From Verrucomicrobiota bacterium (lineage in GTDB: Bacteria; Verrucomicrobiota; Kiritimatiellia; CAIQIC01): a stretch of 64,000 nt of DNA. A model generated the notes under the pieces. It made no database searches and was not told where the DNA came from. It saw only the letters and a program-made list of their open reading frames with translations. Positions 1 to 64,000 of the stretch are shown in pieces. How positions within the stretch are numbered: the stretch's first letter is position 1; each line of letters starts with the position of its first letter. The DNA lies in NCBI GenBank assembly GCA_004321905.1, contig SCQF01000006.1:25410-89409 (forward strand). Direction: 5' to 3'. The translations under genes and the position numbers were made by a program.

Positions 1-756
1 TTCGGCATAACCGATGGCTTGGCGCGCGGTGGCGGAAAGCTGCGGGAATTTTTCACGCAAGCGACGGGCTTCGGCGAGCAATCCTTGTGCAAACATCAGT
101 TGCACTCTAGTCCGAATTCGTTCGGCAAGCAACGCCGGCGGGAGACGCAAACCGACGATCGTCCGGCTGACCGCTGACGGCTGACCGCTGACGGCTTCCT
201 CTTCCGAGGCTTGGAAATCGGAACCGTCGCTTTTTCCAAGGCTTGGAACTTCGCGCGCAAGCTCCAGCGCGCGGATCAAGCGGCGCGGATTTTGGCGGTC
301 GGATTCCGTCAGCGCGGCATAGCGCACGGGATCAAGTTGCTGCAATTTTTCTTGAAGTTCGGCGCGGCTCATTTTTACCGCCGTAGCGCGCCACGCGGGA
401 TCGGCGGCGGGCTGCGCCGTCAGCCCGGTCAGCAAACATTTGACGTAGAGGCCGGTGCCGCCGACGATGATGACCGGCTGGTCGGCGGCGCGCGCCGTAG
501 CGAGGAATCCCCGCGCGTGCTCGATCCACGCCGCAACGTGGAACTCTTCGTCCGGGTTGACCAAATCCAGACCGCCATAACGGATGTGGCCACGCTCGGC
601 GGCGGTCGGCTTGGCGGTGCCGATATCCAGGCCACGATAGACGAGCATGGAGTCGGCGGAGAGGATGACGGCGTTCAGTTCCCCGGCCAGTCGCTGGGCG
701 ACCGCGGTTTTGCCGGTAGCCGTCGCGCCGACGAGCATGAAAGCTTCATGTCGCGT
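1..756 (-). CDS. miaA: tRNA dimethylallyltransferase MiaA (partial; C-terminus beyond window edge)
   Basis: Manual minus-strand translation from the ATG at 754-756 gives MAATRHEAFMLVGATATGKTAVAQRLA...ILSADSMLVYRGLDIGTAKP..., with the P-loop and DSMxVYRGxDIGTAKP motifs of MiaA. The frame is open to position 1, so it is absent from the ORF track. It contains an in-frame palindromic element at 202-249. Confidence 0.8.
202..249. repeat. paired palindromic element (TTTCCAA-N4-TTGGAAA core), inside miaA CDS
   Basis: TTCCGAGGCTTGGAAA, 13-bp spacer, then TTTTTCCAAGGCTTGGAAC. In frame in miaA, where it encodes VPSLGKSDGSDFQASEE. Confidence 0.8.
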
Positions 757-1246
757 TGCCGCCATGGGAAGAAGTCTTGAGCGCCTGATCATTTAGCGGA
801 TGCCCGGCCACCCAAAGCGAGGACAGCACGTAGAGGAACACACCGACGCAGATCGCTGAATCCGCAACGTTGAAAACCGGAAAATGGTGACCGTGCCAGA
901 AAAAGTCGAGGAAGTCGGTCACGTAGCCGAGCTTGATGCGGTCGCAGACGTTGCCGAGGATGCCGCCGGCGAGCAGGCCGAGCGCGAGGCGGTGTTCCCA
1001 GCCATCGCTCAAAAATGCGCGGCGGAAAATCACCATCACCGCCAGCACCACCACGGAAAGCGCGGCGAGCCAGAGATTCTGCCCGCCCAACATGCTCCAC
1101 GCGGCACCGGTGTTGCGCAGATAGGTGAAGTGGAAAACCGATGCGATGATGGGCCGTGATTCGCCCAGCGCGAACACGTCGCGCACCCAGTGTTTGCTCG
1201 CCTGGTCGGCCACCGCAATCAGTAAAGCCCATAACCAGACGCGCAT
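746..1246 (-). CDS. lspA: lipoprotein signal peptidase II
   Basis: ORF 746..1444. The internal start MRVWLWALLIAVADQASKHWV...NTGAAWSM...FNVADSAI is LspA-typical; the upstream 66 aa are probably not translated. Confidence 0.8.
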   Translation of the reverse strand: MRVWLWALLIAVADQASKHWVRDVFALGESRPIIASVFHFTYLRNTGAAWSMLGGQNLWLAALSVVVLAVMVIFRRAFLSDGWEHRLALGLLAGGILGNVCDRIKLGYVTDFLDFFWHGHHFPVFNVADSAICVGVFLYVLSSLWVAGHPLNDQALKTSSHGGNAT

Positions 1247-1284
1247 ATTTTGCTTTCCTGCCGCTGTGTTCCGCCACAGCGGGA

Positions 1285-1899
1285 TCAGCTTTCGGACGTC
1301 TCCACCGCTTGGGAAATGGTTTTCCCGAACGGGCGATAGTGGGTCCGCCCGCGCTCGGCTTCGGACTGGCACTTGATGCACATCTTGGCGAACGGCTGGG
1401 CCTTGAGCCGCGGCATGGCGATCATCTCGCCGCAACGTTCGCACGCGCCGTAGACGCCCATTTCGATGCGCCGCATCGCGTCATCAATTTCGTAGAGCGC
1501 ATCTTGTTCGCTGCTGACCAGGTTCAGCGCGAATTCGCGGTCGAAATTATCCGTGCCGTGATCGGCCATGTGGAAGCTGTAACTGGAGAGATCGCCAGAA
1601 GATTCGCGCTGCGAGCGGTTCAGGTTGTCGCCGGCGAGAAAATTGATTTCGTCCACCACGCGGTCACGCAACTTCTGGAGATGCGCACGAAACTCCTTCA
1701 ACTCCGCCACCGGCCATTTGACCCGCTTGGGTTGCACCACTTCGTCGGCCGGCGTCACCTTGGGCTTCGCTACGCTCTTGGCCGGCGGCCGCGCCACGGC
1801 CTTGGTGCGTTTGGCGTGGGGCTTCGCCTGGGTCGCCGGTTTGGCGGCTTTTTTCACGGTCGTCTTGGCTTTTTTTGTGGCCATAAATCCACTCCTCAA
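1285..1899 (-). CDS. DksA/TraR family C4-type zinc-finger protein with Lys/Ala-rich N-terminal extension
   Basis: C-terminal CERCGEMIAMPRLKAQPFAKMCIKCQ zinc finger and a coiled-coil region. The N-terminal KKAKTTVKKAAKPATQAKP tail is low-complexity. Confidence 0.7.
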   Translation of the reverse strand: MRSGFMATKKAKTTVKKAAKPATQAKPHAKRTKAVARPPAKSVAKPKVTPADEVVQPKRVKWPVAELKEFRAHLQKLRDRVVDEINFLAGDNLNRSQRESSGDLSSYSFHMADHGTDNFDREFALNLVSSEQDALYEIDDAMRRIEMGVYGACERCGEMIAMPRLKAQPFAKMCIKCQSEAERGRTHYRPFGKTISQAVETSES

Positions 1900-2034
1900 A
1901 CCTTTTCGTCCGCCGCGCCATAGCTCGCCGAACGAAAAGAGCGGGGGCTTTTACCAGAACCCCCTTACCCTGTCAATGAAATCACAGCCACGCAAAATAA
2001 ATACCGGGAAAAGCGCCGGTTGGCTGCACCTGAG

Positions 2035-2295
2035 CTAGTGTGGGGGCTCAACGACCATCATGTGCGTACTGGCCGGCCGCACATGCTTTTTGTTCTGCTC
2101 CAGATAGTGCCGGACGGTGCGATACGACACCAAACCCAAGGCCAGCATGATGAATAAAATGACCACCGTCCAATGCAATACCGGATGCGGACGGGGCGGA
2201 TTGGTCTGCACCGGTGGTGTTTCCGTCCATTGAAACGTGATCTCCGGCTTGATCGGTTCGCCCTTTTCATCCAACAGGGCAACAAAGGATCCCAC
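2035..2295 (-). CDS. small hypothetical membrane protein
   Basis: 86-aa ORF downstream of pheS with one hydrophobic helix (WTVVILFIMLALGLVSY). No recognisable family. Confidence 0.25.
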   Translation of the reverse strand: MGSFVALLDEKGEPIKPEITFQWTETPPVQTNPPRPHPVLHWTVVILFIMLALGLVSYRTVRHYLEQNKKHVRPASTHMMVVEPPH

Positions 2296-2349
2296 TTTTT
2301 AATCTTTCGTTCCCAGCGCCCGACCTGCCCTCCGCTTGGTCCGCCGACC

Positions 2350-3360
2350 TCACGCAAACTGGGCCAGAAAACGTACATCATTCTCGTAGAGATTACGAAT
2401 GTCGCCGATGCCGAACAGGATCATCGCAATGCGCTCGACGCCCATGCCGAAGGCGTAGCCCTGCCACTCATTGGCGTCAATGCCGACGTGCTCAAAGACC
2501 CGCGGATTGACCAGCCCCGCTCCGGAAATCTCAATCCAGCCGCTTTGCTTGCAAACGCGACAACCTTTGTCGCCGCAGACGTGACACGAGAAATCATATT
2601 CCACGCTCGGCTCCGTGAACGGGAAAAAATGCGGGCGGAAGCGCACCTTGACGTCCGGCCCCATCATCTGCTTGGCGAAATAACTGACGTCGCCCTTGAG
2701 GTCGGCCAGCGAAACCTTGCGATCCACATACAGCCCTTCGACTTGATGGAAGCTGGCGCTGTGCGTCGCATCGGTCGTGTCGCGGCGATAGCAGCGACCG
2801 GGCGCGATGATGCGGATTGGCGGCTTTTGCGCGAGCATCGTTCGCACCTGCACCGGCGAGGTGTGCGTCCGTAAAATCGTGTTTTCCTTGAGATAAAACG
2901 TATCGGTCGGCGCGCGCGAAGGATGATCCTCCGGCGTATTCAGCGCCGTAAAATTGTTGAACACCGTCTCGATGTCCGGCCCGGACGCGACCGTGAAACC
3001 CATCGAGCGGAAAATCGCCGTCGCGCGTTCGATGACCTGCGTAATCGGATGCAGCGAGCCAAGCCCACGCCAGCGACCGGGCAAGGTGACATCGAAGGCG
3101 GAGGCGGAGGTACGCACCGCGGCGGACTCGAACGCAGCCTTGCGCGCATCGAGCGCGGCGGTGACTTCGTTTTTAAGCTCGTTGGCAAGCCGGCCCGCCT
3201 CGCGGCGCGCTTCGGGCGCGAGTGCGCCGAGGCTCTTCATGATCGCCGGCAACTGGCCGCTGCGACCCAGCCATTTGATACGGACGGCTTCCAGCGCCGC
3301 GGCATCGGCCGCGCTTTGCACGTCGTTCAACGCCTGTTTTTTTTGTTCGGCAATGTTCAT
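2350..3360 (-). CDS. pheS: phenylalanine--tRNA ligase alpha subunit
   Basis: 336 aa. Class II aaRS motifs (FRPHFFPFTEPS, GAGLVNPRV, GFAFGMGVERIAM). Confidence 0.9.
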   Translation of the reverse strand: MNIAEQKKQALNDVQSAADAAALEAVRIKWLGRSGQLPAIMKSLGALAPEARREAGRLANELKNEVTAALDARKAAFESAAVRTSASAFDVTLPGRWRGLGSLHPITQVIERATAIFRSMGFTVASGPDIETVFNNFTALNTPEDHPSRAPTDTFYLKENTILRTHTSPVQVRTMLAQKPPIRIIAPGRCYRRDTTDATHSASFHQVEGLYVDRKVSLADLKGDVSYFAKQMMGPDVKVRFRPHFFPFTEPSVEYDFSCHVCGDKGCRVCKQSGWIEISGAGLVNPRVFEHVGIDANEWQGYAFGMGVERIAMILFGIGDIRNLYENDVRFLAQFA

Positions 3361-3411
3361 TTTCCAAGCCTTGGAAAAACTGCACTTTCACTTTTCCAAT
3401 CATTGGAAAAG
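3360..3411. repeat. paired palindromic element, pheS 5-prime region
   Basis: TTTTCCAAGCCTTGGAAAAA, 12-bp spacer, then CTTTTCCAATCATTGGAAAAG. It overlaps the pheS start codon. Confidence 0.8.
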
Positions 3412-3443
3412 CCGGAAGTTTGTAACACGGCGCGGCGCGCTTG

Positions 3444-4265
3444 TCACGCGGGCTTCGGCGCGCCGTTGGTCAGTTTGAGCGCGAGACATTCGTAGAGGAC
3501 GCGGTCGGGGGCGTAGGCAATGGTGTGGCGCGTGAGCACGCGATAGCCGACAGCATCGGCCTGGCTTTGCCGGGCGAGTTGCGTGGGCAAGTCGGCGGCG
3601 GTTTCCAACGCCATGACCAATTCGCGATCCTGCGCAAGGATCAATGGCGACTTGCCGGGCACCATGAGAACGGAAAGCGGCATAATCTGTGCCGGCCAGG
3701 CGACGCCGGCAATCGGCGCGGTGGGCACGGCGGCGACGGCGGCCTGCTTGGCTTCGATGCGCACCATGCGCGCACGCGCTTCGGGCGTATCGGTTTCGAG
3801 CGCGGCGGAAATCACGTCGAGCAGGCGGATGCGGACTTCGTTGAGGTCTTTGGCTTGCTCGATTTGCGGCAAGCCGCCGGCTTTGCCGATCACGCGGGCG
3901 AGTGCGGAGATTTCCTTGAGGTAGGCGTTCTTCTGCGCATCAGGGATGTAATACATCACGACGAGACGAACGGGTAGATTGTCGGGCGCGCCGTAGTCAA
4001 TGCCGGTGGGACTCCAGCCAACGGCACAGAGGAGCTCGCCTTCGGCGGCGGTGCGCGCATGCGGACAGGCCCAGCCCATCCCGAGCGCGGTGTTCGCGGC
4101 GCGCTCGCGCGCGAGCACGGACTCGACCACCTGCGTGCCGGCCTTGAGGCCAGGGATGGCTTCGATCAGGCTGCCAAGAATTTGCAGCGCCTTGTCCTTA
4201 TTATTCTCCGGCAGTTCGATCAACCGGCCTTCTTCCAGCGCAGACAACAGGGTCTTCATGGTCAA
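3444..4265 (-). CDS. PTS EIIA type-2 (PtsN-like) domain protein with C-terminal extension
   Basis: The N-terminal ~150 aa has an EIIA-2-like layout with a GMGWACPHAR active-site-like His. The C-terminal ~120 aa is unassigned. Confidence 0.5.
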   Translation of the reverse strand: MTMKTLLSALEEGRLIELPENNKDKALQILGSLIEAIPGLKAGTQVVESVLARERAANTALGMGWACPHARTAAEGELLCAVGWSPTGIDYGAPDNLPVRLVVMYYIPDAQKNAYLKEISALARVIGKAGGLPQIEQAKDLNEVRIRLLDVISAALETDTPEARARMVRIEAKQAAVAAVPTAPIAGVAWPAQIMPLSVLMVPGKSPLILAQDRELVMALETAADLPTQLARQSQADAVGYRVLTRHTIAYAPDRVLYECLALKLTNGAPKPA

Positions 4266-6925
4266 TCAACTCCGTAACGGTTATGAAACCAGACTTTGAC
4301 GAAGTGCGTCAACACCGCATAGGCCAGCAGGAAACCGGCGAGCCAGGCCCAGTAGATCGCGGGTAGCCGTACGAAACCGAAGAAATGGGCAAACGGCGAA
4401 TAGGGCAGCCACGCGCCGACGGCCATGACGACCAGCGTCGTGAGCAGCATACCACCGCTCGGCCGACTCTGGAAAAATGGGATTTTGCGGGTGCGAATGA
4501 TATAGACGATCATCGTTTGCGTCAGCAACGACTCGACGAACCAGCCGGTATGGAAAAGTTGCTCGTAGTGGTTTTTCATCACCTCGGTTGTGCCGGGCGC
4601 GGAAAACAATTTGCAGTTGAAGAAATAGAGCATGAGGAAAAACGTGGCGTAGTCGAAGATCGAGCTCATCGGCCCGATGAACATCATGAATTTTTTGATG
4701 TTGCCGATGTTCCACTTGCGCGGCTGCTGGAGGAATTCGTCATCCACCCGGTCGGATGGAATGCCGGCCTGCGAAAAATCATAAAGCAGGTTGTTCACCA
4801 AAATCTGGATCGAGGACATCGGCAAAAACGGCAGGAAATAGCTGCCGCCGACCACGCTGAACATGTTGCCGAAGTTCGAACTGGCACCCATGCGGATATA
4901 TTTAATGATATTGCTGAAGACGCGCCGGCCTTCGATGATGCCATCTTCGAGCACGAGCAGATTTTTTTCCAGTAGGATGATATCCGCCGATTCCTTGGCG
5001 ACGTCCACCGCCGAATCCACCGAGATGCCGACGTCGGCGGTTTTGAGCGACGGCGCGTCGTTGATGCCGTCGCCGAGGAAACCGACCACGTGGCCGCGCC
5101 GCTGGAGCGCCTGAATGAGGTCATCCTTTTGCGCCGGCGAAAGACGCGCAAAAACCGAATGCCGCTCGGCCAAATCTTCCAGTTTCGCGCGATCCAAACC
5201 CGCCAACTGATCGCCGGTGACGATTTCGCCAACATCCAAACCGACATCGCGGCAAACCTTGCGCGTGACGAGCGCGTTGTCGCCGGTGAGCACTTTGACG
5301 CCGACGCCGCTCTTGTGCAGCAGTTGAATCGCGCGCGCGGTCGAATCCTTCGGCGGATCGAAAAACGCAATATAGCCGAGCAAAATCATCTGATTTTCGT
5401 CGGCGACGGAGAAAACTTTTTTGTCCTTGGGAAATTCCTTGTAGGCAATGGCCAGCACGCGATAACCATCGGCGCTCAACGACTCGAATTCCTCCATCAG
5501 GTCGTTTTTGATCACGTCGATCAGCGGATTGATTTCCTCGTCCACCTGATAGCGGTCGCACGTCCGATAGACTTCCTCCACCGCGCCCTTGCAGATCAAG
5601 ACGTGCGCGTCTTCGTAGTCAATCACCACGGACATCCGTCGCCGCTGAAAATCGAATGGAATCTCGTCCACCTTCGGGCAACTGCGCTCCACATCGAGGT
5701 CGGAATGCGCCAAAATCGCGCGGTCGAGCAGATTACGCAGACCGGTCTGATAATAGCTGTTCATGTAGGCATAGCGCAGCACGTCCTCGCTCTGCCGGCT
5801 GGTCACATCCACGTATTTTTCCAGCACTACGCGATCCTGCGTCAGCGTACCGGTTTTGTCGGAACACAAAATATCCATCGCGCCGAAGTTCTGGATCGCG
5901 TTGAGCCGCTTGACGATCACCTTCTTGCGGCTCATCGCCAGCGCGCCCTTGGAAAGATTCACCGTGACGATCATCGGCAGCATTTCCGGCGTCAGCCCCA
6001 CCGCCACCGAGAGCGCGAACAACAGCGCCTCCATCCAATTTCCCTTGGTCCCCCCAACAATCAAGAACACCAAGCTGACCATTCCGACCATGGTGTAGAT
6101 CATTAACCACGTGAAACCAGCGATACCGCGATCAAAACTGGTCTGAACTTGCTGACCAGAAAGCCGCGCCGAAATTGCACCGAAATAGGTCCGCGCGCCA
6201 GTCAGCACCACCACCCCGCGCGCCGACCCGCTCAAGACGTTGCTGCCTTGGAAACACGCATTGGGCAACTCAATCGTGCCGCGACCCGCCGTCGCGCACG
6301 GCTCGGCATTTTTTTCCACCGGCATGGATTCACCGGTCAGCGCCGCCTGGCTAACGAAAAAATCTTTCGTGGAAATCAACCGTAAATCCGCCGGAATGAT
6401 CGAGCCGGCGTGCAGCACGACGACGTCGCCCGGCACCAGCTCGGCAAAACTGATTTCGGTCTCGACGCCATCGCGGATCACCACCACGGTCGTCTGCACC
6501 AGCTCGCGCAATTTTTCCACCGCGCGATTCGAGCGGCTCTCCTGCACCTGCGCCAGCACCACACTCAAGAACACCATCACGCCGACGACCACCGCCGAGC
6601 GCACATCGCCCATCGCCAGCGCCACCATGGTGATGACCAGCAGTTGAATCACCAACGGATTACGGAAGCGGCGCAGCAATTCCATCACCGTGCCGGTGTG
6701 CTTTTTGACGCCGATTTCGTTCGGACCATATTCTTCCCGGCGCTCCGCCACCTCGCCCGCGCCCAGCCCGCGCTCGGTCGTCGTCATCCGCGACAGCGCT
6801 TCGGCGACCGGCGCCGCACACACTTCGGCGAGCCGCTGCTCGTGCTCGGAAACGGCGCGCGCGGGGGCCTTCGCTTCCTTGACGATCAACGCCGGCGAAA
6901 TTTTTTGGAACAACGATTTCAGCAT
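4262..6925 (-). CDS. mgtA: Mg2+-importing P-type ATPase
   Basis: 887 aa. DKTGTLT phosphorylation site, TGDN, GDGINDAPSL, and the 10-TM topology of MgtA/MgtB. Confidence 0.85.
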   Translation of the reverse strand: MLKSLFQKISPALIVKEAKAPARAVSEHEQRLAEVCAAPVAEALSRMTTTERGLGAGEVAERREEYGPNEIGVKKHTGTVMELLRRFRNPLVIQLLVITMVALAMGDVRSAVVVGVMVFLSVVLAQVQESRSNRAVEKLRELVQTTVVVIRDGVETEISFAELVPGDVVVLHAGSIIPADLRLISTKDFFVSQAALTGESMPVEKNAEPCATAGRGTIELPNACFQGSNVLSGSARGVVVLTGARTYFGAISARLSGQQVQTSFDRGIAGFTWLMIYTMVGMVSLVFLIVGGTKGNWMEALLFALSVAVGLTPEMLPMIVTVNLSKGALAMSRKKVIVKRLNAIQNFGAMDILCSDKTGTLTQDRVVLEKYVDVTSRQSEDVLRYAYMNSYYQTGLRNLLDRAILAHSDLDVERSCPKVDEIPFDFQRRRMSVVIDYEDAHVLICKGAVEEVYRTCDRYQVDEEINPLIDVIKNDLMEEFESLSADGYRVLAIAYKEFPKDKKVFSVADENQMILLGYIAFFDPPKDSTARAIQLLHKSGVGVKVLTGDNALVTRKVCRDVGLDVGEIVTGDQLAGLDRAKLEDLAERHSVFARLSPAQKDDLIQALQRRGHVVGFLGDGINDAPSLKTADVGISVDSAVDVAKESADIILLEKNLLVLEDGIIEGRRVFSNIIKYIRMGASSNFGNMFSVVGGSYFLPFLPMSSIQILVNNLLYDFSQAGIPSDRVDDEFLQQPRKWNIGNIKKFMMFIGPMSSIFDYATFFLMLYFFNCKLFSAPGTTEVMKNHYEQLFHTGWFVESLLTQTMIVYIIRTRKIPFFQSRPSGGMLLTTLVVMAVGAWLPYSPFAHFFGFVRLPAIYWAWLAGFLLAYAVLTHFVKVWFHNRYGVD

Positions 6926-7007
6926 GTCGGAATTCCTGACTGGCTGGCCGCGACTATAAGTCGCGCCCCACGGGTTTGCACATTATTTTTTCGTGAAGGC
7001 CACACGA

Positions 7008-7057
7008 TTTTCCAAGGCTTGGAAAAATCAGCGTTTTACTTTTCCAAGCCTCGAAAA
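7008..7057. repeat. paired palindromic element, mgtA leader
   Basis: TTTTCCAAGGCTTGGAAAAA, 11-bp spacer, then CTTTTCCAAGCCTCGAAAA. Confidence 0.8.
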
Positions 7058-7269
7058 TCAAAGCCCGCCGGCGGCGCTATGCGGCGTAAATTCGACCGTC
7101 AGACAAAAAAACCATCCCACACGGATTGCAACAGCTTCATCGCGACGCCCTTTCTTCAAAATTCCCGCCCACCGGCAGCCAAGACCGCTTCCGCTTATCA
7201 CTACGCGCAGCGTACCGGGAAAGCGCTAGTGCATCCGTGCTTTTTTTTTTGGGGGGGGGTCGTGCGGCG

Positions 7270-7345
7270 TGGCGCCCCTAACCGGATTCGAACCGATGTT
7301 CCCAGGATGAGAACCTGGTGTCCTAGGCCTCTAGACGATAAGGGC
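7270..7345 (-). tRNA. tRNA-Glu (anticodon CUC)
   Basis: Minus-strand sequence GCCCTTATCGTCTAGAGGCCTAGGACACCAGGTTCTCATCCTGGGAACATCGGTTCGAATCCGGTTAGGGGCGCCA folds as a cloverleaf. Acceptor stem GCCCTTA/TAGGGGC, anticodon stem CCAGG/CCTGG, loop TTCTCAT, T-loop GGTTCGAATCC, encoded CCA. Confidence 0.75.
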
Positions 7346-7405
7346 GTAAAAGCCGGGGCGCAAAATAGCGGCTCATCTGCATCGCGTCAATGGCGAAGTG
7401 CGCGC

Positions 7406-7458
7406 GTTTCCAAGCCTTGGAAAACCCGGCGCGCACTTTTTCCAAGGCTTGGAAAAAC
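7406..7458. repeat. paired palindromic element, upstream of priA
   Basis: GTTTCCAAGCCTTGGAAAAC, 10-bp spacer, then CTTTTTCCAAGGCTTGGAAAAAC. Confidence 0.8.
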
Positions 7459-7502
7459 TCCGCAGGATTGACGCCACGCGGTGCGCCCTGCATCCTCCCC
7501 GC

Positions 7503-9722
7503 ATGGCCGAGTTTGCCAGAGTCATCGTCGAGGTCGCGCGCAACCGGGAGTTCGATTACCGGATACCCGCAGCCTTGCGTGACGCGGTCCACATCGGCTC
7601 GCAGGTGATCGTGCCGTTCGGCAAAAGCGAGGCGCGTGGTTACGTGGTCGCGCTGCCGACGGTCGTCACACGCACAGGGCTGAAAGAAATCCGCGATGCC
7701 GCCGGACGTAAAGCGGTCGTCAGCGAGACGATGCTCAAGCTCGCGCGCTGGATGGCCGACTATTATCTCGCGCCCTACGAAATCGCCGTGCGCACCGTCT
7801 TGCCGAGCGCCGTGCGCAAAAAGGGTGCGGCGTTCGTCGAACGGTTGCAAGTGGTGGTGACGGAAAAAAGTCGCGATCCCGCGGCGGTGCTGGAGTTGCA
7901 CAAGCGCGCACCGAAGCAGGCGGCGGCGCTCGATGTGTTGCTGGGCGGCGGCCCCGCGTTTATGAGCCACCTCGCGCAATCGGCACAGACCACGCCCGCC
8001 GCCATTCGCGGGCTGGAAGCCAAAGGTTTCGTCCAGATCATCAAGGAGAAGATGACGCGCGATCCCATGGCGAACCAGACGATCCTGCGGACCGAAGCAC
8101 CGCCGCTGATGCCGCAGCAGGAGGACGCGCTCAAGATCGTCCGGCAGTCCATTGAAACGCTGACGCCACCGGTCGTACTGCTGTTCGGCGTCACCGGCAG
8201 CGGCAAGACCGAGGTTTATTTGCAGGCGATCAAGCATGTGCTGGCGCGCGGGCAGGGCGCGATCGTGCTGGTGCCGGAGATCGCGCTGACGCCGCAAACC
8301 ATTGAACGCTTCCGCGGACGCTTTGGCGATGATGTGGCGGTATTGCACAGCCGCCTCTCGCAGGGCGAGCGCCACGACGAATGGCATCGCATCCACGACG
8401 GCGTCGCACGCATCGTCGTCGGCCCACGTTCCGCCGTGTTCGCGCCGGTACACAACCTTGGCCTGATCGTCGTAGATGAGGAACACGAGCCTTCCTACAA
8501 ACAGGAGGAAGCGCCGCGCTATAATGCACGCGACGTTGCCGTGGTGCGCGGCAAACTGGAGAAGTGCGCGGTCGTGCTCGGCTCGGCGACGCCCGCGTTG
8601 GAGTCGTTCGCCAACGTGCGGCGCGGCAAATATGCGCTGGCGGAGATGCTCGTGCGCGTGGATCACCGCCAGATGCCGGTGGTGCGCGTGGTGGATATGC
8701 GCATCGAGGCCGAGCGCGAGGGGCGCGTCAACGTCTTCTCGCGCGACCTGATCGAGGCGATCCGTACGCGCATCGAGCGCGCGGAACAGACGATGCTGTT
8801 TCTCAATCGGCGCGGCTACGCCTCACAACTGATTTGCCCGAAGTGCGGCTATGTGGCGCAGTGTCGCTCGTGTAGCGTCGCACTGACCTATCACAAGTCC
8901 ACCGACGAATTGCTTTGCCACATCTGCGGCGCGCGCCAGCGCGTACCGGAACGCTGCCCCGCACCCAAGTGCGGCGACCCGGCGTTCAAGTACGCGGGGC
9001 TTGGCACGCAGCGCGTCGAGACCATTCTGAACAAGCTCTTCCCCATCGCGCGCGTCACGCGGATGGATTCGGACACGACCACGCAGAAAGGCTCACATCG
9101 CCGGATTCTGAGCGACTTTCGCGGTGGTAAAATTGATGTGCTGATCGGCACACAGATGATCGCGAAGGGCCTCGATTTTCCGAACGTCACGCTGGTCGGC
9201 GTCGTTTTCGCCGATATGAGCCTGCACAAGCCGGACTTCCGTGCCTCCGAGCGCACGTTCCAACTGCTGACGCAGGTCGCGGGCCGCGCCGGGCGCGGCG
9301 ATTTGAAAGGCGAGGTGATTGTGCAAACCTTCACGCCGTATCATCCGGCGATCCAAGCCGCACGGCGGCTCGACTACACCGGCTTCATGGATCAAGAACT
9401 CGAAGGGCGCCGCGAGTTGAGTTACCCGCCGTTCACGCACCTCGTCGTGCTGACGCTGAAAGGTGCGTCGGAGCAGCGCATTCAATTCGCAGGCGAACAG
9501 TTTGTGAAGCAACTCCAGCCACGGCTTGGCCCGCAAGTGATGCTGACCGGGCCGATGCCTGCGCCGCTCGCCCGCGCCAAAGGCCTCTACCGCTACCAGC
9601 TTCTCCTGCGCGCGCCACTGACCAAGCAGATCACTGACCCGCTGCGGCAAGTGTTGGTGGAATTCAAATGGCCCAATGACATCGAATGCAGCGTGGATGT
9701 GGATGCGCTGCAAATGCTTTGA
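7503..9722 (+). CDS. priA: primosomal protein N' (replication restart helicase)
   Basis: Walker A GVTGSGKT, DEEH, and a Cys4 zinc-binding region (CPKCG...CRSC...CHICG...CPAPKCG). The track ORF starts at 7398 only because it reads through the repeat element; the likely start is MAEFARV at 7503. Confidence 0.85.
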   Translation: MAEFARVIVEVARNREFDYRIPAALRDAVHIGSQVIVPFGKSEARGYVVALPTVVTRTGLKEIRDAAGRKAVVSETMLKLARWMADYYLAPYEIAVRTVLPSAVRKKGAAFVERLQVVVTEKSRDPAAVLELHKRAPKQAAALDVLLGGGPAFMSHLAQSAQTTPAAIRGLEAKGFVQIIKEKMTRDPMANQTILRTEAPPLMPQQEDALKIVRQSIETLTPPVVLLFGVTGSGKTEVYLQAIKHVLARGQGAIVLVPEIALTPQTIERFRGRFGDDVAVLHSRLSQGERHDEWHRIHDGVARIVVGPRSAVFAPVHNLGLIVVDEEHEPSYKQEEAPRYNARDVAVVRGKLEKCAVVLGSATPALESFANVRRGKYALAEMLVRVDHRQMPVVRVVDMRIEAEREGRVNVFSRDLIEAIRTRIERAEQTMLFLNRRGYASQLICPKCGYVAQCRSCSVALTYHKSTDELLCHICGARQRVPERCPAPKCGDPAFKYAGLGTQRVETILNKLFPIARVTRMDSDTTTQKGSHRRILSDFRGGKIDVLIGTQMIAKGLDFPNVTLVGVVFADMSLHKPDFRASERTFQLLTQVAGRAGRGDLKGEVIVQTFTPYHPAIQAARRLDYTGFMDQELEGRRELSYPPFTHLVVLTLKGASEQRIQFAGEQFVKQLQPRLGPQVMLTGPMPAPLARAKGLYRYQLLLRAPLTKQITDPLRQVLVEFKWPNDIECSVDVDALQML

Positions 9723-9790
9723 AAGGAACAGCCACAAAGAAGCACAAGAAACACAAACCTGTGAAGGTTGCGCCCCTTTGCGGCTAAAAA

Positions 9791-10882
9791 ATGGAAGCAA
9801 AAATCGTCAGAGTATTTCGGCATGATTTACTGGCGTGGTTTCGGCGGCATCGGCGGGCGTTGCCGTGGCGGACGCGGCGCACGCCCTATCGCGTCTGGAT
9901 TTCCGAGCTGATGCTTCAGCAGACCCGCGTCGAGCAGGCGCGCGATTATTTTCTGCGCTTTATGAAGCGGTTTCCAAATCTGAAAGCGCTGGCGGCGGCG
10001 AGTCAGCAGGACGTGCTCAAGCTCTGGGAGGGTCTCGGTTATTATTCCCGTGCTCGCCGTGCGCATCAGACGGCGCAATGGCTGATCGAAAAATGTAATG
10101 GGAAATTTCCGCGAACATTCGAGGGCCTGCTCGCGCTCCCGGGCATTGGGCCCTATACCGCGGCGGCGGTCGGCAGCCTCGCGTTCAACCTCGATGTGGC
10201 GGTGGTGGATGGCAACGTGGCGCGCGTGCTTTGCCGCGTGTTCGCCTTTGACGGCGATCCGCGCGGCGGGGCTGGCAAAAAAAAGTTGCAGGCCTGGGTG
10301 GATGAACTGCTGCCGCACGGTAGGGCCGGGGCATTCAACGAGTCGCTGATGGAACTTGGGGCACTCTGCTGTACGCCGCGCAAACCGGACTGCCCAAAAT
10401 GTCCACTGCTGAAAACATGCCAAGCCTATGCCGAAGGCCGACCGGAAAATTTTCCGACAAAAACTGCGAAGAAAAAGCTGCCGCACAAAATTGTCGGCGC
10501 GGGCGTGATCGTGAACCGGCACGGCGAATTTTTGATCGCGCAGCGGCACGAACACGAGATGCTCGGCGGGCTGTGGGAATTTCCGGGCGGCAAGCAGGAG
10601 CCGGGCGAAACGATGGAGCAGTGCATTGCCCGCGAATTACGCGAGGAACTTGGGATTCATGTCCGCGTCGGCCCGTGCCTGACAGTGGTGCACCACGCTT
10701 ACAGCCACTTTACGATTGCGCTGCACGCGCATTGGTGCCGGATCGAACGCGGGCGACCGCGGAATTTCCAATGCCTGGAAAACGCGTGGGTGCCCTTTTC
10801 CAAGCTTTGGAAAAAACCATTTTCCCGGGCGGATCTGCACATCATCACCGCGCTCCGCGGCGTGAAACCGCCGAAATTCTAA
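9791..10882 (+). CDS. mutY: A/G-specific adenine glycosylase MutY with C-terminal NUDIX (MutT-like) domain
   Basis: HhH-GPD region (LPGIGPYTAAAV), FeS cluster loop CxxxxxxCxxCxxxxxC, and a NUDIX box (GLWEFPGGKQEPGETMEQCIARELREELG). A degenerate palindromic element lies in frame at 10765-10818. Confidence 0.8.
   Translation: MEAKIVRVFRHDLLAWFRRHRRALPWRTRRTPYRVWISELMLQQTRVEQARDYFLRFMKRFPNLKALAAASQQDVLKLWEGLGYYSRARRAHQTAQWLIEKCNGKFPRTFEGLLALPGIGPYTAAAVGSLAFNLDVAVVDGNVARVLCRVFAFDGDPRGGAGKKKLQAWVDELLPHGRAGAFNESLMELGALCCTPRKPDCPKCPLLKTCQAYAEGRPENFPTKTAKKKLPHKIVGAGVIVNRHGEFLIAQRHEHEMLGGLWEFPGGKQEPGETMEQCIARELREELGIHVRVGPCLTVVHHAYSHFTIALHAHWCRIERGRPRNFQCLENAWVPFSKLWKKPFSRADLHIITALRGVKPPKF
10765..10818. 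repeat. degenerate paired palindromic element inside mutY CDS
   Basis: TTTCCAATGCCTGGAAAAC, 12-bp spacer, then CTTTTCCAAGCTTTGGAAAAAACC. In frame, where it encodes NFQCLENAWVPFSKLWKK. Confidence 0.65.
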
Positions 10883-10906
10883 GCCGACCCCCGGTTATAA
10901 CAGCGG

Positions 10907-11623
10907 TTAGAAGTGGTAGCGTGCGCTGATGCCGAAGCTCGCCTGATCGAAGTAGGTGAGCTGGCCGCCGAGTGAAAGGTTGTGCGAAAGATAGAGGTCC
11001 ACGCCGCCGACAGCACCGAGAAGTTTGTCTTCGCTGAAATCCGCGCTACCGGCGTGTCCGCTAAGTTTGGAAACCGCCGGGCCGCCATAGAGCACGAGGC
11101 TATAGGGATAGCTCTTGATGTCCTTCATTTTCTCAACGAAAAGTTCGTAGTTCAGCGTCAGGTCGGCATAGCCTTCGTTCCAGCGCCAGTCGTCGCCGGA
11201 GCGATACTGCGCGAACTCGGCGACGGTCTGGAAGCTCAAACGGCCTTCCATGAATTCCGGGTCGGTGATGTCGGTGTGCCACCAGTTGAGGCGTGTGCCG
11301 GCGGACCATTTGGCTTTGCCGGTGCCATAGTCGCCGCCGTCCCAACCGGCTTCGCTGCGGCCAAATGTGCCAAACACCATGCACCACGGTGTCAAATCCA
11401 CACCGAGTTGGGCCGAATAAACTTTGGTTTGTAACTGCGCGGTGCCGCCGCCATCGAGCGACACCTTGCGTTTGAGCATTTGATAGTCCACGCCGGCGCT
11501 GACGGGGCCGAGGCTCTCGGCTTCCGTGAGTGAATCGCGCATACCCGCACCGCCCAACGTGGCCGCCGAAGCCCAACCCGTGCTGCCGATTACCAACGCC
11601 GCCAAGAGCAATTTGCTTTTCAT
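10907..11623 (-). CDS. outer-membrane beta-barrel protein (signal peptide, C-terminal Phe)
   Basis: Start MKSKLLLAALVIGSTGWASA. Alternating amphipathic strands and a terminal ...ISARYHF. Confidence 0.45.
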   Translation of the reverse strand: MKSKLLLAALVIGSTGWASAATLGGAGMRDSLTEAESLGPVSAGVDYQMLKRKVSLDGGGTAQLQTKVYSAQLGVDLTPWCMVFGTFGRSEAGWDGGDYGTGKAKWSAGTRLNWWHTDITDPEFMEGRLSFQTVAEFAQYRSGDDWRWNEGYADLTLNYELFVEKMKDIKSYPYSLVLYGGPAVSKLSGHAGSADFSEDKLLGAVGGVDLYLSHNLSLGGQLTYFDQASFGISARYHF

Positions 11624-11706
11624 CGTTGCCTCCGTGTTTCGTCGCCAAGCATGACGGTTAATTTCATAATCCATCTGCGGGGCAAAGTCAATCACGTGTG
11701 CCGCCG

Positions 11707-12057
11707 TCATCCCGTGACCGCATCCGTCTCAGCGCGATAACTGATGACGCGGACTTTTTCTAGCGTCACCAAGCCTGCGCCCATCATTTTGTCGAGTATA
11801 GGTAAGAAGCTCTGAATCTTTTCCTCGCTATCCACGATCTCGATAATCAGCGGAAGGTCCATGGAAAGGCGCAGGATTTTGGCCGTATGCAGGCGGCTCG
11901 ATTTGCCGAAGCCCATCGGGCCGCGCAGTACGGTCGCACCGGCCAAATGCAGTTCGCGCGCCTTGAGGACGATCGCCTCGAAGAGCGGGCGATGTTCCCA
12001 ACGATCGCTTTCGCCGATGAAGATGCGCAGCAACGTCGCGTCATGCGGAATATGCAT
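11707..12057 (-). CDS. DUF190 (PII-like) protein, frequently paired with fluoride exporters
   Basis: 116 aa. The MHIPHDATLLRIFIGESDRWEHRPLFEAIV pattern is typical of DUF190. It lies immediately downstream of crcB. Confidence 0.55.
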   Translation of the reverse strand: MHIPHDATLLRIFIGESDRWEHRPLFEAIVLKARELHLAGATVLRGPMGFGKSSRLHTAKILRLSMDLPLIIEIVDSEEKIQSFLPILDKMMGAGLVTLEKVRVISYRAETDAVTG

Positions 12058-12058
12058 A

Positions 12059-12454
12059 TCAACTCCCTTTCATTGCACCGAGGTTGGCGGCCAGTAGATG
12101 ACCCAGCCAGACGCCCAGCAGGCAGAGCATCACTGAGAGGAGGATGTTGGCACCAGCGCGGAACCATTCGCCGTCCTGCAACTGCGCCAACGTTTGCAGG
12201 CTGAAGGCGGAGAACGTGGTGTAGCCGCCGCAAATGCCGATCATGAAAAATGTACGGAACGAAGGCCCGACGAACCAACGGCCATCGGGGCCGGTGTAGG
12301 TGGCGAAGAAGCCGATGATGAACGAGCCACTGACGTTGACGAGTAGCGTGCCCCACGGGAACGTTTCGCCGACATGGCGGACGATGACGCCCGACAGAAT
12401 ATAACGCAGGATGCTGCCGAGGCCGCCGCCAAAAAATACCCAGAGATAATTCAT
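12059..12454 (-). CDS. crcB: fluoride ion channel CrcB/Fluc
   Basis: Start MNYLWVFFGGGLGSILRY, four TM helices, and the GGxTTFSxF motif (GGYTTFSAFS). Confidence 0.8.
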   Translation of the reverse strand: MNYLWVFFGGGLGSILRYILSGVIVRHVGETFPWGTLLVNVSGSFIIGFFATYTGPDGRWFVGPSFRTFFMIGICGGYTTFSAFSLQTLAQLQDGEWFRAGANILLSVMLCLLGVWLGHLLAANLGAMKGS

Positions 12455-12516
12455 AAAACCCGCTGCGGCGCTACCGTAGCGGGCGCGAGCACAGACGTCA
12501 ACGCTGCGGCGCGGCG

Positions 12517-12538
12517 GGTTTTCCAAGGCTTGGAAAAA
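12517..12538. repeat. single palindromic element, upstream of crcB
   Basis: GGTTTTCCAAGGCTTGGAAAAA, between the M48 peptidase stop and the crcB start. Confidence 0.75.
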
Positions 12539-12542
12539 TCAT

Positions 12543-13409
12543 TCAACGCACCGGTGCATCAGCCGGCGGAGCGTAATCAGCCGGATAGCCGCCGTGGACT
12601 TTCGCGTATTCGGCCATCGCGGCGGGCAGCAGTTTTTGCAGCGCCTCGTAGCGCGCTTTGTCGGACGGATGATCGGAGAAAAACGCGTTGAAACCACCGC
12701 CGATGGCGTCGCCATGATTCCCGTTCTGTTGCATGGCGCGCTGCCAGATGCGCGGTGCGGCGCGCGGATCGTAGCCGGCTTTGGCCATATACATCAGCCC
12801 GACGGCGTCGGCCTGCGCCTCATCCTTGCGCGAATAGGCCGGCAGCAGCAAGGCACCGCTGACGGTAAAGCCGGCTGCGAGGACTTGCGCCCAATCCTGT
12901 TGATCCTTTGCTTCCAACACCGCCACGCCAATTTCGGCAATGACCACGACCGGCGTCACGACGCTCATTCGCCGCGTGGTGTGACGACAGTTGACATGCG
13001 CGAGTTCGTGCCCCATGACAGCGGCCAGTTCATCTTCATCGCGCACGAGGCCTTTCTTCCGATCATAGAGGCCCTCGAAAACCATCATCGGCCCACCGGG
13101 AAACGCGGCGGCGTTGACGATGTTGGTGTGGAAGAGCGTCACGCTGTAGGGCAAATTGGGATAGTGGGTGACCGCGCCTAATCTCCGGATGATTCCGTTC
13201 AGTTGCGCCGTTTTTTCAGGGTCGGCATTGAGACGCACGTGCTGCTTCTGCATTTGTTTGACGTTCGCAGCCATGCCTTGTGTGCCGATTTTGATATCGT
13301 CATCAAGGGTATAAATGTTGTAGGCCGACTTGCCCGTCACCGGATCCGTCGCACAGCCGGTCAAACTGACGAGTACCAGCAGTAAAATGTATTGAAGTAA
13401 TCTCTTCAC
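12543..13409 (-). CDS. M48 family zinc metallopeptidase lipoprotein
   Basis: Signal peptide with lipobox (LVSLTGC) and HExxH (GHELAHV). Confidence 0.7.
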   Translation of the reverse strand: MKRLLQYILLLVLVSLTGCATDPVTGKSAYNIYTLDDDIKIGTQGMAANVKQMQKQHVRLNADPEKTAQLNGIIRRLGAVTHYPNLPYSVTLFHTNIVNAAAFPGGPMMVFEGLYDRKKGLVRDEDELAAVMGHELAHVNCRHTTRRMSVVTPVVVIAEIGVAVLEAKDQQDWAQVLAAGFTVSGALLLPAYSRKDEAQADAVGLMYMAKAGYDPRAAPRIWQRAMQQNGNHGDAIGGGFNAFFSDHPSDKARYEALQKLLPAAMAEYAKVHGGYPADYAPPADAPVR

Positions 13410-14860
13410 GGTACGGACTTGAAGACCAAATCCATATTTTTCGCGGCGGCAACTTCGTCGAGGCGCCCGACCGGCGTGGTCACCGGCGCGTGATGCAAAG
13501 CGTCAGGATCACGTTTGGCAAGCTCCAGCACTTCGCTGACGGACCGCGCAAAACCGTCGAGCGTCTCGCGGCTCTCGCTCTCGGTCGGCTCGACCATGAA
13601 CGCTTCGGAGACGTTGAGCGGGAAGTAGATCGTCGGTGGATGAATGCCGCGGTCAATCAGCGCCTTGGCCAAGTCCAAGGTGTGGACGCCGTGTGCCTTG
13701 AGCGGCTCGCCGGAGAACACGCACTCGTGCATACACCGCCCCGGCGCGACGGCCTTCAGCCATGGCCGCAGCTTTTCCTGGAGATAATTGGCGTTAAGCA
13801 CCGCAGCGTCGCTGGTCTCGCGCAAGCCCTCCCGTCCGAGCATGAGCAGATAGGCATAGGCGCGAATGATGATGCCAAAATTACCGTAGAACGGCGCAAT
13901 GTAACCGATGCTCCTGGGTTCGTCGTAGTTCAGAGAAAAGGTGCCATCGGAACGTTTGACGATGCGCGAAACCGGCAGGAAAGGGCGCAATTTTTCGACC
14001 ACGCCGACCGGCCCGGAGCCGGGCCCACCACCGCCATGCGGTGTGGAAAAACTTTTGTGTAAATTGAGTTGGCAAAGATCAAAGCCGATCTTACCGGGTT
14101 TCACGCGTCCGAGGATCGCGTTGAGATTCGCGCCGTCGTAATACATCAGCCCATCCACGCCATGGATGATTTCGGCAATTTCCTTGAGATGATCCACGAA
14201 CAGGCCGAGCGTCGAGGGACAAGTCAGCATCAGGCCGGCGGTTTCCGCATTCACCGCCTTGCGGAGCGCATCCAAGTGCATATTGCCCTGCGCGTCGGAG
14301 GGCACGGTGCATACGTCATAGCCGGCAATCGCGGCGCTCGCCGGGTTGGTGCCGTGGGCCGAATCGGGGATCAGAATATGCGTTTTCTTATTGCCCCGAT
14401 CGCGGTGATAGGCCGCCATAATCATGCAGCCGGTCAGCTCGCCATGCGCGCCGGCGAGCGGCTGGAGCGTGAACTCCGCCATGCCGCAAATCTCGACCAA
14501 CAGACGTTCGGTTTCGTAAAGCAGTTGCAGCGCGCCCTGCGTCAACAGACCGCCGTGCCGAAGCTGCGGCCAGAGCGGATGCAGGCCGGCGAGGCCCGGC
14601 AGCGCGGCGGCAGTTTCGCACGCCTTCGGATTATATTTCATCGTGCAGGAACCGAGCGGATAGAAATGCGTATCCACCGAAAAATTGCGGCGGCTGAGCG
14701 CTGTGTAATGCCGTACGACATCCAGCTCGCTCAACTCCGGCAGTTCCGCAGCTTGCGCACGGAGCAGTTGCCGGTTGATGCGCGGTTGGGCGTCGTCGCG
14801 CCGCGTCGGCAATTGCACCGCCCGCCGACCCGCCACGCTTTTTTCATAAATCAATTGCAT
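13406..14860 (-). CDS. gcvPB: glycine dehydrogenase (decarboxylating) subunit 2
   Basis: PLP-dependent P-protein C-terminal half (...NLHKSFSTPHGGGGPG...). Start probably MQLIYEK. Confidence 0.85.
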   Translation of the reverse strand: MQLIYEKSVAGRRAVQLPTRRDDAQPRINRQLLRAQAAELPELSELDVVRHYTALSRRNFSVDTHFYPLGSCTMKYNPKACETAAALPGLAGLHPLWPQLRHGGLLTQGALQLLYETERLLVEICGMAEFTLQPLAGAHGELTGCMIMAAYHRDRGNKKTHILIPDSAHGTNPASAAIAGYDVCTVPSDAQGNMHLDALRKAVNAETAGLMLTCPSTLGLFVDHLKEIAEIIHGVDGLMYYDGANLNAILGRVKPGKIGFDLCQLNLHKSFSTPHGGGGPGSGPVGVVEKLRPFLPVSRIVKRSDGTFSLNYDEPRSIGYIAPFYGNFGIIIRAYAYLLMLGREGLRETSDAAVLNANYLQEKLRPWLKAVAPGRCMHECVFSGEPLKAHGVHTLDLAKALIDRGIHPPTIYFPLNVSEAFMVEPTESESRETLDGFARSVSEVLELAKRDPDALHHAPVTTPVGRLDEVAAAKNMDLVFKSVP

Positions 14861-14903
14861 GTTCACCTCAAATTTTTGAACAAAAGTTAACAAAGAAACA
14901 AAG

Positions 14904-15290
14904 TTATGCTTGGTTGGCTCCCGGAAGTATCAGGCGGTTCAAACCCGCAGTAAGCATCGGCTCATGAAAGTTAATCAGTAAACCCAAGGGGACATCCATC
15001 ATTTTCATATAACTCAACACAACGGCTTTATGCACCGGCAAGATCGTCTCTACCGCCTTGAGCTCCACCAAAATATCCAACCGTAGCGCCTCCTCGAAAA
15101 CGCAGCCCTTGTATTCCAACGGAACTACAACTTGCTTTTCCGTAGGAATCTTCTGGAGTTCCAATTCTCGCAACAGACACTTCTCGTAGACGCTCTCCAA
15201 CAATCCGGGACCTACCGTTTTATGCACTTCGATGGCCGCACCAATTACCGCATGGCTCCATTGATCGGCCTTTTGGAACTTCGAATGCAT
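14904..15290 (-). CDS. GxxExxY family protein (PD-(D/E)xK-like)
   Basis: 128 aa with HAVIGAAIEVHKTVGPGLLESVYEKCL, the GxxExxY signature. Local GC is about 48% against about 63% in the flanks. Confidence 0.7.
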   Translation of the reverse strand: MHSKFQKADQWSHAVIGAAIEVHKTVGPGLLESVYEKCLLRELELQKIPTEKQVVVPLEYKGCVFEEALRLDILVELKAVETILPVHKAVVLSYMKMMDVPLGLLINFHEPMLTAGLNRLILPGANQA

Positions 15291-15324
15291 CTCTTCTTCG
15301 TTCCTTCGTTACCTTCTGTTCCAA

Positions 15325-16665
15325 TCAGAGCGTATTTTCCAGTTTTGCCGCGAGGATATCCACTTCGGCCTTGGTGCGCTGCTCGGTGCAGGCCACTAGC
15401 AGCACGTTCTGCATACCGGCATAATAGCGGCCCACCGGAAATCCGGCGGCAATGCCCTGATCAATCAGCGCGCTGACGACTTCGGCGGCGTCGCGCGACA
15501 ACGCGAGCGCGAACTCATTGAAGAAATAACGGCCCGGAAAAGCCGGATGCACGCCGGGAATGTTATGCAGCCGCTCATAGGCGTAGGCGGCGCGCACCGC
15601 ACACTGGCGCGCCGCTTCGACAAAACCTTGCTTACCCATCAGCGCCAGATAAATCGTCGCCCGCAAGGCGCACAGCGACTCGTTCGTACAAATGTTACTC
15701 ATCGCCTTCTCGCGGCGGATGTGCTGCTCGCGCGCTTGGAGCGTGAGCACAAAGCCGCGCCGCCCCTGCGCGTCGTGCGTCGCGCCGACGATCCGGCCCG
15801 GCATTTTGCGCACGTGGGCCTTGCGCGTGGCCATAAAGCCGAGATAAGGCCCGCCGAACGAGAGCGGCAGGCCGAGGCTCTGGCCTTCGCCGGTGACCAC
15901 GTCCGCACCCATCACGCCCGGCGTCTTGACAATGCCGAGCGACATTGGATAGACGGAAAACACCGCCAGCGCGCCGACGCCGTGTGCGGCTTCCACCAGA
16001 TCGGTCAAGTCATCAAGACAGCCGAAGAAATTCGGATTTTGTACCAGCACCGCCGCAATAGATTTATCGAGCTTCTGTCGAAATGTGGCGCGGTCAGCCA
16101 AACCGTCAGCCAGCGGAATTTCCTCATAGGCAATGGAGAGGTTGCGGGTGTAGCAACGCAACATCGTGCGGTAGATTGGATTGACGCCTTCATCCACCAG
16201 CACCTTGTTGCGACCCGTGATGCGCAGCGCCATCATCAACCCCTCGAACAGCGCCGTGCCGCCGTCATAGAGCGACGCGTTCGCCGCCTCCATATCGGTC
16301 AGCCGCGCAATAGCGGTCTGGAACTCATAGATTGACTGCAAGGTGCCCTGCGACGCCTCCGGCTGATACGGCGTGTAGGCCGTGAAAAATTCGCCGCGGC
16401 TCGTGAGCGCGTCCACCGCCGACGGGATGAAATGGTCATAGAAACCGCCGCCGCAAAAATTGGTCAGCGTAGAATTCTTTGCCGCCAACGCGCGCAACGT
16501 TTGGAGCATTTCCAACTCCGAACGGCCCTCCGGCACGTTGAAATCTGCGGTCTGATATTCCACCGGCACGTCGGCAAATAATTCATCGAAGCCCCTGGCT
16601 CCGATCCCCGCCAACATGGCCTGCTGCTCTTCACGACCTGAACCCAAAAACGTAGTATGTGACAT
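15325..16665 (-). CDS. gcvPA: glycine dehydrogenase (decarboxylating) subunit 1
   Basis: P-protein N-terminal half. Likely start MSHTTFLGSG; the upstream residues of the track ORF run into the repeat element at 16724. Confidence 0.85.
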   Translation of the reverse strand: MSHTTFLGSGREEQQAMLAGIGARGFDELFADVPVEYQTADFNVPEGRSELEMLQTLRALAAKNSTLTNFCGGGFYDHFIPSAVDALTSRGEFFTAYTPYQPEASQGTLQSIYEFQTAIARLTDMEAANASLYDGGTALFEGLMMALRITGRNKVLVDEGVNPIYRTMLRCYTRNLSIAYEEIPLADGLADRATFRQKLDKSIAAVLVQNPNFFGCLDDLTDLVEAAHGVGALAVFSVYPMSLGIVKTPGVMGADVVTGEGQSLGLPLSFGGPYLGFMATRKAHVRKMPGRIVGATHDAQGRRGFVLTLQAREQHIRREKAMSNICTNESLCALRATIYLALMGKQGFVEAARQCAVRAAYAYERLHNIPGVHPAFPGRYFFNEFALALSRDAAEVVSALIDQGIAAGFPVGRYYAGMQNVLLVACTEQRTKAEVDILAAKLENTL

Positions 16666-16723
16666 GGTGTGCTCCCGCGCAACGCGGCGGAAGTTTACAC
16701 CACGCCCTCCTAAAAATCGAACA

Positions 16724-16743
16724 GTTTCCAAGGCTTGGAAAAG
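16724..16743. repeat. single palindromic element, upstream of gcvPA
   Basis: GTTTCCAAGGCTTGGAAAAG. Confidence 0.75.
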
Positions 16744-16755
16744 CGGCCGCTGCGC

Positions 16756-19299
16756 TCAGTCGAATTGCAAAAAGAGTTCCTTCGGCAGGTTGAGCGGGCG
16801 CCAGCGCGGGTCGTCGAGCGTGCCCAGCAGCTTGAGTTCCAGCAGCTTGGTCACCGGGAAGGTGACGGCCCGCAGGATTTCGGCCAGCGCGCCGCTCCGC
16901 AAAAGCTGGAGCTGCGCTTGAAAATCCAATTCGTTGTTGAAGCGATATTCGCCGCGGCCGGTGAGGCTAAGGACGGCACCTTTGATATTGATATCCTCGG
17001 AGCGCAACCGGCCATCGCCAATGGTGAAGGGCAGGTGGAGTTCGGTTTGCGAGAGATAGCCCAGGCCCGGATAGATTTTGCTGAGGAGCTTGGAGAGTCC
17101 GCCAAACAGTCGCACTTGGAAGATCGAGCCGTTGTGGATATAGACCTCGCCTGCGCCCGTCACGGACTGCCACGGCTCCAGCGAACCGGCGAAATGCGCC
17201 TGCCCGATCAGCGAGCCAGTCATGGTGCCGTTGGTCGGCGCGCTTCCACCCGTCGCGGGACGTAACAAGTCGCAGACGCGGGCGAAATCAGCGTTCGTGA
17301 GCACTACCGTGGCGGTGTAGTGGCAATTGGTCAGCGTTTCCACATCGCTGAAATCTGCCGCGCCGTGGAACGGCCCGCCACAAAAAACGCCATGAACGTT
17401 GGTGAAGGTGAAGTGCGCGCCGACGGCCAGCAGGTCAAAGCTGGCATGATCTGCCACCAACCGTCGCCACCCCATGCGTTCGCCTTCGGCGTTGACGTGG
17501 AGATCGGTGCCGGCGAGCGTAGGCCCCACCGACACCCGGCCGTTGACGGCCACCCGCACTGGCCCTTGGAAAACAAATTTCCGTATGATTTTCTCCAACG
17601 CCGGCGCAATCATATGCGCCACCGCGTAGGGTGAAGCGACCCCGTTGGCGTCCAGTTCGATCAGGTCGTCGTCCATGTTATACGTCACATGTCCCCGCGC
17701 ATAACCGTCTTCCCGAATCACCTGGGCGTCGGGCAAATCAAGCACCCCGTGAGCCTCCTGAAAAGCGGAAGTGGCCAGCACCACCCGTTCGTCGCGGAAC
17801 GTGAAATCGGTGGCGGCGATACGACCGGTGACCACCAGTTGGTTGGGATCACTCAACGTACCCTTCACACCGACATCGGTGACCGGTGGCTGGCTGTTGA
17901 ATTGCATCAAGGCGATCACATTGGAAAGACCGGCGCCCATCACGGGAAAAAGCGCGTGGGGGTCAAAAGTGGTATGCGCCTGCCCCGAGAAGGCCTGCGT
18001 TTGAAGGTGCAAAGCGAAGTGACCATCCAATTTGCCGCGCTGCCGGCCCTCGCCAACTTCCGCGACGACATTGGTGAGCGTCACGGCATCGCCGTCACGG
18101 TGGAATTGCAGGCGCAGCTGGGGTAGCGGCACGCCGGACGCAACCATGTTTTTGGCGCGGCAGGAGCCCGCGATGTGTTCCACCAGATGTTCCACCGGCG
18201 CAGGGCCGAGGTTGAGCGTCATGCTCGCGGGCCCGTGCACCAACACACCACTATTCGTGTAGGCCTGCTGCCAGGCGGAGGGTAATACGGCCAGCACCTG
18301 ACTCACCGGCAGATCGCAATACACATGGGCCCAAGCTTGACGTGGTAGATCGAGATTGATCCCGCCACGAGCGACCAAACGTTGCTGATCCTGCTGCACG
18401 GTTGCGGCGGCCTGAATCACCGCGCCGGTGGTGCTGACCTCAGCCTGCCACGGGGAAAAACGTACACCACGAAATTCCGCCGCATTACCACGCCAGACGG
18501 CATGGATGATATTGGACGTTGACGCCGCGCGGCACAGCATGAAATCAAAATCGAGCGTCGGCACGTCGGCCATCACCACGGATTGCCGGAACTCCAACAC
18601 CGGCGCGAGCCACGCCGGTTCCTGACGGCGCAAGGGGTCCAGCGCTTGGGCCAAATCCACTTTTTGCGGAGAAACCGTCGGCCCGGTGAACGCATCGCGA
18701 ACCAAGCCGTGCCCGCGCCACGAGACACCGAACGTGTCGCAAACCCAGTCGCTCAAGCGCAGATTGCCACCTTCCACACGCAATCGCGCATGGATATTGC
18801 TCACGGTCAAACAGGGCAGATGCGGATAACCAAGGATCAAACAGGCCGTGCCATTTCGAATGCTGACGGAACGGATACCATGTTCACCGCGCCGCCAATC
18901 GCGTGGATCGAAAAAGATGCGCAGCTTTTCCGCCGCGAGCAGCGGTTGCGCAGCCTTGGGCAATTCATAGAGCGCCACGTCCTCGAAAGCGAGACCGTTG
19001 AAAATATCCAGCCGCGCCTGGCCGACGCGCAGATAGATGCCGTGTTGGCCCAGTTCATCCAGCGCGCGATTGAGCCAGGGACGCGGCAACCCCCACACGC
19101 TCAGCCAGATGATAGCCAGCACGAGCAGGATGGCGGCCCATTTCAGGACAAAGATGGCCGCATGAAACAGACAACCGCAGGTGGCACAAAAGCGATGAAA
19201 GCGCCAGCGCAGCAAAAAAAAGCGGCCGGAGAGCGAGCGCTTAGCGCCCTGCTCCGGTTCCGGCGGCGTTGGTTGTGGTGGTGGCACGCACGGCCTCAT
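16756..19299 (-). CDS. AsmA-like / TamB-like large envelope protein with N-terminal TM anchor
   Basis: 847 aa. N-terminal hydrophobic anchor (AAIFVLKWAAILLVLAIIWLSVW) followed by a long beta-rich periplasmic region. The 5-prime end is uncertain because it overlaps the DUF4340 gene. Confidence 0.4.
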   Translation of the reverse strand: MRPCVPPPQPTPPEPEQGAKRSLSGRFFLLRWRFHRFCATCGCLFHAAIFVLKWAAILLVLAIIWLSVWGLPRPWLNRALDELGQHGIYLRVGQARLDIFNGLAFEDVALYELPKAAQPLLAAEKLRIFFDPRDWRRGEHGIRSVSIRNGTACLILGYPHLPCLTVSNIHARLRVEGGNLRLSDWVCDTFGVSWRGHGLVRDAFTGPTVSPQKVDLAQALDPLRRQEPAWLAPVLEFRQSVVMADVPTLDFDFMLCRAASTSNIIHAVWRGNAAEFRGVRFSPWQAEVSTTGAVIQAAATVQQDQQRLVARGGINLDLPRQAWAHVYCDLPVSQVLAVLPSAWQQAYTNSGVLVHGPASMTLNLGPAPVEHLVEHIAGSCRAKNMVASGVPLPQLRLQFHRDGDAVTLTNVVAEVGEGRQRGKLDGHFALHLQTQAFSGQAHTTFDPHALFPVMGAGLSNVIALMQFNSQPPVTDVGVKGTLSDPNQLVVTGRIAATDFTFRDERVVLATSAFQEAHGVLDLPDAQVIREDGYARGHVTYNMDDDLIELDANGVASPYAVAHMIAPALEKIIRKFVFQGPVRVAVNGRVSVGPTLAGTDLHVNAEGERMGWRRLVADHASFDLLAVGAHFTFTNVHGVFCGGPFHGAADFSDVETLTNCHYTATVVLTNADFARVCDLLRPATGGSAPTNGTMTGSLIGQAHFAGSLEPWQSVTGAGEVYIHNGSIFQVRLFGGLSKLLSKIYPGLGYLSQTELHLPFTIGDGRLRSEDINIKGAVLSLTGRGEYRFNNELDFQAQLQLLRSGALAEILRAVTFPVTKLLELKLLGTLDDPRWRPLNLPKELFLQFD

Positions 19300-21136
19300 T
19301 CGTGGCCGCCGGCATCGGTACCGGCTTAAGCCAGCCCTTAGTCAGCAGCATTGCAGCCTCGGCGTCCAGCACAAAAACAAGATCCTGCCCTCGCACCATC
19401 GCATAGTGCCCACCCGCCACCACTGCGCCAATCACGACGGTTTTGGACAAGCTAGCGTCGCCCTTGACGCCAAGTGTCAGGGAAAATTCCGGCTGTGCCA
19501 ACCCGAATGGGACAAGGTCTTTGGCGTCCTCAGCCACCAACCGCTGCGCTTGGAGATTACAGAAAGCGTTCAACACGGCATGGATCTGTTCCTTGTCGGC
19601 GATACCCTTGACCGGCGCTACGACCGCAAAATCGTTGGTGACAGTCGCACGCTCCACGACCTGCGTCACACCCTCATGCGCCAACGCCAGCTTCAGGACG
19701 TCGCCGCTATAAAGATTCAGAATCTCGCGCCCACGGAAGGCTAACGGATCCACCGTCAGATTGGTGATGGCAGCACCGGGAATTTCATACGGCGTGGCTT
19801 CATGCTCCAGCCGGACGGCGACGTGACCACCAGTACGCGTCAAGCCGCTCACCAGTATCGTTTGTTCCTTCTCGCCGGGCGCAACAGCCTTTTGCATACC
19901 GCCGCCAACAGACTCCGTGCCCGCTTTGAGCAACGTCACCCGCCAAGCTGGTTCCGCCAAGCCCAGTGCCACCGGATTGGCCGTGGCCTGATCAAGAAAA
20001 TCTTCGATTTTCACACCTGTGATCTGCGTCAGAAAATCCTGCACGCGCTGACTATCGGCCTTGGACGGACGCGGCTGCACAATACTCCAGTTGCCGTTGG
20101 CCGCCTTTTTTAACTCCAGCGTTTTCTCGCCCTGCTGTAGTTTCAACCCGGCCACATCATAGGACGAAAACGTGAGCAACCGGCGGTCGCGCAGCTCGTT
20201 GAGCTTGATGCTCACCTTGGCCAGCGTCACAGTGCTGACCGCATACACAGATTTTTCCGGCGGCGTGGCGGCATAGACCAGCGCCGCATTGATGCCAGCC
20301 GGCTTGCCAATGAGCAACACTTGCTCGCTGATTTTGTCACCGGCATTGACGGTGATCTTGGTGGCGTTTTCATCAAGTCCATACGCCGTAAAATCCGCCA
20401 CGCCGTCACGGGCAAACTGGTCAACCTTCCAATCGAAGAGGGCATCGAGCACGCCTTGCACGGCCGGGCGGTCGGCGCGCGCCAGCAAGGGCTGTTGAAT
20501 TTGCCAGTCGCCCTTGTCATTTTTGGCGAGTTGAACCAATCGCCCACCGCCGCGCAGATCAAGCCGCTTCACGTCGAACGCGGAGCCGCTGAACAGCGCA
20601 CGATCACGCAACGCCACCGCATTCGTCGGAAAACTGTTGGTCACCGCCGCATCGGTCGCCACGATGTCGGCATGCGCGTTGTCTTTGACGTAAAGGGCGT
20701 CGCCCACCGGGGCGGTGCGGCCAAACAACACCGTTTGCTTGCGTCCACCAAGCTCGAGCGCCAGCGCGCAACGTGCCGGCTCCAACCCATAATCCGCAAG
20801 CTGCGCGTTCCGTTGAGTCCGATCCTGCGCGCTGATGATCTCACCACGTTTCATTTCGGCCAGCCCGGAAAGCAGCCGATCCACGGCCGCGGCATCGGCG
20901 CGCGCGGCAACCGGCGCCGTGATGCGCCACTTGTCGTTTTGCTTCGCGCAGGTCACCACCGGATTCGTACCCGCCACAAACGTGAAGCCCGTCACCTGCC
21001 CCTGCTCAATTTTCAACGCCTTGCGCGCAGCCTCTTCGCGCTGCTTGGTCGTCTCGCCTTTCCGCTCGACCCCCACAATCCAAGCGCCCAGCCCCAAGGC
21101 CACCAGCAACAAAATTACCGTTGTACGTGGATTCAT
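19241..21136 (-). CDS. DUF4340 domain protein (partner of GldG-like ABC auxiliary component)
   Basis: Signal/TM sequence MNPRTTVILLLVALGLGAW and repeated beta-rich domains. Its ATG overlaps the stop of the upstream GldG-like gene, typical of the GldG-DUF4340 pairing. Confidence 0.5.
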   Translation of the reverse strand: MNPRTTVILLLVALGLGAWIVGVERKGETTKQREEAARKALKIEQGQVTGFTFVAGTNPVVTCAKQNDKWRITAPVAARADAAAVDRLLSGLAEMKRGEIISAQDRTQRNAQLADYGLEPARCALALELGGRKQTVLFGRTAPVGDALYVKDNAHADIVATDAAVTNSFPTNAVALRDRALFSGSAFDVKRLDLRGGGRLVQLAKNDKGDWQIQQPLLARADRPAVQGVLDALFDWKVDQFARDGVADFTAYGLDENATKITVNAGDKISEQVLLIGKPAGINAALVYAATPPEKSVYAVSTVTLAKVSIKLNELRDRRLLTFSSYDVAGLKLQQGEKTLELKKAANGNWSIVQPRPSKADSQRVQDFLTQITGVKIEDFLDQATANPVALGLAEPAWRVTLLKAGTESVGGGMQKAVAPGEKEQTILVSGLTRTGGHVAVRLEHEATPYEIPGAAITNLTVDPLAFRGREILNLYSGDVLKLALAHEGVTQVVERATVTNDFAVVAPVKGIADKEQIHAVLNAFCNLQAQRLVAEDAKDLVPFGLAQPEFSLTLGVKGDASLSKTVVIGAVVAGGHYAMVRGQDLVFVLDAEAAMLLTKGWLKPVPMPAATNEAVRATTTTNAAGTGAGR

Positions 21137-21137
21137 C

Positions 21138-22688
21138 TCAAGCCCTCCTCCGCAGCCAAACCAAAAAGCCCAACACCGCCACCAACGCCGGCAGGCCGCC
21201 AATGGTGACCCACCCCAGCAAGCGCAGTTGGCTTTGATCCAACACCAAGCGATACTCCTCGACCGCCTTGGGCGCAATGGCCATCAATTCTTTGCGATCG
21301 AGCAGCCAATTCAGTGCGCTTTGCACCAGATCGGCGTTGCCGCCAATCAGCGCGCCATTGGCCAGAAAACTGGAATCGCCAAACACCACGAGCCGCATCG
21401 GCTTGATCTGCGTATCCAGCGCGCCCGGCGCCCCACCCTTCTCCACGGCCACCGCCACGCCCACCGGCCCTTTGTGATCCACGCCCGGATCGAAACGCAG
21501 CGGATTCTCGTTCGGATCAGTCTCGCCCCAGCCCTGCTCGGTACATTTGATGAGCGTCGTGACACGCGGCTTGTCCGGCGTGGCGTCCGCCCCCGGCGTC
21601 GCCTCCTCGATCGCCTCAACCGACCGCGGCAAATAAAGGATGGACGAAACACCGGTCAGCTTCTCAGTGATCGGATGGCGCTCATATTGCGTCACAAATA
21701 ATTCATTGCCGCTTAGCGTACGCGTCGGGTCCACCACCACATCGTCACCGACCTGCACGCCCCATTCCTTGAGTAACGGGGCCAGACCGGTGTCTGTCAG
21801 TGAGTCCAGCAGGAACAACACACGGCCGTTTTTGGTGATGAACTGCTTGACTTGCTCGACCTCCGCCGGCGCGAACCGCTTCTGCGGCCCGGCGATGACG
21901 AGCACATCGGCATCGGCGGGAATCGCTTTCTGCTCGCCCAGCGTCACTTTCGTGACCGTGGCATTATCGCGTTTGATCTCGCGGACCAGCGCGGAATAGC
22001 CCTTCGCCCGATCATAGCTCTCCGGATCGCGCTCACCATGGCCTTGCAGGAAATACACGGTGGGCACCTTCGCCTGCGTGATATTCAAGAGCGCCGAGGA
22101 GAACGCCTGCTCGCCCTTGAATCCGGTCTTGCGCGGCGGCGCGCCCATCTGCATCCCGGAATAATCCAGCTCCACGATGTCATCCGCCGTAACAAATTTA
22201 CTCCGCCCATTAGACTCGAACACCACCACGTTGGGCTTGCTGACCTGATACTTCTTCGCCAGCATTTCCGTTCGCGCCAAATCGCGGTCGGGGTCCACCT
22301 TCTGCACACGAATCAGCTTTGAAGCATCCTGATATTCCTTCAGCAGGTTATCCACATCCTCATAGATATCCTGTCCCGGCTGGAAGAACACGATGACGTC
22401 CACCGCGTTCGTCAAGCTTTTGAGCAAACCCTGCGTTTTGTCCGAAAGCTGATAGAGCTTGTTCCGGCTCACGTCGGTGTGCTGGTAGTGTCGGAAACTC
22501 ATGTAGTTGATCATCCCGAAGATCACGACCGCCAGCGTCAACGCGACACCGGTGTTCAGCGAGATGGCAAATTTGAGTTTACGGCTCTGGCGCGTGGATT
22601 TTTCGGCCGCCGATGCGCCGGGTTTCCCAGGGTTGGAAACCGTATCGCTCTGTTTTTCCAAGGCTTGGAAATTTTTGTTTTCCGTCAT
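21138..22688 (-). CDS. GldG-like ABC transport auxiliary component
   Basis: 516 aa with N- and C-terminal TM helices and the position directly after an ABC-2 permease and ABC ATPase. The N-terminal 30 codons (MTENKNFQALEKQSDTVSNPGKP) translate the palindromic element, so the true start is uncertain. Confidence 0.55.
   Translation of the reverse strand: MTENKNFQALEKQSDTVSNPGKPGASAAEKSTRQSRKLKFAISLNTGVALTLAVVIFGMINYMSFRHYQHTDVSRNKLYQLSDKTQGLLKSLTNAVDVIVFFQPGQDIYEDVDNLLKEYQDASKLIRVQKVDPDRDLARTEMLAKKYQVSKPNVVVFESNGRSKFVTADDIVELDYSGMQMGAPPRKTGFKGEQAFSSALLNITQAKVPTVYFLQGHGERDPESYDRAKGYSALVREIKRDNATVTKVTLGEQKAIPADADVLVIAGPQKRFAPAEVEQVKQFITKNGRVLFLLDSLTDTGLAPLLKEWGVQVGDDVVVDPTRTLSGNELFVTQYERHPITEKLTGVSSILYLPRSVEAIEEATPGADATPDKPRVTTLIKCTEQGWGETDPNENPLRFDPGVDHKGPVGVAVAVEKGGAPGALDTQIKPMRLVVFGDSSFLANGALIGGNADLVQSALNWLLDRKELMAIAPKAVEEYRLVLDQSQLRLLGWVTIGGLPALVAVLGFLVWLRRRA
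22621..22676. repeat. paired palindromic element at 5-prime end of GldG-like gene
   Basis: GGTTTCCCAGGGTTGGAAACC, 11-bp spacer, then TTTTTCCAAGGCTTGGAAATTTTT. Confidence 0.8.
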
Positions 22689-22698
22689 GGTTTTTTCC

Positions 22699-23445
22699 TC
22701 ATTTCCACTTGCGGGCTTCGACGAGTTTGATGGCGAGGAACAACATCAGCGCCGCACCGCTGAGATAGAACACCACCGGTCGCGTATCCACCACGCCGCG
22801 CACAAAATCACGCATATGCGCGAGCGAGCAGAAGTAATTGGCGATCTCGCGCACCGTGTCCACGCGCGCAATGAAAGCGATGAAGCCGCCGAAGAACAGC
22901 ACGCACAACAACGCAAAACAGACGATTGCCGCGACGATCTGATTGCGCGTCATCGCCGAACACATCAGGCCGATGGCGAGATAGAACGCGCCGATGAGCA
23001 GCGTGCCGAGGTAACTGGCCGCAATCGGGCCGAGGTCCGGCGGTGCAGCCAGCGGACTGAAGGCGCGTAAAACCACCACATAGAGGATGGTCGGCGCCCA
23101 AATCATCATGTAGAAGGAGAGCGCACCAAAATATTTGGCCAGCACGACGGCGGCATCGCTCACCGGCGCGGTCATCAGCGTCTCAATGGTGCCGCTGCGC
23201 TTTTCCTCGGCGAAGAGCCGCATGGTCAGCACCGGCACGAGCGTCAGCGTGGTTATCCAAAAAAAGAAGCTGTCGAACAACTCCCGCATGATCGAAACAC
23301 CCGCAACGCCCTGCGCCAGGACGTTGGCCAGCAGCCAGAAGCTGAAACCCATGATGACGAGAAAAAACATCATCATCACATAGGCGATGGGCGAGAGGAA
23401 ATAGGCGGCGATTTCCCGCCGCCACAAAGTGAAAAATGCGCTCAT
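22699..23445 (-). CDS. ABC-2 family transporter permease (GldF-like)
   Basis: 248 aa, six TM helices. Confidence 0.65.
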   Translation of the reverse strand: MSAFFTLWRREIAAYFLSPIAYVMMMFFLVIMGFSFWLLANVLAQGVAGVSIMRELFDSFFFWITTLTLVPVLTMRLFAEEKRSGTIETLMTAPVSDAAVVLAKYFGALSFYMMIWAPTILYVVVLRAFSPLAAPPDLGPIAASYLGTLLIGAFYLAIGLMCSAMTRNQIVAAIVCFALLCVLFFGGFIAFIARVDTVREIANYFCSLAHMRDFVRGVVDTRPVVFYLSGAALMLFLAIKLVEARKWK

Positions 23446-24389
23446 TTGACCTCCTGTTCCACGCGCGTCAGCGCCACGAAAATATCTTCCAGACTTTGCT
23501 TCTCCTGCCGCAACTCACGCAGCGTCCAGCCACTGCGCGCCGCCGCCTCGAACACCAGCGGACGGACGTCCTCGGCGCCACATTCCATGCGAAAGCGCGT
23601 CCAACCATCCTCGGCCTCCGTCGTCACGCGCGTGACGCCCGGCAATTTATAAAGTTCCTGTGCCACATTATTTTTGGCGCCACGCATTTCGGCGACAATC
23701 TCGCGCCCGCCTTGCAACCGCGTGCGTAACTTGTCGGGCGTGTCCGACGCCACGATTTTGCCGCGGTTGATGATCAGCACACGCTGGCAGGTCATCTCCA
23801 CTTCCGGCAGGATGTGCGTCGAAAGCAAGACCGTGTGACGCGCCGCCAGGTTTTTGATCACATCACGTACGTGCCGGATTTGGTTGGGATCGAGACCAAT
23901 GGTCGGCTCGTCGAGAATAACAAGTTCCGGATCGTGCACCAACGCATCGGCCATACCGACGCGCTGGCGATAACCCTTGGAAAGCTGACCCACGATGCGC
24001 CGGCCGACGTCCGTCAGCCCGCACAATTCCTTGACCTCGTTGACGCGCTGACGCCGCCGCTGGCCACCGACGCCCTTGAGCGCGGCACGATAGCTGAGAT
24101 ATTCATCCACGCGCATTTCAGGATAGAGCGGTGTGCTTTCCGGCAGATAGCCGATGCGCCGCCGCACTTCCAGCGAATGTCGGAAGACGTCGAAGCCGGC
24201 GACTTTCGCCGCGCCACCCGACGCCGGCAGATAGCACGACAAAATACGCAACGTCGTGGATTTCCCCGCTCCGTTCGGGCCAAGAAAGCCGACAATCTCG
24301 CCTTTCTTGACCTCAAAAGAAACATCGTCCACCGCCGTACAACCGGCGTAACGCTTGGTCAGATTCTTCACTTCAATCATGTTGTCCAT
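23442..24389 (-). CDS. ABC transporter ATP-binding protein (GldA-like)
   Basis: Walker A GPNGAGKST, signature LSKGYRQRV, Walker B ILDEPT. Confidence 0.85.
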   Translation of the reverse strand: MDNMIEVKNLTKRYAGCTAVDDVSFEVKKGEIVGFLGPNGAGKSTTLRILSCYLPASGGAAKVAGFDVFRHSLEVRRRIGYLPESTPLYPEMRVDEYLSYRAALKGVGGQRRRQRVNEVKELCGLTDVGRRIVGQLSKGYRQRVGMADALVHDPELVILDEPTIGLDPNQIRHVRDVIKNLAARHTVLLSTHILPEVEMTCQRVLIINRGKIVASDTPDKLRTRLQGGREIVAEMRGAKNNVAQELYKLPGVTRVTTEAEDGWTRFRMECGAEDVRPLVFEAAARSGWTLRELRQEKQSLEDIFVALTRVEQEVK

Positions 24390-24407
24390 GACATTCCCAC
24401 CTCCAGC

Positions 24408-25796
24408 TTACTTTCCACTTTGCACCGTCACCACTGCGCTCTGCGTAATCAAAAAGCCTTGCTGCTCACGCACGCTTACCACACCCAACGTCACCGGCGC
24501 ACCCCGCGCCACATTTTCCAAGGCCGCACCAACGTCATCCAACGTTGCCACGTCCACATTGTTGATCCGCTCGACAATCAGTCCCGGCGGCAACCCGGCG
24601 CGCTGGGCCGGACCATTCGTGCTGGTGAGCGTAATCGCCAGACCATGCCGCGCCAGCACTGCCGCGCCCGGAATCTCCGCGAGCGGCTTCAGTTCCAAGC
24701 CCAACAACGACCGCGCGAGCTTCATGCCGTCAGGCTTGGGCAACATGACCAGACGCGCGATGACTTCGTTCGTCACATTACCGTGCGCCACGCCCAACCG
24801 CACCGGATAACCCGCCTGGAGTGCCAGCAGCGCATGATGGTAACCAAACAGCGTCGCCACCGGCTTGCGGTTGACAGTCGTGACGACGTCGCCCTCAGCC
24901 ACCATGCCCTGCGACAGTTTCAAATCCGGTGCCACCTGCGTCACCAGCAATTTTTCGTCGCGCGGCGCAACCTCAAAACCGAGCGTCGCCTTCTTGAGCA
25001 ATCGTGGCGCGAGCCAGCGCCCCAGCAATTCCCGCGCACGCTTCACCGGTAAAGCAAATCCGATATTCTGCGCTTCTTGATAAATCGCCACATTCAGCCC
25101 CATCAACTGCCCGTCCAGATTCAGCAGCGGACCGCCAGAGCTGCCGGGATTCACCGCGGCATCGGTCTGGAGAATGTCCTTATACAGCACCTTGTCGCCA
25201 TAACGCGCCTCGCGGTTCTTCGCCGAAAGCACGCCCACCGTCACCGAATGCCCCAGCCCGAACGGATTACCGAGCGCGATCACCGTTTCGCCGAGTAGCG
25301 CATCGTCATCAGCCGCAAATTCCACCGCCGTCAGTGGTGCGGCCGGCTCAATTTTGATCAACGCCAGATCGTTGATCGGATCGCCCGCCAGAAATACCGC
25401 CGGATACGCATGTCCATCGGCCAGCGTCACCTGAATCTTCGACGCGCGCTCGATCACGTGGAAGTTGGTCAGGATATAACCCAGCGGATCAATGATCACG
25501 CCCGACCCCAGTGAATGACTCAACCGATATTCTGGCTGCATCTGCCGTTCATAGAAGTCGCGAAAGAACTGATCGAACATCTCGCCTCGAAACTGCTGCA
25601 GCGGATCGGCGTGCTGCACCTTGACCAATTTTTCGGTACCGATATTGACGACGCTCGGCAGCGCTTTTTCCACCGCCTCGACCACCGGCGTACGGCGATT
25701 CGCCGCCACAGCCGACCACGCGACGCACAAACTCAATAGCCAAAGAACACAGAGCCTACGGCTCCACACCTGGACAAATTGGACACGACTTTTCAT
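24408..25796 (-). CDS. htrA: Do/DegP/HtrA family serine endoprotease with PDZ domains
   Basis: Signal peptide, catalytic His/Asp, GNSGGPL-type active site (VNPGSSGGPLLNLDGQLMGLN), and two PDZ-like regions. Confidence 0.85.
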   Translation of the reverse strand: MKSRVQFVQVWSRRLCVLWLLSLCVAWSAVAANRRTPVVEAVEKALPSVVNIGTEKLVKVQHADPLQQFRGEMFDQFFRDFYERQMQPEYRLSHSLGSGVIIDPLGYILTNFHVIERASKIQVTLADGHAYPAVFLAGDPINDLALIKIEPAAPLTAVEFAADDDALLGETVIALGNPFGLGHSVTVGVLSAKNREARYGDKVLYKDILQTDAAVNPGSSGGPLLNLDGQLMGLNVAIYQEAQNIGFALPVKRARELLGRWLAPRLLKKATLGFEVAPRDEKLLVTQVAPDLKLSQGMVAEGDVVTTVNRKPVATLFGYHHALLALQAGYPVRLGVAHGNVTNEVIARLVMLPKPDGMKLARSLLGLELKPLAEIPGAAVLARHGLAITLTSTNGPAQRAGLPPGLIVERINNVDVATLDDVGAALENVARGAPVTLGVVSVREQQGFLITQSAVVTVQSGK

Positions 25797-25878
25797 TTTG
25801 CGTTCAAAAATATTTTTTGCGTTCTCAACCGCCGCGGGGCTGGTATTATGCTGGTGAAGTTCAGGGAGTCAAGGGGCG

Positions 25879-27363
25879 ATGCGTGCCAAACACGAAGCAA
25901 AAATAGTGTCAGCCAAGGCTGTTCCAAGCCTTGGAAAAACCACCCTTCCCGTTTTCCAACCCTTGGAAAACAAAAAGGATTCTTGTGGGCGGGAGTTCCA
26001 ACTCCCGCGCCGAGAAGAACGAATCTTCTCTGAGCGACATCTACAATGTGTCTGGTTCGACGCCGAGCTGCGTCCGCCGAATCTCGTCACCGCGCAGGGC
26101 GAAGCGATTGAGGTCGAATCGCCCGGCGTCTGGAACCTCGAAGCCGGCCCGGATTTTCTCGGCGCGGCGTTGCGCCTTGGCCCGGAGCGCCGCCGCGTCA
26201 CCGGCGATGTCGAAATCCACATTCACCCCGCCGACTGGCAGGCGCACGGCCATAGCACCGAGCCGCGCTATGACCGCGTCCGCTTCCACGTCACGTTTTT
26301 TCCCGGCATCGCCGACTTACCGCCGAACGTCACGCACATTGCCTTACGCGACGCACTGGCCGCCCAACCACGCTTTGCTTTCGAGAGTATTGACCTGACC
26401 GCCTATCCGTATGGCGTGCGCTCGCCTGCCCCGCCCTGCGGTGTGGCGTTGCAAAACTGGACGCCCGACGACCGTGAAGCGTGGCTCGCTTCCGCAGGCG
26501 AAACTCGACTCCGCCAACGTGCCGAGCGAATCGCGCGCGCCATCGCGAAACGCGGGCCCGACCAAGTCATCTACGAAGAAGTCATGGCCGCACTCGGCTA
26601 CAAACAAAATCAGGGCGCGTTCCGACGCCTCGCCGAAGCGGTGCCGCTGGCGACGTTGCGCGCCGAAGCCAACGGCCAAGCCGACATCGCCTACGCCCTG
26701 CTCGCTGGCGTGGCCGGTCTGTTGCCCAGCCAACTCGCCGCCCGCATGGACGAGGAATCGCGCACGTTTGTGCGCGGCTTGTGGGATGCGTGGTGGAAAC
26801 GACGCGAGCGTTTTACCGGCGCTATACTCGCCGCCGATGCGTGGCGACTTTCCGGCCTGCGTCCGCTGAATCATCCACTGCGCCGGCTGGCCGCCGCGGC
26901 GGTACTTTTCACCGCACCGCGTTCGCTCGCCGAAGTCTGGACCGAACTGGCCGCAAAATTTCCCAACGATTGCCTGGCCCCTGCACACGCGCATCTGCTT
27001 GCCATGCGCCATCCGTTCTGGGATTACCACCTGACGCTGACCGGCAAGCGCACCGCTAAACCCACCGCGTTGCTTGGCGAAGCGCGCGCCGACGCGATTC
27101 TGATCAACGACTTTGTGCCGTTCCTCGCCGCACAACACAGCCGCGCAACGTTCGCCCCGGAACTGCTCGCACAGTTGCCAACGGAGCAAGATAACGCCGT
27201 GCTACGCGAAACCGCCTTCGCCCTGTTTGGTCGCGACGCACCAAACTCGCTCCTCCGCGACGGCCTCCGCCGCCAAGGCCTGCTCCACATCTTCCACACC
27301 TACTGCCTGAACGACCGCTCCCGCTGCGCCACCTGTCCTTTGCCGGACATGTTGCAGAAATGA
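25879..27363 (+). CDS. DUF2851 family protein
   Basis: 494 aa. ERHLQCVWFD...NLEAGPDFLGA... is characteristic of DUF2851. The N-terminal ~30 codons translate the palindromic element, so the start is uncertain. Confidence 0.5.
   Translation: MRAKHEAKIVSAKAVPSLGKTTLPVFQPLENKKDSCGREFQLPRREERIFSERHLQCVWFDAELRPPNLVTAQGEAIEVESPGVWNLEAGPDFLGAALRLGPERRRVTGDVEIHIHPADWQAHGHSTEPRYDRVRFHVTFFPGIADLPPNVTHIALRDALAAQPRFAFESIDLTAYPYGVRSPAPPCGVALQNWTPDDREAWLASAGETRLRQRAERIARAIAKRGPDQVIYEEVMAALGYKQNQGAFRRLAEAVPLATLRAEANGQADIAYALLAGVAGLLPSQLAARMDEESRTFVRGLWDAWWKRRERFTGAILAADAWRLSGLRPLNHPLRRLAAAAVLFTAPRSLAEVWTELAAKFPNDCLAPAHAHLLAMRHPFWDYHLTLTGKRTAKPTALLGEARADAILINDFVPFLAAQHSRATFAPELLAQLPTEQDNAVLRETAFALFGRDAPNSLLRDGLRRQGLLHIFHTYCLNDRSRCATCPLPDMLQK
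25920..25970. repeat. paired palindromic element, htrA / DUF2851 intergenic
   Basis: GTTCCAAGCCTTGGAAAAACC, 10-bp spacer, then TTTTCCAACCCTTGGAAAAC. Confidence 0.8.
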
Positions 27364-27372
27364 GGCTTTAGA

Positions 27373-27391
27373 TTTCCGAGACTTGGAAATT
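27373..27391. repeat. single degenerate palindromic element downstream of DUF2851 gene
   Basis: TTTCCGAGACTTGGAAATT. Confidence 0.5.
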
Positions 27392-27419
27392 CGACGCGCG
27401 AAAGGATTTTACTTCTGCT

Positions 27420-27447
27420 GTGGGCGGGGCTGGAAAGCCCCGCCCAC
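27420..27447. terminator. perfect GC-rich hairpin downstream of DUF2851 gene
   Basis: GTGGGCGGGGCT-GGAA-AGCCCCGCCCAC is a 12-bp perfect stem with a GGAA loop. No strong U-tract follows. Confidence 0.4.
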
Positions 27448-27616
27448 CAAGAGTACTGCTCATCAAGTCGGGCCACATTTTACCGGGATACTTATCACCA
27501 CAACCGGGGATTCTTTTGGGCGCGCCGCCACATTTCTTCAAGCAACAACTCGATCTACCCACACCTGCCTTGACCCGCTTATAAAGACGGCGCATTTTCT
27601 CCGCGGTAAATGAGAC

Positions 27617-27796
27617 ATGCGCGCATTTTTTTATAGTTTGACGATTCTCATAGCGCTACTCGCCGGGTGTCGCAATAATACGCCGGTGACGCCACTCTCA
27701 ATTTATATCGTGAGCCAAGAAAAAGCAGAAAACGTCCGATTCATTGACACGCCGGATTTCCCAAAATGGGTTACATCCATCCGACACCAGACTTAG
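27617..27796 (+). CDS. small putative lipoprotein (59 aa) in AT-rich island
   Basis: Manual translation gives MRAFFYSLTILIALLAGCRNNTPVTPLSIYIVSQEKAENVRFIDTPDFPKWVTSIRHQT, with a signal peptide plus LAGC lipobox. Below the ORF-track size cutoff; local GC about 45%. Confidence 0.3.
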   Translation: MRAFFYSLTILIALLAGCRNNTPVTPLSIYIVSQEKAENVRFIDTPDFPKWVTSIRHQT

Positions 27797-27920
27797 TTAT
27801 CACCAGATTGGAAGCAGTCGAAACGAATCCTGCTGGACAGATAGGGCAGGCGGATCGCCCGGGAGTTGTCATCATGTTGCGCCTAGAAGACGCCTAGAAA
27901 TTTGCGGCATTGCCTGAACA

Positions 27921-28166
27921 TTAGTTTTCCTGTTCGGGATCGAAGGGGATGGTGGAGACTTGGCCGTCTTTGGTCAGCAATAGCTCGATTTTCTTTTCCA
28001 CTTCGTTGAGTTTGGTCGAGCAGAATTTGACCAGCTTGGAGCCTTCCTCGAAATGGCTGATCATTTTTTCGAGCGTCAGCTTGCCACTCTCCATCTCGGC
28101 AACGATCTGTTCCACCCGCTCCAGCGCCTTCTCGAAGCTTTGGGTGGGTTCTGCGGTTTTGTCTGC
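27921..28166 (-). CDS. xseB: exodeoxyribonuclease VII small subunit
   Basis: Start MADKTAEPTQSFEKALERVEQIVAEMESGKLTLE... is XseB-typical. Confidence 0.75.
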   Translation of the reverse strand, partial: ADKTAEPTQSFEKALERVEQIVAEMESGKLTLEKMISHFEEGSKLVKFCSTKLNEVEKKIELLLTKDGQVSTIPFDPEQEN

Positions 28167-28284
28167 CATGATTATTCTCCTTTTGATGACGTCGTAGATG
28201 CGGCCTCCGGCCACATTCAGTCAAGCGACCGGAGGTCGCTTCTACGGTAGGGCGCGTTCTCTGAACGTGCCGAAAATTTTGTCT

Positions 28285-29589
28285 CTATCGAACATTCTCC
28301 TTCTTTGAAGCCGTCACTTCCGATTCCAAGCTACCGTGTGCCAAGCGGGTTTCCAGTTTCGTGCCGACCGGTGCCTCTGCGGCATCGCGAATGATCTTGC
28401 CATCCGCCGTGCGCGTTAAACTGAATCCGCGCTCCAGCACCGCCAGCGGGCTAAGCGCGCGCAGATGATCTTCCAGACGCCGGACATCCTGCGTACGCGC
28501 ACCGCGCCACAACTCCAACCGATGGGTCAAGCGCAGGCCGAATTCATCCACCTGCTGGCTGCGTTGCTGCACGATGTCGCGCAAGTCGTTGGCCATCGCC
28601 GTGCGGAGCGCCTCCAAGCGGTCGCGTAGACGACGGATAATATTCTGCGGTTCGCGGAACACATAACTGCCGGCGACGGCAGTCAGGCGGTTACGCAATT
28701 CCAGCATCTGCGTTTTGAGTGCACGCGCCAACCGCGCGCCGCTCTGCCGCAATTGCTCCTCAAATGCCTCTTTATTGCCCACGAGTAGTTCTGCCGCCGC
28801 GCTCGGCGTCGGCGCGCGTAGATCGGCGACGAAGTCGCTGATCGTGAAATCAATTTCGTGGCCGACCGCCGAAATCACCGGAATTCGCGAACGCGCGATG
28901 GCGCGGGCGACGACTTCTTCGTTGAAGCACCACAAATCTTCCAAGCTACCGCCGCCGCGCCCGATGATCAGCACATCTAATCCGCCGCGCGCATTGAGCA
29001 GGTCAATCGCAGCGGCAATTTCCTGTCCCGCATCGTCGCCTTGGACACGAACCGGCGCGATGAGGATGTGTAAATTAGGAAAACGACGGTTGAGAATGTT
29101 CAGAATGTCGCGGATCGCCGCGCCGCTCGGGCTGGTGACAATGCCGATGTGCTGTGGCAGCAATGGCAGCGGCTTTTTGCGCTCCGGCGCAAAGAGGCCC
29201 TCGGCGGCGAGCTTCTTCCTCAGCACCTCGAACTGCTCCTGCAAACTGCCCTTCCCCGCTTCCTCGACGCGGCGGACGATGATCTGGCACTGGCCGGATT
29301 TTTCGTAGGCGGTGATCTGCCCATAGGCGCGGATTTTCAGGCCATCGCGCAAGTCCAAACGCAAACCAAGCTGGCTGCCACGAAACAGGACGGCGGCAAG
29401 TTGCGCCTCGGCGTCTTTAAGCGTGAAGTAAAGATGCCCGGAGGTCGGTTTCCGAAGGTTGGAAAGCTCGCCTTCGATCCAAACCATGCCGAACTCGTTT
29501 TCGAGCGCGGCCTTGATCATCCGGGTGAGTTCGGAAACCTGATAAATCTTCCGGCTGTCCGCGACGGTAGATGTGATTTCGCTCTTCAT
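28285..29589 (-). CDS. xseA: exodeoxyribonuclease VII large subunit
   Basis: OB-fold N-terminus (YQVSELTRMIKAALENEFGMVWIEGELSN) and central catalytic region. Start likely MKSEITST. Confidence 0.8.
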   Translation of the reverse strand: MKSEITSTVADSRKIYQVSELTRMIKAALENEFGMVWIEGELSNLRKPTSGHLYFTLKDAEAQLAAVLFRGSQLGLRLDLRDGLKIRAYGQITAYEKSGQCQIIVRRVEEAGKGSLQEQFEVLRKKLAAEGLFAPERKKPLPLLPQHIGIVTSPSGAAIRDILNILNRRFPNLHILIAPVRVQGDDAGQEIAAAIDLLNARGGLDVLIIGRGGGSLEDLWCFNEEVVARAIARSRIPVISAVGHEIDFTISDFVADLRAPTPSAAAELLVGNKEAFEEQLRQSGARLARALKTQMLELRNRLTAVAGSYVFREPQNIIRRLRDRLEALRTAMANDLRDIVQQRSQQVDEFGLRLTHRLELWRGARTQDVRRLEDHLRALSPLAVLERGFSLTRTADGKIIRDAAEAPVGTKLETRLAHGSLESEVTASKKENVR

Positions 29590-29600
29590 GGAATTCGCCA

Positions 29601-29662
29601 GGTAGGAGCCCGGCCCCGCCGGGCGATAACCCCCCAATCGCCCAGCGGGGCTGGGCTCCTAC
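29601..29662. repeat. GTAG-type REP-like long imperfect hairpin (left flank of RAYT)
   Basis: GTAGGAGCCCGGCCCCGCCGGGCGAT..ATCGCCCAGCGGGGCTGGGCTCCTAC is a near-perfect ~26-bp inverted repeat that begins with GTAG. Confidence 0.5.
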
Positions 29663-29714
29663 AAAGATTTGCTCTATTTCTCATCCCACCGTTCATAACC
29701 CAAAAAATTTCTGT

Positions 29715-30173
29715 CTAATTGATCATGGAAAGCAACGTCCGCACTTGACCAAGCCCATTCTGTTGCCTAACGACTAATTGTTTCCGCACGGGATTGTTTT
29801 CGATATAGCGAACAATGTCCACCACGGATTCTCCGGAGCGCACCTTGTGATCGTGAAAGCCGGTTTGCCATAGCAAACGGCCCAGTTTCCGGGAATTGAA
29901 AGAGGCGTGACGACAGAGGGCGAGGACAACCTGCGGCAAAGTTTTCTTCGCCTGTAAGGAAAGTAAGGCGTGCCAGTGGTCCGGCATCACCACAAAAGCG
30001 TGCAATAGCAGCCAACCTTGTGCGCGCCCATACAAAAAGGCCTTAACGACATCATCGCGTTGTACAGTTGTTAATTGGGAAGGAGTCTGGACACACTTGG
30101 TAACATAATAGAGACCCCACGCTTGCGAAAAACGTCCACGCCGTAATGCGCGTTGATGGGCCTCTAAGTTCAT
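29715..30173 (-). CDS. REP-associated tyrosine transposase (RAYT; IS200/IS605-like HuH transposase)
   Basis: 152 aa with the HuH motif (PDHWHALLS) and a downstream Tyr region. It is flanked on both sides by GTAGGAG... hairpins. Confidence 0.65.
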   Translation of the reverse strand: MNLEAHQRALRRGRFSQAWGLYYVTKCVQTPSQLTTVQRDDVVKAFLYGRAQGWLLLHAFVVMPDHWHALLSLQAKKTLPQVVLALCRHASFNSRKLGRLLWQTGFHDHKVRSGESVVDIVRYIENNPVRKQLVVRQQNGLGQVRTLLSMIN

Positions 30174-30183
30174 AGCCTAGTTT

Positions 30184-30262
30184 GTAGGAGTCCTGCCCCG
30201 CAGGACGAACAGCAAAGATAACGCAAGCATATCGCCCGGCGGAGCCGGGCTCCTACCCAAAC
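30184..30262. repeat. GTAG-type REP-like hairpin (right flank of RAYT)
   Basis: GTAGGAGTCCTGCCCCGCAGGAC...ATCGCCCGGCGGAGCCGGGCTCCTAC shares the GTAGGAG/CTCCTAC termini with the 29601-29662 element. Confidence 0.45.
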
Positions 30263-30272
30263 ATATTCAATC

Positions 30273-31055
30273 CTAACTAATCTTCTCCTGGATACGTTTA
30301 ACCTTTGTGGCGAAGCCGGTCTTTTCGTCCACGGTCACCAGCAGGCCCTCGAAGCGCACATCGCCGGTGGCAACCTCGAATTGCTGCGGCATACCGGTCA
30401 GGAATTTTTTCAGTACCGCACCGACGTCGCGGCCCAGTACTGAATCTTTCGGACCGGTCATCCCGAGATCGGTCAGGTAGGCGGTGCCTTTGGGCAAAAT
30501 GGCGTCGTCAGCGGTTTGCACATGGGTGTGTGTGCCAACGACGACACTGACACGACCATCGAGATAGCGGCCCATCGCGATTTTTTCCGAGGTTGCTTCG
30601 GCATGCATATCCACAACAATGATTTTGCCGAGATCGGCGCTGCCGCGCTGCAAAATCGCGTCGGCGGCGCGAAACGGGCAGTCGCTGGGCGGCATAAACG
30701 TACGGCCTTGGAGCGACATGACGGTGACTTTACCGAGCGGCGTCTCGAACGTGCTCCAACCGCGCCCGGGACAGGTCGGCGCATAGTTGGCGGGACGCAC
30801 GAGGCGTGGCTCGCGGTCGAGCGCCTTGACGATTTCCCGTTGATCCCAAACGTGATCACCAAGTGTGAGCGCATCAGCGCCGGCGGCGAAGAGCGCCTCG
30901 GCGAGCGGCATGGTGATACCGCGGCCACCGGCGGCATTTTCGGCATTACCGATGACAAAGTCTACCTGGCCCGCCTGTTTCATCCGTCCAGCAACGGCAG
31001 CAAAGGCGAGCCGCCCCGGCCCGCCGACAATATCGCCTGCAATCAAAATGTTCAT
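30273..31055 (-). CDS. ymdB: YmdB-like metallophosphoesterase (2',3'-cyclic-nucleotide phosphodiesterase family)
   Basis: MNILIAGDIVGGPGR...GNAENAAGGRGIT...GDHVWDQ...GTHTHVQTAD is the calcineurin-like fold of the TIGR00282/YmdB family. It lies directly downstream of rny, as in Bacillus. Confidence 0.7.
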   Translation of the reverse strand: MNILIAGDIVGGPGRLAFAAVAGRMKQAGQVDFVIGNAENAAGGRGITMPLAEALFAAGADALTLGDHVWDQREIVKALDREPRLVRPANYAPTCPGRGWSTFETPLGKVTVMSLQGRTFMPPSDCPFRAADAILQRGSADLGKIIVVDMHAEATSEKIAMGRYLDGRVSVVVGTHTHVQTADDAILPKGTAYLTDLGMTGPKDSVLGRDVGAVLKKFLTGMPQQFEVATGDVRFEGLLVTVDEKTGFATKVKRIQEKIS

Positions 31056-31070
31056 CTGGTTCCTTTAAGT

Positions 31071-32642
31071 TCAGTGTGCGTATTCCACAAAACGCGTCTC
31101 GCGCACCACGACGACGCGAATTTGCCCTGGATATTTCAGTTCGTACTCGATTTGACGGGTTAGTTCGCGGGCCAGCTTGAGCGCGGCAGCATCGTCCACC
31201 ATGCGCGGCTCAACAAACACGCGGATTTCTCGGCCCGCTTGAAAGGCAAAGGCTTTTTCCACGCCGGGTTGACGCATGGCCAGCGCTTCCAATTCCGCCA
31301 AACGTTGAATAAACAACTCGGTATTCTCCGCGCGTGCCCCAGGCCGGGCCGCCGTGATGGCGTCCGCCGCGCTGGCCAGCGCCGAATAGAGATTGTCGCC
31401 CTCGGTTTCGTGGTGATGCGCCGCGACCGCGCTATAGACCACCGCGGCTTCGCCATGCCGTTTGAGAAAATCCGCACCAATGACCGCATGATTACCTTCG
31501 ACTTCATGATCGAGCGCCTTGCCAATATCGTGAAACAATCCGACGCGTTTGGCGAGGGCCGGATCAAGCCCGAGATCGGGGGCCATCAACCCCATCAGGC
31601 GCGCGGTTTCTACGGAATGTGCGAGCACATTTTGAGCGTAGCTCTGCCGAAATTTCAGACGCCCGAGTAGCCGCGTGATTTCTGGCACAACAGGCTGAAG
31701 CCCCAGCTCCGTCACAGCCTGTTCAGCGGCCTTTAGCATGATGTCGTCGAGTTCCGTTCGGACTTTGGTGGATATTTCCTCGATACGCGCAGGTTGAATG
31801 CGCCCGTCGGCAACCAGTTGCTCCAGCGTCTGCCGCGCCACTTCGCGCCGGATCGGATCGAAACTCGAAACCTGCACCACGCCCGGCGTGTCATCAATAA
31901 TGATTTGCACGCCGCACACCTGCTCGATGGTGCGGATATTGCGCCCCTCACGCCCAATGATGCGTCCTTTCATTTCCTCGCCCGGCAGGGTGACGCTACA
32001 CACCGCCGCCTCGTTCACCACCGGCGCGGCATAGCGCTCAATCGCCTGCAAAATGATCGTCCGCGCCTCAGCGACGGCCGTCGCGTGAGCTTCCTGCTGA
32101 CTGCGACGAATGATCTGGTTGGTTTCGCCACGCAGTTCTTCTTCCATCTGCTGCAGCAACAGACGCCGTGCTTCCTCGCGGGGCAACGTCGCCCGTTCCT
32201 CCAATCTGGTCTGAAGGGCAGCGTTCAACTTTTGCGCCTCTACCTCCGCGTTTTTTAACGCCGACTGCTGTTGCTCCACGTTGTCCATTTTCTCATCAAG
32301 CGTCTGTTCCTTCCGATCCACCACCCCCACGCGCCGGTCGAGGTTGATCTCGCGCTGCATCAAGCGTTCTTCCGTCACCGCGATTTCCTTCCGGCGGGTC
32401 TGCATCTCGTGCTCAAACACCTCGCGGGCCTTCATGATTTCATTGCGCGCCAGAATTTCGGCTTCGCGCGCCACGTTGCCGGCGTCACGCTGTGCTTGCT
32501 CCTGGATAACCTTCGCTTGATGTACCGCCGCGCTACCGCGCGCCCGGTCATAGATCATGTGGAGTAGCACGCCGAACAGGATCCCGACGAAAGCGATGCC
32601 GGCCGGCACCCACCAGATAACGTCCACAACCAGATTTTGCAT
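31071..32642 (-). CDS. rny: ribonuclease Y
   Basis: 523 aa with an N-terminal TM helix, coiled coil, KH domain (GRIIGREGRNIRTIEQVCGV) and HD domain (HSVETARLMG...LFHDIGKA). Confidence 0.85.
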   Translation of the reverse strand: MQNLVVDVIWWVPAGIAFVGILFGVLLHMIYDRARGSAAVHQAKVIQEQAQRDAGNVAREAEILARNEIMKAREVFEHEMQTRRKEIAVTEERLMQREINLDRRVGVVDRKEQTLDEKMDNVEQQQSALKNAEVEAQKLNAALQTRLEERATLPREEARRLLLQQMEEELRGETNQIIRRSQQEAHATAVAEARTIILQAIERYAAPVVNEAAVCSVTLPGEEMKGRIIGREGRNIRTIEQVCGVQIIIDDTPGVVQVSSFDPIRREVARQTLEQLVADGRIQPARIEEISTKVRTELDDIMLKAAEQAVTELGLQPVVPEITRLLGRLKFRQSYAQNVLAHSVETARLMGLMAPDLGLDPALAKRVGLFHDIGKALDHEVEGNHAVIGADFLKRHGEAAVVYSAVAAHHHETEGDNLYSALASAADAITAARPGARAENTELFIQRLAELEALAMRQPGVEKAFAFQAGREIRVFVEPRMVDDAAALKLARELTRQIEYELKYPGQIRVVVVRETRFVEYAH

Positions 32643-32716
32643 GGTTCACCTCCGGCGTCCACCGCCGGGCTTGTTCCGTCCGTTTTTAGTTGCACCGCCG
32701 CCGGGTGTTGCGCCGG

Positions 32717-32770
32717 TCTTCCAAGGCTTGGAAAACCCGGACGGTCGTTTTTCCAACCCTTGGAACTTTT
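32717..32770. repeat. paired palindromic element, rny / MTHFS intergenic
   Basis: TCTTCCAAGGCTTGGAAAAC, 10-bp spacer, then GTTTTTCCAACCCTTGGAACTTTT. Confidence 0.8.
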
Positions 32771-32792
32771 AGTTTCACGTCCGCGCACCCCG

Positions 32793-33398
32793 TCATGCGC
32801 GGAGATAAATTTCTTTTTCCGTCACCACGGCATCCATCAGCACATCGTGGGCTGCCACCGGCACGCGCGCCACAATCTGTACCGCAAAACCCAAGCCGAT
32901 TTTATAGGCAGCGAGACTTTCCAGCAAACGATCCAGCCACCCGCGACCGTGGCCGAGCCGGTGGCCCTTCGCATCAAACGCCAAGCCCGGAACCAGCGCC
33001 ACGTCCACGGTTTCCGGTTGTGCAACCCAGACCGGCTCGGCCGGTTCTGGAATCTGCAAACGGCCGGCCGCCAATATATCGTTGGCCGTCAGCCAGGCCA
33101 GCCGATAGCAGCCCGCGCGGTTGTCGAAGGCCGGCACGCACACCCGCTGGCCCAGCCGGTGGCAAGCGGTCAGGATCGGCGCGGTCTGCACTTCGCCCGG
33201 CAACGCCAGATAGAGCGCGATCACTTTTGCGCGGCGGAATTTTTCCAAGCCTTGGACGCGCTCCGCGATTTGCGCGCTCCACACCGCCACGTCGTCCAAA
33301 TTCAGTTGGGCACGAAGCGCGCGTGCCTCCGCCCGGACGGTCTTTTTTAACTGCTCTGTTCGGTTTGTTTTCGTGGTGTTTTCCTTAATGACTCCCAA
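32793..33398 (-). CDS. 5-formyltetrahydrofolate cyclo-ligase
   Basis: 201 aa, MTHFS-like (KVIALYLALPGEVQT, VPGLAFDAKGHRLGHGRGWLDR). Confidence 0.65.
   Translation of the reverse strand: MGVIKENTTKTNRTEQLKKTVRAEARALRAQLNLDDVAVWSAQIAERVQGLEKFRRAKVIALYLALPGEVQTAPILTACHRLGQRVCVPAFDNRAGCYRLAWLTANDILAAGRLQIPEPAEPVWVAQPETVDVALVPGLAFDAKGHRLGHGRGWLDRLLESLAAYKIGLGFAVQIVARVPVAAHDVLMDAVVTEKEIYLRA
33238..33257. repeat. single palindromic half-element inside MTHFS CDS
   Basis: AATTTTTCCAAGCCTTGGAC. In frame, where it encodes VQGLEKF. Confidence 0.6.
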
Positions 33399-34678
33399 TG
33401 TGCCATACGCTTGGCGATGGTGTCTTCGTAGCCTTGATCGGTCGGCACGTAATAGACTTTGCTCGTCGGCACATATTCTTGGTCCACAAAATGGCCTGCG
33501 CCATTGTGGGCATATGTGTAACCGGTATGACCGAAGGCCTTGGCCGCCTTCTTCGAGCCGGTGCTGCGCAGCGGACGCGGCACCGGCAGCACGCGGCCTT
33601 CCTTGACATCGCTCATCGCGGCATCAATCGCAAGATAGGACGCGTTGCTCTTCGGCGCGGTCGCCAGATAGGTCGTCGCCTGCGCGAGGATGATGCGCGC
33701 CTCCGGCATGCCGACGAACTCGACACCCGCGAGCGCGCTCGTCGCCACGGTCAGCGCGCGCGGATCGGCATTGCCAATATCCTCGCTCGCCAAGATGATC
33801 AGGCGGCGTGCGACGAAACGCGGGTCCTCGCCCGCGTAGAGCATTTTCGCCAGCCAGTAAACCGCCGCATGCGGATCGCTACCGCGGACACTCTTGATGA
33901 ACGCGGAAATCGTGTCGTAGTGACCATCCTCGTCGTGGTCATAGACAACGGCTTTTTTCTGAATGGATTCTTCGGTCACGGCGCGCGTCAGATGGATGAC
34001 GCCATCCGCGCCCGGCGGCGTGGTCAACGCGGCGATTTCCAAGGCGTTGAGCGCGCGGCGCGCGTCGCCCTCGCAAACGCGGGCGAGATGTTCGAGCGCA
34101 TCACGGTCGGCCCGCACCTTCAGCGCGCCAAGTCCCTCCGTGCTGGTCGTGGCGCGCTCCAGCAACGTGACCACCGCGGCCTCGTTCAATGGTTCGAGTT
34201 CAAAAATTTGCGAACGGGAAGTCAACGGGCTGTTGATGAAAAAAAACGGATTGTGTGTCGTCGCGCCGATCAACGTACAGGCCCCTTCTTCAAGATAAGG
34301 CAACAGCACGTCTTGCTGCGACTTATTGAAGCGGTGGATTTCGTCAATAAAAAGGATCGTCTCGCGGCCGCGGTGCGCTTTTTCCACCTGCGCTTTTTTC
34401 AGCAAATCGCGCAACACCTCGACGCCGGCGAGCACGCCGCTGGTGCGCTCAAAGATGCGGTGCGTGACGTTGGCGATGACCTCGGCCAGCGAGGTCTTAC
34501 CGCAGCCCGGCGGACCATAAAGGATGACGCTGCCGAGCCGGTCAGCTTCGATCGCGCGCCGGAGCAATTTGCCGGGGCCAAGGATATGCTCCTGCCCGAC
34601 CACGTCCTCCAGCGTACGCGGACGCATCCGCGCCGCCAGCGGCTGTCGCCCACTTTTTTGTTCGCCGAACAACTCCAT
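33347..34678 (-). CDS. rarA: replication-associated recombination protein A (AAA+ ATPase)
   Basis: Walker A GPPGCGKTS, Walker B LFIDEIHRFNKSQQD, and the MgsA C-terminal domain. Confidence 0.85.
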   Translation of the reverse strand: MELFGEQKSGRQPLAARMRPRTLEDVVGQEHILGPGKLLRRAIEADRLGSVILYGPPGCGKTSLAEVIANVTHRIFERTSGVLAGVEVLRDLLKKAQVEKAHRGRETILFIDEIHRFNKSQQDVLLPYLEEGACTLIGATTHNPFFFINSPLTSRSQIFELEPLNEAAVVTLLERATTSTEGLGALKVRADRDALEHLARVCEGDARRALNALEIAALTTPPGADGVIHLTRAVTEESIQKKAVVYDHDEDGHYDTISAFIKSVRGSDPHAAVYWLAKMLYAGEDPRFVARRLIILASEDIGNADPRALTVATSALAGVEFVGMPEARIILAQATTYLATAPKSNASYLAIDAAMSDVKEGRVLPVPRPLRSTGSKKAAKAFGHTGYTYAHNGAGHFVDQEYVPTSKVYYVPTDQGYEDTIAKRMAHWESLRKTPRKQTEQSS

Positions 34679-34694
34679 CGCCTACTCCGCAAAG

Positions 34695-34905
34695 AAAAAA
34701 CCCCGCCTTGCCGTCAAGGGCATTGTCTTCTGAACCTCGAATATCGAGGTGGGTGCTCTACCGCTGGTTAAGGCAAGCAATGCAGCTTGCCGCCGCCACC
34801 GGATGCCGAGCTCCCAATGGAGTTAACCATGTAGGGTCAGAAGAATCGGCCCCGTCACGCACAAGGCAGGGTATCTTCGCCCAGAAGCCGCAACTTCAGG
34901 GAGAA
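34695..34905 (-). ncRNA. candidate structured ncRNA (possibly 6S/SsrS-like); identity unproven
   Basis: In the 490-bp non-coding gap between rarA and pheT, a ~36-nt imperfect long-range helix (34702-34737 with 34838-34875) encloses two perfect local hairpins (CCTCGAATATCGAGG and GGCAAGCAATGCAGCTTGCC). An MTHFS gene lies downstream on the same strand, the classic ssrS-ygfA linkage. Confidence 0.3.
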
Positions 34906-35140
34906 TCAAAGCCCCTCTGAAAAAGAACCACGGCCATAGGCCTCGCCCCAACGCTCCCGCAACCGGCGCTGACGCAACGCCCGCCGACCGGTGATGAACC
35001 GGCCCTCCGCTACGCACACGCGTGGATGCAAACCCCACGCCAGCACTGTCGCCAACAGGAACGCCAGCGGAACCATCATTTCAATCCATGTCATCAGCAT
35101 GGGACTTGTCTGCCTTGTAAATTTAACTTTTCCATACCGC

Positions 35141-35160
35141 CTTCCCACCCTTGGAAACCC
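35141..35160. repeat. degenerate palindromic element downstream of pheT
   Basis: CTTCCCACCCTTGGAAACCC. A weak match; only the TTGGAAA arm is intact. Confidence 0.3.
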
Positions 35161-35165
35161 TTGTT

Positions 35166-37577
35166 TCAACCTTCGCGGATTTCCACGCCCAGTTCCCGCT
35201 TCACGGCTTCCTTGACCCCCACATGATACCGGTTGGCGTCTTCATCTGTCAAGGTGCGATCCGCGGCGCGGTACGTGCAGGCGTAAGCCATGCTTTTCCG
35301 ACCCGCGCCCAAATTCCCACCATGGAATATATCGAATAATTCGACGTTTTCCAGTTCCGCCGGCGCGGCTTGGCGAACCACCCGCACCACATCTTCATGC
35401 TTGAGCGCATCGCTGGCGACCAGCGCCATGTCGCGGCGTATGGCAGGGAATTGCGCGATGGGCACCGCACGCGGCACGGCGAACACGTTCGCCAGTAACG
35501 GCGCGAGTTGCGCTTCGAGCACCGCCACCGGTGCGGTCAGCCGCCATTCACACGCAATACCGTGTTTGACGACGCCTAGCGCGCCAACTCCCACCCCATT
35601 CACCAACAACGCGACGGTGCAGCCCGGCTCGCCCCACGGCCGCTCCGCGACGCGGCATTCAGCTTTTTTCAATCCAAGCGCGACGGCGAGCGCTTCCCAG
35701 ACACCTTTGAGCCACAAGAAAATTTCATCGCTCTTGATCGGCAAATGCTTGTCGAGACCGGTACGACCAACCGGCCCCATCAGACCAATCGCCAAACGAT
35801 CCTCCTCGATCATCGCGCCGCTGGCGTCGAGCGCGAACACGCGACCGATTTCGAACAGCGCAGCCTCGGCGACCTGCCGCGCGTGGTTGCGACCCAGCGT
35901 CTCGACCATCTGCGGCACGAGCGAGTCGCGGAGGATCGCTTGATCGGCGCTGACCGGATTCGGAATCACCACACGGCGTGGCGCCGCCGCCGGATCGAAA
36001 AGATTGAGCAACCTCTCGGAAAGAAAACTATAGTTCAGCGTCTCGCGCAGGCCGAGACCGACAAGCGCACGCCGGCCCCATGCAATAGCTTGGGCCGGAC
36101 GATCATCCACGCCGGGCACGAGAATCGCGCGCGGCGCCGGCGCGGGGATTTGATCGAGGCCATGAATGCGCGCGACTTCTTCAACGAGGTCAATCTCACG
36201 CTCCAGATCGCGGCGAAACGTCGGTATACCCACCGCATACGCACCATTTTCCAAGCTTTGGACGGACATTTCCAAGCCTTGGAAAATCGCCCGAATCTGT
36301 TCGTCGGAAATTTCCAAACCCGTCCGGTCACGGATGTAATCGCCGCGACAATGCAACACGCGCGGCGGCGCCGGCTGGGCATAAAGATCGAGGACACCCG
36401 GCGCACACGTCGCACCGGCCAATTCCGTCATCAGCATCACGGCACGGCGGCTCGCCCAATCAACTGTGGCCGGGTTCACCCCGCGCTCAAACCGATAAGA
36501 CGATTCCGTGGAAAGGCCCAAGCTACGCGCCGTGGTGCGAACATCGGAGGGCTTGAACGCGGCACCCTCCAAGAGCACCGTCGTGGTCGCAGGGCGAATT
36601 TCGCTGTTGCCGCCACCCATCACACCAGCAACGGCGACCGCTTGCCGGGCATCGGCAATGACGAGCGTCGTTGGGTTCAATTCGCGTTCGACGCCATCAA
36701 GCGTTTTCATCTTCTCACCGGCGCGCGCACGACGAACAACAATCCGGCCTTCCGCGAGTAGCGTCTGATCGAACGCGTGCAGCGGGTGTCCGCACTCGAG
36801 CATGACGTAATTGGTGATATCCACGACGTTGTTGATCGCACGAATACCGGCGAGTTCCAGCCGCTTTTGCATCCACGTGGGCGATGCCCCCATCTTCACG
36901 CCATGCAGAATGCGTGCGGTGTAACGCGGACAGCCTTCGGCCTCTTCAACCACGACATGCGTCAACTCGGCCACCGGTTTGCCGGATTCGGCGAGCTTGA
37001 TCTCCGGTATGCGAAGTTTCGTGCCGTAGAGCGCGGCGACTTCGCGTGCGATGCCGATCAGACTCAAACAGTCGGGCCGATTCGGCGTCACTTCCAGTTC
37101 GAGTACGGTTTCCGGCGCGCCGAGGACTTCGGCAATCGGTGTGCCGGGGGCCCACTTGGCATCGAGTTCCAACAGGCCGGCATGATCCTTCGAGAGGCCG
37201 AGTTCGTCCGGCGCGCAAAGCATACCTTCGGAAAAAACACCGCGAATCTTGGCTTTTTTCAGTGTCAGCCCATTCGGCAGCGTCACGCCCGACGGCGCAA
37301 ACAGCGCCTTCAGGCCGACGCGCGCATTCGGCGCGCCGCACACCACCACGAGTTGGCCCGCGCCATGATTGACGGTGCACAGCGTCAGTTTGTCGGCGTT
37401 CGGATGACGCTCCACTTGGAGAATTTCGCCAACGACGATGCCCTTCGCATCGCAGCCGATGGTTTCGAGGTGCTCGACCTCCAAGCCGGAAAAGGTCAGC
37501 TTCGCCGCCAACCCTTGGGGCGTATCGGCAAAATCCACATAATCCTTCAGCCAACTGATCGGTACACGCATGTCCAT
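35166..37577 (-). CDS. pheT: phenylalanine--tRNA ligase beta subunit
   Basis: 803 aa with tRNA-binding OB, B3/B4, B5 and FDX-ACB domains (MDMRVPISWLKDYVD...). Two adjacent palindromic half-sites lie in frame at 36247-36288. Confidence 0.9.
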   Translation of the reverse strand: MDMRVPISWLKDYVDFADTPQGLAAKLTFSGLEVEHLETIGCDAKGIVVGEILQVERHPNADKLTLCTVNHGAGQLVVVCGAPNARVGLKALFAPSGVTLPNGLTLKKAKIRGVFSEGMLCAPDELGLSKDHAGLLELDAKWAPGTPIAEVLGAPETVLELEVTPNRPDCLSLIGIAREVAALYGTKLRIPEIKLAESGKPVAELTHVVVEEAEGCPRYTARILHGVKMGASPTWMQKRLELAGIRAINNVVDITNYVMLECGHPLHAFDQTLLAEGRIVVRRARAGEKMKTLDGVERELNPTTLVIADARQAVAVAGVMGGGNSEIRPATTTVLLEGAAFKPSDVRTTARSLGLSTESSYRFERGVNPATVDWASRRAVMLMTELAGATCAPGVLDLYAQPAPPRVLHCRGDYIRDRTGLEISDEQIRAIFQGLEMSVQSLENGAYAVGIPTFRRDLEREIDLVEEVARIHGLDQIPAPAPRAILVPGVDDRPAQAIAWGRRALVGLGLRETLNYSFLSERLLNLFDPAAAPRRVVIPNPVSADQAILRDSLVPQMVETLGRNHARQVAEAALFEIGRVFALDASGAMIEEDRLAIGLMGPVGRTGLDKHLPIKSDEIFLWLKGVWEALAVALGLKKAECRVAERPWGEPGCTVALLVNGVGVGALGVVKHGIACEWRLTAPVAVLEAQLAPLLANVFAVPRAVPIAQFPAIRRDMALVASDALKHEDVVRVVRQAAPAELENVELFDIFHGGNLGAGRKSMAYACTYRAADRTLTDEDANRYHVGVKEAVKRELGVEIREG
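36247..36288. repeat. two abutting palindromic half-elements inside pheT CDS
   Basis: TTTTCCAAGCTTTGGAC and ATTTCCAAGCCTTGGAAAATC with no spacer between them. In frame, where they encode FQGLEMSVQSLENG. Confidence 0.7.
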
Positions 37578-37582
37578 TCCTC

Positions 37583-39043
37583 GTGAAAAAGCGGCGGCAG
37601 TCTAACGGCTTTCCGCGCCAGATTCAATCGCGGCGCAAATCCGCTGACATCCGACGCTGTTCCCGCTATCTTCGGCCTGTGCCCGAACCACTTCAGCCAC
37701 CTACGCCACTGCTCACCAAAGGCAGCTTGCTGCGCTCGCTGCATCGGCTGGCGATGCCGATGCTGATTGGCGCGGTGCTTAGTAATCTGCAAAGCGTCAT
37801 CAACCTATTTTGGGTGGGGCATCTCGGCGCGAATGCCATCGCGGCGGTCGCGGTAGGCGGCACCATTTTGATGTTGCTGTTCCCGGCGCTGATGGGACTT
37901 TCCACCGGCACGGTAGCGCTGGTGTCGCGCGCCATTGGCGGCGGGCAGCGCGCGGATGCTTCGGCCGCGGCAGGCCAATCGCTGCTGCTCGCGTTGATCT
38001 TCGGCGGCCTGTCCGGCGCGATCGGCTGGCACTATGCCGACACCCTCGCGCGCCTGCTCGGCGTGGAAGCGGCGGTGTTGCCGGACGCCGAAGCCTATCT
38101 GCGGATCAACATGGTTTTCAGCTTCACGCTCTACCTGCAAGTCATCGGTGCGGCCGCCTTGCAAGGCGCGGGCGACGCACGCACGCCGATGTGGGCGGGC
38201 GTCACCGAAAACATTCTTAACATCGTGCTCGACCCACTGCTGATCTACGGCCTCGGCGGCTTCCCGCGGCTCGGCGTCCCCGGCGCGGCGTGGGCTTCGA
38301 TGCTCGCGCAGACCGTCGCCGCAACGATGGTGGTGCGCGGGCTGTTCGCCGAGCGCGCCGCCGTACGCATCGGCTGGCACGAATGGCGCCCCAACCTGAA
38401 ACTAGCCTGGCGCATTCTACGCATCGGCCTGCCCGGCTCCGGCCAAATGCTCACGCGCAGCGTGATGGGCGCGGTGCTGATGCGCATCGTCGCCGGTTGC
38501 GGCACGGCCGCGGTGGCGGCCTATGGTACCGGCCTACGCATCCACATGATCGTGCTCATGCCGGCCTTTTCGCTCGGCGGTGCGGCAGCGACACTTGTCG
38601 GTCAAAATCTCGGCGCGGGCAAACCGGGGCGCGCCCGCGCCGCCGCCTGGCTCGCCACCGGCCTCGACCTGATCTTCATGTTCATCGCGATTTTCGTGAT
38701 GATGACGTTCGCGCCGCATCTCATGCGCCTGTTCAATCACGACCCGGACGTGATCCAAATTGGCGTCGGCTACATGCGCACCGTTTCACCTTTTTATGTT
38801 TTCGCGGCGCTTGGCATCGTGCTCGGACGCGGACTGAACGGCGCAGGCGATACGTTCGGCCCAATGGTCTGTACGATCCTCGCGCTCTGGGGTCTGCAAG
38901 TACCGCTCGCAATCTGGCTGGCGAAAATCGTGCTACCGGCGACGCAAGGCATTTGGTGGGCCATCGGCGCCGCCAGCCTCGCGCACGGCTTGATGATCAC
39001 CGCGTGGTTCGAGGTTGGCCGTTGGAAAAACAGGAAAGTTTGA
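37583..39043 (+). CDS. MATE family efflux transporter
   Basis: 12 TM helices, LRSLHRLAMPMLIGAVLSNLQ... The true start is probably downstream (TTG at 37727 or ATG at 37751), because the first codons overlap the divergent pheT start. Confidence 0.8.
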   Translation: MKKRRQSNGFPRQIQSRRKSADIRRCSRYLRPVPEPLQPPTPLLTKGSLLRSLHRLAMPMLIGAVLSNLQSVINLFWVGHLGANAIAAVAVGGTILMLLFPALMGLSTGTVALVSRAIGGGQRADASAAAGQSLLLALIFGGLSGAIGWHYADTLARLLGVEAAVLPDAEAYLRINMVFSFTLYLQVIGAAALQGAGDARTPMWAGVTENILNIVLDPLLIYGLGGFPRLGVPGAAWASMLAQTVAATMVVRGLFAERAAVRIGWHEWRPNLKLAWRILRIGLPGSGQMLTRSVMGAVLMRIVAGCGTAAVAAYGTGLRIHMIVLMPAFSLGGAAATLVGQNLGAGKPGRARAAAWLATGLDLIFMFIAIFVMMTFAPHLMRLFNHDPDVIQIGVGYMRTVSPFYVFAALGIVLGRGLNGAGDTFGPMVCTILALWGLQVPLAIWLAKIVLPATQGIWWAIGAASLAHGLMITAWFEVGRWKNRKV

Positions 39044-39046
39044 GGC

Positions 39047-39100
39047 TTTTCCAAGGCTTGGAAAATCAATCGGCTATCTTTTCCAACGCTTGGAAAAACC
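39047..39100. repeat. paired palindromic element, MATE / prepilin convergent intergenic
   Basis: CTTTTCCAAGGCTTGGAAAATC, 10-bp spacer, then TCTTTTCCAACGCTTGGAAAAACC. It lies immediately before the bidirectional terminator. Confidence 0.8.
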
Positions 39101-39123
39101 GGCACAGGGGACACCGCACAACA

Positions 39124-39156
39124 CAAAAAAAGCCCCGCACGATTGCGGGGCTTTTC
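39124..39156. terminator. bidirectional intrinsic terminator
   Basis: AAAAAAAGCCCCGCacgattGCGGGGCTTTT: a 7-bp GC stem flanked by an A-run and a T-run, between the convergent MATE and prepilin genes. Confidence 0.55.
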
Positions 39157-39176
39157 AAACCTAATTTATGACGAGA

Positions 39177-39503
39177 TTAGTTCGCCGTACCATGAGTAGT
39201 GCAGGACGGCTTCTCACCCAAGGTCCATGGCCCGTTATAACTGCCGCCCCCCTTACACACCGGCGTTTCCTTGATATAGGGGCCCACCAAGTCCGAGAGT
39301 TGGGTGGGCGCAGCGTTGGAATGATCCAATGCGTACTGATCCTTCGCCCCGTCAATCAGGCGCAAGTTATTGAAGCACGAATTCTTCATGGAGTTGGAGC
39401 GCGCGTTCATGAACGACGGCACCGCGATCGCCGCGAGCAATCCGATGATCGCCACGACAATCATGATTTCTACCAGGGTGAACCCCTTTTTCTGCTTTTT
39501 CAT
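39177..39503 (-). CDS. prepilin-type N-terminal cleavage/methylation domain protein (type IV pilin / T2SS pseudopilin-like)
   Basis: MKKQKKGFTLVEIMIVVAIIGLLAAIAVP is a class III signal peptide with the G/FTLVE motif. Confidence 0.65.
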   Translation of the reverse strand: MKKQKKGFTLVEIMIVVAIIGLLAAIAVPSFMNARSNSMKNSCFNNLRLIDGAKDQYALDHSNAAPTQLSDLVGPYIKETPVCKGGGSYNGPWTLGEKPSCTTHGTAN

Positions 39504-39593
39504 TTCTTCCTCTTATTTTCTATTTAATCGGTCACCCGCATCTCAGTAACACACCGAGTCACGCCGGTAACCATTTATGGTGAAAGGTTAATA

Positions 39594-39611
39594 AGCAGAA
39601 CATATGCCAGT
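39594..39611 (-). promoter_or_regulatory. putative sigma-54 (-24/-12) promoter upstream of prepilin gene
   Basis: The minus strand reads cTGGCATatgttcTGCt, with GG and GC separated by 10 nt as in the TGGCAC-N5-TTGC consensus. It lies about 90 bp upstream of the pilin start, downstream of the NtrC-like activator gene. Confidence 0.3.
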
Positions 39612-39717
39612 CAATAAATATTCGATCTGACCACGAGAAAAAGAACTTAAAGCGTAAAAACTGCTGTTTTGGACCGTCTGAACCGCAAAACCGTCTAACT
39701 TTAGAGAATTTGAGGTT

Positions 39718-41091
39718 TCATTCCTCATCCAGAGGTATTTTGCGATAGAGCGTAGCTAGGCTGATTTTCAGGGCTTTGGCAGCTTTTTCCTTGTCGCCCC
39801 CCATCGAGCTGATGACCGAACCAAGATATTCTTGCTCTTTTTTGCGCAAAAACGATTTGAGCGATTTACCCCGGAAATCCTCAAAGGGCAGGGCGGGACC
39901 AACCGGAGTTGCGCCGTGGATTGATACATCGGCAATTTTAGCCGGCAAAACATCTTTGGTAATTTGATTGCTACCCGCGAACGTAAGCGCGTGCCGGATG
40001 GCATTTTCCAATTCACGCACATTGCCAGGCCACGGATAGGACTCCAAGATACGTTGCACATCCGGATCCAACGTGGGCAAGGGTTTATCTTTGCCCAGCT
40101 CACGCCGCAAGATGTGTTTGACCAGCGGCAAGACATCCTCCGGCCGTTCACGGAGCGGAGGAATTTGAATGGTGATTACGCTGAACCGGTAATACAAATC
40201 CTCGCGAAACCTTCCTTTCGCAATCAAATCCTCCAAACGGTCATTGGTCGCCGCCAACACACGCACATTGACCGGAATATTTTCCGTGCTGCCCACACGC
40301 CGTACTTCCTTGTCTTGTAATACACGCAGCAATTTGGCCTGAATGCTCAGCGGCATGGAGCCGATTTCGTCCAGAAAAATGGTGCCGCCGTTCGCCGCTT
40401 CAAATAACCCCTCTTTATTCACCGTGGCTCCGGTAAAAGCGCCTTTCACATGGCCAAACATTTCGGACTCCAGCAACGGCTCCGGCAGTGCGGCGCAATT
40501 GATCGGCAGGAAATTCTTGGTCTTGCGCGTACTATGCGCATGAATCGCTTTGGCCACCAATTCCTTGCCTGTTCCACTTTCCCCCAGCACCAACACCGTC
40601 GTATCGGTGGGGGCCACACGTTCAATCATTTCGCACACCTTGCGCATCCCCACGCTCTCGGCCACGATATTTTCAAACTGATAACGCCCCGCCAATTCCT
40701 CCTTCAACGCCACGTTTTCACTGAGCAGATTCTGGTATTGCAACGCCCGTTGCACCGTGATGAGCAATTCATCCACCTTGAACGGCTTGGTCACATAATC
40801 AAACGCGCCTTCCTTCATGGCTTCAACGGCCGTCTCCACCGTGCCATAGGCCGTCAACAAAATCACAGCCATGTTGGGATGCTCACGCCGCACCTGGCGC
40901 AGCAACTGCATACCATCCATCGCGCCCATGCGGATGTCGGAGATCAACAGATCAAATGACTGTTGTTGCATGAGGGCGAGGGCCGCTTCGCCGCTACGTG
41001 CGGGTGTCACTTCATGGCTTTGCGCTTTTAACAACGTCCCCAGCACGCTGAGAATACTGGGCTCATCGTCAACCACAAGAACTCGCGGCAT
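39718..41091 (-). CDS. sigma-54-dependent Fis-family response regulator (NtrC-like)
   Basis: Receiver domain (VLVVDDEPSI...DLLISDIRM), AAA+ sigma-54 interaction domain (GESGTGKE, GAFTGA, ESELFGH) and a C-terminal HTH. Confidence 0.85.
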   Translation of the reverse strand: MPRVLVVDDEPSILSVLGTLLKAQSHEVTPARSGEAALALMQQQSFDLLISDIRMGAMDGMQLLRQVRREHPNMAVILLTAYGTVETAVEAMKEGAFDYVTKPFKVDELLITVQRALQYQNLLSENVALKEELAGRYQFENIVAESVGMRKVCEMIERVAPTDTTVLVLGESGTGKELVAKAIHAHSTRKTKNFLPINCAALPEPLLESEMFGHVKGAFTGATVNKEGLFEAANGGTIFLDEIGSMPLSIQAKLLRVLQDKEVRRVGSTENIPVNVRVLAATNDRLEDLIAKGRFREDLYYRFSVITIQIPPLRERPEDVLPLVKHILRRELGKDKPLPTLDPDVQRILESYPWPGNVRELENAIRHALTFAGSNQITKDVLPAKIADVSIHGATPVGPALPFEDFRGKSLKSFLRKKEQEYLGSVISSMGGDKEKAAKALKISLATLYRKIPLDEE

Positions 41092-41183
41092 AGTTTTATC
41101 TTCCCCTTCGGTTACGTCCATCAGAACAAGAACAGGAGATTAAACCTTGTTCTCATTTTTTCAATCTTGATTTTTCTTCTGGC

Positions 41184-42221
41184 TTGACCGCCGCACGTAG
41201 CCCTTCATACTTTGCCGCCATGCATACGCCCTTGCGACACATCGGACTGCTGGCGATCCTCTTGGCGCTCTGGAGCGCCATAGCAGCGCCCGCCGCGACG
41301 CCCTACGAAGAAACAGCCACCCGCCGCCACTGGTATAATTCCTTTATCCGCCCGGCCAAGGGTAATCCGCAGGACCAACTCGTCTATGCGGAAAGTCTGC
41401 GCGCCGCCGGCAAATTGCGTGCCGCCGGAAAACAATACCGCCTGCTAACCGTTTTCTGGCCGGAGGCTGCCGAAGCCCCGCAAGCGCAACTGGCCTACGC
41501 TCGCATCCTCGATGAGCAGCGCAGGTGGCAGGATGCTTTTGATGAATACACCTATCTCGTCGAACATTACTCCGGCACCTTCCCCTACAACGACATTTTG
41601 CAGCGCCAATTTGAAATCGCCGAAACCTTGATGAATACGCCGAAAGGCAAGTTTCTATTTCTCCCTGGATTCATGTCGCCGGAACGCGCCGTGCCGCTGT
41701 TCGAAAAGATTTTGGAACATGGCCCCGAATGGGAAAAAGCGCCCGAAGTTCAGTACCTCATGGGCTTGGCCAACGAACTCAGTCAGCAATATGAGTTGGC
41801 CGTGGCCGCCTATTTGACCACGCAAGTACGCTACCCCGAAACGCCTTTCGCCGAAAAAGCGTCTTACAACCGCGCCATCTGCTTGGAACATCTCGCCCAC
41901 GAAGAGCCGAACAACGAAGCCGCACTCGACGAGGCCTGGAGCGCGGCGCATCAATTCGTCACCCGCTATCCGAATGCCGAAAAAACGCCCGCGATGCTCA
42001 CCTTGCGCGACGAGCTCCTCAATCGGCGCGCGCGCCTCGCCTATGATCGCGCCGCCTACTACGACACCATCGCACACCAGCCCAAGGCCGCGCTGATGGA
42101 ATATCAGGATTTTGTCCGTCTCTTTCCGCATTCAGACTGGACGCCGCAGGCGCAAAAACGTATAGAAGCGCTCACCCATCTTGTGGAGCCAACGAATGAA
42201 CATGCACATGCCGGCTCATAA
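41184..42221 (+). CDS. tetratricopeptide-repeat protein with signal peptide
   Basis: Signal peptide followed by multiple TPR-like helical repeats. BamD-like architecture but no lipobox Cys. Confidence 0.45.
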   Translation: MTAARSPSYFAAMHTPLRHIGLLAILLALWSAIAAPAATPYEETATRRHWYNSFIRPAKGNPQDQLVYAESLRAAGKLRAAGKQYRLLTVFWPEAAEAPQAQLAYARILDEQRRWQDAFDEYTYLVEHYSGTFPYNDILQRQFEIAETLMNTPKGKFLFLPGFMSPERAVPLFEKILEHGPEWEKAPEVQYLMGLANELSQQYELAVAAYLTTQVRYPETPFAEKASYNRAICLEHLAHEEPNNEAALDEAWSAAHQFVTRYPNAEKTPAMLTLRDELLNRRARLAYDRAAYYDTIAHQPKAALMEYQDFVRLFPHSDWTPQAQKRIEALTHLVEPTNEHAHAGS

Positions 42222-42729
42222 AGCCTTGCTCATGACGGCGAGCCTCGCGCTGGCCGCGACCCTGCTGCTACCCGGTTGCGCGGGTTATCGCCTCGGGTCC
42301 ATGTTGCCGCCGGACATCAAAACGGTGTACGTACCCGCCTTCATCAACAAAACGGCCGAACCACAAATCGAAATGGAGGCGACGCGTTCGGCGCTGGCGG
42401 AATTCCAGCGCGATGGCTCGTTGAAAATCGTCGCGGAAGAAGATGCCGACGCCACCTTGCAGGTCAAACTCACCGACTACCGTCTCACGCCACTGCAATA
42501 CGACAACTCGCGCCTGACGGCCGCCACCGAATATCGCATCACGCTCTACGCCTCCATCATGCTCACGCGCAAGAGCGACCGCAAAGTCATCGTCGAGCAC
42601 CCGCGTTGCTACGGCGAAAGCACGTTCCCCGTCATCGGCGACCTCTCTTCCTCCAAACGCGTCGGCCTGCCCAAAGCCGCGAAGGACCTCGCGCACGACA
42701 TCGTGCAAAAAGTCACCGAAGTCTGGTGA
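42208..42729 (+). CDS. LptE-like LPS-assembly lipoprotein
   Basis: Lipobox LLLPGCAGYRLG followed by ...IKTVYVPAFINKTAEPQIE..., the LptE pattern. Start likely MPAHKALLM. Confidence 0.45.
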   Translation: MPAHKALLMTASLALAATLLLPGCAGYRLGSMLPPDIKTVYVPAFINKTAEPQIEMEATRSALAEFQRDGSLKIVAEEDADATLQVKLTDYRLTPLQYDNSRLTAATEYRITLYASIMLTRKSDRKVIVEHPRCYGESTFPVIGDLSSSKRVGLPKAAKDLAHDIVQKVTEVW

Positions 42730-42740
42730 GACCGCAGAAG

Positions 42741-42793
42741 TTTTCCAAGGCTTGGAAAGGCTGATCGCTCGTTTTTCCAACCCTTGGAAAAAG
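42741..42793. repeat. paired palindromic element, LptE-like / hydG convergent intergenic
   Basis: TTTTCCAAGGCTTGGAAAGG, 10-bp spacer, then GTTTTTCCAACCCTTGGAAAAAG. Confidence 0.8.
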
Positions 42794-42797
42794 CTGT

Positions 42798-44360
42798 TCA
42801 AAAATACAAATCGCGCTCACCTTGGCAAATCCGTTCGTAGGATTTCATAAACTCGTCAAAGGCGCGCGGCATCTTCTGGCGAACTTCCTCAATTTCCTTT
42901 TTGAGGAGTGGCTCGCCGGCGGCGCGGGTCGCATCGCTGGCAAAATCGTCGAGCCATTCACGGAATGTCAAAATCGCGTTCAACTTGCAGAACTTGCCTT
43001 CCGCACCGCTACGCAGCAAATCCATGATGCAGTGGCCGGTGCGCCCGCAACGGTAGCCCGCCGTGCAAAAACTGGTGATGTTACCCATCGCCGCGAGGTC
43101 GCGAACGACCTCATCCAGCGTGCGCGTGTCGGCCAGCAAAAACTGCTGGCGGTCGCCGTGCTGTTCTTCATCCTGATAACCGCCGACGCCGATATTCGAG
43201 GACGCGTCCGTCTGCGTGCAGCCCAGCGGCAGCAGGCGCCGACGCATGCCGGGATTCTCACGACAGGTGACGATCATGCCGGCATAGGGCACGGCCAACC
43301 GCAGCACGACGACAACTTTCTCAAAATCTTCGTCGCTGACCTGCCAGCGTAACGACTCATTGAACGGCGTATTCGCCGCCGGCTCAAGCCGTGGAAAACT
43401 GACCGTATGCGGACCGATGCCGAGCGCACGCTCCAACTCCAGCGCATGCGCCACCAACCCCATGACCTCGAAGCGCCAGTCATAAAGTCCAAACAGTGCG
43501 CCGATGCCCACATCCTCAATACCCGCTTCCAACGCGCGGTGCATCGTGTAGAGCCGCCAGCGGTAGTCACTCTTGAGCGTGCCCGCCGGATGCACGGCAC
43601 GATAGGTCGCTTTATGATAGGTCTCTTGGAAAACCTGATAAGTCCCCACCCCGATCGCCGGCAGTTCGCGCAATTCCTCGGTCGGCATTGGTGCGGCGTT
43701 GATGTTGACGCGCCGAATTTGGCCGTGACCACGCCGCGCCGGCACCTTAACACCGTAGACCGCGCGAATGGACTCCTGCATATACTTCAAATCGCTGCGC
43801 GGATGTTCGCCATACACCACAATCAACCGCTTGTGGCCAATCTTACCGGCGAGCACCTCGGTCTCGGCGCGGATTTCGTCCATCGTCAACGTTCGCCGCT
43901 CCACCACGTCATTTTCGCAGCGCAGGCCACAATAGAGGCAGTTATTGACGCACGCGTTGCTCAAGTAAAGTGGCGCAAACGTGACGATGCGGTTGTCGTA
44001 TACCGTGTGCTTGATCTCCGCCGCCGCCTGCCGCATCTCGGCCCAGAGTTCCGGGTCTTTGACGGCCAACAGCGCCGCCGTTTCATCGAGGTCGAGCGAC
44101 TGGATCGCCTTGGCCTTCGCAATGATCTCACGAACTCGCGCCGCGTCTGGTTGCGCGGTCATCCGAATTTTGGAATCAATCAGCTCATCGTCAATAAAGT
44201 CGCGTCCGTTCTGCAGATACTTCTCCATCTGCTCCGGTACAATCCGGCGCTCCCGCCACTCATGAGCGCTCTGTTTCTCCACAATCGCCGTCATATTTCC
44301 GTGTCCTTCCGTGTGTTCCGTGGTTTCAAATTCAATTTTGTTGTGCACGCTCATAGGCAT
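42798..44360 (-). CDS. hydG: [FeFe]-hydrogenase maturase HydG (radical SAM tyrosine lyase)
   Basis: Radical-SAM CxxxCxxC (CVNNCLYCG) in a ThiH/HydG-like N-domain, plus a C-terminal Cys-rich extension (FCTAGYRCGRTGHC...FCK) absent from ThiH. Adjacent to hydF. The start is ambiguous (ATG at 44429, 44360 or 44294); 44360 is used here. Confidence 0.7.
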   Translation of the reverse strand: MPMSVHNKIEFETTEHTEGHGNMTAIVEKQSAHEWRERRIVPEQMEKYLQNGRDFIDDELIDSKIRMTAQPDAARVREIIAKAKAIQSLDLDETAALLAVKDPELWAEMRQAAAEIKHTVYDNRIVTFAPLYLSNACVNNCLYCGLRCENDVVERRTLTMDEIRAETEVLAGKIGHKRLIVVYGEHPRSDLKYMQESIRAVYGVKVPARRGHGQIRRVNINAAPMPTEELRELPAIGVGTYQVFQETYHKATYRAVHPAGTLKSDYRWRLYTMHRALEAGIEDVGIGALFGLYDWRFEVMGLVAHALELERALGIGPHTVSFPRLEPAANTPFNESLRWQVSDEDFEKVVVVLRLAVPYAGMIVTCRENPGMRRRLLPLGCTQTDASSNIGVGGYQDEEQHGDRQQFLLADTRTLDEVVRDLAAMGNITSFCTAGYRCGRTGHCIMDLLRSGAEGKFCKLNAILTFREWLDDFASDATRAAGEPLLKKEIEEVRQKMPRAFDEFMKSYERICQGERDLYF

Positions 44361-45582
44361 CGCGCGCCGCCGGAAACGGCGAAAGCGCCCGCTGGAGCAC
44401 GCCCTGCGTCGCCGAAATCGCCAGCCCATAGTTTGTGATCGCCACGCCCTGCGCCTGTGCGCGCTGAATGTGCGCGAGCATCTCGCGCCGCGTTAGCATG
44501 CACGAACCGCAGTGCACCACTAACTTGTAGCCGGTCAGGTCCTGCGGAAAATCGCGGCCCGCGCTCACGTCAATCTGTACGTCGAGGCCGGTGTATTGCC
44601 GCAGCCAGCGCGGAATTTTCACCCGCCCGATGTCATCCTCCAGCGCATGATGGCTGCACGACTCGGCCACGAGCACGCGGTCGCCCGCGCGTAGTCGGTC
44701 AATCATCGCCGCGCCACGCGCCAACTCCTGCAAGTCGCCCTTATAGCGCGCGAACAGGATCGAAAACGTGGTGCACTTCACATCGTTCGGTGTATCGGCG
44801 ACCATCTTCAGCACGACCTGCGAATCACAGACGACCAAATCCGGCGGGCAGTTCAGGCGACCGAGCAGCGCCGCATATTCGCGTTCCTTGACCACGAGCG
44901 CGGCGGCATCGCCATCGAGCGCGTCGCGGAGCGCCTGCACCTGTGGCAAAATCAGCCGGCCTTTTGGCGCCTGCAAATCAATCGGCACCACCATCACCAT
45001 CAGCCCACCCGGCGGCAACAGATCGGCGACCAGCGCCGGCGGATTCACATAATCATCCGGGCACGCCTTGAGCAGCAGTTCCTTGAACCGACAGACCACG
45101 CGCTCGCGCCGCGCCGCATCCAGACACGAACATTCCAGCCAGCCGGCGCACTTTTCCAAGGCCTGGAAAAAGGCCGGGACCGGTTTTCCAAGGCTTGGAA
45201 GATCGGTTTTGTTCACCACGACGATCACCGGCTGTTTGCGCTGCGCAGCCGCGGCCACGACGCGCTCCTCGAACTCGCCCCACTGGCCCGGCTCGGTCAG
45301 CAGCGCGACAATATCGGCGCGGTCGAGTGCGGCGGCCGTTTTTTGCAGGCGGCGTTCGGCCAATTCAGATTGGTCGTCAAGTCCAGCGGTGTCGAGGAAC
45401 GTCACCGGCCCGATAGGCAACAGCTCCATCGCTTTCTCGACTACATCGGTCGTCGTGCCCGGTACCGGCGAGGTCACCGCGACATCCTGCCCGGCAACGT
45501 AATTCAGGAAGCTGGACTTCCCGACGTTCGTCCGCCCGACGAGGCCAATTTGCAACCGCAAAGCTTTAGGCGTCGTCAGCAT
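44332..45582 (-). CDS. hydF: [FeFe]-hydrogenase maturation GTPase HydF
   Basis: N-terminal GTPase (GRTNVGKSSFLNYV, DTAGL, NKTD) and a C-terminal FeS-binding signature CxH...HCxxC (ESCSHH ... VVHCGSCML). An in-frame paired palindromic element at 45151-45204 encodes PSLGKPVPAFFQALEK. Confidence 0.8.
   Translation of the reverse strand: MLTTPKALRLQIGLVGRTNVGKSSFLNYVAGQDVAVTSPVPGTTTDVVEKAMELLPIGPVTFLDTAGLDDQSELAERRLQKTAAALDRADIVALLTEPGQWGEFEERVVAAAAQRKQPVIVVVNKTDLPSLGKPVPAFFQALEKCAGWLECSCLDAARRERVVCRFKELLLKACPDDYVNPPALVADLLPPGGLMVMVVPIDLQAPKGRLILPQVQALRDALDGDAAALVVKEREYAALLGRLNCPPDLVVCDSQVVLKMVADTPNDVKCTTFSILFARYKGDLQELARGAAMIDRLRAGDRVLVAESCSHHALEDDIGRVKIPRWLRQYTGLDVQIDVSAGRDFPQDLTGYKLVVHCGSCMLTRREMLAHIQRAQAQGVAITNYGLAISATQGVLQRALSPFPAARDAYERAQQN
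45151..45204. repeat. paired palindromic element inside hydF CDS
   Basis: CTTTTCCAAGGCCTGGAAAAAGG, 9-bp spacer, then GTTTTCCAAGGCTTGGAAGATC. In frame, where it encodes PSLGKPVPAFFQALEK between the GTPase and FeS domains. Confidence 0.8.
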
Positions 45583-46964
45583 CTTTCTTTTTCCCGATAG
45601 CCCAGCGCCGTCAGATTTTCCGGCGAGAGCGTCTGCTCCACAATGGCGCGGCCCAATTTCCCGATCAAAAATGCTCGCAAGTCGTTCCCACCGTCAGCAT
45701 TGAATTCGCCGAACCACCGCTGCGCCTGCTCGTAGCCGATGCGCGGCAGAAACGCATTGATTAACGCGCGGCTGTGATCGAGATGGCGGCGGCAGGCAGC
45801 GGCAGCGGCGGTGATGCCGGCCACATGCGACGCGAGCATTTCTGCCGCGTTCTTGAGCAACGCAATTTGATCGAGCAGCGACGCGGCCAGTAGCGGCAGG
45901 TACTCGTTGATCTGGAGTGTGCCGCTTGCGGCGACCTCGGCCACGAGTGCACCCGCGGCCCGGGCCTGCATGCCGGCCTGTACCGTGGCCTCGGCGATCA
46001 CCGGGTTGATCTTACCGGGCATGAGGCTTGAACCGGCCTGCACCGGCGGCAGGCGAATTTCGCCGAGCATGTGTAGCAGCCGCAAGTCACGCGCGATCTT
46101 GATGAAGTTCGCGGCACAGGCGTTCAGAATACCGGCAACCTCGGCAAAGCAATCGGCATTCGCGGTCGCATCCACTAGATTTTCCGCGCGCGTCAGACCG
46201 AGCCCGCTGACCTCGCGGAGTTTTTCGATGACGAGAAAGATATAACTACGCGACGCGGTCAGCCCGGTACCAAGGGCGGTGCCGCCAAGGTTGACCACGC
46301 GCAGGCGTTCCTCGGCCTTGAAGGTGCGCCAGCGGTCGCGCGCGAACGCCTCGGCGAAAGCGGAGAACTCCGCGCCCATCGTCATCGGCACCGCGTCCTG
46401 CATTTCCGTACGGCCCAATTTGACGATACCCGAAAATTCTTTTTCCTTTTTCTGAAATGCGCCCTGGAGCGTCGCCAGCGCTGCACTCAATTCACGCAGC
46501 CCGAAAATCGCTGCGACTTTGAGCGCGGTCGGATAAACGTCGTTCGTGGACTGGTGCAGATTGACATCCTCGATCGGATGCAATTTTGCGTAGTCGCCAC
46601 GCATCGCGCCCAACAGTTCCAGCGCGCGATTGGCGATGACCTCGTTGAGGTTCATGTTCGTCGAGGTGCCCGCCCCACCCTGCAAAGCGTCGAGCGGAAA
46701 TTGGTCGGCGTGCTGGCCGGCGACGATCTCGTCACACGCACGGCAGATCGCGTCACACTTTTCCAAACCTTGGAAACCGAGTTCGCGGTTGGCCAGTGCA
46801 CAGGCTTTCTTCACCTGCGCCAGCGCACGAACCAGCGCCGGCGATACCACGCGACCGCTAATCCGGAAGTTAGCCAGCGCTCGCGCGGTATGGATGCCGT
46901 AAAGCGCATCGGACGGTATGGCGAGTTCGCCCAATAAATCGTGTTCTGTGCGGAAATTAGCCAT
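45576..46964 (-). CDS. aspartate ammonia-lyase / class II fumarase family protein
   Basis: 462 aa with the GSSxMPxKxN lyase signature (GSSLMPGKINP). The N-terminus aligns with AspA. An in-frame single palindromic half-element lies at 46758-46779 (GFQGLEK). Confidence 0.8.
   Translation of the reverse strand: MANFRTEHDLLGELAIPSDALYGIHTARALANFRISGRVVSPALVRALAQVKKACALANRELGFQGLEKCDAICRACDEIVAGQHADQFPLDALQGGAGTSTNMNLNEVIANRALELLGAMRGDYAKLHPIEDVNLHQSTNDVYPTALKVAAIFGLRELSAALATLQGAFQKKEKEFSGIVKLGRTEMQDAVPMTMGAEFSAFAEAFARDRWRTFKAEERLRVVNLGGTALGTGLTASRSYIFLVIEKLREVSGLGLTRAENLVDATANADCFAEVAGILNACAANFIKIARDLRLLHMLGEIRLPPVQAGSSLMPGKINPVIAEATVQAGMQARAAGALVAEVAASGTLQINEYLPLLAASLLDQIALLKNAAEMLASHVAGITAAAAACRRHLDHSRALINAFLPRIGYEQAQRWFGEFNADGGNDLRAFLIGKLGRAIVEQTLSPENLTALGYREKERC
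46758..46779. repeat. single palindromic element inside AspA-like CDS
   Basis: CTTTTCCAAACCTTGGAAACCG. In frame, where it encodes GFQGLEK. Confidence 0.7.
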
Positions 46965-46965
46965 G

Positions 46966-47217
46966 TCATTTGCCTTTGCTCAACGCTGACTTGACCGAAA
47001 TGCCCGGCAATTTTCCGAGGCGACCAGTCAACTCGCCGACTTGGTCGGTGGTGGCGTCCACGATCAGCGTAATAACACAGCAGTGCTTGCTCTCGTAAGG
47101 AATGCCGGTGCGCGCAACGATGCAAGCGCCGAACGTCGTCAGCACTTCGTTCACCAGCGGCGCCGCACGCTGCCGATCCTCAATAATGATACCTACAAAG
47201 CCCAGTCGCTTGTCCAT
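46966..47217 (-). CDS. TM1266-like small ACT-fold protein (putative iron-only hydrogenase system regulator)
   Basis: An 84-aa product from MDKRLGFVGIIIEDRQ... In size, pattern and position next to hydG/hydF it matches the TM1266 family. The longer track ORF (139 aa) is probably over-extended. Confidence 0.45.
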   Translation of the reverse strand: MDKRLGFVGIIIEDRQRAAPLVNEVLTTFGACIVARTGIPYESKHCCVITLIVDATTDQVGELTGRLGKLPGISVKSALSKGK

Positions 47218-47384
47218 AGTCCATCTCCACAAAATAAAAACCCCACCGCCAAAAGCGATGGGGCTGCCGGAACCGCGACGGCCTTGTTCGCCCTTGGCTG
47301 CAGAGCCATCGCTCCTGACCGCAGGTCGGAAGATATGTAGCAAAATTCGCTGTGGGCGGCAATCGCCCGTAGGAACAAAGACCA

Positions 47385-48071
47385 TTAGACCAAGCTGAGC
47401 ATCAGTTGCATCAGCGCTTGTGATGCGGCCGAGCGGCCTTCATCCATACGCTCGGGATGCCACTGCACGGCGATGATCGGGGAGGCGACGCCCTCGCCTT
47501 CCACCACCGCCTCCGGGATGCCTGCGGGTGATTGGGCCGCTACGCGCAAACCACGACCAATATGCTTGGGATCGGCGGCTTGATGGTGATGGCTGTTGAC
47601 CTCCGTCACACCGCGCAGGGCTTGGCCGAGCCGCGTACGCCCAGTCCACTTGATTTTGTGAATGGCATCGCCGCTCGGCGGAGAATGAACTTCCTTGCCC
47701 CCGTTTTTCTTCAGCCAATCCGGCACGTGCTGAATGAGCTTGCCACCCATGGCCACATTCAAAAACTGGATGCCGCGGCAGATACCGAAGACCGGTCGCC
47801 CCATGGCCAGGAATTTTTCGATGAGCTTGCCTTCCAGCGCGTCGCGTTGCGGTAGGATGTCGCCGGTCTTGGCATGCGGCTTCGCGCCGTAGCACGCGGG
47901 GTCCACGTCACCACCACCGGTGAGCAGCAGTGCGCGGAAGGCGCCAAAGTGTTCCGGTAATTCGTCATCTGGCCCTACAAAAACAGGTTCAACACCATTG
48001 GCCCGCAGCCAGCGGTCATAGGTTTCCGGCACGTCATAGTCCACCAACGTTTTTGTCGCCAACCATTTCAT
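47385..48071 (-). CDS. class I glutamine amidotransferase-like (gamma-glutamyl hydrolase / peptidase C26 family)
   Basis: GICRGIQFLNVAMGG contains the catalytic Cys, and ...VQWHPE... the His/Glu. Confidence 0.65.
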   Translation of the reverse strand: MKWLATKTLVDYDVPETYDRWLRANGVEPVFVGPDDELPEHFGAFRALLLTGGGDVDPACYGAKPHAKTGDILPQRDALEGKLIEKFLAMGRPVFGICRGIQFLNVAMGGKLIQHVPDWLKKNGGKEVHSPPSGDAIHKIKWTGRTRLGQALRGVTEVNSHHHQAADPKHIGRGLRVAAQSPAGIPEAVVEGEGVASPIIAVQWHPERMDEGRSAASQALMQLMLSLV

Positions 48072-48126
48072 GTTGTTTTTCCTTTGTCGCCCTCAACGGT
48101 GCGCGGAACATACCACCGGTGGAGCG

Positions 48127-48180
48127 ATTTTTCCAAAGGTTGGAAAAAAGCAACGGGCCGGTTTCCAAGGGTTGGAAATC
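48127..48180. repeat. paired palindromic element, GATase start / rplQ end
   Basis: ATTTTTCCAAAGGTTGGAAAAAAG, 10-bp spacer, then GTTTCCAAGGGTTGGAAATC. Confidence 0.8.
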
Positions 48181-48210
48181 GGCCCGTCGGCACACGCTTA
48201 TGATCTGCGC

Positions 48211-48711
48211 TTACTTCGTCGCCGCTTTTTCGGTCTTCTTGCCGGCGGCTTTGGCTTTACCCTTGTCTTCGGGCTTGGCCTTGGGCGCTTGCGGAACGTA
48301 GCTGACCCACTCGATCAGCGCTTCTTCGGCGCCGTCGCCGCCACGCTTGGCCAGACGCATGATGCGCGTATAGCCGCCTTGGCGATCCTTGAACACCGGC
48401 GCGATTTCCGCGAACAGCTTGCGGAGCACGTCGTGTTCTTTGTGCCACTGCTCCAACGCCTCTTTATCGCTGGAACGCTCCACGCCGGGACCAACCACTT
48501 TGAGGCGGCTGGCCACCACGCGGCGCGCGGCGAGATCACCACGCTTGGCCAGCGTCACCAACTTCTCGGCAAAAGGCCGGACGGCCTTGGCTTTGGAGAT
48601 GGTCGTCTGAATACGGCCACGCTTGATGAGGTTGGTGGCAAGGCTGGCCAGCAGCGCGTCGCGGTGCTCGCTGGTCCGCCCAAGTTTAATAGTTTTTTTA
48701 CGATGACGCAT
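48211..48711 (-). CDS. rplQ: 50S ribosomal protein L17 (with Lys/Ala-rich C-terminal extension)
   Basis: MRHRKKTIKLGRTSEHRDALLASLATNLIKRGRIQTT... followed by a C-terminal PKAKPEDKGKAKAAGKK tail. Confidence 0.85.
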   Translation of the reverse strand: MRHRKKTIKLGRTSEHRDALLASLATNLIKRGRIQTTISKAKAVRPFAEKLVTLAKRGDLAARRVVASRLKVVGPGVERSSDKEALEQWHKEHDVLRKLFAEIAPVFKDRQGGYTRIMRLAKRGGDGAEEALIEWVSYVPQAPKAKPEDKGKAKAAGKKTEKAATK

Positions 48712-48740
48712 GATGCAAATCCTTCGTGAGAATCAGCCGA

Positions 48741-49832
48741 TTATTCGTCTTTGTCGGCCTTGGACTTTTTCTTGCCTTCGGTTTCGTCTTCGACTTCGAT
48801 TTCGTCCTCGACCACCGGCACCATGGCGCTCGGCGGCGGCGGACGCAGGAGTTCGGCGTCGAAGCTCATACCCAGCGAGAGACCCAACTCGGCGAGTTTG
48901 TCCTTGATCTCGTTGAGCGACTTCTTGCCGAAGTTGCGGTACTTGAGCATCTCGGCTTCGCTCTTCATCGCCAGCTCGCCTACCGTGGTGATGTTGGCGT
49001 TGTTCAGGCAGTTGGCCGCGCGGACGCTCAATTCAATTTCGTTGACGCTGACCGCCAGCTTCTTGCGCAATTCCTCGCGCTGCGGATCCATCGGCTTTTC
49101 GCCTTCCTCGAATTCGACGATTTCCTGCTCGGGCTTGATGAAGACATCCAAGTGCCGGCGCAAGATCGCGGCGGAAAGACCAATCGCTTCGTCCGGCGAG
49201 ATGCGACCATCGCTCCAGATTTCGATAACGAGTTTGTCGTAGTCCGTACGGCGACCCACACGGGTTTGCTCGACGTTGAACTTGACGCGACCGACCGGCG
49301 AGAACAGTGAATCCATCGGGATCAGGCCGATTTCCTGGCCTTCGCGACGGTTCCAATCGGCCGGGCAATAGCCGCGGCCAATACGCACTTCAAGCTCGGC
49401 CTCGAACTTGCCATCTTTGTCGAGTGTGCAGATATGGTGATCGGGATTGACGACTTCGACGAGGTTATCGCCGGTGATATCGCCAGCCGTGACTTCGCCC
49501 GCGCCCTTCTTGCTGATGCGTACCTTGCGTGATTCGCGGCTGTACATTTTGAGCAAAACGCCCTTGAGGTTGAGGATGATGTCGGTGACATCTTCCACCA
49601 CACCCGGCAAGTGGCAGAATTCATGCGGCGCACCCTCAATTTTGATGGTGGCGATGGCCGCGCCTTCCAGCGAGGAGAGCAGCACACGGCGGAGTGAGTT
49701 GCCGATCGTGCGGCCATAACCGGCCTCGAACGGCTCCACGATGTATTTCCCGTAGTTGGCGGTGGCGGAAGCCTCGTCCTTGACGAGCTTCCGCGGCATT
49801 TCGAAACGACCTAGACGTACTGGCATGTTCAT
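48741..49832 (-). CDS. rpoA: DNA-directed RNA polymerase subunit alpha
   Basis: 363 aa with an N-terminal dimerisation domain and a C-terminal alpha-CTD (ELSVRAANCLNNANITTVGEL). Confidence 0.9.
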   Translation of the reverse strand: MNMPVRLGRFEMPRKLVKDEASATANYGKYIVEPFEAGYGRTIGNSLRRVLLSSLEGAAIATIKIEGAPHEFCHLPGVVEDVTDIILNLKGVLLKMYSRESRKVRISKKGAGEVTAGDITGDNLVEVVNPDHHICTLDKDGKFEAELEVRIGRGYCPADWNRREGQEIGLIPMDSLFSPVGRVKFNVEQTRVGRRTDYDKLVIEIWSDGRISPDEAIGLSAAILRRHLDVFIKPEQEIVEFEEGEKPMDPQREELRKKLAVSVNEIELSVRAANCLNNANITTVGELAMKSEAEMLKYRNFGKKSLNEIKDKLAELGLSLGMSFDAELLRPPPPSAMVPVVEDEIEVEDETEGKKKSKADKDE

Positions 49833-49884
49833 TCCTCCCAGGGCCGGAAGTTACCCGGCCCCTATGGTGTTGTTTACCGGCGGC

Positions 49885-50511
49885 TTACTTCGAGTACAAC
49901 TCGACGATGAGCTGCTCACTGATTTCCGGAGCGATCTCATCACGCGAAGGCACGTGCAACACGGCACCTTCAAAATTAGATTTGTCCAGCGCGACCCACT
50001 TGACGAGGCCGCGGCTTTCGGCAATGTCCATGAACTTGGCCGCATATTCGCGCGCCTGTTTCTGGTCGCGCACCTGCACCTTGTCGCCGGACTTGAGCGT
50101 CATCGAGGCAATCGTGGCTTTGTGGCCGTTGACGGCGATGTGGCCGTGGTTGACCATCTGGCGCGCGGCACGGCGGCTCGGCGCGAAGCCGAGGCGATAC
50201 ACCAAATTGTCCAGCCGCAGTTCCAAACTCTGGAGCAACTTTTCGCCGGTAACACCACGGGCACGCTGCGCGCGTTCGAAGAACACGCGGAATTGCGCCT
50301 CCTGCATCCCGTAGGTTTTGCGCAGCCGCTGCTTCTCGCGCAACTGCGTACCATAATCGGAAAGTTTGCTGCGCCGCGCGCCGTGCTGACCGGGCGCCGG
50401 ACGACCGGTCTCGATCGGGCACTTGGCCATATAGCAGCGATCGCCCTTGAGGAAGAGCTTCATCGCAACGCGGCGGCAAATCTTACAAGCTGGACCTGTA
50501 TAACGACCCAT
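49885..50511 (-). CDS. rpsD: 30S ribosomal protein S4
   Basis: MGRYTGPACKICRR... with an S4 domain. Confidence 0.9.
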   Translation of the reverse strand: MGRYTGPACKICRRVAMKLFLKGDRCYMAKCPIETGRPAPGQHGARRSKLSDYGTQLREKQRLRKTYGMQEAQFRVFFERAQRARGVTGEKLLQSLELRLDNLVYRLGFAPSRRAARQMVNHGHIAVNGHKATIASMTLKSGDKVQVRDQKQAREYAAKFMDIAESRGLVKWVALDKSNFEGAVLHVPSRDEIAPEISEQLIVELYSK

Positions 50512-50534
50512 ACATTTCTCCTGATAAAAATAGC

Positions 50535-51089
50535 TTAAACGCGACGCGCCTTCGCCGGACGGCAACCATTATGTGGAATCGGCGTAATATCCTTGATACA
50601 GGTGACGGCAATACCCGCCGATTGAATCGCGCGGATCGCGGACTCCCGGCCCGCACCCGGCCCTTGCACATGCACTTCGGCCTCGCGCAAGCCATGGCCA
50701 ACGGCCATCTTCGCGGCTTCCTGCGCGACCACGGTGGCGGCATAGGCCGTGCTCTTGCGCGAGCCTTTGAACTGGCAGCGACCCGCGCTGCTCCACGCGA
50801 CCACGGCACCCTTCATGTCGGTGATCGTGACGATGGTATTATTGAAACTGGCACGAATGAACACGATGCCCACCGGCACCACACGACCGCCCTTGACCTT
50901 CTTCACCTTGGCGGCCTTGGCCGCATCACCCTCGGCCGGTGCGGCGGCGCCTTCGGCGACCGGCGCCGGCGCAGCCGCTTCTGCTACGGGCGCCGCCGTC
51001 TTGGCCGTTTTCTCCGCCTTGGGAGCCTTTTCGGCTTTAGCGGGTTTTGCCGTTTCTTTCTTTTCCTTCTGCTCTTTTTCTTCAGCCAT
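50535..51089 (-). CDS. rpsK: 30S ribosomal protein S11 with ~55-aa low-complexity N-terminal extension
   Basis: S11 core ([18 protein letters not shown]...) preceded by [27 protein letters not shown]... Confidence 0.85.
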
Positions 51090-51122
51090 ACTTGAACCTC
51101 AATCTTAAATTTTCCTGACGCT

Positions 51123-51177
51123 CTTTTTCCAAACCTTGGAAACGGTTACGCGGTTGTTTTCCAAGCCTTGGAAAAGC
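51123..51177. repeat. paired palindromic element between rpsM and rpsK (intra-operon)
   Basis: CTTTTTCCAAACCTTGGAAACGG, 10-bp spacer, then GTTTTCCAAGCCTTGGAAAAGC. Confidence 0.8.
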
Positions 51178-51188
51178 GCCGCCCGCCC

Positions 51189-51584
51189 TTACGCTTTCTT
51201 GGCTTCGGCGCGATTCTCCTTGCCGCGGACCGTACCGACGGTCTTGCGCGGGCCCTTGCGGGTACGCGCGTTGGTGCTCGTCCGCTGGCCACGCACCGGC
51301 AGACCTTTACGGTGCCGGCTCCCACGGTAGCAACTGATGGAAATCAAACGGCGAATGTTGCCCTGCACTTCGCGGCGCAAATCGCCTTCCAACGTGTAGG
51401 CCTGCAACAACGTCGCAATGCGCGTGACTTCGTCGTCGGTCAAATCGTCGGCCTTTTTGAGCGGATCAATATGGGCCTGCTCCACGATAGCGGCGGCGCG
51501 CGCCGGACCGACACCGTGGATATAGCGCAACGAATATTCGACGCGCTTTTTGCCGGGTATATCAACACCCATCACTCGAGGCAT
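51189..51584 (-). CDS. rpsM: 30S ribosomal protein S13
   Basis: MPRVMGVDIPGKKRVEYSLRYIHGVGP... Confidence 0.9.
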   Translation of the reverse strand: MPRVMGVDIPGKKRVEYSLRYIHGVGPARAAAIVEQAHIDPLKKADDLTDDEVTRIATLLQAYTLEGDLRREVQGNIRRLISISCYRGSRHRKGLPVRGQRTSTNARTRKGPRKTVGTVRGKENRAEAKKA

Positions 51585-51597
51585 GTGCTTTTCTCCC

Positions 51598-51710
51598 TAT
51601 CCCTGTTTCTGCTTGTGACGCGGGTTGGTGCAAATCACCCGCACAGTTCCCTTGCGGCGAATGATTTTGCACTGCTCGCAAATCCGTTTAACACTGCTGC
51701 GTACTTTCAT
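51598..51710 (-). CDS. rpmJ: 50S ribosomal protein L36
   Basis: Manual translation gives [37 protein letters not shown], the Zn-ribbon of L36. Below the ORF-track size cutoff. Confidence 0.7.
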
Positions 51711-51937
51711 GTTTTCGCCTTCTCTTCAAAAAGTATCCGCCCGCGACTCATGTCGTAGGGCGACATTTCCACTCGTACTCGCGCGCCGGGGACCAAACCC
51801 GCGGCCCGCGGCTCATCATCACGCCCGGCAAAGGCCGTAAACGCGTGCCCATTGGCCAACTCGGCACGAAAGGCCGTGTTGTTTAGCACAGCCGTCAGCC
51901 GGGCGTCCAGCGCAAAGTTCTCCGTCACTCCACGCAT
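51707..51937 (-). CDS. infA: translation initiation factor IF-1
   Basis: ...[20 protein letters not shown]...[17 protein letters not shown] is the S1-like fold. Confidence 0.8.
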
Positions 51938-52674
51938 GTCAGCACCACCGCGGCACCATCACGCACCGCAATCGAATGCTCAAAATGCACCGAGGGTTTC
52001 CGATCCCGCGTCACCACCGTCCAGCCATCGCCCAGCACTTCCACCTCCGAACCACCTTGGTTAAGCATCGGCTCAATCGCCAAGGTCATCCCCGGTCGCA
52101 ATTTGGGGCCGTGCCCCGGCGGACCAAAATTCGGGATCTGCGGATCCTCGTGCAACCGCCGCCCCACCCCGTGGCCCACAAAATCGCGCACCACGGCGAA
52201 ACCTGCCGTCACCGCCGTTTGCTCAATGGCGTGCGAGACATCCGAAAGCCGCTGACCGGCGCGCGCTTTTTCAATCGCGGCGATCAAAGCTTGCTGTCCC
52301 GTCGCCACCAAACGCATCACATCGGGATCAGCCACACCGACCATCACCGTCGTGGCGGTATCACCGACAAACCCGTGATATTCAACGCCGACATCTATGC
52401 TCACGATATCGCCGAGTTGAATTACGCGCGGCCCCGGTATGCCATGCACGACTTCTTCGTTGACCGAAACGCAGATGTGCCCCGGATAGCCACGGTAGCC
52501 CAAAAACGCGCTCTTGGCACCCGAGGCGCGGATGAGCCGCTCGGCCAACTCATCCAACTCGTGCGTGGTCACACCGGGCCGCACACTCCGCGCCACACTG
52601 GCCAGCACATCGGCGGCCAGCCGCCCACTGGCGCGCATGGCATCAAGTTCTTCAGCCGTTTTGACAATGATCAT
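51925..52674 (-). CDS. map: type I methionyl aminopeptidase
   Basis: Start MIIVKTAEEL. Metal-binding residues in ...HGIP...DVG..., HEH and EPM context. Confidence 0.85.
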   Translation of the reverse strand: MIIVKTAEELDAMRASGRLAADVLASVARSVRPGVTTHELDELAERLIRASGAKSAFLGYRGYPGHICVSVNEEVVHGIPGPRVIQLGDIVSIDVGVEYHGFVGDTATTVMVGVADPDVMRLVATGQQALIAAIEKARAGQRLSDVSHAIEQTAVTAGFAVVRDFVGHGVGRRLHEDPQIPNFGPPGHGPKLRPGMTLAIEPMLNQGGSEVEVLGDGWTVVTRDRKPSVHFEHSIAVRDGAAVVLTCVE

Positions 52675-52684
52675 GGAAACGAGA

Positions 52685-53335
52685 TCACGCTGGTAGCGCG
52701 GCCAGAATCTCCGCCAACGCCTTGTCGCGATGCTGGCCGGCATTAATCTTGGCCAATACGCCGAGTTCAGCGTAGTGCTTGATCAGGCCCGCGGTCTGCT
52801 TTTGAAAGACCTCAAGCCGGTTCAACACGGTCTGTTCGTTATCGTCCGGACGCTGATAGAGTACGCCGCCGCATTGATCGCATATGCCTTCCTTTTTTGA
52901 AGGAATATTACGCACGTGATATACGGCGCCGCACTGCTGGCACACCCGGCGACCCGCGATGCGATCCACGACCACCTCGCGCGCCACGTCGAACAGAAAA
53001 ACTTTCGCGATCTTACCGTTCCGCTTGGAGAAGATTTCTGCGAGCCCCTTGGCCTGCTCCATCGTGCGCGGAAAACCATCGAACATATAACGCGCGGTTT
53101 GCGGACCAGCGTCGAGACGCACAGCGATCATCTGGAGAATAAGCGCATCCGGGACCAAGGCCCCCGACGCCATGAAACGCTTGGCTTCGAGACCTAATTG
53201 GCTGCCGGCCTTCACTTCAGCGCGCAACATATCGCCCGTCGAAACATGGACAAAATCCGTCTTGGCTTTGAGCCCCTCGGCCAAAGTGCCTTTGCCGGCG
53301 CCGGGCGCACCCAAAAGAATGATCGCTTGAATCAT
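52685..53335 (-). CDS. adk: adenylate kinase
   Basis: P-loop GAPGAGKGT and a zinc-lid CQQCGAVYH...CDQCGG. Confidence 0.9.
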   Translation of the reverse strand: MIQAIILLGAPGAGKGTLAEGLKAKTDFVHVSTGDMLRAEVKAGSQLGLEAKRFMASGALVPDALILQMIAVRLDAGPQTARYMFDGFPRTMEQAKGLAEIFSKRNGKIAKVFLFDVAREVVVDRIAGRRVCQQCGAVYHVRNIPSKKEGICDQCGGVLYQRPDDNEQTVLNRLEVFQKQTAGLIKHYAELGVLAKINAGQHRDKALAEILAALPA

Positions 53336-53337
53336 GA

Positions 53338-54690
53338 TTATCTCCGCGAACGCAGTTTGCCTTTGGTCAGGAACCCATCATAGTGCCGCATGATGAGTTG
53401 GCTTTCCACCTGCCGCATCGTGTCGAGCATAACGCCGACGATGATCAGCAAGCTGGTGCCGCCGAAGAATGACGACACGACCCACGGAATCCTGAAGTAC
53501 TGCCCCATGAACTGGGGGATGACCGCAATGATTGTCAGAAAAATGGCACCCGCCAGCGTGATGCGCGTCATGCCGCGATCCAGAAATTCCGCCGTGGGTG
53601 TGCCGGGCCGAATACCGGGGACATAGCCGCCATATTTCTTGAGATCATCGGCGATCTGCACCGGATTGAACTGCGTGGCCACCCAGAAATAGGAGAAGAA
53701 GAGAATCATCAGGGCATAGAGCGTGGTGTAGAGCGGCGTACCGATGTACAACGCATGCGCCAAGCTCTGGAAGAAGTCCATCTTGATCATACTGAAAATT
53801 TTCGACGGAAACATCAGAATGGCCTGTGCGAAAATGATCGGCATGACACCGGAATAATTCACCCGCAACGGCATGTAGGTGCTTTGACCGCCATAGACTT
53901 TGCGCCCAATGACGCGCTTGGCGTACTGCACCGGAATGCGCCGCTGCGCTTGCGTCAGGGCCACCACCGCCGCGATCACCGCAAACAACATGGCAAACAG
54001 GAAGACCGCGTGAATGATCGAGAACTGCGCCACGCCACCTTCCGGCGCGCGAAACATATTCGCGGCCTGACGGAAAGCGGTTGGCAGGCGACTCACGATA
54101 CTGATCGTGATGATTAATGAAATACCATTACCAATACCGCGGTCGGTGATTTGTTCGCCGAGCCACATCAGCAACATGGTACCGGTGGTCATGGTGAGGA
54201 TGGTCATCAACCGGAACGACCAACCGGGGTTATGCACGATGTCCGCATGAATGCCGAGCAATCCTTCCGGATGCTCCAACATCGCTGCCCATGCATAGCC
54301 CTGAACGACGCACAGGGCCACGGTGAGATAACGACCGTATTGGATGATCTGTTGCCGGCCCGCATCGCCTTCGCGCGCCAGCCGTTCCAAACTTGGCACC
54401 ACCGCGGTGAGCAACTGCAAAATAATCGAAGCACTGATCGAAGGCATGATGCCCAGCGCGCCAATCGCGCACTGCTCGATCGCGCCACCGGTGAACAAGT
54501 CAAACAGCCCCAAGAAACTGCCACCCGCAGAAGCCTGTACCTGCGTCAGCAACGTGCGCACGGCCACGGCATCCACGCCCGGCGTCGGAATCGCCGCAAT
54601 AATGCGGCAGATGACGATCAGGCCGAGCGTGAATAGAATCCGCTGACGTAGTTCGGGGACTTTGAAGCTGTTAGTAAACGCAGAAAACAT
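53338..54690 (-). CDS. secY: preprotein translocase subunit SecY
   Basis: 450 aa with 10 TM helices and the SecY plug/ring patterns. Confidence 0.9.
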   Translation of the reverse strand: MFSAFTNSFKVPELRQRILFTLGLIVICRIIAAIPTPGVDAVAVRTLLTQVQASAGGSFLGLFDLFTGGAIEQCAIGALGIMPSISASIILQLLTAVVPSLERLAREGDAGRQQIIQYGRYLTVALCVVQGYAWAAMLEHPEGLLGIHADIVHNPGWSFRLMTILTMTTGTMLLMWLGEQITDRGIGNGISLIITISIVSRLPTAFRQAANMFRAPEGGVAQFSIIHAVFLFAMLFAVIAAVVALTQAQRRIPVQYAKRVIGRKVYGGQSTYMPLRVNYSGVMPIIFAQAILMFPSKIFSMIKMDFFQSLAHALYIGTPLYTTLYALMILFFSYFWVATQFNPVQIADDLKKYGGYVPGIRPGTPTAEFLDRGMTRITLAGAIFLTIIAVIPQFMGQYFRIPWVVSSFFGGTSLLIIVGVMLDTMRQVESQLIMRHYDGFLTKGKLRSRR

Positions 54691-54705
54691 GGCATCCGTT
54701 CACAA

Positions 54706-55158
54706 TCAGGGTTTGACCACTTCGCACGCGCCGCCCGCGGCTTCAATTTTCGCCTTGGCACCAGCGCTAAAAGCATTGGCTTTCACAGTCAACTTTACGG
54801 TCAGGTCACCATCGCCCAGAATTTTGACACCAAAGCCGTTGCCTTTGGCCAAGCCGACGGCACGGAGCATCACCGGCGTAACTTCCGTACCGGCTTCGAA
54901 CTGCGCCAGATCACCGACGTTGACCGGAATGAATTGTTTGTGCGCCGGATTGGTGAAGCCCATCTTGGGAATACGACGGACCAACCGCATCTGACCGCCT
55001 TCAAAGGTCGGTTTATGCTTGTGGCCGCTACGGGACATCTGACCTTTGTTACCCTTACCGGCGGTGCGACCTTTGCCGGACGATTCGCCACGACCCACGC
55101 GCATCCGGGGCTTACGGGCGCCGGGCGTACTCTTCAACGAATGCAAATTCATGCTCAT
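54706..55158 (-). CDS. rplO: 50S ribosomal protein L15
   Basis: Start MSMNLHSLKSTPGARKPRMRVGRGESSGKG. The longer track ORF is upstream over-extension. Confidence 0.8.
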   Translation of the reverse strand: MSMNLHSLKSTPGARKPRMRVGRGESSGKGRTAGKGNKGQMSRSGHKHKPTFEGGQMRLVRRIPKMGFTNPAHKQFIPVNVGDLAQFEAGTEVTPVMLRAVGLAKGNGFGVKILGDGDLTVKLTVKANAFSAGAKAKIEAAGGACEVVKP

Positions 55159-55171
55159 CTCAATTACCTTC

Positions 55172-55681
55172 CTACGCTTCCACCGCGCGTGCGGCCTTGA
55201 TTTCTTCGCGTGAGCGCAACTGACCGAGGGCTTCCATCGTAGCCTTGACCACATTCCCGGCGTTACGCGCGCCGAGCGATTTGGCGAGCACATCCCGGAT
55301 GCCGGAAAGTTCCAGCACCGCGCGCGCACCACCACCAGCGATGACACCCGTACCGGGCGACGCCGGCTTGAGCAGCACCTTGGCCGCCTCAAATTTTCCG
55401 ATCACTTCATGCGGGATGGTTTGATCCTTCATGCACACGCTGACCATGTTGCGCTTGGCCTGCTCCGTGCCTTTGCGAATGGCATCGGCCACTTCGTTGG
55501 CCTTGCCCAAGGCATAACCGACCTGGCCCTTGTGATTGCCGACCACCACCAGTGCGCTAAAGCTGAAGCGGCGTCCGCCTTTGACCACCTTGGCGCAGCG
55601 GTTGATCGCCACTACGCGTTCAGCGATGTCCGACTTTTCCCTGTCGTCTTGCGAGAAATCCCGTTTTTTCATGGCAGCCAT
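55172..55681 (-). CDS. rpsE: 30S ribosomal protein S5
   Basis: ...[18 protein letters not shown].. S5 dsRBD fold. No L30 gene lies between rpsE and rplO. Confidence 0.9.
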
Positions 55682-55695
55682 GTGTCTAGTCCTGG

Positions 55696-56046
55696 TTAGA
55701 ATTTAAGCCCGGCTTCACGCGCGGCATCAGCCAGCGCCTTGAGCCGCGCCTTATAGGCGAACCCGCCGCGATCGAAAACCACCTGTTCGATACCTTTGGC
55801 CTTGGCCGCCACGGCCGCCGCCTGTCCCAATTGTTTGGCCATGGCCAGGGTCAACTTCACATCGCCCAAGGCCGCGGAGGAGGTGGCGACCAAGGTCTTG
55901 CCCGCCACGTCGTCCACGAATTGCACGTAGATATGGCGGTTGGAGACATAAACCGACATCCGCGGTTTGGCCGCCGTGCCCGCCACCTTGCCGCGCACAC
56001 GAAAGTGCCGGCGTTGCCGAAATTCTTGTTTTGTTTTGACTTTCAT
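55696..56046 (-). CDS. rplR: 50S ribosomal protein L18
   Basis: 116 aa; ...[20 protein letters not shown]... Confidence 0.85.
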
Positions 56047-56048
56047 GA

Positions 56049-56585
56049 TTACGCCACCGTCTTGCCCGCTTTGCGGCGGACGTGTTCACCTTTGTAACGG
56101 ACGCCCTTGCCTTTATAGGGTTCCGCCGGATAGAACGAGCGCAGGTGCGCGGCCACTTCGCCCACTTGCTGCTTGTTCACACCACTCACATTGATCTGGG
56201 TATTCTCCGCCACCTTGACCGTGATTCCTTCCGGAACCTCGAACTCGATCGGGTGCGAGAAGCCCAGCGACATCGTCAGCTTCTTGCCCTGCAACGCCGC
56301 GCGAAAACCGACGCCTTGAATTTCCAAATCTTTCGCATAGCCCTGCGTCACCCCCACGACCATGCCCGCCAACAGACTGCGTATCGTGCCGTGCATGGAC
56401 TTGGCGACCTTGCCATCATCGGCGCGCGCCACGAGCAACTGCCCCTGCTCGGCCGTCACCGTGATCGGGGGCTTGACCGCCAACGCGACCTCCCCTTTCG
56501 GTCCTTTGATGCTCACCTTGGCCCCCTGCACATTGGCGGTGACGCCTGCAGGCAGCAAAACCGGTTTTTTACCTAATCGCGACAT
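56049..56585 (-). CDS. rplF: 50S ribosomal protein L6
   Basis: MSRLGKKPV.LP.GV... Confidence 0.9.
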   Translation of the reverse strand: MSRLGKKPVLLPAGVTANVQGAKVSIKGPKGEVALAVKPPITVTAEQGQLLVARADDGKVAKSMHGTIRSLLAGMVVGVTQGYAKDLEIQGVGFRAALQGKKLTMSLGFSHPIEFEVPEGITVKVAENTQINVSGVNKQQVGEVAAHLRSFYPAEPYKGKGVRYKGEHVRRKAGKTVA

Positions 56586-56601
56586 AGCTCAACCTTTTCG
56601 T

Positions 56602-57000
56602 TTACCAGACATAGCACAACACTTCGCCGCCGACGTTCTGCTTGCGCGCCTCACGGCCCGTCATCAGACCTTTGGAGGTGCTCAGGATCGCCGTGCCCAT
56701 CCCGCCCAGCACGCGCGGAACTTCCGCCGCGCCCGTATAACGCCGCAGCCCCGACTTCGAGACGCGTTTCAAACCTTGGATGACCGGCTTATCATTCACG
56801 CCGTAACGCAGTACAACTTGAATCGTCTTTTTGACGCCCGTGCCTTCAACCACATAATTTTTGATGTAGCCTTCCTGCTTCAGGAGGCGGGCCAGTTCGC
56901 TTTTCAGCACCGAATGCGGCACCGCGACCTGTTCCAGCCCGGCGGTGGCGCCGTTGCGCACCCGCGTCAACATATCGGCAATTGGATCACACAAACTCAT
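56602..57000 (-). CDS. rpsH: 30S ribosomal protein S8
   Basis: MSLCDPIADMLTRVRNG... Confidence 0.9.
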   Translation of the reverse strand: MSLCDPIADMLTRVRNGATAGLEQVAVPHSVLKSELARLLKQEGYIKNYVVEGTGVKKTIQVVLRYGVNDKPVIQGLKRVSKSGLRRYTGAAEVPRVLGGMGTAILSTSKGLMTGREARKQNVGGEVLCYVW

Positions 57001-57021
57001 GCTTTCTTCCTCTCCGCTGGC

Positions 57022-57207
57022 TTACCAGCTCGCCTTGGTCACGCCCGGCAGTTTCCCTTCCAGCGCCAGTTCGCGGAAGCAAATACGGCACAGTTGGAAC
57101 TTGCGCATATGCGCGTGACGCCGCCCGCAACGCTTACAACGGTTGTACCGCCGCGCGCTGAATTTCGGCTTCCGTTCCGCCTTCACCATCCATGAAATCT
57201 TGGCCAA
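57022..57207 (-). CDS. rpsN: 30S ribosomal protein S14 type Z (zinc-binding, 61 aa)
   Basis: [47 protein letters not shown] contains the CxxC...CxxC motif. Confidence 0.8.
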
Positions 57208-57230
57208 AGTCGTCTCCTTCCTTTACCCTA

Positions 57231-57773
57231 TCACGCCGCCGCAAACGGCATTCCGAGCAGCTTAAGCAGCTCCTTCATTTCCGCATCCGTCTTCGCCGTC
57301 GAGACGAACGTGACATCCATGCCCTGCGTCTTCTTCACCTGATCGGGCCGGATTTCCGGGAACAACGTCTGTTCCTTCAAGCCTAACGAATAATTTCCGC
57401 GCCCGTCGAAGCCGCGTAACGGAATGCCACGAAAGTCGCGAATACGCGGCAGCGCCGCGGCAATGAGCCGCTCCAAAAAGTCATACATCCGGGGACCGCG
57501 CAACGTCACCCGCGCGCCGATCGGCATGTTCTCGCGCAGCTTGAAGTTCGAGATGCTCTTGCGCGCCTTGCGGATTTGCGCCCGCTGACCGGAAATCTTC
57601 GTCAGATCCTCAGCTACGTTTTTGATCACGTCGCGCTCGGCATCCGCATGCACCGCCATGTTGATCACAATCTTGGTCAACTTCGGCACCTGCATGACGT
57701 TTTTATAGTGCCCCGAGGCGACCAGCGCCTTGACCACATCCGTTTTATACTTCTCTTTCAATTGCCCTGCCAT
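57231..57773 (-). CDS. rplE: 50S ribosomal protein L5
   Basis: MAGQLKEKYKTDVVKAL... Confidence 0.9.
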   Translation of the reverse strand: MAGQLKEKYKTDVVKALVASGHYKNVMQVPKLTKIVINMAVHADAERDVIKNVAEDLTKISGQRAQIRKARKSISNFKLRENMPIGARVTLRGPRMYDFLERLIAAALPRIRDFRGIPLRGFDGRGNYSLGLKEQTLFPEIRPDQVKKTQGMDVTFVSTAKTDAEMKELLKLLGMPFAAA

Positions 57774-57795
57774 GGAATCATCTCTCCTGCGCGCC

Positions 57796-64000: not shown

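Follow-up and report, generated by a model that had tools for sequence, protein, structure and literature searches.

An aspartase-family gene is found here among the maturation genes of [FeFe]-hydrogenase, which raises the questions of what such an enzyme does in cofactor assembly and how the genes around it are controlled. That an aspartase can act as nitrogen donor of the cofactor is already in the literature; beyond that, the locus brings the lineage of its AspA, a leader RNA in front of a TM1266-like gene, and a shift of ligand residues in HydG. The window referred to below is the whole 64-kb stretch of DNA that was analysed.

The maturase cassette

The four genes form a compact minus-strand operon, transcribed separately, for building the cofactor of iron-iron hydrogenase (Table 1). 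All four genes were confirmed as real, with scores above the curated NCBIfam cut-offs (the aspA equivalog model excepted) and consistent Pfam assignments, and an independent gene call on an identical contig predicted these four proteins as well (83, 462, 416, and 498 aa). The preliminary description had read the cluster as hydG-hydF-AspA-TM1266. The four genes and their common strand stand, but the strand is minus and transcription runs from the TM1266-like gene through the AspA-like gene and hydF to hydG, so the TM1266-like gene is first and not last.

Table 1. Positions of the genes, leader elements, and palindromes in the window.
Feature	Position	Strand	Evidence and details
HydG, radical-SAM tyrosine lyase	42798..44294	-	TIGR03955, PDB alignments; 37-nt gap after hydF
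HydF, GTPase scaffold	44332..45582	-	TIGR03918, PF18133, PF18128, PF01926
Hyd-linked AspA-like lyase	45576..46964	-	NF008909, PF00206; starts after a 1-nt gap from the TM1266-like stop; 3' end overlaps hydF start by 7 nt
TM1266-like small protein, first cassette gene	46966..47217	-	RBS GGAG 47228-47225
Intrinsic terminator of the leader (predicted)	47230..47265	-	Terminator scan and folds; 12-bp stem 47265-47239, U-run to 47230; alternative anti-terminator pairs 47298-47288 with 47258-47248
Conserved leader RNA motif, aptamer-like core	47284..47334	-	Covariance model R1; CCUGCGG 47325-47319; P2 hairpin GGAGC/GCUCU 47315-47302; GCCAAGGGCGA 47298-47288
Promoter-like region (putative)	47334..47362	-	-35-like TTGCCG 47362-47357; -10-like TACATA 47339-47334
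Paired 17-nt palindrome TTTCCAAGSCTTGGAAA, in frame within hydF	45153..45201	.	Two units 32 nt apart
Second paired-palindrome copy	42742..42790	.	Directly 3' of the hydG stop codon

The HydF and HydG assignments of the preliminary description hold on full-length homology. HydF reached 506 bits with TIGR03918 (cut-off 326) over its full length and comprises the GTPase, dimerisation, and tetramerisation domains (PF01926, PF18128, and PF18133). Its motifs are G1 GRTNVGKS (residues 16-23), DTAG (64-67), NKTD (124-127), CSH (309-311), and HCGSC (357-361), with 45 residues between the two histidines of the cluster motif, for which a review gives a range of 46-53. HydG reached 449 bits with TIGR03955 (cut-off 312) over profile positions 7-470 of 470, and its alignments to PDB entries 4WCX and 4RTB had E-values of 2e-123 and 1e-94, respectively; a 543-aa open reading frame is over-extended, and position 44294 is the likely start (498 aa). 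Following what is established for the two families, HydG would convert tyrosine into the Fe(CO)2(CN) synthon, and HydF, a GTPase, would be the scaffold for completing the 2Fe subcluster with its azadithiolate bridge.

The lack of a nearby hydE or hydA, claimed in the preliminary description, extends to the whole window: HydE and HydA queries taken from related loci and verified with NCBIfam gave a single match there, the weak paralogy of HydE to HydG, and a search of the window for H-cluster motifs found none. Neither gene was found within 4-10 kb of the cassette in three related loci (L082, L163, and L165). These absences would suit an incomplete remnant from which hydE and hydA are missing, but this is highly improbable, as all four reading frames are intact and every functional motif is present. 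Moreover, genomes with AspA proteins of 81%-86% identity have kept both the cassette and its leader, and the four genes stay together in L082, L163, L165, and L182 in differing genomic surroundings. Separate hydE loci are also known, for instance in Pelobacter carbinolicus, where three hydE copies lie apart from hydF and hydG (PMC3543383). In an intact cassette of this kind, hydE and hydA would be encoded elsewhere in the genome.

The AspA-like lyase and its link to hydF

A model in which AspA supplies ammonium for the azadithiolate (DTMA) bridge has been published (Pagnier et al., J Biol Chem 2024; PMC11736057). In that work, an ammonia-lyase gene was found within 20 ORFs for 79% of authentic hydF genes, with aspA nearly always adjoining hydF; in a defined maturation reaction in vitro, E. 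coli AspA with 15N-aspartate gave labelled DTMA nitrogen, and fumarate was described as a useful by-product too. The position of aspA between hydG and hydF in P. carbinolicus had been noted earlier (Aklujkar et al., 2012; PMC3543383). The present cassette shares with these operons, including the hndD2 cluster of P. carbinolicus, the presence of hydF and hydG, an AspA-family gene adjoining hydF, and the proposed ammonium supply, but it is without hydE and hydA and is led by the TM1266-like gene and a conserved leader RNA. The 2024 analysis was made at the level of Pfam domains and with E. coli AspA, and a hyd-specific AspA clade or signature was not separated there (PMC11736057).

The AspA-like protein has aspartases as its best PDB matches and shares fold and family with AspA and AspB (E. 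coli 1JSW; Bacillus sp. YM55-1 1J3U and 3R6V), at approximately 45%-50% identity to housekeeping enzymes. It scored 540 bits with the subfamily model NF008909 (cut-off 510) and fell below the aspA equivalog TIGR00839 (429 bits; cut-off 681). The substrate and catalytic residues of Bacillus AspB are, in its own numbering, T101, S140, T141, N142, T187, S318, S319, K324, and N326. The AspA-like protein retains T100, S101, S139, T140, N141, T186, S312, S313, K318, and N320, which are invariant in 28/28 hyd-linked and 52/52 housekeeping sequences, and its SS-loop signature GSSxMPGKxN is intact. The SGPRxG loop that precedes the SS loop is, by comparison with the known aspartases, five residues shorter, a deletion shared by 118 of the 120 closest homologues, and the arginine of this loop occurs in 48/52 housekeeping but only 1/28 hyd-linked sequences. 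The hyd-linked enzymes also differ at approximately 12 positions where conservation among housekeeping AspA reaches 85% or more; the clade-specific changes comprise Y21L, Q199A/R, and the SGPR arginine, together with N, E, and Q replaced by other residues, E by L, and G by A. With its altered SGPR loop, the AspA-like enzyme may differ from the housekeeping one in activity or regulation.

In the genome sample, hydF or hydG lay within 10 kb of 24 of the 28 non-housekeeping aspA loci and of none of the 52 housekeeping loci, and the linkage was replicated in a metagenome sample, where 15 of 17 high-scoring AspA loci were hyd-linked. The constant core of these cassettes is the aspA-hydF adjacency, which holds even where hydA, hydE, and hydG are missing from the neighbourhood. 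The neighbourhood survey and the clade test place this AspA in a hyd-specific group and not with the housekeeping copies; judged from its sequences, the group is a separate clade, newly distinguished here.

The suggestion of the preliminary description that AspA is a dedicated ammonia source is supported for the hyd-linked enzyme by the published model, the hyd-specific clade, and the retained catalytic residues. It is not new, and the published assay concerned only the housekeeping AspA of E. coli. Translationally coupled to hydF, the AspA-like enzyme would split aspartate into fumarate and ammonium near HydF, and the ammonium would reach the bridge by the aminomethyl-lipoyl H-protein route of the published model.

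A role in general energy metabolism, with aspartate carbon or a fumarate electron sink feeding H2-coupled fermentation, was proposed for the P. carbinolicus aspA between hydG and hydF (PMC3543383), and it agrees with the usefulness of fumarate (PMC11736057) and with a fully standard set of aspartase catalytic residues. It is nevertheless quite improbable for the hyd-linked enzyme, as the clade almost always adjoins hydF, in many cases with the stop codon of one gene overlapping the start of the next, and never occurs in housekeeping contexts, which would be unexpected for a catabolic enzyme; the persistence of the hydF adjacency without the other hyd genes nearby argues in the same direction. 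The clade-specific differences, the loop deletion, the score below the equivalog cut-off, and the tight aspA-hydF coupling would all fit a protein that is no simple aspartase, having either a changed substrate or a role as HydF-bound partner that hands nitrogen over directly with no free ammonium. Against this, the aspartate-binding and catalytic residues known from Bacillus AspB are invariant throughout the hyd-linked sequences and the SS-loop signature is kept, which makes such a departure from the aspartase reaction rather unlikely.

As a source of ammonium, AspA is not essential for maturation, since many hydF-containing organisms are without aspA (PMC11736057), and Ca. Hakubella (L186) has a TM1266-hydF-hydG-hydE arrangement, likewise without it. 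For maturation assays, the hyd-linked AspA and not that of E. coli would be the enzyme of choice, and its signature separates it from housekeeping copies in annotation.

The leader RNA and the TM1266-like protein

The TM1266-like protein scored 96 bits with TIGR03959 (cut-off 61) and belongs to the TIGR03959/PF21699 family by its length of approximately 80 aa and its hyd neighbourhood. The family carries the label "putative iron-only hydrogenase system regulator"; a structure has been available since 2006, a function has not. The fold is ferredoxin-like, with the NikR C-domain and ACT domains as the nearest structural relatives, and the family is mildly basic (median pI of 8.9). Unlike NikR, the protein has no ribbon-helix-helix DNA-binding domain, and a sequence comparison found no conservation of the NikR nickel ligands between it and Thermotoga maritima TM1266 (PDB 2NZC). 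ACT and NikR-C domains are not known as RNA binders.

A motif of approximately 50 nt precedes the gene and recurs in a total of 13 independent cases, each time upstream of a TM1266-like gene. The covariance model R1 scored 56.6 bits at this leader (E ~1e-10), and every R1 match at E < 1e-3 in the approximately 2.3 Mb searched lay directly upstream of a TM1266-like gene; two further TM1266 lineages, added later, also carry the motif, one of them in a cassette without aspA. Among 53 non-redundant hyd loci, all of which were fetched via AspA or TM1266 and hence form a biased sample, 13 had TM1266 with the motif, four had TM1266 only, and none of the 36 without TM1266 had the motif. The four TM1266 loci at which R1 gave no significant match were L001, L021, L053, and L084.

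The leader is approximately 93% identical to that of L082 over 115 nt, and the sequence farther upstream is unrelated. RNAalifold gave a matching architecture, and P2 covaries across the instances: paired cells made up 89.5%, against 28%-58% with the partners slid, and the covariation score was reached by 0/500 shuffles, the signal resting on two P2 and two outer P1 pairs in 13 sequences with a mostly invariant core. A terminator follows the motif in 13/13 instances, and the 3' strand of the motif is complementary to the 5' arm of the terminator. In L082, L163, and L165, the upstream gene is divergent, so that the hairpin cannot be its terminator. The promoter-like region, which was missing from the output of a simple promoter scan, aligns with better sigma-70 hexamers in L082 (TTGAAC/TATAAT) and L163 (TTGATT/TATAGT), where the upstream gene is divergent.

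None of the 4227 families of Rfam 15 reached its gathering score at the leader; permissive settings returned two chance-level sRNA matches (E = 0.22 and 5.7), and five related leaders had no Rfam match at E <= 0.1. The predicted architecture combines a conserved covarying structure, an intrinsic terminator, and mutually exclusive pairing, as in attenuators and riboswitches, and, going by sequence and folds, the motif and terminator together look like a conserved, apparently undescribed RNA of the off-type attenuator kind. Known attenuation systems, including off-type riboswitches and those of TRAP, PyrR, and HutP, likewise have a 5' element that excludes an anti-terminator and an intrinsic terminator before the first RBS, while the present motif lies outside Rfam 15 and the candidate protein has a fold not known for RNA binding.

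In the proposed mechanism, the stem-loop motif with which the transcript begins would compete with the anti-terminator for CCAAGGGCG; when the motif is stabilised, the terminator would form and the operon would be turned off. Because the motif occurs only before TM1266-like genes, the most likely stabiliser would be the TM1266-like protein itself, acting through its ligand-sensing ACT/NikR-C-type domain as an autoregulatory RNA-binding attenuation protein. Joint inheritance of a riboswitch and TM1266 as a single module would produce this pattern of occurrence too.

Less probable, and tentative, is a new class of riboswitch that would respond to a small molecule on its own, with TM1266 as just the first gene under its control; candidate ligands are metabolites with a bearing on maturation, such as an iron species, a nucleotide, ammonium or a related cation, or an amino acid that serves as substrate. 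Such a riboswitch would explain the classical off-type build (a conserved core of 35-40 nt with invariant unpaired purines, the covarying hairpin, the exclusive anti-terminator, and the terminator), the location of the motif where the transcript is predicted to begin, and its presence in several phyla. A metabolite sensor would, however, be expected to spread within its pathway, whereas the motif stood before no other gene in the sequence searched and before none of the hyd cassettes that encode the same enzymes without TM1266 (in a sample biased by its retrieval via AspA or TM1266).

The chances are about even that the motif and terminator form an undescribed attenuation system for the maturases with TM1266 as RNA-binding trans partner or, if the RNA acts alone, a new riboswitch class. 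The joint model of a hyd operon with ammonium supplied by AspA, attenuation in the leader, and TM1266 as effector is held to be reasonably probable. For the TM1266 family, the coupling to the leader offers a concrete and cheaply testable hypothesis; an RNA acting alone would be a riboswitch class reporting a metabolite of hydrogenase cofactor assembly. The leader further suggests that the maturase genes are under regulation, which matters when [FeFe]-hydrogenase is produced heterologously.

The HydG cysteine variant and the palindrome family

The canonical C-terminal motif of the HydG auxiliary cluster is CX2CX22C, which reads C-T-A-C at its start in the 4WCX and 4RTB sequences. The HydG of this locus shares with these canonical enzymes (Thermoanaerobacter italicus and Carboxydothermus hydrogenoformans, respectively) the radical-SAM CX3CX2C motif (CVNNCLYC, residues 115-122), the TIM-barrel/BATS, and the C-terminal cluster domain, and the histidine aligned with the dangler-iron histidine is kept. 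The radical-SAM core and C-terminal cysteines of the preliminary description were thus found, but the cysteine motif is not canonical, being C410-X5-C416-X5-C422-X13-C436 with CX5C for CX2C. In the PDB alignments, CTAC becomes CTAG: the second cysteine of CX2C is glycine (alanine in one relative), a new cysteine stands three residues on (C410-TAGYR-C416), and a further cysteine replaces the residue before a conserved hydrophobic-Met pair. Three cysteines are still available in the motif (C410, C416 ... C436). The variant was found in eight distinct HydG proteins, against 20 with the canonical motif, and its conservation in eight cassettes indicates a feature of a subfamily and not a defect; this subfamily spans at least eight cassettes in several phyla. 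With its auxiliary-cluster cysteine relocated, this type of HydG offers a naturally altered form of the site that builds the Fe(CO)2(CN) synthon.

The in-frame palindromic element noted earlier in hydF is real, though it is not specific to hydF but a copy of a dispersed, lineage-specific family of paired palindromes with 38 matches in the window. The hydF pair encodes approximately residues 127-143, LPSLGKPVPAFFQALEK, and its RNA fold has a z of only -2.4. L082 and L163 carry the paired palindrome at the identical position of hydF, the palindromes being conserved while the spacer diverges non-synonymously. Palindromes of the REP/BIME type are likewise short, imperfect, and lineage-specific, and occur in many copies, chiefly at gene boundaries and frequently in pairs; the present 17-nt units differ from them in a fixed centre-to-centre spacing of 32 nt with a non-conserved spacer and in that some copies are intragenic and in frame, as in hydF, and have been kept there in related genomes. 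The earlier sequence-only reading had missed that the palindrome is dispersed, as well as the gene direction and the leader RNA. Beyond the copy next to hydG, the convergent lptE (LptE Pfam match) ends at position 42729.

Organization of the cassette

The cassette is composed of four minus-strand genes encoding, according to the gene calls on the identical contig of the public assembly, proteins of 83, 462, 416, and 498 amino acids, with a 1-nt gap, a 7-nt overlap, and then 37 nt between them. Curated profile searches bore out the gene identities and coordinates of the preliminary description, while its direction proved to be reversed, as the TM1266-like gene comes first and hydG last. A C26-type amidotransferase gene, rplQ, and rpoA lie 5' of the cassette, and the convergent lptE and BamD-like genes lie 3' of it, followed about 1.7 kb past the cassette by a gene for a sigma-54-dependent response regulator. 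A 177-residue ORF downstream of hydG (42268-42801) was discarded, having no family match and overlapping the real lptE on the other strand. Elsewhere in the window, a 6S RNA and a tRNA gene were identified.

Features of the window and the evidence for them
Feature	Position	Strand	Evidence or remark
TM1266-family protein	47217-46966	-	TIGR03959, 96 bits vs. cut-off 61; PF21699
AspA-family lyase	46964-45576	-	NF008909, 540 vs. cut-off 510; PF00206
HydF	45582-44332	-	TIGR03918, 506 vs. cut-off 326; all three HydF Pfam domains
HydG	44294-42798	-	TIGR03955, 449 vs. cut-off 312
HydG C-terminal motif	42987-43067	-	residues 410-436
Leader RNA	47334-47230	-	motif of about 50 nt plus terminator
Leader helix P2	47315-47302	-	hairpin
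Leader terminator	47265-47239	-	12-bp hairpin and U-run
C26 amidotransferase	47385-48071	-	Peptidase_C26, class-I glutamine amidotransferase; directly upstream of cassette
Response regulator	39718-41121	-	NtrC/AtoC-like; beyond lptE and BamD-like genes
6S RNA	34696-34875	-	RF00013, 85 bits; Rfam, gathering threshold
tRNA gene	7273-7345	-	Rfam, gathering threshold
Palindrome pairs (examples)	3361-3409, 7009-7057, 7407-7455, 39048-39096, 42742-42790, 45153-45201, 51126-51174		45153-45201 in frame in hydF
Single palindrome	46760-46776		17 nt, in frame in AspA-like coding sequence

The C26 gene was considered as a second ammonia source of the operon and rejected, since a promoter-like region and the leader intervene in the window. 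In L082, L163, and L165, relatives with the same four genes, it likewise lies a few kb or less from the cassette, though a divergent AP-endonuclease-type gene sets it apart; its position appears to reflect synteny of the lineage and not membership of the operon.

No hydE or hydA was found in the 64 kb using proteins of related loci, verified by NCBIfam, as queries, which returned only weak HydE-to-HydG paralogy, and no H-cluster motif occurs in any frame of the window. The earlier statement that both genes are missing nearby thus holds for the whole window, and the same searches revealed no remnants of them. The closest relatives, with AspA 81-86% identical, have the four-gene cassette in different surroundings and likewise lack hydE and hydA within 4-10 kb, so the split arrangement is stably maintained in this lineage rather than resulting from truncation; in most other related loci, hydE, and often hydA too, adjoins the cassette.

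Leader RNA of the TM1266-like gene

The foremost addition of this analysis is an RNA leader associated with TM1266. A terminator scan of the interval that separates TM1266 (start, 47217) from C26 (stop, 47385) revealed a hairpin of 12 bp with a U-run, located only about 20 nt upstream of the ribosome-binding site. Its reading as a mere terminator of rpoA-rplQ-C26 was rejected, since in L082, L163, and L165 the leader is present although the upstream gene is divergent, which assigns the hairpin to the leader of the cassette itself. Over the 115 nt preceding the start codon, the sequence is approximately 93% identical to L082, while further upstream the two are unrelated. TM1266-like upstream regions from other phyla share the core (N)CCUG-M-GG-N2-3-A-[hairpin]-G-N-A-N-CC-AAGGG, each followed by a strong terminator. 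In L182, another relative with the four-gene cassette, the stretch from the terminator of the leader to the start codon of TM1266 (approximately 3850-3980) is occupied by short tandemly repeated units similar to GGAUAUUGGAUAUCGGAUUU.

A covariance model built from eight leader sequences detected further instances in the loci L003 and L170 and had no match at E < 0.01 elsewhere in about 2.3 Mb. In an out-of-sample test, the motif was present in both of two further TM1266 lineages fetched through the protein, among them the TM1266-hydF-hydG-hydE cassettes of 'Ca. Hakubella', which are devoid of aspA. Among 53 non-redundant hyd-linked loci, 13 have TM1266 and the motif, four have TM1266 without a significant match (one internal TM1266, two Firmicutes-type, and one variant visible by eye), and none of the 36 without TM1266 has the motif. 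In the 13-sequence alignment, 89.5% of the cells are paired, compared with 28-58% when the partners are slid, and the covariation score was reached by 0 of 500 shuffles; the support comes mainly from two pairs of P2 and two outer pairs of helix P1, the core being otherwise invariant. RNAalifold independently gave the same architecture. The Firmicutes-type loci L053 and L021 have terminators upstream of TM1266 and weak resemblance to the motif, and a look-alike in L053 (626-671, 11.8 bits) has, by an alignment read by eye, an apparent double compensatory change in the GG/CC helix; these loci may carry a diverged version of the leader. The leader matches no family in Rfam 15, which also speaks against a known riboswitch (glycine, guanidine-III, glutamine, and others), and literature searches for TM1266, for riboswitches with hydG, and for orphan riboswitches with hydrogenase found no description of it. 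A leader peptide was dismissed as the AUG following AGGAG in the P2 loop of the window is not conserved in the other instances.

In most of the leaders, the terminator's 5' arm can pair with the motif's 3' strand (CCAAGGG...), through 11 bp in the window and 10 perfect bp in the locus L017. Because of this complementarity, folding of the motif and anti-termination would be mutually exclusive, and a stabilized motif should therefore turn the operon off. The stabilizer could be the TM1266-like protein itself, which has a beta-alpha-beta-beta-alpha-beta fold, resembles most closely TM1266 (2NZC), the C-terminal ligand-binding domain of NikR, and ACT regulatory domains in structure, and is devoid of a DNA-binding domain; members of the family are mildly basic. 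Metal ligands of the NikR type were considered and rejected, as TM1266 of T. maritima lacks the H-C-C triplet (residues 45-47). We favor an autoregulatory protein-RNA attenuator owing to the strict co-occurrence of TM1266 with the RNA. A stand-alone riboswitch, acting instead of a TM1266 partner, remains a serious rival, given that the loci were fetched through AspA and TM1266 and the sample is biased accordingly.

AspA clade and HydG cysteine variant

The preliminary description proposed that the AspA-like lyase supplies ammonia for the azadithiolate bridge (DTMA) of the H-cluster, an interpretation that is supported but not new. An ammonia-lyase gene is found within 20 ORFs of 79% of authentic hydF genes, aspA almost always adjoins hydF, and the DTMA nitrogen was labelled by E. 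coli AspA and 15N-aspartate in a defined maturation system (Pagnier et al., 2024, PMC11736057). Previously, the aspA of Pelobacter carbinolicus was described as lying between hydG and hydF, for which a catabolic reason was suggested (Aklujkar et al., 2012, PMC3543383).

The survey and phylogeny proposed as a check were carried out on two sets of 80 loci, one of one-genome-per-species contigs and one of metagenomes, fetched through an alignment of close homologues, both being samples among the matches listed rather than a census, with none listed at 80% identity or above; the closest relatives, such as L082, were obtained by exact-protein look-ups. Among the 80 genome loci listed, a neighbor-joining tree set a housekeeping AspA clade of 52 apart from the other 28, and hydF or hydG lies within 10 kb of 24 of these 28, compared with 0 of the 52; of the four exceptions, L016 and L023 come from contigs that are short or cut. 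Similarly, 15 of the 17 best-scoring metagenome loci listed are hyd-linked, the other two being contigs of <5 kb. In further clade members from exact-protein look-ups, hydF always directly follows aspA, even where hydG, hydE, and TM1266 are missing.

The hyd-linked clade retains the SS loop and all residues known for aspartate binding or catalysis, and judging from these residues, the enzyme is very probably still an aspartase, though a dedicated and distinct one. Among the genome loci listed, the SGPR-loop arginine is found in 48 of 52 housekeeping sequences and 1 of 28 hyd-linked ones, and the hyd-linked clade further differs at about a dozen positions that housekeeping AspA conserves. The sub-clade of the window has lost five SGPR-loop residues, a deletion common to 118 of the 120 closest homologues. 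This hyd-specific signature is among the additions to known work.

All GTPase motifs are present in HydF, as is CSH...HCGSC, and HydG has the radical-SAM motif and a histidine aligned with the dangler-iron ligand. The HydG C-terminal motif reads FCTAGYRCGRTGHCIM...FCKLN, whereas solved HydGs have FCTACYRxGRTGxxFM...FCxPN; the auxiliary-cluster motif is CX5C...C instead of the canonical CX2CX22C, with the second cysteine replaced by glycine and a new cysteine three residues later. This variant, a further addition of the analysis, occurs in eight distinct HydGs from several phyla, against 20 canonical ones among the fetched loci, and, in cassettes other than that of L170, accompanies the loop-deleted AspA. 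A literature search for HydG with 'CX2CX22C' found nothing.

Dispersed paired palindromes

The in-frame palindromic element reported in hydF is real and consists of two 17-nt palindromes, TTTCCAAGSCTTGGAAA, 32 nt apart, but it is not specific to hydF, as the window contains 38 matches to the pattern, where 0.16 would be expected. Exact 32-nt spacing is shown by 14 matches that form pairs, or by fourteen pairs in another count; the pairs have non-conserved spacers and lie mostly at gene boundaries, in many cases shortly before start codons, and one is located just past the hydG stop. An RNA structure particular to hydF was rejected, since its fold reaches only z = -2.4 and the element is genome-wide. 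This dispersed family, also counted among the additions, is dense only in the lineage of the window (the window, L082, and L163), where L082 has 13 matches in 21 kb, and is virtually absent outside the closest relatives (17 matches in 2.1 Mb). L082 and L163 carry a pair at the same place in hydF, where the palindromes are kept while the spacer alters the encoded residues (VPA, DAA, and GTT), which suggests selection or homogenization acting on DNA or RNA rather than on protein.
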